Positions 1 to 32,000 of a stretch of 32,000 bases of DNA are shown here, piece after piece. This DNA is from Candidatus Saccharimonadota bacterium (GTDB taxonomy: Bacteria > Patescibacteriota > Saccharimonadia > Saccharimonadales > Saccharimonadaceae). The position numbers and the translations under genes are program-made. The notes beneath the pieces are model-generated. The model did not search any database. It worked only from the letters and a program-made list of their open reading frames with translations, and was not told where the DNA came from. Each line of letters begins with the position of its first letter. Within the stretch, counting starts at the first letter, position 1. Location: assembly GCA_001029695.1 (NCBI GenBank), contig CP011211.1, positions 540,001 through 572,000 of the forward strand, written 5' to 3'.

Positions 1-81
1 TCTAAATTCGAAAGAGAAAAGCTTATACTCACCGCGTGGCAACATATTGTCGCCACCGTCTCACCCCACTCAACCAGCTAG
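1..81 (+). CDS. 3' end of an unidentified CDS entering from the left edge (partial)
   Basis: Frame 1 is open from nt 1 to TAG at 79-81 (...SKFEREKLILTAWQHIVATVSPHSTS*). A hairpin plus T-tract follows 25 nt downstream. Too short to assign a function. Confidence 0.3.
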   Translation, partial: SKFEREKLILTAWQHIVATVSPHSTS

Positions 82-105
82 CAGTTCTCGCCATCACGGC
101 TCGAA

Positions 106-138
106 GAACCCCACAGCTGCGTTATGTGGGGTTCTTTT
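106..138 (+). terminator. Rho-independent terminator
   Basis: Perfect 10-bp stem GAACCCCACA (106-115) / TGTGGGGTTC (125-134), 9-nt loop, then TTTT (135-138). Confidence 0.6.
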
Positions 139-145
139 AATTTAT

Positions 146-586
146 CTACATGTCTATTAGGGGTACATAGCCCTCAGGAAGCGCATTGCGTGCCTTTAGG
201 TCTTTTTCGCGCTTTTCAATCTGAGCTCGAAGTCGTGCTGCAGCTAGCGACTCGTGGTTTGGATCATTTAGCAAAGCAGTGAGGTCATTGCGAAGTGTGT
301 TGAGACCCTCAAGAGATCGCGCATCCATGTTTTGATGTAACTGTCTTATTTCATCTTTAGTGACTGGTGACAGATAATCATCAATGCCGCTTAGGTGTGA
401 TTCTTGTCCAGTCTTGGGGTCGCCACTTTCAAACGGTCTGCGAGTATATCGTATTGCACGATGGCCGATCTGCCTTTGTCCACTCGCATTTCGGCTTGAG
501 CGCAGCTGATCTAGCATATCGGTATCGTGCGTGTCGATATAGCCAGAATCTACATAGGTGTTTTGCGGAACTTCACGTTCTGTCAT
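146..586 (-). CDS. hypothetical protein (146 aa; polar, low-complexity-looking N-terminus, charged helical-looking C-terminus)
   Basis: Long ORF with ATG start. No family motif recognised. TGGTATAAT lies 6 nt upstream of the ATG. Confidence 0.6.
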   Translation of the reverse strand: MTEREVPQNTYVDSGYIDTHDTDMLDQLRSSRNASGQRQIGHRAIRYTRRPFESGDPKTGQESHLSGIDDYLSPVTKDEIRQLHQNMDARSLEGLNTLRNDLTALLNDPNHESLAAARLRAQIEKREKDLKARNALPEGYVPLIDM

Positions 587-592
587 TTTATC

Positions 593-601
593 ATTATACC
601 A
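593..601 (-). promoter_or_regulatory. extended -10 box (TGGTATAAT) 6 nt upstream of the ATG at 586; leaderless-type promoter
   Basis: Minus strand reads TGGTATAAT-GATAAA-ATG. No SD-like purine run lies between the box and the ATG. Confidence 0.45.
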
Positions 602-637
602 TAATATATACTATTAATCAATATCGTTATGTCTATC

Positions 638-682
638 AAAAAAGCCCCTAGGGCGATTTGCGCATCCCTTGGGGGCCGTTTT
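638..682. terminator. GC-rich hairpin flanked by A6 and T4 (bidirectional terminator-like)
   Basis: AAAAAA (638-643), then GCCCCTAGGG (644-653), a loop, CCTTGGGGGC (667-676), then CGTTTT. On the minus strand the 5 outer GC pairs are followed by TTTTTT. The two inner G-T wobbles become A-C mismatches on the minus strand. Confidence 0.4.
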
Positions 683-763
683 GGCACCTGTTTGTTTGAT
701 ACGAGTGTACCATCAAATACGCTTACGCTGCAAGCACTTTTTATCCACAGTTTACCTGACATA

Positions 764-790
764 CAAAAACCGCCCCAGAGATGAGGCGGC
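764..790 (-). terminator. Rho-independent terminator of the 814..1020 gene
   Basis: Minus strand reads GCCGCC-TCATCTCTGG-GGCGG followed by TTTTT. The stem is 5 bp, CCGCC (770-774) / GGCGG (785-789). Confidence 0.5.
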
Positions 791-813
791 TACTGTGACT
801 ATAATCGAAGTGA

Positions 814-1020
814 TTATTTTTTCTTTGAGATTGTAAGGAATCCGTTGCGTGGATTTTCCTTAACAACACGGTCTTCTGGAAGATCTGTTGGTTCACCCTT
901 TTCATTCTTCTCTACCTTTGCGAAGAAGTAGATAGTCTGTGGTTTGCCACCACGGAGTGTTACATCGGTCTTATGCAAGTAGTATGTAATTCCCTTTGAG
1001 TTTGTGTGACTGTAAGCCAT
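814..1020 (-). CDS. small conserved hypothetical protein (68 aa)
   Basis: ORF MAYSHTNSKGITYYLHKTDVTLRGGKPQTIYFF... AGGAGG lies 11 nt upstream of the ATG and a terminator follows. No function assignable. Confidence 0.65.
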   Translation of the reverse strand: MAYSHTNSKGITYYLHKTDVTLRGGKPQTIYFFAKVEKNEKGEPTDLPEDRVVKENPRNGFLTISKKK

Positions 1021-1089
1021 ATGGTCTTATACCTCCTGTTAGTGCTATACAAGGGTAAGATTACAGCGCCGAACGCTCGGTGTCAACAC

Positions 1090-1743
1090 CTAGAGCTCTC
1101 TGTTGTTCATCTTGAGGATCAACCTTAGTACAACCAACCCAACCATTCGAGCAACAATAACGAATAAAATCAGCAGACAGATCAACACTGAAAAGCCTGC
1201 AAAATCAGGCGACCAGAGCGGCGACGCAAAGCTATGACGATATGCATCTGCCTTTGGTAGGGCTATCTTCGTCACCGGCCCTTCAGCAGGCCCAAAACGG
1301 TCTAGCTCAGAGATAACACACTGTTGATACGCCTGAGAATAGCTACCGAGATTCTGATACCGAGGCCGACAGATGTCCTGCACTTTCTTAAAGACACTGC
1401 TATCTGGACTTGTATCATCAGACTGAGCATCGATGATTTTTTGACTGTCTCGCTTGTACTGACCCTCAAGGTAGATCGTTCCCATGTCTGCGTTCATATG
1501 AGTTGCAACATACCGTTGTAGATCGTACAATCTTGCCTGCGTAACTTCGAGATTGTCTTCCTGATCTGCACTAAGCACCGCCTTGCGACGCTCGTCCATA
1601 CCGATATTATTGAGACGTAAAAATGTTGCCGCGATAAAACCCACAAGTAATAGAAGCACAAAAAGCTGCCACGTTTTGACTCGTTGCAGTTGTCGTATAT
1701 TTCTCTTTACTTGTCGCTTATCTGCCACGTGAAAGTATCCCAC
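1090..1743 (-). CDS. hypothetical membrane protein (N- and C-terminal TM helices, extracytoplasmic middle with 2 Cys)
   Basis: 217-aa ORF with a GTG start. Hydrophobic stretches WQLFVLLLLVGFIAATFL and FAGFSVLICLLILFVIVARMVGLVVL. Confidence 0.6.
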   Translation of the reverse strand: MGYFHVADKRQVKRNIRQLQRVKTWQLFVLLLLVGFIAATFLRLNNIGMDERRKAVLSADQEDNLEVTQARLYDLQRYVATHMNADMGTIYLEGQYKRDSQKIIDAQSDDTSPDSSVFKKVQDICRPRYQNLGSYSQAYQQCVISELDRFGPAEGPVTKIALPKADAYRHSFASPLWSPDFAGFSVLICLLILFVIVARMVGLVVLRLILKMNNREL

Positions 1744-1779
1744 TCATTTACTCTTTTAGTATACCATGAGCATGTTCAA

Positions 1780-3000
1780 CTACTTACGATAGAGCTGGAA
1801 CCGAGGAAAGGCAATGCCAAGCGTATATATAGCTGCGACGCCGAAGAAAACTTGCATACCAAGAACAGTATTGGCTGAAAAAATCCACAAACACAGCGCA
1901 AATACCAAGCAAGCAAGTACACTGCCGACGTTCAGTGCAAGCTCTATTAAGAACATGTAGGCAATCCGCTTACCTGTCATATCTGCAGTATCGAACATAC
2001 CTCGAGTAAATGCCATAGAGTAGCCTGTGGTTGCCGTCTCGTTTCCAACATTTAGCATCGCAATTCCTGCCGGCGTACTCATAAATGGCCGAGCAAGATG
2101 GAGGAGCGAGTTTGCAAAAACACTAAATCGCAACAAGTCACGTCCGCGACGTCGATCAATCAAGCGCCCAAACATGTAGGCTGCGATAAATGATGTTACA
2201 AATGTCACAGAAGTTAATGCGCCGATCTTAAGATACAAGTCGTCACCCGACCCCACAAATACCGTGAGTGATATAAATAGAATCCATACTGTCGTAGAAG
2301 TAAACACATCAAACCCAATCGCCGACTGTGCACGAAGACTTCTCCATGTCGTCCGCCATGGAAACCCAGAGAAATCAAGCTTTTGGCCGGTCTTCACCTG
2401 CTCAGAGCTTTGCATCAGTGGCCAGCTAGCTAGTGCAAATATGATCGCTGCTACCCACATCGTTGCCTCCACCCCAAAACAAAACGCGACAAAACCGCCA
2501 AGAAGTGGACTAAGTGCTGTCGTGGACTTCTCGAGAACCTGCATATAGCCCAGCTCTTTACCGGCATGTTCGCTATTTTTTACTTTTGAGAAATCGACCA
2601 AATAGCATAGGTCATACATCGTCACTGACCATGCCTGTACTAGTCCAAAGATAATAAGCGCAGGCACACCGTATTCAGGCACAAATGTAAATGCAGCCAG
2701 TGCCGGGATATATAAAATATTACTTAGTAAAATACCGTGCTTTGGACCGAACCGTGCTGCAAAACGCGCAGCCGGGTATGCGATGAGTGCTTTTACACTA
2801 AAATAACAGGCAAAGTAGCAAGCTATAAACAAAAGTGAATAGCCGTTTTGATACATAAACAACGCGATAAAGAGTGAGATCATGCGCAGCGCCAAAAGAC
2901 GCATTGTTCGTGAAGCGTAAAGTTCAGCCACCTCAGAGAAGGTAGCATATCGCCAAAAGTGACGTCGCTTAAATAGTTTTGCTAAAATTGTCTGGAACAT
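1780..3000 (-). CDS. MFS transporter (about 12 TM)
   Basis: 406 aa, hydrophobic throughout. GRLIDRRRGRD loop resembles MFS motif A. Confidence 0.75.
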   Translation of the reverse strand: MFQTILAKLFKRRHFWRYATFSEVAELYASRTMRLLALRMISLFIALFMYQNGYSLLFIACYFACYFSVKALIAYPAARFAARFGPKHGILLSNILYIPALAAFTFVPEYGVPALIIFGLVQAWSVTMYDLCYLVDFSKVKNSEHAGKELGYMQVLEKSTTALSPLLGGFVAFCFGVEATMWVAAIIFALASWPLMQSSEQVKTGQKLDFSGFPWRTTWRSLRAQSAIGFDVFTSTTVWILFISLTVFVGSGDDLYLKIGALTSVTFVTSFIAAYMFGRLIDRRRGRDLLRFSVFANSLLHLARPFMSTPAGIAMLNVGNETATTGYSMAFTRGMFDTADMTGKRIAYMFLIELALNVGSVLACLVFALCLWIFSANTVLGMQVFFGVAAIYTLGIAFPRFQLYRK

Positions 3001-3091
3001 TTTTTATATTGCTTACGTTTTACCTAGTATGACACAGTGTCAACAGATATAGCAAGAAGGACGTTTTTCTCCATAATACTGTCGTATTTAG

Positions 3092-3097
3092 TATACT
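3092..3097 (+). promoter_or_regulatory. -10 box TATACT 7 nt upstream of the murC-like ATG (leaderless-type)
   Basis: TATACT-AAGTACT-ATG with no SD motif. Confidence 0.4.
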
Positions 3098-3104
3098 AAG
3101 TACT

Positions 3105-4349
3105 ATGAATATTTACTTCTCGGGGATTGGCGGCGTAGGCATTGGACCGCTCGCTCAGATCGCTCACGATGCTGGCTATTCGGTAATTGGATCAGACTTG
3201 TCTGAAAGCCTCACGACTCACGAACTACGAACACAAGGCGTCGATATATCTCTCACACAGGATGGGTCGTTTCTAGAGCAACAACACCAGAAAACACCAC
3301 TCGATTGGTTTATATATACTGCAGCCCTCCCCGACAGCCATCCGGAACTCGTTGCAGCCCGAAAACTTGACATCAAAACAGCAAAGCGTGACGAACTGCT
3401 TGCACATATATTGCAGGAAAAAAACTTGAAACTCATCGCCATAGCAGGTACTCATGGAAAGACCACGACAACCGGAATGGCCGTATGGACACTTACGCAG
3501 CTCGGCATCCCCGTGAGCTATTCTGTCGGTAGCCAGCTAAGCTTCGGACCTAGCGGCCGCTATGTTCCTGATAGTGAGTACTTTGTCTACGAATGCGACG
3601 AATTCGATCGTAACTTCCTCCATTTCTCGCCACACCTCTCACTCATTACCTCGATCGACTATGACCACCCAGATACATACCCAACCGAGTCCGACTACAT
3701 GCAAGCTTTCGGGCAGTTTCTTAATCAATCTGATAGTGTCATTTTATGGCAAACCGATAGTCAAAAGATTGGTAGCGTTCGCCCAGTAGACTGGATACTA
3801 AGTGACGACGAAGTTGCTTCAATCGAGCTACCCGGCCTTCATAATCGTCGCAACGCCACACTCGTCCTCAAGGCTGTGGAAAAACTGGGGATAACCGGAG
3901 ATAGTCGTACGGCAATCAATTCCTTCCCTGGTACGATCCGTCGATTTGAAAGACTTGCCGACAACCTCTATAGCGACTACGGCCATCATCCAGTTGAAAT
4001 CGCCGCAACACTCCAGATGGCACGAGAAATATCAGATGAAATCGTACTCGTCTACCAGCCACATCAAAATGTTCGCCAGCATGAGATTCAAGATCAGTAT
4101 ACCGATCAATTCGAGCTTGCTGAAAAAGTCTACTGGCTACCAACCTACCTATCGAGAGAAGACCCGAATCTCACCATACTCACTCCCTCCGACCTCACAA
4201 AGCACCTCACAAACCCTCAAGCGATTAGTATCGCCGACCTCAATCACCAACTATGGGACGACATTCAGGCAGCACGCGACGCAGGAAAGCTTGTACTCTG
4301 CATGGGAGCGGGTTCGATCGACACTTGGGTCCGTGAACAGCTTGCCTAG
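3105..4349 (+). CDS. murC: Mur ligase family protein, MurC-like (UDP-N-acetylmuramate--L-alanine ligase or Mpl-type)
   Basis: N-terminal Rossmann motif GIGGVGIGPLAQIAHDAGYSVIGSD, P-loop IAIAGTHGKTTTTGM, DYGHHPVEIAATL, and VYQPH. At 414 aa it is shorter than typical MurC. Confidence 0.75.
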   Translation: MNIYFSGIGGVGIGPLAQIAHDAGYSVIGSDLSESLTTHELRTQGVDISLTQDGSFLEQQHQKTPLDWFIYTAALPDSHPELVAARKLDIKTAKRDELLAHILQEKNLKLIAIAGTHGKTTTTGMAVWTLTQLGIPVSYSVGSQLSFGPSGRYVPDSEYFVYECDEFDRNFLHFSPHLSLITSIDYDHPDTYPTESDYMQAFGQFLNQSDSVILWQTDSQKIGSVRPVDWILSDDEVASIELPGLHNRRNATLVLKAVEKLGITGDSRTAINSFPGTIRRFERLADNLYSDYGHHPVEIAATLQMAREISDEIVLVYQPHQNVRQHEIQDQYTDQFELAEKVYWLPTYLSREDPNLTILTPSDLTKHLTNPQAISIADLNHQLWDDIQAARDAGKLVLCMGAGSIDTWVREQLA

Positions 4350-4984
4350 CGAGGGAAAGCTCGAGTAAAGTTCGTGACCAGTCCTTCGCCTAGCCAGCGC
4401 TCCTCGTAGACCGTCTTTATCTTGTATATATCAGAGAGGGACGATTCATGTAGATCAAAAGAAAGCTCATCAATGCGCCACTTATTGGCAACCAACTGCT
4501 CCAAACTCCACAAGAAAAAGTCGCGAGAATCGTGCTTGAGGTAGAGCGCGCCATTTTGCTGAAGGAGAGTTTGATATATCTCTAGATAGAATGGATGCAT
4601 TAAACGCCGTTTAGAGGATCGATCTTTCGGGAATGGATCGGGGAATGTCACCCATATCGACTCGAGTGCTTGCTCTGCAAAAAGCTCAGCTATTTGATCA
4701 GCGCGAGCACGAAGGAAAAAGATATTCTTTAGTCCGCGCGCCTCTGCCTCTTTTGCTCCAGTTTGCAATCGGTCGGCCTTGACGTCGATCGCAACAAACG
4801 TCTTATCTGGTTGCGAAGCAGCCAGCTCTACACTAAAGTGTCCCGTCCCAGCACCTATCTCGATACAATCTACCGACCGCTTCTCCCATTGGTCAAACTC
4901 ATAGCAAAGTGGCGAGTTTGCAAAAAGCGCAAACTTATATTTTTTGCGCTTACGCGTGATAACGAAATCCTGTGGATCAAGCAC
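4346..4984 (-). CDS. trmB: tRNA (guanine-N7)-methyltransferase
   Basis: SAM-binding motif EIGAGTGHFSVELA, VAIDVK and VTFPDPFPK, typical of TrmB. Confidence 0.9.
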   Translation of the reverse strand: MLDPQDFVITRKRKKYKFALFANSPLCYEFDQWEKRSVDCIEIGAGTGHFSVELAASQPDKTFVAIDVKADRLQTGAKEAEARGLKNIFFLRARADQIAELFAEQALESIWVTFPDPFPKDRSSKRRLMHPFYLEIYQTLLQQNGALYLKHDSRDFFLWSLEQLVANKWRIDELSFDLHESSLSDIYKIKTVYEERWLGEGLVTNFTRAFPR

Positions 4985-5538
4985 TAACGAACCTTCTCCA
5001 TATCGCCACCGGAAGTCACATGATATAGATGAGACGGCTGGCCGTCCAGCACGAGCCCACCATCAACAATAAAATCAATCTCATCACCAAAATACGCTTC
5101 TGCCTGTAGACCGATCTCAAGTGGCGGCTCACCTTCACGATTCGCACTCGGGGCAACCAGTGGTCCAACCTCAAGCAGGAGACGTTTTAGGTTTTCGTTT
5201 GCCGGCATACGATATGCAACTGTCGAGCCACTGCGCCGTAGCCATTTAGGAGCACTGGGAGATTCAAAAATAATTGAGTTCGGACCTGGCCAGTAATTAT
5301 CAATTGTACTGCTCAGCACTGCTGGTAGCGGATCGAATAATTGCGCCTCATCCGCCACCAGTACAATCAATGGCTTCGTCGTATCTCGATGCTTAACGGA
5401 GTAGATTTTTTCAACCGCTTTTTCATCCTCAGCCCTCCCAACAAGACCATACAATGTGTCTGTTTTTATTACCCCGATAGCACCATCGCGGAGAATATCA
5501 TGTAGCTTTGGGTGGTCGGTATCAGGGAAAATAATCAT
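4984..5538 (-). CDS. tsaC: L-threonylcarbamoyladenylate synthase (YrdC/TsaC type)
   Basis: KTDTLYGLVGRA, KHRDTTKPLIVLV and PSANREGEPP motifs. The stop overlaps the trmB start by 1 nt. Confidence 0.88.
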   Translation of the reverse strand: MIIFPDTDHPKLHDILRDGAIGVIKTDTLYGLVGRAEDEKAVEKIYSVKHRDTTKPLIVLVADEAQLFDPLPAVLSSTIDNYWPGPNSIIFESPSAPKWLRRSGSTVAYRMPANENLKRLLLEVGPLVAPSANREGEPPLEIGLQAEAYFGDEIDFIVDGGLVLDGQPSHLYHVTSGGDMEKVR

Positions 5539-5545
5539 AAGTCTT

Positions 5546-5555
5546 ATGATATACT
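5546..5555. promoter_or_regulatory. overlapping divergent -10 boxes for tsaC (-) and the MscS gene (+)
   Basis: Plus strand reads TGATATACT-ACCACAT-ATG(5563). Minus strand reads TATCAT-AAGACTT-ATG(5538). The intergenic region is only 24 bp. Confidence 0.45.
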
Positions 5556-5562
5556 ACCACAT

Positions 5563-6474
5563 ATGGAAGCTACTTTTAATTGGCTATATGATGCCGCTCG
5601 ATCACTCTCACCAGGTTTTCATACGTGGATGTATGGTACAGAGAATGATCCAGGTCATGGCATTAGTATCCTTATTATTCTTTTTGTCGCACTTATCGCT
5701 TATTACGGAGGAACACGAATTGTCGCGTCGACCGTTCGTCGTCTCGTAAAGAGCACTCGTCATCGCGAGTGGCATAGAAAAGATATAGAAAAACGACAAA
5801 ACACACTGTCTGCCCTCTTTACAAATATATGGCGCATCCTTGTCATGATCATCGCTAGCCTCACTATCTTCAAGGAACTTTTCCCGCTCATCGACCTCTC
5901 GCCGCTCTTTGCTAGTGCAGGTATCATAGGAGTTGCTCTTGGCTTTGGCGCTCAGTCAATCATAAAAGACTTCCTATCGGGAATTTTCATCATCAGCGAA
6001 AATCAATATCGTGTCGGCGATATCGTCGATATCGAAGGAGCGAGCGGCACTGTAGAGCGAATCGGTACGCGGAGTACTGTGCTTCGTGATGTTGATGGCA
6101 ACGTCCATTATTTCCCGAATGGCATGGTGACGCACGTCATCAATAAGACTATGGGCTATAGCATGGCTCGATTCATCGTTGCCGTTCATCCTGACACCGA
6201 CCTAGATGAAGTTGTTTCGATCATCAATGATCTTGGTGAGAAGCTCGCAAAAGAAGACAAGTGGAAAAAGAAGATCATCGAACCACCTGCATTCGTCTCA
6301 TTGGGAGAGATTACAGGGAATTCACTTGAGATCATTATTGCTGGAAAAACCCAGCCATCCGATCAGTGGTCTGTGATTGCTGAAATGCGTCGTCGTCTTC
6401 TCGAATCACTTGAAAAAGCTAAGATTGAACTTGCAGTGCTCCCTAATTTTGCACCACCGACAAAAAAGAAATAG
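5563..6474 (+). CDS. mechanosensitive ion channel, MscS family
   Basis: GAQSIIKDFLSGIFIISENQYRVGDIVDI pore/beta-domain signature with 3 TM helices upstream. I chose ATG 5563 because the 5512 start would overlap the tsaC 5' end and would lie upstream of the -10 box. Confidence 0.85.
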   Translation: MEATFNWLYDAARSLSPGFHTWMYGTENDPGHGISILIILFVALIAYYGGTRIVASTVRRLVKSTRHREWHRKDIEKRQNTLSALFTNIWRILVMIIASLTIFKELFPLIDLSPLFASAGIIGVALGFGAQSIIKDFLSGIFIISENQYRVGDIVDIEGASGTVERIGTRSTVLRDVDGNVHYFPNGMVTHVINKTMGYSMARFIVAVHPDTDLDEVVSIINDLGEKLAKEDKWKKKIIEPPAFVSLGEITGNSLEIIIAGKTQPSDQWSVIAEMRRRLLESLEKAKIELAVLPNFAPPTKKK

Positions 6475-6488
6475 ACCTACGCCTTCGA

Positions 6489-6869
6489 CTACTGCGCCGC
6501 GTCGGGCGCAATCCCAAGTGCCTGCGCATCAAGAACTTCACCACTAAAAGCATCAACTGATGTCGCGTTTTTAGTACGCTCTCTATACATCTTTTCAAAT
6601 TCTTCAAGTGTCTTCTTGTCTACCGAGCCGCTTGCAGAAAATCCTTCAAATACAGGTGTAGCATCTTCCTTTTTCACTTCGGCGCTTTTATATCCTGGCC
6701 GACTAAGGTCTAGTTGCGCCGCACCACTACTGCCGTAGAGCGCTAAGCTCATTGAAACAAACAAGAGTGCGATCACTATACTTCCACCTATCATAGCGAT
6801 AAATTTATGCTTCGCAAGACGACCTGCAGGCTCGTGAAAAATAGTAGCTTTATGCTCTTCTTCGCTCAT
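6489..6869 (-). CDS. hypothetical single-pass membrane protein
   Basis: 126 aa with TM helix FIAMIGGSIVIALLFVSMSLALY. ATGA overlap with the upstream gene. Confidence 0.6.
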   Translation of the reverse strand: MSEEEHKATIFHEPAGRLAKHKFIAMIGGSIVIALLFVSMSLALYGSSGAAQLDLSRPGYKSAEVKKEDATPVFEGFSASGSVDKKTLEEFEKMYRERTKNATSVDAFSGEVLDAQALGIAPDAAQ

Positions 6870-7423
6870 GAAGGAGTGTCCTTTTCTTTTTGTGGCGCCA
6901 AGAAACCTGCCTTAAACGCCCCAAACGATTGATCGTACTCATTGATATAACGATGTAAATCCTGAACCTTCAATGCAACATCAGCTCGTAACCCCTGCGC
7001 TTTCACTACAGCGTCATAGAAAGAGCCTGGCTGTTTTTGACAATCAATCCTGAGTATCGAGGCAAGATGAGTCTCGTATTGTCGATATGCAGTCCGAAAA
7101 TCATTGAGTGATTTATCAAAGCTCGCTGCAGACGTCACGAGTGAACTGCCATCAAGGCGGTTTAATGCTAAGCGACTATTGAGTCGTGCCATGAGTTTGT
7201 CGGATATCGAAAAATACGCCTGGTTACGATTCACATAAAGTCGTGCATCGTTAACATGAAGCTGATTGAGTGTCTGCTGCGCATTGCCACAATTAGCCCT
7301 AATACGATCAAGATGGCTATCTGAAAGCAGAGATGAGCTCGACTGCTCTGCATGCGCCACCGAGACACCACCTGCAAGTGATGCAACAACCAACAAGGCA
7401 GCAATAAAAGTCATTTTTTTCAT
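6866..7423 (-). CDS. hypothetical secreted protein (signal peptide, helical, 2 Cys)
   Basis: MKKMTFIAALLVVASLAGGVSVAHA-EQ looks like a classical signal peptide. An alternative GTG start lies at 7438. Confidence 0.6.
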   Translation of the reverse strand: MKKMTFIAALLVVASLAGGVSVAHAEQSSSSLLSDSHLDRIRANCGNAQQTLNQLHVNDARLYVNRNQAYFSISDKLMARLNSRLALNRLDGSSLVTSAASFDKSLNDFRTAYRQYETHLASILRIDCQKQPGSFYDAVVKAQGLRADVALKVQDLHRYINEYDQSFGAFKAGFLAPQKEKDTPS

Positions 7424-7448
7424 TCTTTCTATTATCACCCGAAATAGC

Positions 7449-8249
7449 CTATTTGGTCAAATGCAACATGTCATCCTGTCGCATCACTAACCCATCTTTT
7501 AGGAGGCCCTTTAAGGCTAGGTCAAATCGTTCGTCATATACGACTCGCTGCTTCATATCAGCTTCACGAATATCACCCCCTGTGAGATGTTTTAGTATTT
7601 GGCCTCGAATCTCGCGCACACTCCCTTTTAGTGCCGGTTGTTTCTTGTAATGCCGGCTCTGCTGAATCTTGCCTGCACCTTGTTTTTTTAGATAAGTGCC
7701 ATAGTCCATAAGAGCCCAGTAAAACTCTCGTGGATGCTCGTCATCAATTGTCTTTTCAAGTAACTCCTCTATCTGCTTATCATTAACTTGCTCACCATCA
7801 GTAAAAAAATGATGAAAATAAACTGTTCGAACATTCGTTTCTACAAAAATAGCGGGCTGATTGAAGGCGTACGCCAAAATAGCACCCTTTGTGTTTTTAC
7901 CGACACCTGGAAGGGACAGGAGAGCCTGCTCATCATCTGGAAATACACCGCCATATTCTGATACAATCTTCTTCGCAGCGTCATGAAGGAACTTTGCGCG
8001 GCGATTGTAGCCAAGCCCACTCCAGTGCGTCAGCACCTCCGCCAAGCTAGCTGACGCGAGTATGTGTTCATCAGGAAATGCCCGGATAAAAGCGAGAAAT
8101 TTAGGCACCACGCGATCTACTTGCGTTTGCTGTAGCATGAGCTCGCTCACCAAGACGTAGTATGGACGAACATCTTCGCGCCATGGCATTGAACGATAGT
8201 GGACTTTTGCCTTATCCCATATATGTGACTGAAATTCCTCTGAAGTCAT
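7449..8249 (-). CDS. MutY-like HhH-GPD DNA glycosylase lacking Fe-S cluster ligands and lacking a NUDIX-type C-terminal domain
   Basis: VSELMLQQTQVDRVVPKF (MutY N-terminal signature) and HhH motif LPGVGKNTKGAIL. There is no Cys anywhere after ALMDYG. 266 aa. Confidence 0.75.
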   Translation of the reverse strand: MTSEEFQSHIWDKAKVHYRSMPWREDVRPYYVLVSELMLQQTQVDRVVPKFLAFIRAFPDEHILASASLAEVLTHWSGLGYNRRAKFLHDAAKKIVSEYGGVFPDDEQALLSLPGVGKNTKGAILAYAFNQPAIFVETNVRTVYFHHFFTDGEQVNDKQIEELLEKTIDDEHPREFYWALMDYGTYLKKQGAGKIQQSRHYKKQPALKGSVREIRGQILKHLTGGDIREADMKQRVVYDERFDLALKGLLKDGLVMRQDDMLHLTK

Positions 8250-8256
8250 ATCGTCC

Positions 8257-8264
8257 AGTATAAT
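8257..8264. promoter_or_regulatory. overlapping divergent -10 boxes for the mutY-like gene (-) and msrA (+)
   Basis: Plus strand reads TATAAT(8259-8264)-AGATAC-ATG(8271). Minus strand reads TATACT(8262-8257)-GGACGAT-ATG(8249). The intergenic region is 21 bp. Confidence 0.5.
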
Positions 8265-8270
8265 AGATAC

Positions 8271-8798
8271 ATGACAACATATACACTCGGAGGCGGATGT
8301 TTTTGGTGCTTAGATGCAGTATTTCGACGTATTAACGGTGTCGTTGAGGTAATGAGCGGGTACGCTGGCGGCGAAAGTAGTGATCCTACCTACTATCAAG
8401 TAGCGTCAGGAAAAACAGGCCATGCTGAGGTCGTCCAAGTGACCTTTGATGAATCAACTGTGTCATCACAAGCCGTTCTTGATGTTTTCTTTACCCTACA
8501 CGACCCAACAACACGTAATCGACAAGGAGCTGACGAAGGGTCGCAATATCGATCAATCCTGCTCTACGTCGACGAGCAGCAACATATAGCCTTTACGGAA
8601 GCTGTGAAACGTGCGCAAGCCATATGGGATGACCCTATCGTCACAGAACTCGCACAGCTCGATATGTTTTATCCAGCAGAGCCCGAACATCAAGACTATT
8701 TCAACAAAAACCCCGCGAACGGCTACTGTTCAATCGTCATCAATCCAAAGCTTATAAAAGTACGAAAAAAATTCACAGATCTGTTTCTTCCTGTCTAA
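8271..8798 (+). CDS. msrA: peptide-methionine (S)-S-oxide reductase
   Basis: GGGCFWCLDAVF active-site motif and HDPTTRNRQGADEGSQYRS. Confidence 0.92.
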   Translation: MTTYTLGGGCFWCLDAVFRRINGVVEVMSGYAGGESSDPTYYQVASGKTGHAEVVQVTFDESTVSSQAVLDVFFTLHDPTTRNRQGADEGSQYRSILLYVDEQQHIAFTEAVKRAQAIWDDPIVTELAQLDMFYPAEPEHQDYFNKNPANGYCSIVINPKLIKVRKKFTDLFLPV

Positions 8799-8807
8799 AT
8801 TTTCACA
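8792..8807. promoter_or_regulatory. weak CRP/FNR-type box TGTCT-AAATTT-TCACA
   Basis: 9 of 10 core positions match TGTGA-N6-TCACA. It overlaps the msrA stop, 78 nt upstream of the GlsB-family gene. No good -10 lies at class II distance. Confidence 0.25.
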
Positions 8808-8884
8808 CCCTATACGTAACAAAAGTTACAGCATAACCGCAAAAATACGCCTATCATAGACATACAACTAATAAGGAGGTAGCT

Positions 8885-9160
8885 ATGATTATCGATGTTG
8901 TACTCTGGATACTATTTGGAGCACTTGCGGGCTGGATCGCATCACTCATTATGCGTGTTGATGCACAGCAAGGGATGATAGGAAATATCGTCACCGGAAT
9001 TTTGGGGGCATTTATTGGCGGAGTAATCGTACGGTCGTTTACCGGTATCGACGCCGAGGGATTCAACCTGACTAGTCTTGTCGTCGCCGTGCTTGGTGCT
9101 GTAGTACTACTAGCGGTCGTCAGAGCAATCCGCGGCAGCACTACCCCTCACCACACTTAA
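8885..9160 (+). CDS. GlsB/YeaQ/YmgE family stress-response membrane protein
   Basis: ILFGALAGWIASLIM and GMIGNIVTGILGAFIGG motifs. AAGGAGG lies 5 nt upstream of the ATG. Confidence 0.85.
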   Translation: MIIDVVLWILFGALAGWIASLIMRVDAQQGMIGNIVTGILGAFIGGVIVRSFTGIDAEGFNLTSLVVAVLGAVVLLAVVRAIRGSTTPHHT

Positions 9161-9182
9161 GCAAAAGAGGTATACTAGATCT

Positions 9183-9839
9183 ATGAAACTTACAAAATAT
9201 GAACATGCTTGTTTTACTATCGAACATGACGGTAAGATACTCATCGTAGATCCAGGCGCCTATACATCAAACCTCAACACTCCAGAGAATGTCTCTGGAG
9301 TAGTTGTGACTCATGAACATGCAGATCACTTTGATTCGTCTGCTCTCGGTGCAATCATCGCTCATAATCCCGATGCAGTTATCATTGGACCACCTTCTGT
9401 CACGAAACAAATTGAAGGCGCACTGCCAACTCAAACTGTGCATGGCGGAGATACCGTCCATCTCGAGTCATTTCAACTTCGATTTTTCGGCGACACACAT
9501 GCAACGATTCATGAATCCATACCAATTATCGCAAACGTCGGGGTACTTATAAACGATACTGTATTTTATCCGGGAGACAACTTCACGACACCAGGAGTCG
9601 AAGTTGATACACTCGCCCTTCCCGTTGCAGCACCTTGGCTCAAGATCAGCGAAGTAATTGACTATATTGAAACAATTCAACCGCGTTTTATCTTCCCTAC
9701 TCATGACGCTATTCTCTCCGATAAAGGTAAGGCGCTAGTCGACCAGATATTGTCTCCTTTTGCAGAAAAAAGTGATGCTCATTACCAGCGAATTGATGGA
9801 AAAAATATCTCCGTAGATCGTACCGATCAAAACATATAA
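9183..9839 (+). CDS. MBL-fold metallo-hydrolase
   Basis: VVTHEHADHFD metal-binding motif. TATACT lies 6 nt upstream of the ATG. Confidence 0.85.
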   Translation: MKLTKYEHACFTIEHDGKILIVDPGAYTSNLNTPENVSGVVVTHEHADHFDSSALGAIIAHNPDAVIIGPPSVTKQIEGALPTQTVHGGDTVHLESFQLRFFGDTHATIHESIPIIANVGVLINDTVFYPGDNFTTPGVEVDTLALPVAAPWLKISEVIDYIETIQPRFIFPTHDAILSDKGKALVDQILSPFAEKSDAHYQRIDGKNISVDRTDQNI

Positions 9840-9876
9840 CTAATACTAAAAAATAATGAATCGAGAAGATGATAAG

Positions 9877-9916
9877 GAGACACCTTTGTTTACGACTATG
9901 TAAACAAAGGTGTCTC
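9877..9916. terminator. perfect 16-bp hairpin between convergent genes
   Basis: GAGACACCTTTGTTTA (9877-9892), 8-nt loop, TAAACAAAGGTGTCTC (9901-9916). There is no clear T-tract on either side. Confidence 0.5.
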
Positions 9917-9920
9917 GCGC

Positions 9921-10364
9921 TTATTCTGAGAAATACACAACACGGGCCTCCTTTAATGAAATCGGCTCTTTACTTCCTCTTAGCGTGCGGTAGACGACAA
10001 AAGGATGAATGTCATCCAAGTGCCTCACAACACGAGTGAGAAGCACGAGTTTCATCGCATCTGCCGAATAGCCCACGGCGATGTTGAACTCCGGCGGTAC
10101 AACAAATCCATCGTCAAACAATATGACGGCACGATAGATCGTGAAGCAATACCTGCGCTCACCCACATATCGCACTAGGACTTGTGGTTCGGTGTCTTTA
10201 TCGGCCACTATCAGTTGCGACAGTCGATACACCCGCCCATCTTCACTGCTAGTAAATTCGAGGCTAGGCCCATACGTGTCATCAACGTCAATCAGATGCT
10301 CGTCGAGATCATCATCATGAAAAATGACTGTACGTCCGAGTGAGGAGGAAACTTCAGTGTTCAT
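9921..10364 (-). CDS. hypothetical protein (acidic N-terminus)
   Basis: ORF with GAAGGTG 6 nt upstream of ATG 10364 (alternative GTG at 10373). It has its own promoter and is flanked by hairpins. No motif recognised. Confidence 0.6.
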   Translation of the reverse strand: MNTEVSSSLGRTVIFHDDDLDEHLIDVDDTYGPSLEFTSSEDGRVYRLSQLIVADKDTEPQVLVRYVGERRYCFTIYRAVILFDDGFVVPPEFNIAVGYSADAMKLVLLTRVVRHLDDIHPFVVYRTLRGSKEPISLKEARVVYFSE

Positions 10365-10418
10365 GTTAATCACCTTCTCAATTCGTCCAGTCGCTGGATT
10401 GCAACTGGAATGAGACTA

Positions 10419-10446
10419 AGTATACTCTTAGCCTCCATACTGTCAA
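10419..10446 (-). promoter_or_regulatory. sigma70-type promoter TTGACA-N16-TATACT
   Basis: Minus strand reads TTGACA (10446-10441), a 16-nt spacer, then TATACT (10424-10419). It lies about 55 nt upstream of ATG 10364. Confidence 0.55.
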
Positions 10447-10478
10447 GAAAATACCCCACTTCTATTTAAGCGGGGTAT
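10447..10478 (-). terminator. Rho-independent terminator of the DUF948-YtxH operon
   Basis: Stem 10451-10461 / 10468-10478 (ATACCCC..GGGGTAT plus 3 inner pairs, 1 mismatch). On the minus strand it is followed by TTTTC. Confidence 0.6.
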
Positions 10479-10499
10479 TTCAATAGATTCGTTTAGAAA

Positions 10500-10877
10500 C
10501 TAGCGGAGGTGCTTCTCAGCATCTTTTTGAAGTGTCTGTGCTGTTCGTTTTGCATCTGCTGCAACACGACTTGCACGAACTTTTGCTTCGCCACCAAGCT
10601 CTGCCGCCTCTGCAGCGATCTTCTCAGCAGTAGCTTTTGCACTTAGGCCAAATTCAGCTGCTTCTTTACCTGCAACGTCAGCGCCTTTTTGAAGTGTTTT
10701 AGCACCTTCTTTTGCTGCTGCACGAACTTCATCAGCTTTTTGAGTAGCTGCTTTCTTAGCCTCTGTAGTCTTCTTTTTGATATCTTTACGTGTTTCTTCT
10801 CCACTCTTTGGTGCGAGTAGGATTCCTGCTACAAATCCACCGATAGCTGCAAGAAGTACTTTTGCTGTTTTAGACAT
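10500..10877 (-). CDS. YtxH domain-containing protein
   Basis: N-terminal GGFVAGILLAPKSGEETRKDIKKK followed by an Ala/Lys-rich helical repeat region. AAGGAG lies 9 nt upstream of the ATG. Confidence 0.85.
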   Translation of the reverse strand: MSKTAKVLLAAIGGFVAGILLAPKSGEETRKDIKKKTTEAKKAATQKADEVRAAAKEGAKTLQKGADVAGKEAAEFGLSAKATAEKIAAEAAELGGEAKVRASRVAADAKRTAQTLQKDAEKHLR

Positions 10878-10897
10878 ATTATCTATCTCCTTTTTAA

Positions 10898-11116
10898 TTA
10901 TTTACGAAAAGCTTTAGCAGCAGTAGCGAACACCTTTACAGGCGAAAGCCACTCAGTTGCTGCTGCAACGTGGTTTGTGACGTCGTTGATATTCTTTGCA
11001 ATATGGTTGATCCGCACAAGTACAACAGTAACCGCTGCAAGTAGTGCAATAATAACAACTGAAAGCAAGACAACTGCAATAGTTAACAAAGTAATGATTG
11101 TCTGCATATCATCCAT
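10898..11116 (-). CDS. DUF948-like small membrane protein
   Basis: Single N-terminal TM helix followed by a short helix. It sits immediately upstream of YtxH, as in ytxG-ytxH pairs. AAAGGA lies 7 nt upstream of the ATG. Confidence 0.7.
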   Translation of the reverse strand: MDDMQTIITLLTIAVVLLSVVIIALLAAVTVVLVRINHIAKNINDVTNHVAAATEWLSPVKVFATAAKAFRK

Positions 11117-11154
11117 CAGCGTATCCTTTCATGAGTTAACGTTAGTATCTTTCC

Positions 11155-11160
11155 ATTGTA
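11155..11160 (-). promoter_or_regulatory. -10 box TACAAT of the DUF948-YtxH operon
   Basis: Minus strand TACAAT lies 21 nt downstream of the CRP-type box. There is no recognisable -35. Confidence 0.45.
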
Positions 11161-11181
11161 GCGTGATTTTACTATTTTCGC

Positions 11182-11197
11182 TGTGATATTTTTCACA
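11182..11197. promoter_or_regulatory. perfect CRP/FNR-family box TGTGA-TATTTT-TCACA
   Basis: 10 of 10 core positions match TGTGA-N6-TCACA. It lies in a 181-bp divergent intergenic region. It is centred at -41.5 if TACAAT 11160-11155 occupies -12 to -7. Confidence 0.6.
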
Positions 11198-11282
11198 CAT
11201 TCACATCTTTTGTTGCAAATTGTTGTTTTTATAGCATCGATAGTTGTTATATTAACTACGCTATACATATCTATTCTGCAAA

Positions 11283-11291
11283 TGCTACACT
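11283..11291 (+). promoter_or_regulatory. extended -10 box TGCTACACT 6 nt upstream of ATG 11298 (leaderless-type)
   Basis: TGCTACACT-GTTATC-ATG with no SD motif. Confidence 0.4.
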
Positions 11292-11297
11292 GTTATC

Positions 11298-11795
11298 ATG
11301 GCAAACTGGAAAGGTCATCTAGCGGGAGGCGTACTTGCAGGTACAGTTGTTGCACTTGGGGCTAGTCATCTCCCTATCGAACAGCTTGCTGAAGCGACAC
11401 ATCTACTTAACGACTGGCAGCCTCTTGCGGCACTTTTTGTTATTGCGATGCTATTTGCACTATTTCCAGATGTCGACACGAACAGCAAGGCGCAAGACAT
11501 CTTCTTCGGCATTGCATTTGTGATCGATGTTCTCTTACTTATAGGCGGCAACATACAGGCAGCAGCATACCTCGGGTTCATCGCAATGCTTCCTATCATC
11601 AGCCACCACCGTGGCTGGACGCACAGCAAGCTTGCAATGGGTATCGTCCCACTTCCTATCCTTATCGTGCCCTATCTCTACGACGACTCAAATCTTGCAA
11701 TCGGTCTACTCTTTTATCTTGCAGCGGTCGCAGGATATTTTAGCCATCTGCTTTTCGATGGGCTGATCTGGAGAAAAATGAGAATTAAGAACTAG
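11298..11795 (+). CDS. membrane-bound metal-dependent hydrolase, YdjM/DUF457 family
   Basis: Polytopic membrane protein with the HHRGWTHS motif. Confidence 0.8.
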   Translation: MANWKGHLAGGVLAGTVVALGASHLPIEQLAEATHLLNDWQPLAALFVIAMLFALFPDVDTNSKAQDIFFGIAFVIDVLLLIGGNIQAAAYLGFIAMLPIISHHRGWTHSKLAMGIVPLPILIVPYLYDDSNLAIGLLFYLAAVAGYFSHLLFDGLIWRKMRIKN

Positions 11796-12054
11796 TTGAC
11801 AGAGAACGTAGCAACTCATCTGCTTCATTTTCCGAAAGAGCTGACACTGTGACAAGCAGGCCGATTAGACCACGGAGTATATCATCATCGGCCGTGCTCT
11901 CCCACTTTGCTAGCTCGCTACTCACTTGCTGCTGCACGCCAGATACTTGCCCCATCCAGCCAGCACCGCCGCCTACACCAAATAAATTCGAAGACTGCCC
12001 CTGACTGGCACTAAGGATTTTTGCAATTATTTCTTTTTTTGTCATGTCGCTCAT
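11785..12054 (-). CDS. hypothetical protein (89 aa)
   Basis: ORF with TGTCATAAT 7 nt upstream of the ATG. Its 3' end overlaps the convergent ydjM-like gene by 11 nt. No motif recognised. Confidence 0.5.
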   Translation of the reverse strand: MSDMTKKEIIAKILSASQGQSSNLFGVGGGAGWMGQVSGVQQQVSSELAKWESTADDDILRGLIGLLVTVSALSENEADELLRSLSTSS

Positions 12055-12061
12055 GTAGTTT

Positions 12062-12070
12062 ATTATGACA
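12062..12070 (-). promoter_or_regulatory. extended -10 box TGTCATAAT 7 nt upstream of ATG 12054 (leaderless-type)
   Basis: Minus strand reads TGTCATAAT-AAACTAC-ATG. Confidence 0.4.
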
Positions 12071-12105
12071 TAGTTCTTTCACTATACCACTCAAGTACTG
12101 ATGCA

Positions 12106-12498
12106 TTACTCTTTTTTAGAGGAACGCTGCCATGGCCAATGACCCTCGATTTCCATCTCTAGATTCGCACCGAGTACAAGCCGAATCGCAACAATAATCG
12201 CAAGTACAAGCACGCTATCAAGATTCAAATCACCCGCTACAGATCGAATAATATCTCCAGCAACTAAAAACTCCAAGCCAATAAGAATGCTTCGACTAAG
12301 ATTTTGACGGTAGGTTCGATAGACGTCATGCAAGCTATGTTGCTTAAAAGCAGTAATGAGTAGGAGTATCGTAGAGACAATAATACCCGCTACGATCACC
12401 ACCACTCCAGCTATATCGAGAAGCTGTCCGGCAGATTGTGCAAACGTTTCAAAGTTAAACATTACCGTTATCATCGCAAATATACGACATACTGTCAA
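12106..12498 (-). CDS. DUF1622-like membrane protein
   Basis: LIGLEFLVAGDIIRSV motif and 3-4 TM helices. The start is uncertain (TTG 12498 or ATG 12474). Confidence 0.7.
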   Translation of the reverse strand: MTVCRIFAMITVMFNFETFAQSAGQLLDIAGVVVIVAGIIVSTILLLITAFKQHSLHDVYRTYRQNLSRSILIGLEFLVAGDIIRSVAGDLNLDSVLVLAIIVAIRLVLGANLEMEIEGHWPWQRSSKKE

Positions 12499-12504
12499 TC
12501 GTAA

Positions 12505-12795
12505 CTAGTCTTCAGATGACTGTATACCGTCAAGACGTAGCGTCGTCGAATCGTCTCTATGAACCCCTGTCGTTCCAACATGCTTGTTACTAATTTCGGC
12601 GCCATGCTTAATCACATGAACAAGTGCCATCGCATGACCACGACCAAGTTGAAAATCTTCTGCAAGCCACGCAACAATAACACCAGCTTTGATCGAAGGA
12701 TCATCAAATCCTTTTTGTTTCGCTAAAGAGATAAACTCATTTGGAGTCTTGCCCGTTTTTAGTTCGATTGCATCGAGATAGGCTTGAAAAGACAT
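12505..12795 (-). CDS. DUF4287-like protein
   Basis: MSFQAYLDAIELKTGKTPNEFISLAKQKGF...GRGHAMALVHVIK pattern. Confidence 0.7.
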   Translation of the reverse strand: MSFQAYLDAIELKTGKTPNEFISLAKQKGFDDPSIKAGVIVAWLAEDFQLGRGHAMALVHVIKHGAEISNKHVGTTGVHRDDSTTLRLDGIQSSED

Positions 12796-12809
12796 ACCGC
12801 CCGTCTACC

Positions 12810-14585
12810 CTATACTTCTTCGATCTTGAGAGACAACTCTCTAAGCTGCGGCTGTTCGACAACACTTGGGGAATTCATCATCGTATCGACACCTGAACCA
12901 TTTTTCGGAAATGCAACCACTTCGCGAATGTTATCTTCGTTTGTTAGTACCATAAAAATACGGTCAACACCAAATGCACATCCAGCATGTGGTGGCGCAC
13001 CAAACTTAAATGCCGTCAACATAGCGCCAAATTTACCCTCGACATACGCACGATCATATCCGAGCACGCCAAATGCTTCGTACATCACTTCTGGGTTGTG
13101 GTTTCGAACTGCACCAGAACAAATCTCATAGCCATTCATCACCATGTCATATTGATCTGCTACAATCGCAAGCTTCTTCTCATCAGTATCAGCTGCAGCG
13201 AGAGCTTCCGCACCGCCTCGAGGCATACTAAACGGATTATGCCCAAAGTCCACTTTCTTTGCCGACTCATCCCACTCGTAGAATGGAAAATCAACTACCC
13301 AAGCAAGCGCGACCTTATTTGGATCTTTTAGACTAAAGTGCTCCGCAAATTCTGAGCGTAGACGCCCCAGTACTTTATTGACTACTTCTCGCTTGTCAGT
13401 ACCGAAAAATACTGTATCGCCATCACTCGCACCCATTCGCTGCCGAATGCTCACAAGCTCTTCTGCGGTAAGAAATTTAGCAATTGGCGATTTTGCTTCA
13501 CCGTTTTCATAACTAATATAGGCAAGCCCGCCAGCACCTTCTTGCTTAGCGATGTCAGTAAATTTATCAATCTGTGACCTGCTAAGACTCGCCGCTCCAG
13601 GAACACGAATGGCTTTTACGACACCTCCGCTTGCGAGCGTATTTTTAAATACGCCAAACTCAGTTGCTTGTAGTTCACTTGAAAGATCTACCAACTCTAG
13701 GTCAAAACGAAGATCAGGCTTATCTGAGCCAAAACGATCCATCGCTTCCTGATACGGAATACGCGGGATCTCATCGCTAACAAGCGTCTTACCTGCAAAC
13801 TCGGTCACCAACTGCTTGATGAGCGGCTCCATAGTCCGACGCACTTCTTCGCCATCCTCGACAAATGCCATTTCAGCATCAAGCTGATAGAAATCACCAT
13901 AAAGGCGGTCGGCGCGAGGATCTTCATCTCGAAAACAGGTTGCGATCTGATAGTAGCGTGACACGCCTCCAACCATCAGTAACTGCTTGAACTGCTGCGG
14001 TGCTTGTGGAAGTGCATAAAACTTACCTGGATGAACGCGAGAGGGTACGAGGAAGTCTCGTGCACCCTCTGGACTTGAGTTAGCAAGAATTGGCGTCGTA
14101 ATCTCAGTAAATTCTCGCTCATCCATATACTGGCGAAGTACTTTATAGTACTCAGAGCGCTTCTTGAGAGTACTCTGCATAGATGGCCGACGAAGGTCCA
14201 AGTAACGGTACTTAAGGCGTAATTCCTCGCCAGATTGCTGACCATCATCTCTCGTAGCGACAGGAAGTGGCTCTGATTTATTGAGAAGCTCAAGACCTGA
14301 AACAACAATCTCTATTCCACCAGTAGGAATATTCGGATTCTTTAGATGGTCGTCACGCTCGCGAAGAATACCTGTAACACGAAGTACAAATTCATCACGA
14401 ACTGACTCAGCTAACGAGAACGCTTCGGCAGATTCTGGACTCGCAACAAGCTGAATAACTCCAGTGTGGTCACGTATATCAATAAAGATCAATCCGCCAT
14501 GATCACGGCGACTATTCACCCAGCCACTAATCGTTACTGTTTCGCCTAATTTTTCTGCTAAATCTCGTACTAAAGTTCTCGTCAT
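12810..14585 (-). CDS. aspS: aspartate--tRNA ligase
   Basis: 591 aa. N-terminal OB fold GWVNSRRDHGGLIFIDIRDHTGVIQLV, class II motifs FRDEDPRADR and GAPPHAGCAFGVDR. Confidence 0.95.
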   Translation of the reverse strand: MTRTLVRDLAEKLGETVTISGWVNSRRDHGGLIFIDIRDHTGVIQLVASPESAEAFSLAESVRDEFVLRVTGILRERDDHLKNPNIPTGGIEIVVSGLELLNKSEPLPVATRDDGQQSGEELRLKYRYLDLRRPSMQSTLKKRSEYYKVLRQYMDEREFTEITTPILANSSPEGARDFLVPSRVHPGKFYALPQAPQQFKQLLMVGGVSRYYQIATCFRDEDPRADRLYGDFYQLDAEMAFVEDGEEVRRTMEPLIKQLVTEFAGKTLVSDEIPRIPYQEAMDRFGSDKPDLRFDLELVDLSSELQATEFGVFKNTLASGGVVKAIRVPGAASLSRSQIDKFTDIAKQEGAGGLAYISYENGEAKSPIAKFLTAEELVSIRQRMGASDGDTVFFGTDKREVVNKVLGRLRSEFAEHFSLKDPNKVALAWVVDFPFYEWDESAKKVDFGHNPFSMPRGGAEALAAADTDEKKLAIVADQYDMVMNGYEICSGAVRNHNPEVMYEAFGVLGYDRAYVEGKFGAMLTAFKFGAPPHAGCAFGVDRIFMVLTNEDNIREVVAFPKNGSGVDTMMNSPSVVEQPQLRELSLKIEEV

Positions 14586-14624
14586 ATACTTGCTATCATA
14601 CCACTTTACCTCTGATAGCGCTAG

Positions 14625-15605
14625 CTATACCAAGCGTGCAGCCACGGCAGTACGGTCATCGTCTGCAGTGAAGTCGTCTGTCTGTAAATCACCTATTGCA
14701 AGCGGCAGACATGTCTCGAGCGCAATCATCCCTACGATTGACTCATCCGTATCGATAACAAAGAGTAGCTGACTGCCCGTACGAGCAAATGTCTCGAGTG
14801 CGGAGAGTACTGATTGATCCTGCTGAATATAGAAGAGTGTGGACGACATAGCCTTTTCTGCAGTAAGTGATCGCTTTGACGTGGAAAGATCTGTCGTATC
14901 TCCAATATCAAGAACTCCTACAATTTGAGACTTCTGTGTAACCGGAAATAGTCGCTGTCCGGATTTATGAAGGTCATCAAGCACAAGCGGCCCTAGTAGC
15001 TCACTCGATTCAATTGTTGTCATTTGATCCCGTTTCGTCATATACTCAAAGACAGTCATCGACTCTAGTACGAGTCCAGCAAGCAGCCGCTCCTTCTCCC
15101 TTGACGTCAGTATATGGCCATCGGCCTGATCGATTAAGTGTCGAAGCTCATCTCGCGATCCGATAGTAAAATTCCGTGGACCTTCATGAGTAACGCTTCT
15201 TAAGATCGAAAACAATCTCGGATGACGCTTCATAAATTCGAGTAATTTCGCTTCATACTTTTCGTATACTCGCTGGCTGTTTCGACGAATAACCGGAAGT
15301 CTTGCAATAGCACCAAATTCTAGTGCTACGACAACCGACAGTAGCAATCCTATTGGCCATCCACAAGCGGCAATCGCACTCGCAACGATAATCACTATAA
15401 GTACTGCAACAAGAGCTCGCTGCACCGAAAGCAGATCACGCAGTAACACTTCTCGTTCTAGAATCGATTGACTGGCCGACTCGCCTTTTTTAGCGAGACG
15501 ACTGAGCTCAAACCTGCTTTGCTTTGTCCCATCAACAGAAATTGAGCTTATAAAAATGAGCTTCAAAAAAGCAATCATACAAATAACATAAAGCACTATC
15601 GTCAT
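14625..15605 (-). CDS. membrane protein with a CBS-pair domain (degenerate CNNM/DUF21-like)
   Basis: Three N-terminal TM helices followed by CBS-like repeats (MTVFEYMTKRDQMTTIES..., IVGVLDIGD, IVGMIALE). I preferred ATG 15605 (TGGTACAAT 9 nt upstream) over GTG 15635. Confidence 0.65.
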   Translation of the reverse strand: MTIVLYVICMIAFLKLIFISSISVDGTKQSRFELSRLAKKGESASQSILEREVLLRDLLSVQRALVAVLIVIIVASAIAACGWPIGLLLSVVVALEFGAIARLPVIRRNSQRVYEKYEAKLLEFMKRHPRLFSILRSVTHEGPRNFTIGSRDELRHLIDQADGHILTSREKERLLAGLVLESMTVFEYMTKRDQMTTIESSELLGPLVLDDLHKSGQRLFPVTQKSQIVGVLDIGDTTDLSTSKRSLTAEKAMSSTLFYIQQDQSVLSALETFARTGSQLLFVIDTDESIVGMIALETCLPLAIGDLQTDDFTADDDRTAVAARLV

Positions 15606-15681
15606 CGTATGACTATTGTACCACCTTGCCGTCACTACTGGTTTACACTACAATAAGTATAGTAAGTATAAGGAGTTATAG

Positions 15682-16434
15682 GTGAATACGAAAACATGGA
15701 TTATTTTTGGCGCTCTTGTCGTCGCAGTACTCGGAGGGTTAATTCTCTTCTCGAAGAAGGACCAAGTCGAAGTAGCAAACGTTGATAGTAATCAAATTCA
15801 GCCTGCTAGCGAAGCCTCGGGCAATATCGCTGACCAGGTATTTGGAAACAAAGAAAGTAAAGTCGTACTATTTGAATACGGCGACTTTCAGTGTCCTGGA
15901 TGCGCATCTGCCGCACCGGTTATTAAGACTCTAAGTGAAAAGTACAAAGACCAGCTAGCCTTTGTATTCCGCAACAACCCTCTTTCATCTATGCACCCAA
16001 ATGCAAAAGCAGCCGCATCTAGCGCTGAAGCCGCAGGACTCCAGGGAAAATACTGGGAGATGCATGACAAAATATATGCAATGCAAAACAGCTGGGGTAC
16101 GTTGAGCGCCGACAAACGAACAGACGCATTCGTTAACTATGCAATGGAAGTTGGCGTAAAAGATATCGAGAAGCTAAAATCTGACATGGGCTCAAAAGCA
16201 GTCGCCTCAAAGATCAGTTTTGATCTTGGACTTGGTAAAAAAGCAGGGGTTACCGGTACGCCAACGTTTATGCTTAATGGCAAAAAACTAGATCAATACG
16301 TCAAAGACGGTGCAATCGTCGCTTCAAATACAGATGGCGCAAAACCAATCTGGAGTGATCAAGATGCATTTGAGAAGCTCATTCTCCTCCCTGCCTTTAA
16401 AGAAGCAGGTGTAGAGATTCCAGCTCAACAATAG
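15682..16434 (+). CDS. DsbA-family thiol:disulfide oxidoreductase, membrane-anchored
   Basis: N-terminal TM helix, CPGC active site and GTPTFMLNG. GTG start with AAGGAG 6 nt upstream. Confidence 0.85.
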   Translation: MNTKTWIIFGALVVAVLGGLILFSKKDQVEVANVDSNQIQPASEASGNIADQVFGNKESKVVLFEYGDFQCPGCASAAPVIKTLSEKYKDQLAFVFRNNPLSSMHPNAKAAASSAEAAGLQGKYWEMHDKIYAMQNSWGTLSADKRTDAFVNYAMEVGVKDIEKLKSDMGSKAVASKISFDLGLGKKAGVTGTPTFMLNGKKLDQYVKDGAIVASNTDGAKPIWSDQDAFEKLILLPAFKEAGVEIPAQQ

Positions 16435-16450
16435 TTACCTAACGTAAAAC

Positions 16451-16486
16451 AAAACCACCCCGGTGCCTTGGGGTGGTTCTTTTTTT
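16451..16486. terminator. bidirectional Rho-independent terminator
   Basis: 9-bp stem AACCACCCC (16453-16461) / GGGGTGGTT (16470-16478), followed by C and T7 on the plus strand. The left flank is A-rich, giving TTTTGTTTT on the minus strand. Confidence 0.75.
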
Positions 16487-16725
16487 GATTCGGTTGAAGC
16501 TTATACCCCCTATGGGAATAATGTCTTCATGTCCATAATTAATGGGCGATATACAGTTGCCATTCGGCAGGCACCACATCCACTGCTATCTTTTTGCGTC
16601 TTGTAGACACAAACTCGATGGCTATTGGCATGGGTTTTTTGTACTCCTTGTACTATATGCAGCCCCGCGCACTTCGACCTTTAAAATTGTTATTTTTCGT
16701 GTTTTTGACGCGGAACACATAGATA

Positions 16726-16754
16726 ATAATAGCAAGCAAAGCAATCTACGTCAA
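16726..16754 (-). promoter_or_regulatory. sigma70-type promoter TTGACG-N17-TATTAT in the corA/dsbA convergent gap
   Basis: Minus strand reads TTGACG (16754-16749), a 17-nt spacer, then TATTAT (16731-16726). It points toward the bidirectional terminator about 250 nt away. Confidence 0.4.
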
Positions 16755-16791
16755 GACATGCGCGAGAATGATCTCGCTCTTGCTTATAATA

Positions 16792-17727
16792 TTAGAACAC
16801 TCGGAAGCGTTTTGCAAGAGAATATACAAGGAAAATCAACAGAACTGTGAAAAGTACAATTGCACCATACGCCCACGGCTCTTTTTCAAACGGCAGTGGC
16901 ACGTTCATGCCGTACATACCATAAAAAACATTTGGGAGCGCGATAAGAACCGTCAGAACGGTCAGCGTCTTCATTCGCATATTTAAAGTGTTATTGGCGA
17001 TAGTACTGTAGGCATTTCTAATACTTGTCACACTCTGCGAATGACTGCTTACCGCAGTGGTGAGTTGATCGATATAGAGCGTAAGGTCATCGAGCGCCTC
17101 GCAGTCCCTCTGAGAGAAAATACCGTGGGCGTTTTCTTTTAGACGGTCAGCGACTGCGTGCATACCTGCAAGATTAGAATGGTATTCATTTAAGTTGTCC
17201 TCAATCGTCACAAAATGAACAAAGTCAGCGTTATTTACTTCGTGAGTCCGAAGGCGTCGACCGATATCTTTTATATACCTACCCGTTCGATGAATGAGTG
17301 CCTCGTAGTCTGCCGTGATTGCAGCAAATGTACTCAGCAGAAGCGCACCTTTATCATCACTACGCGCATCACGATGCAGTGCGTCAATAATTTTACCCTC
17401 AGCCACGCTATTAGTCGACGTGAGCGTAATGTACGCATGCGGAGCGATAACTGCCAAAACTGGCATAGAGATCACTTCGCCGTGCTTCGTACGCTGAGCC
17501 GCCCGAAGAAACACGTAGAGTGCCTTCTGACTGTATTCAACACGCGGAAGTTCATACGCATCGCGAAGGTCACTGATGATGTTTGCGTCGAGCTGATGCA
17601 TCTTTACTACTTGATCAAGCTCATCGTCACTCGGCTGCTCAGCATGAGTCCACACACCTTCTGTTTCTGGTGTGTGGACTTGTCTAAATTTCTCACCCGG
17701 AGAATGCTTGGTATAGTGCCGTAGCAT
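16792..17727 (-). CDS. corA: CorA-family magnesium/cobalt transporter
   Basis: YGMNV (GMN) motif between two C-terminal TM helices, with a large N-terminal cytoplasmic domain. Confidence 0.9.
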   Translation of the reverse strand: MLRHYTKHSPGEKFRQVHTPETEGVWTHAEQPSDDELDQVVKMHQLDANIISDLRDAYELPRVEYSQKALYVFLRAAQRTKHGEVISMPVLAVIAPHAYITLTSTNSVAEGKIIDALHRDARSDDKGALLLSTFAAITADYEALIHRTGRYIKDIGRRLRTHEVNNADFVHFVTIEDNLNEYHSNLAGMHAVADRLKENAHGIFSQRDCEALDDLTLYIDQLTTAVSSHSQSVTSIRNAYSTIANNTLNMRMKTLTVLTVLIALPNVFYGMYGMNVPLPFEKEPWAYGAIVLFTVLLIFLVYSLAKRFRVF

Positions 17728-17754
17728 AACTATTGCCTAGTATACTGCTTTTGC

Positions 17755-19443
17755 TTATATCGCGCCAGGTGTGTCGTCAGGCTTTGCCTTGTGAAGTGGA
17801 CGTTCTTTTATGAGGAACACGAGCACAGATGCAACTGCCATAAGTACAGCTGAAGTCATAAAGATACTTCGCAGACTGTCACTAAACGCATGCGTCACTG
17901 ATGAGGCAAAATTGGCCTGATTTTCATTGAACTGCTTAGATGCTGTTTCTTGTAGCGGTGCTGGGAGTGGTGCAATCGACTTTTGGAACTGCTCGGTGAT
18001 CTTCGCCTTAGTGTCAGGCATGTTCAACGCAAGTAGCGTATTTGAGTCCGTAAGGTCGCCGAGCTGTTTTGCAGCAGGGCTACTCTTGAGTGACTGTATG
18101 TACGCGTCCTGTCCAACGTCAGTAAGGTGCGTAGCAATACCACTTGTGAGTACAGCGCCAAATAGTGCAACACCGATCGTTGAGCCAAGGCTACGGAAGA
18201 GCTGGTTCGAGCTTGTCGCCACACCTAGTTCGTGCTGTTTAAATTCGTTTTGAACAGCAAGGTTCATGACTGGCATAACAACACCAAGCCCCATTCCAAG
18301 GAACGTCATCATGATAGCCTCTTGCCAGTACTGGCTGTCAGGAGTCAATGTTGCGAGAAGTGCCACCATGACTGTTGCAAGCACGATACCAACTTGCATG
18401 AATATCTTGTAGCGACCCGTACGAGAAATAATCTGACCAGATCCAATACTTGTAAGCATCAGTCCACCCACAAGAGGAAGAAGCATCATACCTGATTCGG
18501 TTGGCGTTGCTCCAAATACTTGTTGATTAAACTGCGTAAGATAAAGGATTGCTCCCATAAATGCCGCACCAAACAAAGTGGCAATTCCCATGACAAGAAC
18601 GAAATTACGATTTTTGAACATATGCAGTGGTAGAATTGGTTCTTTCGAACGCTTCTCTACCCATATAAAGGCAGCGAGCGCAGCAGCTACGACGCTAAAC
18701 ATAATGACTCGCAACCAGACAAGCGTTAGCCCTGTCGCAGACATCAGGTCTGCAAAAATTGTCTCAGTGTTATCAACTGCAAGTACTGTCGTTGCAAGAA
18801 TAAGTGCAAGCAGTCCCGCCCCCATGTAGTCCACTCGTGGCTTCTTGGCATGCTTCAAACTCGGACAGTAAATAGAGATGAGTATAAACGCCATAATACC
18901 TACAGGAACGTTAATAAAGAAGGTCCAGCGCCAGTCAGTCGTCACATTGAAGAGCGTATGCCCGTCTGTCAACCAGCCTCCAAGGAGTGGCCCTACAACT
19001 GATGAAATACCAAACACGGCACCAATCAGTCCCTGCCACTTACCTCGCTCGCGAGCCTCGAAGAGGTCGCCGACAATCGTAAATGCGTTTGCAGTGATAA
19101 TACCACCGCCGATACCTTGGAGGGCACGCCACATAATCAGCTGCTCAACGCTTCCTGACAGTCCACTCAGTAGTGACCCTGCAGCGAAGATTGCTACACC
19201 GATAAGAAGTAGTGTTCGACGTCCGAACAAATCTGATAGTTTACCGGCAATCGGCACGGTAATAGTCGTAGTAATTAAGTATGCTGTAACGATCCAACTT
19301 AATGAACTGAACGCATTAAACTCTTCGGTAATTTTACCAAGAGCGGTTGCGATGATAGTTTGATCTAGTGCAACAAGAAAAAGACTTGCCATCACCGAGA
19401 TCATAATAATAAGCTTATTTCGAAGTGAAAGATGGTGATTCAT
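17755..19443 (-). CDS. MFS transporter, DHA2 (EmrB/QacA-like, 14 TM) drug:H+ antiporter family
   Basis: 562 aa. GKLSDLFGRR motif A, and LGPLLGGWL after TM5. Extra TM pair and long C-terminal region. Confidence 0.85.
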   Translation of the reverse strand: MNHHLSLRNKLIIMISVMASLFLVALDQTIIATALGKITEEFNAFSSLSWIVTAYLITTTITVPIAGKLSDLFGRRTLLLIGVAIFAAGSLLSGLSGSVEQLIMWRALQGIGGGIITANAFTIVGDLFEARERGKWQGLIGAVFGISSVVGPLLGGWLTDGHTLFNVTTDWRWTFFINVPVGIMAFILISIYCPSLKHAKKPRVDYMGAGLLALILATTVLAVDNTETIFADLMSATGLTLVWLRVIMFSVVAAALAAFIWVEKRSKEPILPLHMFKNRNFVLVMGIATLFGAAFMGAILYLTQFNQQVFGATPTESGMMLLPLVGGLMLTSIGSGQIISRTGRYKIFMQVGIVLATVMVALLATLTPDSQYWQEAIMMTFLGMGLGVVMPVMNLAVQNEFKQHELGVATSSNQLFRSLGSTIGVALFGAVLTSGIATHLTDVGQDAYIQSLKSSPAAKQLGDLTDSNTLLALNMPDTKAKITEQFQKSIAPLPAPLQETASKQFNENQANFASSVTHAFSDSLRSIFMTSAVLMAVASVLVFLIKERPLHKAKPDDTPGAI

Positions 19444-19688
19444 TAGTCGCGGGCATCTTTCTGCTCATCAAGTGCTTCTTTGTAAATCTCTATATTGTCA
19501 GTAAGATGAGAGAGCATTTCACGAAGTTGATCTTCCTGAATAAAGCTTACCCATTTACCGTGCTTTGAGCCAAGAACGTAGAGTCGGTCGCCCGCTTTGA
19601 TACCTAGCTGCTCGCGCGCATCTGATGGTATGACCACCTGACCTTTCGTACCTACCGTAGCGGTACCGTATAATTTTTTATCATGCAT
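19443..19688 (-). CDS. AbrB/MazE/SpoVT-family DNA-binding protein
   Basis: GTKGQVVIPSDAREQLGIKAGDRLYV swapped-hairpin motif. TAATG stop/start overlap with the MFS gene. AAGGAGG lies upstream. Confidence 0.8.
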   Translation of the reverse strand: MHDKKLYGTATVGTKGQVVIPSDAREQLGIKAGDRLYVLGSKHGKWVSFIQEDQLREMLSHLTDNIEIYKEALDEQKDARD

Positions 19689-19712
19689 AGTGTCTATGCC
19701 TCCTTCATACTA

Positions 19713-19742
19713 ATTGTACAAAAAGTATGAAAAGTATGTCAA
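19713..19742 (-). promoter_or_regulatory. sigma70-type promoter TTGACA-N18-TACAAT of the abrB-MFS operon
   Basis: Minus strand reads TTGACA (19742-19737), then TACAAT (19718-19713), followed by a leader of about 18 nt containing the SD motif. Confidence 0.55.
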
Positions 19743-19746
19743 GTAT
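19723..19746. repeat. three AAGTAT hexamers at 9-bp period (includes tandem AAAAGTATG x2)
   Basis: AAGTAT at 19723-19728, 19732-19737 and 19741-19746. The repeats span the spacer and -35 of the abrB promoter. Confidence 0.5.
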
Positions 19747-19776
19747 AATTTATGACACTACGGAAGATTGTACGAA

Positions 19777-19959
19777 CTACTGATGCGATGCCAGGCTATG
19801 ACGTCTCGGTAGGCGCATTGCCTCATAATCAAGATCTGTCGTTTGAGCATCACTTCGTCGTACTGTCGAATGGTGAGACTCGTCAAAAGTAGCTAGTTTT
19901 CGTTGGATAAAATTGTTGATTTTTGCGTCGATGTACGCATAGTTTCGCGTTCGCTTCAT
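19777..19959 (-). CDS. hypothetical small protein (60 aa)
   Basis: ATG 19959 is preceded by GAGGAGG at 7 nt. The promoter has a CRP-type box. No motif recognised. Confidence 0.5.
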   Translation of the reverse strand: MKRTRNYAYIDAKINNFIQRKLATFDESHHSTVRRSDAQTTDLDYEAMRLPRRHSLASHQ

Positions 19960-19990
19960 ACACAACCCTCCTCGTTACTAATGCTCTTTT

Positions 19991-19996
19991 ACTATA
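19991..19996 (-). promoter_or_regulatory. -10 box TATAGT of the 60-codon ORF
   Basis: Minus strand TATAGT lies 21 nt downstream of the CRP-type box at 20018-20033. Confidence 0.4.
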
Positions 19997-20017
19997 CGTG
20001 TTTTATTGAACCATCGC

Positions 20018-20033
20018 TGTGACTAATCTTACA
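20018..20033. promoter_or_regulatory. CRP/FNR-family box TGTGA-CTAATC-TTACA
   Basis: 9 of 10 core positions match. It shares the 9-nt flank+half-site TCGCTGTGA with the box at 11182. It lies between the crp/fnr gene and the divergent small ORF. Confidence 0.5.
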
Positions 20034-20043
20034 GATAACCCGT

Positions 20044-20049
20044 TAAAAT
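20044..20049 (+). promoter_or_regulatory. -10 box TAAAAT 7 nt upstream of the crp/fnr ATG (leaderless-type)
   Basis: TAAAAT-ATTCATT-ATG with no SD motif. Confidence 0.4.
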
Positions 20050-20056
20050 ATTCATT

Positions 20057-20752
20057 ATGCCGCCACAGTGGTATGATAGATACATGGAAGCACTTGCATC
20101 ACTTCCCCTCGATAAGTCAACAACAAGATCTATAAAGAAGCGAACAATCTTGCTGTATCAAGGAGAGGTTCCACGACAAGCCTATCTCGTACAAAAAGGT
20201 GCGGTTAAAGTCTATCGCCTTGGAAGGAATGGTGAAGAGCAGATTATTGGATTTCGCATGCCTGGAGACGTCTTCCCAGAAACATGGATATTCGGTAGGA
20301 TCTCGAGTGCACTTTACTACTACGAAGCCCTTGAAGACTGCGAAATTATTACTGCTGAGCGAACTGTATTACGTGAGCATATTCGTCTTCATCCTGAAGT
20401 AGAGGCTGATTTACTCGACTATTTTATCAATAGTCATACGACACAGCTCTTACAAATCACCGCCCTCGAACAGTCGCGAGCAGCAGACAAGCTCCTACTT
20501 ATGCTCTACTACTTGCTTTTTGGGTATACAAAAAAACTTCATGATCAGCAGTACGAACTCAAATTTCATCTGACCCATACGACGCTTGGAAACCTCACCG
20601 GTCTCACACGAGAGACTACAAGCGTTGAGCTTGGTAAGCTAAGAAAAAAGGGAATTGTGAGCTATACGGGTACACAATTCATCATTCACAAAGATGCACT
20701 GCTTTCTCATCTTTCAAAAGAGAGCTTTAGCGACGTCCAGATTGCGCCGTAG
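20057..20752 (+). CDS. Crp/Fnr family transcriptional regulator
   Basis: N-terminal cNMP-binding beta-roll (LYQGEVPRQAYLVQKGAVKVYRL..GEEQIIGF) and C-terminal HTH TLGNLTGLTRETTSVELGKLRKKGIV. There are no N-terminal Cys, so it is not FNR-type. Confidence 0.88.
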   Translation: MPPQWYDRYMEALASLPLDKSTTRSIKKRTILLYQGEVPRQAYLVQKGAVKVYRLGRNGEEQIIGFRMPGDVFPETWIFGRISSALYYYEALEDCEIITAERTVLREHIRLHPEVEADLLDYFINSHTTQLLQITALEQSRAADKLLLMLYYLLFGYTKKLHDQQYELKFHLTHTTLGNLTGLTRETTSVELGKLRKKGIVSYTGTQFIIHKDALLSHLSKESFSDVQIAP

Positions 20753-21119
20753 CGCCGAGCGTATCTTCTACAAGATTCAAAATATCGCGTGGCGAAGCCC
20801 ATGCTTTTAAGATGTAGCGTTCGGCACCTAGCTGATACGCCTCATCAATCTCATCTTGCATGTCATAGTTGCTAAACACTACTACCTTGACTTCAGGATG
20901 CTCATGAATAAGGTCGTACTCACGTAAAAATCCAACACCATCGAGAATCGGCATGCGAAGATCCAAGAGGATAAGGTCCGGCTCAAAAGTAGTTAATTTT
21001 TCTAATGCATCTCTGCCATCGTGCGCAACCTGAACGTCATACTTCGCTTGTTTCAAAAGCGTGTAGTAAGCCTCAGAAAGCGTCACCTCGTCTTCAACAA
21101 TCAATATTTTCTTTGCCAT
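20727..21119 (-). CDS. stand-alone response-regulator receiver (CheY-like, no output domain)
   Basis: ILIVEDE, DLILLDLRMP, VVVFSN and ILKAW motifs. 130 aa. The 3' end overlaps crp/fnr by 26 nt. Confidence 0.88.
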   Translation of the reverse strand: MAKKILIVEDEVTLSEAYYTLLKQAKYDVQVAHDGRDALEKLTTFEPDLILLDLRMPILDGVGFLREYDLIHEHPEVKVVVFSNYDMQDEIDEAYQLGAERYILKAWASPRDILNLVEDTLGATAQSGRR

Positions 21120-21127
21120 TACAGATA

Positions 21128-21133
21128 ATTATA
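21128..21133 (-). promoter_or_regulatory. possible internal -10 box TATAAT 8 nt upstream of the receiver ATG
   Basis: Minus strand reads TATAAT-TATCTGTA-ATG in the 46-bp gap after the kinase gene. Confidence 0.3.
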
Positions 21134-21165
21134 TCCTGTCTTATTTTCTACGGCTATGAGATTTT

Positions 21166-22971
21166 TCACAATTCTTCCTGCTGGTACGGAATAAAGACCG
21201 TGAATGTAGCACCCTTGCCAAGCTGAGACTCAACACTCACGGTGCCGTTATGCAGCAATATCAGATGTCTCGCAAGATATAACCCGACGCCAGTCCCGGA
21301 AACACTATGACTACGTGGGTTCATTACTCGCGAAAACTGCTTAAAGAGTTTTGACTGGTCGGCTTCATCTATTCCGACACCAGTATCTTTCACAGAAAGC
21401 GTATAGCCATCATCTCCGCGGGCAAGTCGCACCGCTATGCGTCCACCGGGATCAGTATATTTTATTGCATTACTAATCAGATTTTCAACAACCATCCGAA
21501 GCATATGATTATCGGCATAGATTGAGGCTTTCTTTATACCCGACAAACTTACTTTAAGCTGTGCCGCAACACTATCATTTCGTTGTTCATCGATAACATC
21601 CCGGACGATCTCAGCAAGATCAAAATCACTTTTAGCGAGTATGATACGCCCCTGTTCAAGCTTTGCAAGATGAAGAATGTCGTTGATCACCTGCAGTTGA
21701 CGTTCATTACTTTGATAAGCTTTTTCCAAAAAGTCTTTCTGTTGTGGCGAAATATCTCCCGCAAATCCCTGCAGTACCATGCCGACATACTGCTTCACAC
21801 CGGTAGCTGGTGTCCGTAACTGGTGTGATGCCAGTGAGAGTAAGTCATCTTTGGCTCCTGCCACGTCACGCTCTTTCTCAAAAAGTAGCCGGTGATGGCG
21901 CGAGCGAAGATAATAAAACGCTACCACACCCACGAGCAGTGCAAGCATGGTGCCAAATATTGCCGTGTAAAATGGTGCGAATACTTGCTGCCGCGACACA
22001 AGAGCATCATCTTTAAACGTATACTCAACGGTAAAATGCTGACCGTAAGCAATGAGCTGCTGCGTTCGTCTCATCGCTCCTTCTAGATGTGGCGTCGATC
22101 TATACAGCTCGACCTCGTCTTCCCCCTTTCCGGACGTCACTCGAACCCCTATTCTGTCATTGTCGATGCGTTTAAATATTGTCGAGAATAAATCACGCGC
22201 CTGAAATGAGGCGTATATATGACCGCGAAGCGCTTTGAGTCGCTCATCGGCAGTTGAAAGCGGCATCGTTTGATCGTAGTACGGTGCGTACATAATCAAC
22301 CCAGTCTCTGAAAATGACTGTGCAGCTTGTGCATTTTTAAATAACTGCAATGTGTTGCTTAACGTGATTTCACCAGACTTTGATGACTCATCCATAGCCT
22401 GCCTCCTGACGGATTCAGATCGAGCATCATACCCCACTGCGTTACTAGTCACTGACGTCATCGGTTCGATATAGGCAATAATCTCACTCGGTTGATTTGT
22501 ATCACCAGAAGTGAATACGATATCCCGTCCATACTGCTGGCTGAGTGTATCACGCACCGACTCACGCTGCTCAGGAGTAATATATTTAGAAACACCAAAT
22601 GCATATATTGCAGGAAACGAAGTCGGTAGCTTATATGTTCCTGCAAATTGTCGCCAAGAATCGACGGTGACCTCACCTGAATTCACTCGGCCAACTCCAC
22701 TCCAAAGAAGCTGGGCATACCCATTCAGATTTGCATTAACTTGTAATTCTGTTTCTTTAAGTTGCTTATCCATCGCCTGGTTCTGAACATTGGAAAGATT
22801 TCGCTGCATAACAGCAGCAATCATCGCCGTCATAAAAGCAATCGAAAGCATAACTAAAAGTGGAATGATAATAAAATCACTCGAAAGGTTTTTAAAGCGC
22901 TGCTGTATGTCTTGATAAAATCTTTTCATAACAAAATATCTCTCCCTCACTATAGGTGCATCAGCATCCAT
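21166..22971 (-). CDS. sensor histidine kinase with a CHASE-like extracytoplasmic domain
   Basis: Two TM helices bracket about 290 aa containing IAYIEPMTSVTSNAVGYDARSESVRRQAMDESSKSGEITLS (CHASE-like). H-box SHQLRTP, N-box ENLISNAIKY, G-boxes DTGVGI and GTGVGL. The start is uncertain (ATG 22971 or 22929). TTG 23007 was rejected because it lies inside the hsp20 promoter. Confidence 0.85.
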   Translation of the reverse strand: MDADAPIVRERYFVMKRFYQDIQQRFKNLSSDFIIIPLLVMLSIAFMTAMIAAVMQRNLSNVQNQAMDKQLKETELQVNANLNGYAQLLWSGVGRVNSGEVTVDSWRQFAGTYKLPTSFPAIYAFGVSKYITPEQRESVRDTLSQQYGRDIVFTSGDTNQPSEIIAYIEPMTSVTSNAVGYDARSESVRRQAMDESSKSGEITLSNTLQLFKNAQAAQSFSETGLIMYAPYYDQTMPLSTADERLKALRGHIYASFQARDLFSTIFKRIDNDRIGVRVTSGKGEDEVELYRSTPHLEGAMRRTQQLIAYGQHFTVEYTFKDDALVSRQQVFAPFYTAIFGTMLALLVGVVAFYYLRSRHHRLLFEKERDVAGAKDDLLSLASHQLRTPATGVKQYVGMVLQGFAGDISPQQKDFLEKAYQSNERQLQVINDILHLAKLEQGRIILAKSDFDLAEIVRDVIDEQRNDSVAAQLKVSLSGIKKASIYADNHMLRMVVENLISNAIKYTDPGGRIAVRLARGDDGYTLSVKDTGVGIDEADQSKLFKQFSRVMNPRSHSVSGTGVGLYLARHLILLHNGTVSVESQLGKGATFTVFIPYQQEEL

Positions 22972-22985
22972 GGTCAATTCACGCA

Positions 22986-23016
22986 GCTTGAAGTATCGAA
23001 AGCTCAAGCATATAAT
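22986..23016 (+). promoter_or_regulatory. hsp20 promoter TTGAAG-N17-TATAAT overlaid by inverted repeat GCTTGA-N12-TCAAGC (HAIR-like)
   Basis: -35 at 22988-22993 and -10 at 23011-23016. The inverted-repeat arms are at 22986-22991 and 23004-23009. The element reads CTTGAaGT-N7-gCTCAAG against the HAIR consensus CTTGAGT-N7-ACTCAAG. Confidence 0.5.
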
Positions 23017-23084
23017 AAAGATACAGGAGCATTAGCGCTTCTCATGCCGTTACAATGACACATCTAACGAAAGGAGAAATAATA

Positions 23085-23516
23085 ATGAACAAGCTTGTCC
23101 GATATGATCCATTTGTTGAGCTGAATGCTCTGCAAAAACAATTTCTTGGTGACGATTGGTTGACGCCGTTTAAGGGAGTGAATATCCCTACAACTGACGT
23201 ATACACAAAAGACAACGAGCTTCGCGTTGAGGTACATCTTCCGAACTTCAACCAAGAAGATGTCGATATTCAAGTAAATGATGGCGCATTAACCATCCAG
23301 GCTGAGCGTCACGAAAAAGAAGAAGATAAGTCAAAAAAATATGTTGTCCGCGAAAGTAGTAGCAGTTTCTACCGTCGCATTCAGCTTCCTGAACGAGCAA
23401 ATACCGACAAGATCGATGCCCATCTCGAAGATGGCGTTCTCAGTGTGACCGTTCCACTCACGCCACTTCCTGAGCCAAAAAAGATTTCAGTGTCGACAAA
23501 AGACAAAAAGAAGTAG
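23085..23516 (+). CDS. Hsp20/alpha-crystallin family small heat-shock protein
   Basis: Alpha-crystallin domain (LRVEVHLPNF...DGALTIQAERHEKEE...FYRRIQLPE...DGVLSVTVP). AAAGGAG lies 8 nt upstream of ATG 23085. Confidence 0.9.
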   Translation: MNKLVRYDPFVELNALQKQFLGDDWLTPFKGVNIPTTDVYTKDNELRVEVHLPNFNQEDVDIQVNDGALTIQAERHEKEEDKSKKYVVRESSSSFYRRIQLPERANTDKIDAHLEDGVLSVTVPLTPLPEPKKISVSTKDKKK

Positions 23517-23601
23517 CATCAACTATTTGCGCTGCGACAGCTCACTCGAGCCGTAAGTATAAAACTGACACTATCCACTTCTTTGTCTAGAGGTTTAACG
23601 T

Positions 23602-23607
23602 TATAAT
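23602..23607 (+). promoter_or_regulatory. -10 box TATAAT 7 nt upstream of the crtE ATG (leaderless-type promoter of the crt operon)
   Basis: TATAAT-AGCCTAA-ATG with no SD motif. Confidence 0.45.
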
Positions 23608-23614
23608 AGCCTAA

Positions 23615-24685
23615 ATGACGCGATTAACTACCGATCTAGAGGATAAGACTCTTGCAGTCAATAAAATTCTTGACGAGTATTTCAGTCACCAGATTGATGA
23701 AGCAGCTTCTATTAGTGATTCATATAGAAAACTCTGGATAGCACTCCATACGCTTATCCAAGCAGGAGGCAAGCGTGTTCGTCCTCAACTGACATTACTT
23801 GCTTATGAGGCTTTTGGAGGATTGAATTCTGAAAAAATCATCCCTATCGCTGCAGCCCAAGAGCTACTCCACTTTAGTCTTCTCATTCACGACGACATCA
23901 TAGATCGAGATTATATTCGCTATGGTGTTCCGAATGTCTCCGGACAATATCAAGACTATTATCAATCGTTTGTTAAAAACAAAACTGAGCTCACTCATTA
24001 TGCTAATAGCGCAGCACTACTAGGGGGTGATCTTATGCTCTCGAGTGCATACAAACTCATAACATCCTCTAGCGTGTCAGACAAAGATAAAATTACCGCA
24101 CAATCACTACTCAATCAAAGTATCTTTGAGGTAGCTGCTGGCGAATTACTCGACACGGAAGCCGTCTTTATGCCGCTGCGTAGTGGAGATACGATTAAAA
24201 TTGCACGCTATAAGACCGCGAGTTATTCTTTTATCGTTCCACTCCTTACTGGCGCACACCTTGGGGATGCCTCAGAGAAACAACTCCATCTACTGCAGTC
24301 ATTCGCAAGTTCACTTGGCATTGCTTATCAACTAGTAGATGATCTGCTCGGTGTATTTGGAGATGAAAAGATAACAGGTAAATCAACATCAAGTGATCTC
24401 ACTGAAGGAAAACATACGTACATGATTGAATTTTGCCTCGAAAACCTTACGCCTAGCAAGCGAAAAGTTTTCGATGCGGCATTTGGCAAGCCAGACGCGA
24501 GCCCTGTTATGATCATGCAATTAAAAGACATCATCGCGTCATCTGGCGCCAGAGATCATACAGAAAAAGCAATTTTAGAATACGCACATACCGCACGAAC
24601 CGCCCTACAGTCCCTCAATCTCACCCCTACCGACACCTCGTCTTTTGAGCAATTCATTATAAAAGTTACTGATCGGTCGTACTGA
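23615..24685 (+). CDS. crtE: polyprenyl (geranylgeranyl) diphosphate synthase, CrtE/IdsA-like
   Basis: First Asp-rich motif LLIHDDIIDRD and second motif VDDLLGVFGDEKITGK. It is the first gene of the crt operon. Confidence 0.88.
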   Translation: MTRLTTDLEDKTLAVNKILDEYFSHQIDEAASISDSYRKLWIALHTLIQAGGKRVRPQLTLLAYEAFGGLNSEKIIPIAAAQELLHFSLLIHDDIIDRDYIRYGVPNVSGQYQDYYQSFVKNKTELTHYANSAALLGGDLMLSSAYKLITSSSVSDKDKITAQSLLNQSIFEVAAGELLDTEAVFMPLRSGDTIKIARYKTASYSFIVPLLTGAHLGDASEKQLHLLQSFASSLGIAYQLVDDLLGVFGDEKITGKSTSSDLTEGKHTYMIEFCLENLTPSKRKVFDAAFGKPDASPVMIMQLKDIIASSGARDHTEKAILEYAHTARTALQSLNLTPTDTSSFEQFIIKVTDRSY

Positions 24686-25515
24686 TGGAGCTGTATACTT
24701 CTGTTTCGTATGACTTGAGCAAACGACTCACCCTTAGTTATTCCAGCTCATTTGGCATCAGTAGTCGATTATTTGCCCCAGAACTAAAACTGCATATATA
24801 TGCAGTATATGGACTTGTTCGAATAGCTGATGAAATTGTCGACACGTATCGCGGAGAAGATGCACGTGAACAGCTCGATGCGTTTGAAAAAGATACTCTT
24901 GCTGCTATTGAAACAGGATACAGTACAAATCCAATAATACATGCGTTTGCCCAGACAGCTCGTAAATACACGATTACTATAGAGCTGCTACAACCCTTCT
25001 TTGCAAGTATGCGGATTGATCTCTCTCCTGCCACATATAGGGATGAGGATTATCAAAGCTATATTCATGGCTCAGCTGAAGTGGTTGGTCTTATGTGCCT
25101 CAAAGTTTTCTGTGAAGGCGACGAGCGTATGTACACAACGCTAGCCCCTGGTGCCACGGCACTCGGTGCAGCCTATCAGAAAGTGAATTTTCTACGCGAT
25201 ATCGCAAGTGACTATACCGAGCTTGGACGTATGTATTTTCCCGGAATCACCTTCGATATGTTTGATGAGCGCGAAAAGGCGTTAATTGTTGCAGATATCA
25301 AAGCTGACTTTAACACTGCAAATTTAGCCATCCGCAAGCTACCCGCCTCCTGTCAAACAGCCGTTCGAGTAAGCTACACTTACTACACCGAGCTTTTAAA
25401 GAAGCTCGATGAAACTCCTGTCAGTACGCTCAAAGAAAGACGTATTCGGATTTCTACACCACGAAAACTATGGCTACTTGTGAAAACCGTTCTCACCCAA
25501 AGGATACGATCATGA
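24685..25515 (+). CDS. crtB: phytoene synthase
   Basis: YGLVRIADEIVD and YQKVNFLRDIASD Asp-rich motifs. TGATG overlap with crtE. Confidence 0.9.
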   Translation: MELYTSVSYDLSKRLTLSYSSSFGISSRLFAPELKLHIYAVYGLVRIADEIVDTYRGEDAREQLDAFEKDTLAAIETGYSTNPIIHAFAQTARKYTITIELLQPFFASMRIDLSPATYRDEDYQSYIHGSAEVVGLMCLKVFCEGDERMYTTLAPGATALGAAYQKVNFLRDIASDYTELGRMYFPGITFDMFDEREKALIVADIKADFNTANLAIRKLPASCQTAVRVSYTYYTELLKKLDETPVSTLKERRIRISTPRKLWLLVKTVLTQRIRS

Positions 25516-27047
25516 CAAAAGTTATTATAATTGGCGCTGGTATCGGAGGTATTGCCACTGCAAATCTTCTCGCGAAGGCTGGCTATAGCGTTTCTGTTTA
25601 TGAAAAAAATAGCGACGTTGGTGGACGTGCAGGCATCCTTACTGTTGATGATTTCCGTTTTGACACAGGGCCTTCATGGTATCTCATGCCAGAAGTATTT
25701 GAGCATTACTTTTCACTACTTGATAAAGATGTCACTAAAGAACTCGACCTTGTCCGACTTTCGCCCGCCTATAAAGTATTCTTCGAGACGAAGCCGCCGC
25801 TGACCATTTTGAGCGACATTGAGCAGGATGCTGCAACATTCGAAATGATTGAAGCTGGGGCGGGAGCTGCACTCCAGCGATACGTCAAAGACGGAGAAAT
25901 GGTTTACAGACTATCCTTGAAGCACTTCTTGTACAGTAACTTTAGCTCACCCTTCGACTTCTTAAAGCGAGATATTATAACCAGATCATTAACACTGCTT
26001 CGTCGCGCATTTACACCGATAGATGCGTATGTCAGTAATTTCGTCCGTGATCAGCGCCTAAAGCAAATCCTTGAGTATCCAATGGTCTTCCTCGGCACCT
26101 CCCCTTTTGAGGCGCCTGCGATATATAGTCTTATGAGTGCACTTGATTTTAAGGAAGGGGTCTTTTATCCAAAAGGAGGCATGTATACTATCATCGAGCG
26201 GCTCTATGCAGCGAGTAGGGATCTCGGCGTCACCTACTACCTTAATTCACCGGTTGAGAGCATCAATACAAAAAACAGGGCAGTCACTGGTATCACTCTT
26301 CAAAATGGTCAAACAGTAGCTGCAGATATTGTCATTTCAAATGCAGACCTTCACCACACTGAAACCTCCCTACTCTCAGTCGAAGATCAGTCATACCCGG
26401 CGACGTACTGGGATAAACAAAAAGCAGGTCCAAGCGCACTTCTACTCTACCTTGGCGTTAAAGGTACATTACCAAATCTTGAACACCATAACCTTATATT
26501 TGTCGATGAATGGAAAAAGAACTTTACTGATATCTACACAGACAAGATTACGCCCACTCCTGCATCAATGTATGTATGCAAACCAAGTACATCCGATAGC
26601 ACTGTCGCACCCGAAGGTCATGAAAATATTTTCATACTTGTACCACTGCCTCCTGATGCATCAATTGAGGTGTCGGCAATTGAACATCTTGCAGACATGT
26701 ATATCGAACAGTTTAGCCGTATGACTGGAATTGCAGATTTTTCTGAGCGTATCGTCTCACGACATTTATTCGGCCCTGATGACTTCCGTACCAAATTTCA
26801 TGCCTGGCAAGCTACAGCGCTTGGCCCCTCCCATATCCTCAAACAAAGTGCATTATTTCGCACACCAAATAAAAGTCGGAAGATTACTAACCTCTACTAT
26901 GTCGGCGGCTCGACAACACCGGGTATCGGTTTGCCGATGTGTCTTATCGGAGCTGAGCTTATATATAAGCGCCTGGCTGGCGATAAGAAGGGTGGTCCAG
27001 TACACATGGTAGAGCGGCTTGTTCCCACGAAAGAAAATACACTATGA
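25512..27047 (+). CDS. crtI: phytoene desaturase
   Basis: N-terminal VIIIGAGIGGIATANLLAKAGYSVSVYEKNSDVGGRAG and C-terminal YYVGGSTTPGIGLPMCLIGAEL. The ATG at 25512 forms an ATGA overlap with the crtB stop. Confidence 0.92.
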   Translation: MTKVIIIGAGIGGIATANLLAKAGYSVSVYEKNSDVGGRAGILTVDDFRFDTGPSWYLMPEVFEHYFSLLDKDVTKELDLVRLSPAYKVFFETKPPLTILSDIEQDAATFEMIEAGAGAALQRYVKDGEMVYRLSLKHFLYSNFSSPFDFLKRDIITRSLTLLRRAFTPIDAYVSNFVRDQRLKQILEYPMVFLGTSPFEAPAIYSLMSALDFKEGVFYPKGGMYTIIERLYAASRDLGVTYYLNSPVESINTKNRAVTGITLQNGQTVAADIVISNADLHHTETSLLSVEDQSYPATYWDKQKAGPSALLLYLGVKGTLPNLEHHNLIFVDEWKKNFTDIYTDKITPTPASMYVCKPSTSDSTVAPEGHENIFILVPLPPDASIEVSAIEHLADMYIEQFSRMTGIADFSERIVSRHLFGPDDFRTKFHAWQATALGPSHILKQSALFRTPNKSRKITNLYYVGGSTTPGIGLPMCLIGAELIYKRLAGDKKGGPVHMVERLVPTKENTL

Positions 27048-27352
27048 TAGAGCAGTGGTATTACCTATTTACCCTCGTACTCTCGATCAGCGGTCTACTT
27101 ATTATCGACTCACGTTACAGGCTTGCCTTTTGGTATGACAAAAAGCGAGCTACGACAACGATTGGCATTACAATGCTTGTCTTTATCATCTGGGATATAT
27201 TAGGTATTGCGTTTGGGATCTTCCACCATGGGGGTAGTCTCTACACGCTACCGATACGACTACTGCCAGAATTCCCACTTGAAGAGCTCTTTTTCCTTTT
27301 CCTTCTATGTTACGTAACATTACTACTTTATACAGGGAGCAAACGATTATGA
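27044..27352 (+). CDS. crtYe: lycopene-cyclase-domain protein, small subunit 1 (CrtYe/CrtYc-like)
   Basis: 102 aa, 3 TM helices, PLEE (PxEE) motif. ATGA overlap with crtI. Confidence 0.8.
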   Translation: MIEQWYYLFTLVLSISGLLIIDSRYRLAFWYDKKRATTTIGITMLVFIIWDILGIAFGIFHHGGSLYTLPIRLLPEFPLEELFFLFLLCYVTLLLYTGSKRL

Positions 27353-27639
27353 CCACGTACCTAATACTCAACCTAGCCTTTCTAGTGATAGCAGGGATTA
27401 TGCTTCATAGGCATCTCAAAAAACCTTCTCACTCATGGATTTTGATGCTGCTTATTCTTCTACTGCTCACTGCTATTTTTGACTCAATGATTATTGCCGC
27501 TGGTATCGTTGGGTACGACCAAGGAAAGCTCTTAGGGGTATACATTGGACGTGCACCAATTGAAGATTTTTTCTATGCACTACTCGCTGCAGTAGTAGTT
27601 CCTGCGCTATGGAATAGCTCTAAAAAGGAGAATGTATGA
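27349..27639 (+). CDS. crtYf: lycopene-cyclase-domain protein, small subunit 2 (CrtYf/CrtYd-like)
   Basis: 96 aa, 3 TM helices, PIED (PxED) motif. ATGA overlaps on both sides. Confidence 0.8.
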   Translation: MTTYLILNLAFLVIAGIMLHRHLKKPSHSWILMLLILLLLTAIFDSMIIAAGIVGYDQGKLLGVYIGRAPIEDFFYALLAAVVVPALWNSSKKENV

Positions 27640-28490
27640 TACGCGCACTCAAAAAACTTTTCCTCATCTCACGACCAATCTCATGGCCAAACACGGCATT
27701 TCCTTTTGCGGCTGGCTACTTAATCTCCGGCGGGTCAGTCGACACGCTCTTTATTGTCGCAACATTTTATTTTCTCATACCCTATAACTTACTTATGTAT
27801 GGCATCAATGATGTTTTTGACTACGAATCGGACATGCAAAACCCACGAAAAGGAGGCATAGAAGGGGCACGCGAACAAAAAGCATTTCATCCAGTCATCA
27901 TATGGGCGGCAGTCACATCAAACATACCATTTGTTTGCTATATGCTCCTAGCGGGCACGTATGTATCGGGAGCCATTCTTTTGCTTACTATCTTTTTTGT
28001 GATAGCGTATTCAGTCGCAAAGTTACGATTCAAAGAAATTCCGATTCTCGACTCAGCAACAAGTAGTATACATTTTGTCGGACCACTCATATTTGCACTC
28101 AGCTTGTTTGGGTTTTCGATCGAACAATTACCGTATGTGCTAGCATTTTTCCTATGGGGGATGGCTAGTCACGCCTTCGGAGCGATTCAGGATATTATAC
28201 CTGACCGTGAAGGGAAAATCTCTTCAATTGCAACCGTATTTGGAGCTAGAAGAACTGTTTGGTTCGTTTTTATATTATATGCAATCAGTACCGTACTTAT
28301 CGCGAGTCAAGGAGTTCCAGGGCTAGTAGTTGGCTGCACGGGCATTCTTTATATGATAAACGTACTCCCTTATCTTTCTATAGACGATACGACTTCATCA
28401 CGCGTGAATACGGCGTGGCGTCGATTTATCTGGCTAAACCTCTTTACAGGCTTCGTTATCACTATGACGCTTATATATGTCAGTGTATAG
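27636..28490 (+). CDS. crtEb: UbiA-family prenyltransferase, lycopene elongase (CrtEb-like)
   Basis: SRPISWPNTAFPF, MYGINDVFDYESDMQNPRKGGIEGA, KLRFKE and FFLWGMASHAFGAIQDIIPDRE motifs. It is the last gene of the operon. Confidence 0.8.
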   Translation: MIRALKKLFLISRPISWPNTAFPFAAGYLISGGSVDTLFIVATFYFLIPYNLLMYGINDVFDYESDMQNPRKGGIEGAREQKAFHPVIIWAAVTSNIPFVCYMLLAGTYVSGAILLLTIFFVIAYSVAKLRFKEIPILDSATSSIHFVGPLIFALSLFGFSIEQLPYVLAFFLWGMASHAFGAIQDIIPDREGKISSIATVFGARRTVWFVFILYAISTVLIASQGVPGLVVGCTGILYMINVLPYLSIDDTTSSRVNTAWRRFIWLNLFTGFVITMTLIYVSV

Positions 28491-28523
28491 AACTACACAA
28501 GACTTCACACCTACAGATGCACT

Positions 28524-28946
28524 CTACTGAACTGGTCCGATATCAATCATCCACTCCACGCCAAATTTATCTGTAAGCATACCAAATGTATCGCCCCATG
28601 GAGCTTTTTCGAGCGGTACAGTGACTTTACCACCTGCAGCCAGCTTCTCCCAGTAACTACGAAGAAGCGGCTCATCATCACCATTGAGCGTCAAAGATAC
28701 CCTTGATCCAGTTTGAAACTCTATGCCCTTTGGAGTATCTGCCGCCATGACTTCTACGCCATTCTCGCCCTTTAGGTAGGCATGCATGATTTTTTCCTTG
28801 TCACCCTCATCAACAGGCATACCCGAGTCTTGCATACTCCCAAACGTATCCATATAGACTTCGCCACCAAAAACTGATTTATAAAATTCAATGGCCTCGC
28901 GAGCGTTGTCTTGAAACGATATGTAGCTATTTAATTTTACTGTCAT
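28524..28946 (-). CDS. VOC-fold protein, PhnB/YjdN-like
   Basis: NAREAIEFYKSVFGGEV and APWGDTFGMLTDKFGVEWMI motifs. AGGAGG lies upstream. Confidence 0.8.
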   Translation of the reverse strand: MTVKLNSYISFQDNAREAIEFYKSVFGGEVYMDTFGSMQDSGMPVDEGDKEKIMHAYLKGENGVEVMAADTPKGIEFQTGSRVSLTLNGDDEPLLRSYWEKLAAGGKVTVPLEKAPWGDTFGMLTDKFGVEWMIDIGPVQ

Positions 28947-28970
28947 ACAATCCTCCTATCGATAGTTGTT

Positions 28971-29423
28971 TTAGAAATCTGCGATGACAAGCTTCTTCAT
29001 CTGCATCATATTTTTAAAGGCATCGGCACTTTTCATAAGTTCGTCCATATTCTCAGGAACAACCTGCCAGCTCAATCCGTATTGATCCTTGCACCAGCCG
29101 CATTGTTCTGCCTCTGATACTTTGGAAAGTTTACTCCAAAAGTAGTCGATCTCTTCTTGGTCTTTACAAGAAATTAAGAACGAAATAGCTTCACTAAACT
29201 TAAACTCAGGACCAGTATTTATAGCAGTGAACCGCTGTGATGCTAGTTCAAATTCTATGGTTAACTCTTTGCCTGCAAGAGATTGCTGAAAATCCATCAG
29301 ACCTTCCGTCGGGTAATACGCGGTGGATACGACCTTACTGTCCGGAAATACCGATACATAAAAATCTACAGCTTCTTTGGCATTTCCATCAAACCATAGA
29401 TTCGGTGTAATTTTTTGCAACAT
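28971..29423 (-). CDS. VOC-fold protein (3-demethylubiquinone-9 3-methyltransferase-domain type)
   Basis: ITPNLWFDGNAKEAVDFYVSVFPDSKV and CGWCKDQYGLSWQVVP motifs. AAGGAGG lies upstream. Confidence 0.8.
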   Translation of the reverse strand: MLQKITPNLWFDGNAKEAVDFYVSVFPDSKVVSTAYYPTEGLMDFQQSLAGKELTIEFELASQRFTAINTGPEFKFSEAISFLISCKDQEEIDYFWSKLSKVSEAEQCGWCKDQYGLSWQVVPENMDELMKSADAFKNMMQMKKLVIADF

Positions 29424-29461
29424 AATACCCTCCTTTTACCTTAGTTAAATCTTCTTCTCTA

Positions 29462-29872
29462 TCAAGCAACAAAGTCAGCATTCATCCACATAGGCTCCCA
29501 CGTATGGCCGTCTGGGTCTTCAACCTCATAGCTAAACATCATACCCGAATCAATCCCCATGTCTACGCGATAGTAGTCTCCGCCATTTTCCTTGGCAACA
29601 TCGGCAAACTTCTGCACATCCTCTTTCGAGTCAAGACTAAGAGCAAGCAATACACCACTTGTCCGAGCAGTATCTGCAACCTCTTTTTCACCTATAAATT
29701 TCTTATAAAAATCATGCTTTAAAAGCATGACAACAATATTGTTTGACCACATCATACTACTTGCGTTTGAATCGGAAAACATTGCATTTTTAGTAAAACC
29801 CAGTGCTTCATAAAATCCAGTGGATTTCTTTAAATCACTCACCGGTAAATTAACATAAATTTGTTTACTCAT
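29462..29872 (-). CDS. VOC family glyoxalase/bleomycin-resistance-fold protein
   Basis: IYVNLPVSDLKKSTGFYEALGF and VEDPDGHTWE motifs. GGAGGTG lies upstream. Confidence 0.8.
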   Translation of the reverse strand: MSKQIYVNLPVSDLKKSTGFYEALGFTKNAMFSDSNASSMMWSNNIVVMLLKHDFYKKFIGEKEVADTARTSGVLLALSLDSKEDVQKFADVAKENGGDYYRVDMGIDSGMMFSYEVEDPDGHTWEPMWMNADFVA

Positions 29873-29964
29873 TACACACCTCCCCGCTTATATACCCCTA
29901 CAACTCTATTATCCCACTCACAATACACCATAGCAAACAATCCTGATGAAAAAAATCGTTTAAT

Positions 29965-30588
29965 CTACGTGGAGCGGATTTCTTGCGCCGTAAGCCTGGT
30001 ATTAAACAGTGACGTATCGGGTTGGAATCTCCGGCCATTCGATAGCACCCCCAAATCTACAGCATCAAATCCCATATCGTTAATAAGTAACTCGACTTTA
30101 GCCTTAGCATCCGCGTCATTACCTGCAAGCGCAATCGCTCTTCGGCCAGGACTAGCCTCCGGAAGACTATGTTGCTCTAGCTCGTTATACGCCACATGAT
30201 TCAAGGTCTTTACTATCCTTGCGCCAGGTAGGTATTGCTCGATATATTCGCTTGAAGTGACTTCTTGGTTCATGAACTCAGGGATCTCACCTTCTGTTGG
30301 TGGCCAGTAATTCATCGCGTCTATAACTATCTTTCCCTTCAATAACTGAACGGGGAGTGACTTGTATTGATTGAGTGGCAATGCGAGCACGATACTATCG
30401 CTCTGAAGAATCGCCTCATCTACCGTTGTAGCAATCACGCCAGGAAGTAGCACTTTGACAATCAACGACAAGCTCTCTGGTCCACGAGAGTTTGCGAGGC
30501 GCACCACATACCCTGCCGCTGACGCTTGTCTTGCAATTGCCGTTCCTAAACGTCCCGATCCTATAATACCTAGTGATGGCTTACTCAC
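29965..30588 (-). CDS. NADP-binding oxidoreductase of the NADPH-dependent F420 reductase (Npd, COG2085) family
   Basis: LGIIGSGRLGTAIARQ Rossmann motif, about 207 aa. GTG start overlaps the LLM gene by 8 nt, with GGGAGG 9 nt upstream. Confidence 0.75.
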   Translation of the reverse strand: MSKPSLGIIGSGRLGTAIARQASAAGYVVRLANSRGPESLSLIVKVLLPGVIATTVDEAILQSDSIVLALPLNQYKSLPVQLLKGKIVIDAMNYWPPTEGEIPEFMNQEVTSSEYIEQYLPGARIVKTLNHVAYNELEQHSLPEASPGRRAIALAGNDADAKAKVELLINDMGFDAVDLGVLSNGRRFQPDTSLFNTRLTAQEIRST

Positions 30589-31621
30589 TTTTCAAGGCCT
30601 CCCTCACCATCGGAGCAACTTTCGTACCGAGCAGCTCGATAGACCTGAGGAATTTATCGTGCGGAAGCTGACCGGTGTCCATCTGAAAGATATGGCGACT
30701 ATGACCAATCTTTTTATGTAGAGCAATGATACGTTCAGTAATCTCCTCAGGGCTTCCCGCAAATAATGCTCCGTCAACATTTGACTCGCTATCGTAATGC
30801 TGGCGTGTGGGTGCGGCAAATCCACGAACCCTACCTAGTGTTGTCATCGTCCAACTCCACGACTTCCAGAACGTGTCTTTTGCATCTTTTGCGTCCTCTG
30901 CGATATAGCCTGGTGTCGCAATTGCAACTCGAGTATCTGCATGCGACACATCATACTGACGTGACGCCTCCCGATAAAGATCAATTAGTGGGGCAAACCG
31001 TGAAACATGGCCACCAATAATCGCATACGTAATTGGCATACCAAGCGAAGCTGCTCGAATAGATGATTCCGGATTTCCTCCGGTAGCCAGCCAGATGTCC
31101 ATAGGTTTTTTAGGACGTGGGACAATTTCTATATCATTAAGCGCTGGACGAAACTGCCCATCCCACGTCACCTTACCGTCTTTGCTTGCGTTAATTTGAA
31201 GTAACAACTCAAGCTTTTCAGCATACAAGCGGTCATAGTCTCGAAGATCATATCCAAAAAGCGGAAATGACTCGGTAGATGACCCACGCCCAGCGATGAT
31301 CTCCACCCGATCGCCCGAAACGATATCAGCTGTCGCGAACTGCTGATACACCCGCACTGGATCTTCCGTGCTCAACACCGTTACAGCACTCGTTAATTTT
31401 ATGTTTTTTGTCGTCGCTGCCGCTGCAGCGAGGATTGTCGCCGGTGAAGACGCTGGAAAATATTCAGTATGATGCTCGCCGACCCCAAACACATCCAACC
31501 CCACTTCATCGGCTAACTGGATCGCTTCGAGTAAGTTTGTTACCGACTCGTGCGTCGGACCTAGCTTTCCCACCTTTCTTTGTACATCTCCAAAACTAAA
31601 TACACCTAATTCCATCGTCAT
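30581..31621 (-). CDS. LLM-class (luciferase-like) flavin/F420-dependent oxidoreductase
   Basis: 346 aa. LDVFGVGEHH, TEDPVRVYQQFATADIVSGDRVEIIAGRG and IWLATGGNPES are typical of LLM TIM-barrel proteins. Confidence 0.82.
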   Translation of the reverse strand: MTMELGVFSFGDVQRKVGKLGPTHESVTNLLEAIQLADEVGLDVFGVGEHHTEYFPASSPATILAAAAATTKNIKLTSAVTVLSTEDPVRVYQQFATADIVSGDRVEIIAGRGSSTESFPLFGYDLRDYDRLYAEKLELLLQINASKDGKVTWDGQFRPALNDIEIVPRPKKPMDIWLATGGNPESSIRAASLGMPITYAIIGGHVSRFAPLIDLYREASRQYDVSHADTRVAIATPGYIAEDAKDAKDTFWKSWSWTMTTLGRVRGFAAPTRQHYDSESNVDGALFAGSPEEITERIIALHKKIGHSRHIFQMDTGQLPHDKFLRSIELLGTKVAPMVREALKSE

Positions 31622-31682
31622 CTCTTTTCTATAATTTACTATAATTAGTATAGCAAATATGACGATAAACCTCTACTACACA

Positions 31683-31722
31683 TATAATTACTCCCTAGCG
31701 ACTAAGCTAGGGAGTAATTATA
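31683..31722 (-). terminator. perfect 17-bp hairpin downstream of the partial MFS gene
   Basis: Stem 31683-31699 / 31706-31722 (TATAATTACTCCCTAGC ... GCTAGGGAGTAATTATA), 6-nt loop, AT-rich flanks. Confidence 0.5.
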
Positions 31723-31755
31723 ATTCAGTATTGAGTGTTTACTGAGCCAGAAAGA

Positions 31756-32000
31756 TTATAGCGTATCGCTATCTTTGTCTTGATGCTTCGGAAGTCCGAC
31801 AAACGCAATGATCGAGCAAGTAAAAATAATCCCTGCCGCGACAAGCGACGCCGTAGAAAGGCCGTCCATCCATGCATCTTTTGCGGCAATCGTCACCGTG
31901 TCAGTCAGCGGACCCAGCTGTCCTGCGACTTGCAGCGCCACTGCGAGTGAACTCTCAAGACCGTCTTTCACCGCTCCGCTAAATGCGCTCGCCGTCTCTG
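31756..32000 (-). CDS. C-terminal end of a membrane transporter (probably MFS), partial
   Basis: The frame is open to the window edge. It ends with TM helix LVAAGIIFTCSIIAFVGLP followed by a polar tail, resembling the C-terminus of the DHA2 pump at 17755-19443. Confidence 0.5.
   Translation of the reverse strand, partial: ETASAFSGAVKDGLESSLAVALQVAGQLGPLTDTVTIAAKDAWMDGLSTASLVAAGIIFTCSIIAFVGLPKHQDKDSDTL

What the first reader, a model, noticed from the sequence alone, without database searches (positions are those of the whole stretch)
23615..28490. Complete, fully translationally coupled C50-type carotenoid operon (crtE-B-I-Ye-Yf-Eb) in a genome context that does not look actinobacterial
Six co-directional genes have every junction overlapped: TGATG at 24685, and ATGA at 25512-25515, 27044-27047, 27349-27352 and 27636-27639. 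They are served by a single leaderless-type TATAAT box. The products read directly from the sequence are:
- a GGPP-type synthase,
- a phytoene synthase,
- a phytoene desaturase,
- two roughly 100-aa lycopene-cyclase-domain membrane subunits, each with the PxE(E/D) motif (PLEE, PIED),
- a UbiA prenyltransferase (NDVFDYESD, KLRFKE, WGMAS...QDxxxDRE).

A split small cyclase plus a UbiA lycopene elongase in this exact order is the architecture of decaprenoxanthin-type C50 clusters in Corynebacterium and related Actinobacteria. The CrtE second Asp-rich motif is the DDLLGVFGD variant that I associate with actinobacterial IdsA-type enzymes. The surrounding genes, however, look like a reduced monoderm or Patescibacteria-like genome: clusterless MutY, YtxH/DUF948, AbrB, and many orphan small membrane proteins.

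No glycosyltransferase, hydroxylase, MEP/MVA gene or cluster-specific regulator is present. Spot GC counts inside and outside the operon are similar (about 37-47 % per 60-nt line), so it is not an obviously recent insertion. Which C50 (or C45) end product is made, and why this organism makes it, are both open questions.
Basis: partly seen in the sequence, partly recalled or inferred. Interest (0 to 1): 0.72.

Follow-up and report, generated by a model that had tools for sequence, protein, structure and literature searches.

The report
C50 carotenoid operon in a Saccharibacterium
A tiny, host-dependent bacterium of the candidate phylum Saccharibacteria carries a complete six-gene operon of the type actinobacteria use to make long (C50) membrane pigments; this is odd because published genome surveys find no pathway in this group for the five-carbon building blocks the pigment needs.

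Summary
Six co-directional genes lie at 23615-28490: crtE, crtB, crtI, two small lycopene-cyclase-domain subunits, and a UbiA elongase. All five junctions overlap. A TATAAT box ends 7 nt before the first ATG.

The UbiA protein falls in the same NCBIfam equivalog family as the crt-cluster prenyltransferases of Micrococcales, not in the haloarchaeal family. Gene order is identical to 41 actinobacterial loci.

The window is from a Candidatus Saccharibacteria genome. Identical proteins occur in three independent assemblies, on contigs of up to 1 Mb.

The operon is not a one-off:
- 39 of the 80 closest species-level genomes are Saccharibacteria or Patescibacteria with the same order.
- These operons separate from Micrococcales with 100% bootstrap in a five-protein tree.
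- Their GC content matches their own flanks.
- All catalytic motifs are kept, and a leaderless-type -10 box is conserved.

Another Saccharibacterial lineage carries an elongase-glycosyltransferase fusion.

A 2023 paper already noted "lyeJ" in Patescibacteria and called the pathway bacterioruberin. The cyclase subunits here point instead to a cyclic C50 product.

Three things remain open: the ring type, the direction of transfer, and the source of IPP/DMAPP.

Verdict: a new member of a known kind, of moderate interest.

The parts
23602..23607 (+). -10 promoter hexamer TATAAT, 7 nt upstream of the crtE start codon; no Shine-Dalgarno sequence, so a leaderless-type arrangement
   Evidence: Sequence read. 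In 16 of 23 Saccharibacterial orthologous loci a TA[TC]A[AG]T hexamer starts 12-18 nt before the crtE start. Other position windows give 0-2, and shuffles give a mean of 0.4 (maximum 3). An SD-like 4-mer occurs in 1 of 23.
23615..24685 (+). crtE/idsA-like short-chain trans-prenyl diphosphate synthase (presumed GGPP synthase), 356 aa
   Evidence: PF00348, 165 bits. Best solved relative is 3lk5, deposited as 'geranylgeranyl pyrophosphate synthase', E=6e-33. The DDIID and DDLLGVFGD motifs have their Asp residues 100% conserved in 23 Saccharibacterial and 27 actinobacterial orthologues. Below the cut-off of every NCBIfam equivalog, so chain length is inferred, not shown.
24685..25515 (+). crtB phytoene synthase, 276 aa; start overlaps the crtE stop (TGATG)
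   Evidence: PF00494, 138 bits. PDB relatives are HpnC, CrtM and phytoene synthase 5iys. Asp-rich motifs DEIVD and RDxxxD are 100% conserved.
25512..27047 (+). crtI phytoene desaturase, 511 aa; ATGA overlap with crtB
   Evidence: TIGR02734 crtI_fam, 523.5 bits against a cut-off of 238. PDB relatives 4rep and 4dgk (phytoene dehydrogenase), E=1e-64 and 1e-58. The GxGxxG motif is conserved.
27044..27352 (+). crtYe-like small membrane subunit of a heterodimeric carotenoid cyclase, 102 aa, PLEE motif
   Evidence: TIGR03462, 49.1 bits against a cut-off of 39.4. 2-3 hydrophobic segments. P-x-E-E is 97-100% conserved in 39 Saccharibacterial and 40 actinobacterial orthologues.
27349..27639 (+). crtYf-like second cyclase subunit, 96 aa, PIED motif
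   Evidence: TIGR03462, 52.6 bits; PF18916, 45.8 bits. 3 hydrophobic segments. P-x-E-D is 100% conserved. Fused to the elongase in some Actinobacteria.
27636..28490 (+). crtEb-type UbiA prenyltransferase (lycopene elongase), 284 aa
   Evidence: NF009608, 390.7 bits (cut-off 217). The haloarchaeal-type NF009516 gives 130.7 bits (cut-off 205). Micrococcales crt-cluster UbiAs score 406-469 bits on NF009608, whereas a Haloferax UbiA scores 223 on NF009516. At least 7 TM segments; NDxxDxxxD and DxxxD motifs are 100% conserved.

Best explanation
This is a functional carotenoid operon of the actinobacterial (Micrococcales) cyclic-C50 type, residing in the chromosome of a Candidatus Saccharibacteria (CPR/Patescibacteria) bacterium.

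Inferred mechanism:
1. One leaderless transcript starts just after the TATAAT box, and the six cistrons are translated in a coupled chain.
2. CrtE makes GGPP.
3. CrtB condenses two GGPP to phytoene.
4. CrtI desaturates phytoene to lycopene.
5. The UbiA enzyme CrtEb adds a C5 unit from DMAPP to each end, giving first a C45 and then an acyclic C50 of the flavuxanthin type.
6. The CrtYe/CrtYf membrane heterodimer cyclises the elongated ends to a decaprenoxanthin-, sarcinaxanthin- or C.p.450-type C50 carotenoid that sits in the cell membrane.

Shown here: gene content, order, coupling, family membership, motif conservation, host phylum, and wide occurrence within Saccharibacteria.

Inferred from established knowledge of the C. 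glutamicum pathway: each catalytic step and the C50 product.

Not determined: ring type, physiological role (membrane stiffening or oxidative protection is most plausible for a cell that cannot make its own lipids), and the source of IPP/DMAPP. Published surveys say Saccharibacteria cannot make these precursors.

The operon lineage was most likely exchanged long ago between Saccharibacteria and Actinobacteria, the best-documented (though not exclusive) host phylum of cultivated Saccharibacteria. It has since been inherited within the group.
For: - Family hits for all six proteins. The elongase falls in the same equivalog family as Micrococcales crt-cluster UbiAs, not the haloarchaeal family.
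- The order is identical in 39 Saccharibacteria/Patescibacteria-type loci and 41 Actinomycetota loci among the 80 best of 570 relatives found in species-representative genomes.
- Catalytic motifs are about 100% conserved in both phyla.
- Junctions are tight or overlapping in all Saccharibacterial operons.
- The -10 box position is conserved.
- Host identity: the exact proteins occur in three Saccharibacteria assemblies, on contigs of 334 kb to about 1 Mb.
- A concatenated CrtB+I+Ye+Yf+Eb tree (1193 columns, 29 Saccharibacterial and 30 actinobacterial taxa) separates the two phyla with bootstrap 100. Diversity within Saccharibacteria (mean distance 0.69) is as large as within Micrococcales (0.61).
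- Operon GC is 42-53%, about equal to its own flanks (mean difference +1.3%).
- Pathway knowledge: PMC3598387, PMC5401885 and PMC6393565, abstracts only.
Against: - There is no biochemical evidence for any step.
- I could not place an experimentally characterised CrtEb, CrtE2, LbtBC or LyeJ sequence in the trees. The link to C50 chemistry therefore runs through NCBIfam family membership and through loci of genera known to make C50 pigments.
- CrtE and CrtB score below the cut-offs of all NCBIfam equivalog models.
- Literature reports no C5 isoprenoid pathway in Saccharimonadia (PMC9166423; PMC6031116). The operon might therefore lack substrate unless precursors are imported.
- The source habitats include aquifer sediment, where photoprotection is not needed.
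- Single-protein trees have weak deep support (bootstraps 21-34).
Confidence: 0.8

Rival explanations
1. The two small subunits are an ordinary C40 lycopene beta-cyclase (CrtYc/Yd type). The end product would be beta-carotene or a similar C40 pigment, possibly feeding retinal for the rhodopsins known in some Saccharibacteria. The UbiA protein would then have another role.
For: TIGR03462/PF18916 cannot tell C40 cyclases from C50 cyclases. Rhodopsins and heliorhodopsins occur in Saccharimonadia (PMC9296517; PMC9166423). In Luna-1 Actinobacteria the same genes were annotated as crtY, a lycopene cyclase leading to beta-carotene (PMC12422013).
Against: The UbiA gene is translationally coupled to the cyclase genes, and in some Actinobacteria it is fused to crtYf. 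It belongs to the crt-cluster family NF009608. No blh/brp or rhodopsin gene was found among the window ORFs scanned. Jaffe et al. found no blh in rhodopsin-bearing Saccharibacteria.
Confidence: 0.07
2. The operon makes an acyclic, bacterioruberin-like C50 carotenoid, as was proposed for Patescibacteria from Lake Baikal on the basis of lyeJ/crtD/cruF hits.
For: PMC9948471 reports lyeJ, crtD and cruF homologues in Patescibacteria bins and in one Saccharibacteria MAG. CrtI here also scores 517 bits on the CrtID model, below its cut-off of 640.
Against: The elongase scores 130.7 on the haloarchaeal-type model NF009516 (cut-off 205) against 390.7 on NF009608. Two cyclase-domain genes sit between crtI and the elongase. 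There is only one CrtI-family gene and no CruF-like gene among the window ORFs scanned.
Confidence: 0.05
3. The operon is intact but effectively idle or decaying, because the cell has no supply of IPP/DMAPP.
For: No C5 pathway has been reported for Saccharimonadia. None is present in the 32-kb window or in the flanks of about 40 related loci.
Against: ORFs are intact and catalytic residues are about 100% conserved across 23-40 divergent Saccharibacterial orthologues. The promoter position and gene coupling are also conserved. These cells need polyprenyl carriers for peptidoglycan anyway (a Mur ligase is in the window), so some isoprenoid source must exist.
Confidence: 0.05
4. The operon is actinobacterial DNA wrongly assembled or binned into Saccharibacteria genomes.
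For: The closest non-Saccharibacterial relatives are Micrococcales. MAG labels can be wrong: L012 is labelled Chloroflexi.
Against: The operon is embedded in contigs of 334 kb, 631 kb and about 1 Mb from independent studies, with identical flanks. Its GC equals that of the flanks. The 39 Saccharibacteria/Patescibacteria-type loci group together in the CrtEb tree (weak support), and the 29 with all five proteins separate from Micrococcales with bootstrap 100. Partial flank synteny exists among Saccharibacteria.
Confidence: 0.02

Closest known systems
Corynebacterium glutamicum decaprenoxanthin operon crtE-cg0722-crtB-crtI-crtYe-crtYf-crtEb
   Same: Same enzyme set and same relative order. A split small cyclase is followed by a UbiA elongase (abstracts of PMC3598387 and PMC5401885). 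The CrtE-like protein's best solved relative is a structure deposited as GGPP synthase, 3lk5.
   Different: No cg0722-like gene lies between crtE and crtB. No divergent MarR-type CrtR regulator lies upstream; instead hsp20, a CHASE histidine kinase, a response regulator and a Crp-type regulator are there. The host is a CPR bacterium, a group reported to lack the MEP pathway that feeds the C. glutamicum operon.
crt clusters of Micrococcales (Glutamicibacter bergerei L063, Arthrobacter spp., Cellulomonas, Georgenia, Agreia, Subtercola, Rhodoluna)
   Same: Identical six-gene order. CrtEb is 49-55% identical and falls in the same NCBIfam family NF009608. The same catalytic motifs are present.
   Different: The two phyla are separated with 100% bootstrap in the five-protein tree. 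Saccharibacterial operons are more tightly packed: the median crtE/crtB gap is -1 nt against +17 nt. They also have 42-53% GC.
LbtA/LbtBC-type clusters (C.p.450 type), where the second cyclase subunit is fused to the elongase
   Same: Same domains in the same order.
   Different: In the window, crtYf and crtEb are separate ORFs overlapping by ATGA. Fusions were seen in the Arthrobacter sp. StoSoilB13 plasmid (L010), Paenarthrobacter (L082, L088) and Leucobacter (L079).
Bacterioruberin pathway LyeJ-CrtD-CruF (haloarchaea, pink Arthrobacter); claimed for Patescibacteria in PMC9948471
   Same: A UbiA-family lycopene elongase makes a C50 backbone. That paper is prior notice that CPR bacteria can carry such genes.
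   Different: The window protein fails the haloarchaeal-type model (130.7 bits against a cut-off of 205). Cyclase subunits are present. No cruF or second desaturase is in the window.
Second Saccharibacterial architecture: crtYe-crtYf-crtEb::GT2 fusion, divergent from crtI-crtE-crtB (L092, L095)
   Same: Same enzyme families. The elongase domain also falls in NF009608 (325 bits) and is 44% identical to the window's.
   Different: The elongase is fused to a family-2 glycosyltransferase (about 670 aa). The genes are split into two divergent units next to secE-nusG-rplK-rplA, and an extra conserved 450-aa gene of unknown function is present.

Membership tests
Actinobacterial-type cyclic C50 carotenoid cluster (crtE-B-I-Ye-Yf-Eb) | Lycopene-forming core: prenyl diphosphate synthase, phytoene synthase, phytoene desaturase | tested here: met
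   PF00348, 165 bits; PF00494, 138 bits; TIGR02734, 523 bits against a cut-off of 238. PDB relatives.
Actinobacterial-type cyclic C50 carotenoid cluster (crtE-B-I-Ye-Yf-Eb) | UbiA prenyltransferase of the crt-cluster (lycopene elongase) family adjacent to the cyclase genes | tested here: met
   NF009608, 390.7 bits (cut-off 217). Micrococcales cluster proteins score 406-469 on the same model. ATGA overlap with crtYf.
Actinobacterial-type cyclic C50 carotenoid cluster (crtE-B-I-Ye-Yf-Eb) | Two small lycopene-cyclase-domain membrane subunits, each with PxE(E/D) | tested here: met
   TIGR03462, 49.1 and 52.6 bits (cut-off 39.4). PLEE and PIED are conserved. 2-3 TM segments each.
Actinobacterial-type cyclic C50 carotenoid cluster (crtE-B-I-Ye-Yf-Eb) | Gene order as in actinobacterial clusters | tested here: met
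   Identical order in 41 Actinomycetota loci and 39 Saccharibacteria-type loci.
Actinobacterial-type cyclic C50 carotenoid cluster (crtE-B-I-Ye-Yf-Eb) | Enzymatic conversion of lycopene to a C45/C50 carotenoid and its cyclisation | not testable with these tools
   Needs heterologous expression and LC-MS.
Actinobacterial-type cyclic C50 carotenoid cluster (crtE-B-I-Ye-Yf-Eb) | Clustering with experimentally characterised elongases (CrtEb, CrtE2, LbtBC) in a phylogeny | not tested
Only family-model membership and loci from C50-producing genera were used.
Bacterioruberin pathway (LyeJ-CrtD-CruF) | LyeJ-type elongase/hydratase | tested here: not met
   NF009516, 130.7 bits, below its cut-off of 205. 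A Haloferax UbiA reaches 222.7 on that model. That NF009516 stands for LyeJ-type enzymes is my inference.
Bacterioruberin pathway (LyeJ-CrtD-CruF) | CruF hydratase and a separate CrtD desaturase next to the elongase | tested here: not met
   Neither is among the window ORFs scanned. The rest of the genome could not be searched.
C40 heterodimeric lycopene beta-cyclase (CrtYc/CrtYd) | Cyclase-domain pair acting on lycopene without an elongase | tested here: inconclusive
   The domain model is shared by C40 and C50 cyclases. The coupled elongase argues against this reading, but substrate preference cannot be read from the sequence.
Candidatus Saccharibacteria (Saccharimonadia) genome | Window proteins occur in genomes classified as Saccharibacteria, on long contigs | tested here: met
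   The exact UbiA protein is in GCA_003508055.1 (631-kb contig), GCA_001790535.1 (334 kb) and an ENA Rifle scaffold, and is named 'Candidatus Saccharibacteria bacterium'. AspRS is identical in GCA_016000075.1. Flank synteny with Saccharibacteria MAG L040. No marker-gene phylogeny of my own was made.

The most novel reading that the evidence does not exclude
Environmental Saccharibacteria as a group make membrane-spanning cyclic C50 carotenoids, glycosylated in one lineage. They would do so although they lack any pathway for IPP/DMAPP, so the pigment would be built from C5 or longer prenyl units taken from the host. The gene set would have been exchanged with Actinobacteria. If so, this would be a lineage-wide, host-fed lipid trait in a group thought to have almost no biosynthesis, and a chemical marker that could be used to track or sort these cells.
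Probability: 0.35. Interest if true: 0.7.

Novelty: new member of a known kind. Interest (0 to 1): 0.5.

Why it matters
CPR/Patescibacteria are viewed as near-minimal cells that cannot make lipids, nucleotides or most cofactors. A conserved six-enzyme pathway for a 50-carbon membrane pigment, present in dozens of Saccharibacterial species, runs against that picture.

It raises a concrete and testable question: where do ten C5 units per pigment molecule come from, if published surveys are right that Saccharimonadia have no MEP or mevalonate pathway?

It also links Saccharibacteria to Actinobacteria, the best-documented host phylum of cultivated Saccharibacteria, through a shared gene cluster.

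It suggests the 2023 'bacterioruberin' call for Patescibacteria may need re-checking, because the loci examined here carry cyclase subunits and point to cyclic C50 pigments.

It also offers a possible optical or chemical handle on these cells. A genome with an identical AspRS was recovered from oxic diesel enrichment cultures (GCA_016000075.1). The enrichments are described in PMC7786006, whose main text and held supplements do not mention carotenoids or isoprenoids.

Tried and rejected
1. Rfam and tRNA scans of the window found nothing.
2. The generic promoter scan did not pick up the TATAAT box, and it found fewer sites than chance predicts. I therefore tested the box by comparison across loci instead.
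3. The plasmid collection gave one useful unannotated Arthrobacter locus, plus haloarchaeal UbiAs used as an outgroup. No annotated 'lycopene elongase' reference was obtained.
4. A PDB sequence search for the elongase gave no hit.
5. Broad single-protein NJ trees were rooted with a Haloferax UbiA, or by midpoint using 57 cluster representatives. Saccharibacteria appear next to freshwater Microbacteriaceae, but bootstraps are only 21-34%. That sister group is low-GC and may be a compositional artefact. The direction and number of transfers are left open.
6. Naming the cluster representatives with the listing of cluster members was mostly uninformative.
7. Conserved neighbours such as idi, MEP/MVA genes, rhodopsin or a glycosyltransferase were sought in about 40 Saccharibacterial flanks. 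None was recurrent apart from a histidine kinase/response regulator pair.
8. The supplements of PMC7786006 were searched for isoprenoid or carotenoid annotations; there were none.
9. Whole-genome presence or absence of MEP/MVA genes could not be tested, because the tools return at most 10 kb around a gene.
10. Contamination or misbinning was considered and rejected.


Full report
**Observation.** I read each junction from the sequence:
- crtE/crtB: TGATG, with the stop at 24683-85 and the start at 24685-87.
- The other four junctions: ATGA at 25512-15, 27044-47, 27349-52 and 27636-39.

A TATAAT hexamer lies at 23602-07. Seven bases separate it from the crtE ATG at 23615, and there is no Shine-Dalgarno sequence. 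The quoted motifs are all present. GC is 0.41-0.45 across the operon and 0.40-0.49 elsewhere in the window.

**What the genes are.** Pfam and NCBIfam give the following:

| Gene | Best family match | Score |
|---|---|---|
| crtE | polyprenyl synthase PF00348 | 165 bits |
| crtB | squalene/phytoene synthase PF00494 | 138 bits |
| crtI | crtI family TIGR02734 | 523 bits (cut-off 238) |
| crtYe, crtYf | lycopene-cyclase domain TIGR03462 | 49 and 53 bits (cut-off 39.4) |
| crtEb | UbiA PF01040 | 80 bits |

Solved-structure relatives agree with these assignments. They include phytoene dehydrogenase 4dgk, the group HpnC/CrtM/phytoene synthase, and a structure deposited as GGPP synthase, 3lk5.

The UbiA protein scores 390.7 bits on the NCBIfam equivalog NF009608 (cut-off 217). 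It scores only 130.7 on NF009516 (cut-off 205). To find out what these unnamed 'prenyltransferase' models stand for, I scored UbiA proteins from crt clusters:
- Glutamicibacter, Rhodoluna, Cellulomonas and an Arthrobacter plasmid all fall in NF009608, at 406-469 bits.
- A Haloferax UbiA falls in NF009516, at 223 bits.

The window protein therefore belongs with the actinobacterial crt-cluster elongases.

Simple hydropathy gives 2-3 membrane segments for each small subunit and at least seven for the UbiA protein.

**Whose genome it is.**
- The exact 284-aa protein is encoded on a 631-kb contig of GCA_003508055.1, a 334-kb contig of GCA_001790535.1 and a 179-kb Rifle scaffold. The flanks are identical in all three.
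- Its cluster is recorded on a contig of 1.04 Mb and is named 'Candidatus Saccharibacteria bacterium'.
- The window's AspRS is identical to one in GCA_016000075.1. The accession series of that assembly (JAECR...) matches the Saccharibacteria genomes from oxic diesel enrichments described in PMC7786006.

The rest of the window fits a small monoderm genome. It holds a Mur ligase, AspRS, MscS, CorA, MFS transporters, MsrA, YtxH, Sua5 and many ORFs with no family. It holds no glycosyltransferase, MEP/MVA gene or CruF.

**Distribution and architecture.** A scan of one genome per species, using an alignment of elongase homologues, found 570 relatives. Of the best 80, 39 are Saccharibacteria, Saccharimonadales or Patescibacteria MAGs at 51-73% identity; one of these is labelled Chloroflexi and two only 'bacterium'. 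The other 41 are Actinomycetota, nearly all Micrococcales, at 49-55% identity.

In essentially every locus long enough to show it, the order is crtE-B-I-Ye-Yf-Eb. In four actinobacterial loci, crtYf and crtEb are a single ORF.

Junctions in the Saccharibacterial operons are overlapping or within a few bases of each other.

Catalytic residues are invariant or nearly so in both phyla. These are the two Asp-rich motifs of CrtE and of CrtB, the GxGxxG of CrtI, PxEE and PxED in the cyclase subunits, and NDxxDxxxD and DxxxD in the elongase.

**Promoter.** In 16 of 23 Saccharibacterial loci that include crtE, a TA[TC]A[AG]T hexamer starts 12-18 nt before the start codon. The same test in other position windows gives 0-2, and shuffled sequences give a mean of 0.4 (maximum 3). 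An SD-like 4-mer occurs in only one locus.

**Evolution.**
- A neighbour-joining tree of concatenated CrtB, CrtI, CrtYe, CrtYf and CrtEb (1193 columns) separates 29 Saccharibacterial taxa from 30 actinobacterial taxa with bootstrap 100. Mean distances are 0.69 within Saccharibacteria, 0.61 within Micrococcales and 0.91 between them.
- Operon GC tracks each genome's own flanks: 42-53% in Saccharibacteria, with a mean difference of +1.3%.
- Flanks are mostly not conserved. The window does share upstream genes with Saccharibacteria MAG L040 and downstream genes with L012.

These results argue for an old presence in the lineage, not recent insertion or contamination.

Single-protein trees place the Saccharibacterial clade beside freshwater Microbacteriaceae, inside Micrococcales diversity. 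Support is weak (bootstraps 21-34). That sister group is also low-GC, so compositional attraction is possible. I therefore leave the direction and number of transfers open.

**A second Saccharibacterial form.** Among distant representatives of the family are proteins of about 670 aa in which the elongase domain is fused to a family-2 glycosyltransferase. More than 90 clusters exist, and most of the few that carry an organism name are Candidatus Saccharibacteria.

In two long contigs (L092, L095) the fusion gene follows crtYe-crtYf. It lies divergent from crtI-crtE-crtB plus a conserved 450-aa gene of unknown function, and next to secE-nusG-rplK-rplA. Its elongase domain also passes NF009608, at 325 bits. 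Carotenoid synthesis is therefore broader in this group than the window alone shows, and some relatives probably glycosylate the pigment.

**Mechanism.** Following the pathway established in C. glutamicum (PMC3598387, PMC5401885, PMC6393565; abstracts):
1. GGPP is made by CrtE.
2. CrtB condenses it to phytoene.
3. CrtI desaturates phytoene to lycopene.
4. CrtEb adds two C5 units.
5. CrtYe/Yf cyclise the elongated ends.

Every catalytic step here is inferred from homology. The ring type cannot be read from the sequences.

**Prior knowledge.**
- PMC9948471 (2023) reported lyeJ, crtD and cruF homologues in Lake Baikal Patescibacteria, including one Saccharibacteria MAG, and interpreted them as a bacterioruberin pathway.
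- PMC7786006, which describes those diesel-enrichment Saccharibacteria genomes, does not mention carotenoids or isoprenoids. Two recent Saccharibacteria genome surveys do not mention them either.
- PMC6031116 found no IPP pathway in a rhizosphere Saccharibacterium and inferred scavenging.
- PMC9296517 shows that rhodopsin-bearing Saccharibacteria lack blh.

The presence of C50-type genes in CPR bacteria is therefore not wholly new. I did not find three things described in the library I could search: the cyclic-C50 operon with its cyclase subunits, its breadth and monophyly in Saccharibacteria, and the precursor paradox.

**Verdict.** It is a new member of a known kind in an unexpected phylum. 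Interest is moderate (0.5). The open question that matters most is the source of IPP/DMAPP, which I could not test because the tools do not give whole-genome access.

Noticed in passing
window 20057-23007: A Crp/FNR-type regulator (+), a response regulator (-) and a CHASE-domain histidine kinase (-) lie just upstream of hsp20 and the crt operon. The kinase/regulator pair recurs next to the operon in Saccharibacterial loci L019, L026, L039, L041 and L049, and the Crp gene in L019, L039 and L045. They may be local regulators.
   Followed up: partly
window 28524-31621 (- strand): Three VOC/glyoxalase/PhnB-like genes are followed by an F420-type NADP oxidoreductase and a luciferase-like monooxygenase. 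The last two are shared with L012. Enzymes of this kind are typical of Actinobacteria, so this may be another exchanged block.
   Followed up: no
L012 (SEAL01000015.1, 'Chloroflexi bacterium PMG_070'): This locus is the nearest relative of the window's operon (69% CrtEb identity) and shares its downstream genes. The contig is probably a misbinned or mislabelled Saccharibacterium.
   Followed up: partly
L092 8001-10016; L095 8001-10004; proteins P0127, P0286, P0314: These are elongase-glycosyltransferase (UbiA-GT2) fusion proteins of about 670 aa, in a second crt architecture found in genomes mostly named Saccharibacteria. The architecture is crtYe-crtYf-fusion, divergent from crtI-crtE-crtB, beside secE-nusG-rplK-rplA.
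   Followed up: partly
L092 2538-3899 (-); L095 2529-3881 (-): A conserved protein of about 450 aa with no Pfam or NCBIfam match lies directly downstream of crtB in the second architecture. It could be an unknown carotenoid-related function.
   Followed up: partly
L010 6677-7876; L079; L082; L088: crtYf and crtEb are fused into one ORF in the Arthrobacter sp. StoSoilB13 megaplasmid, in Leucobacter chironomi and in two Paenarthrobacter genomes (LbtBC-like). The Arthrobacter plasmid region has no gene annotation in the PLSDB gene table.
   Followed up: partly
window 25470/25512 and 27307/27349: Public gene calls disagree on the starts of crtI (525 vs 511 aa) and crtYf (110 vs 96 aa). The ATGA-coupled shorter forms fit the tight junctions seen in related operons, but no alignment was run that could detect conservation of the longer N-termini.
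   Followed up: partly
proteins P0270, P0196, P0207, P0225: Other domain fusions occur in the elongase family. One is an 852-aa desaturase (CrtI-like) fused to UbiA. Others are proteins of about 515 aa with an unassigned N-terminal extension of about 230 aa. Their organisms are unknown.
   Followed up: no
window 23055-23516: An Hsp20/alpha-crystallin gene lies on the same strand 98 nt upstream of crtE, with no terminator detected between them. Read-through co-transcription with the crt genes cannot be excluded.
   Followed up: no
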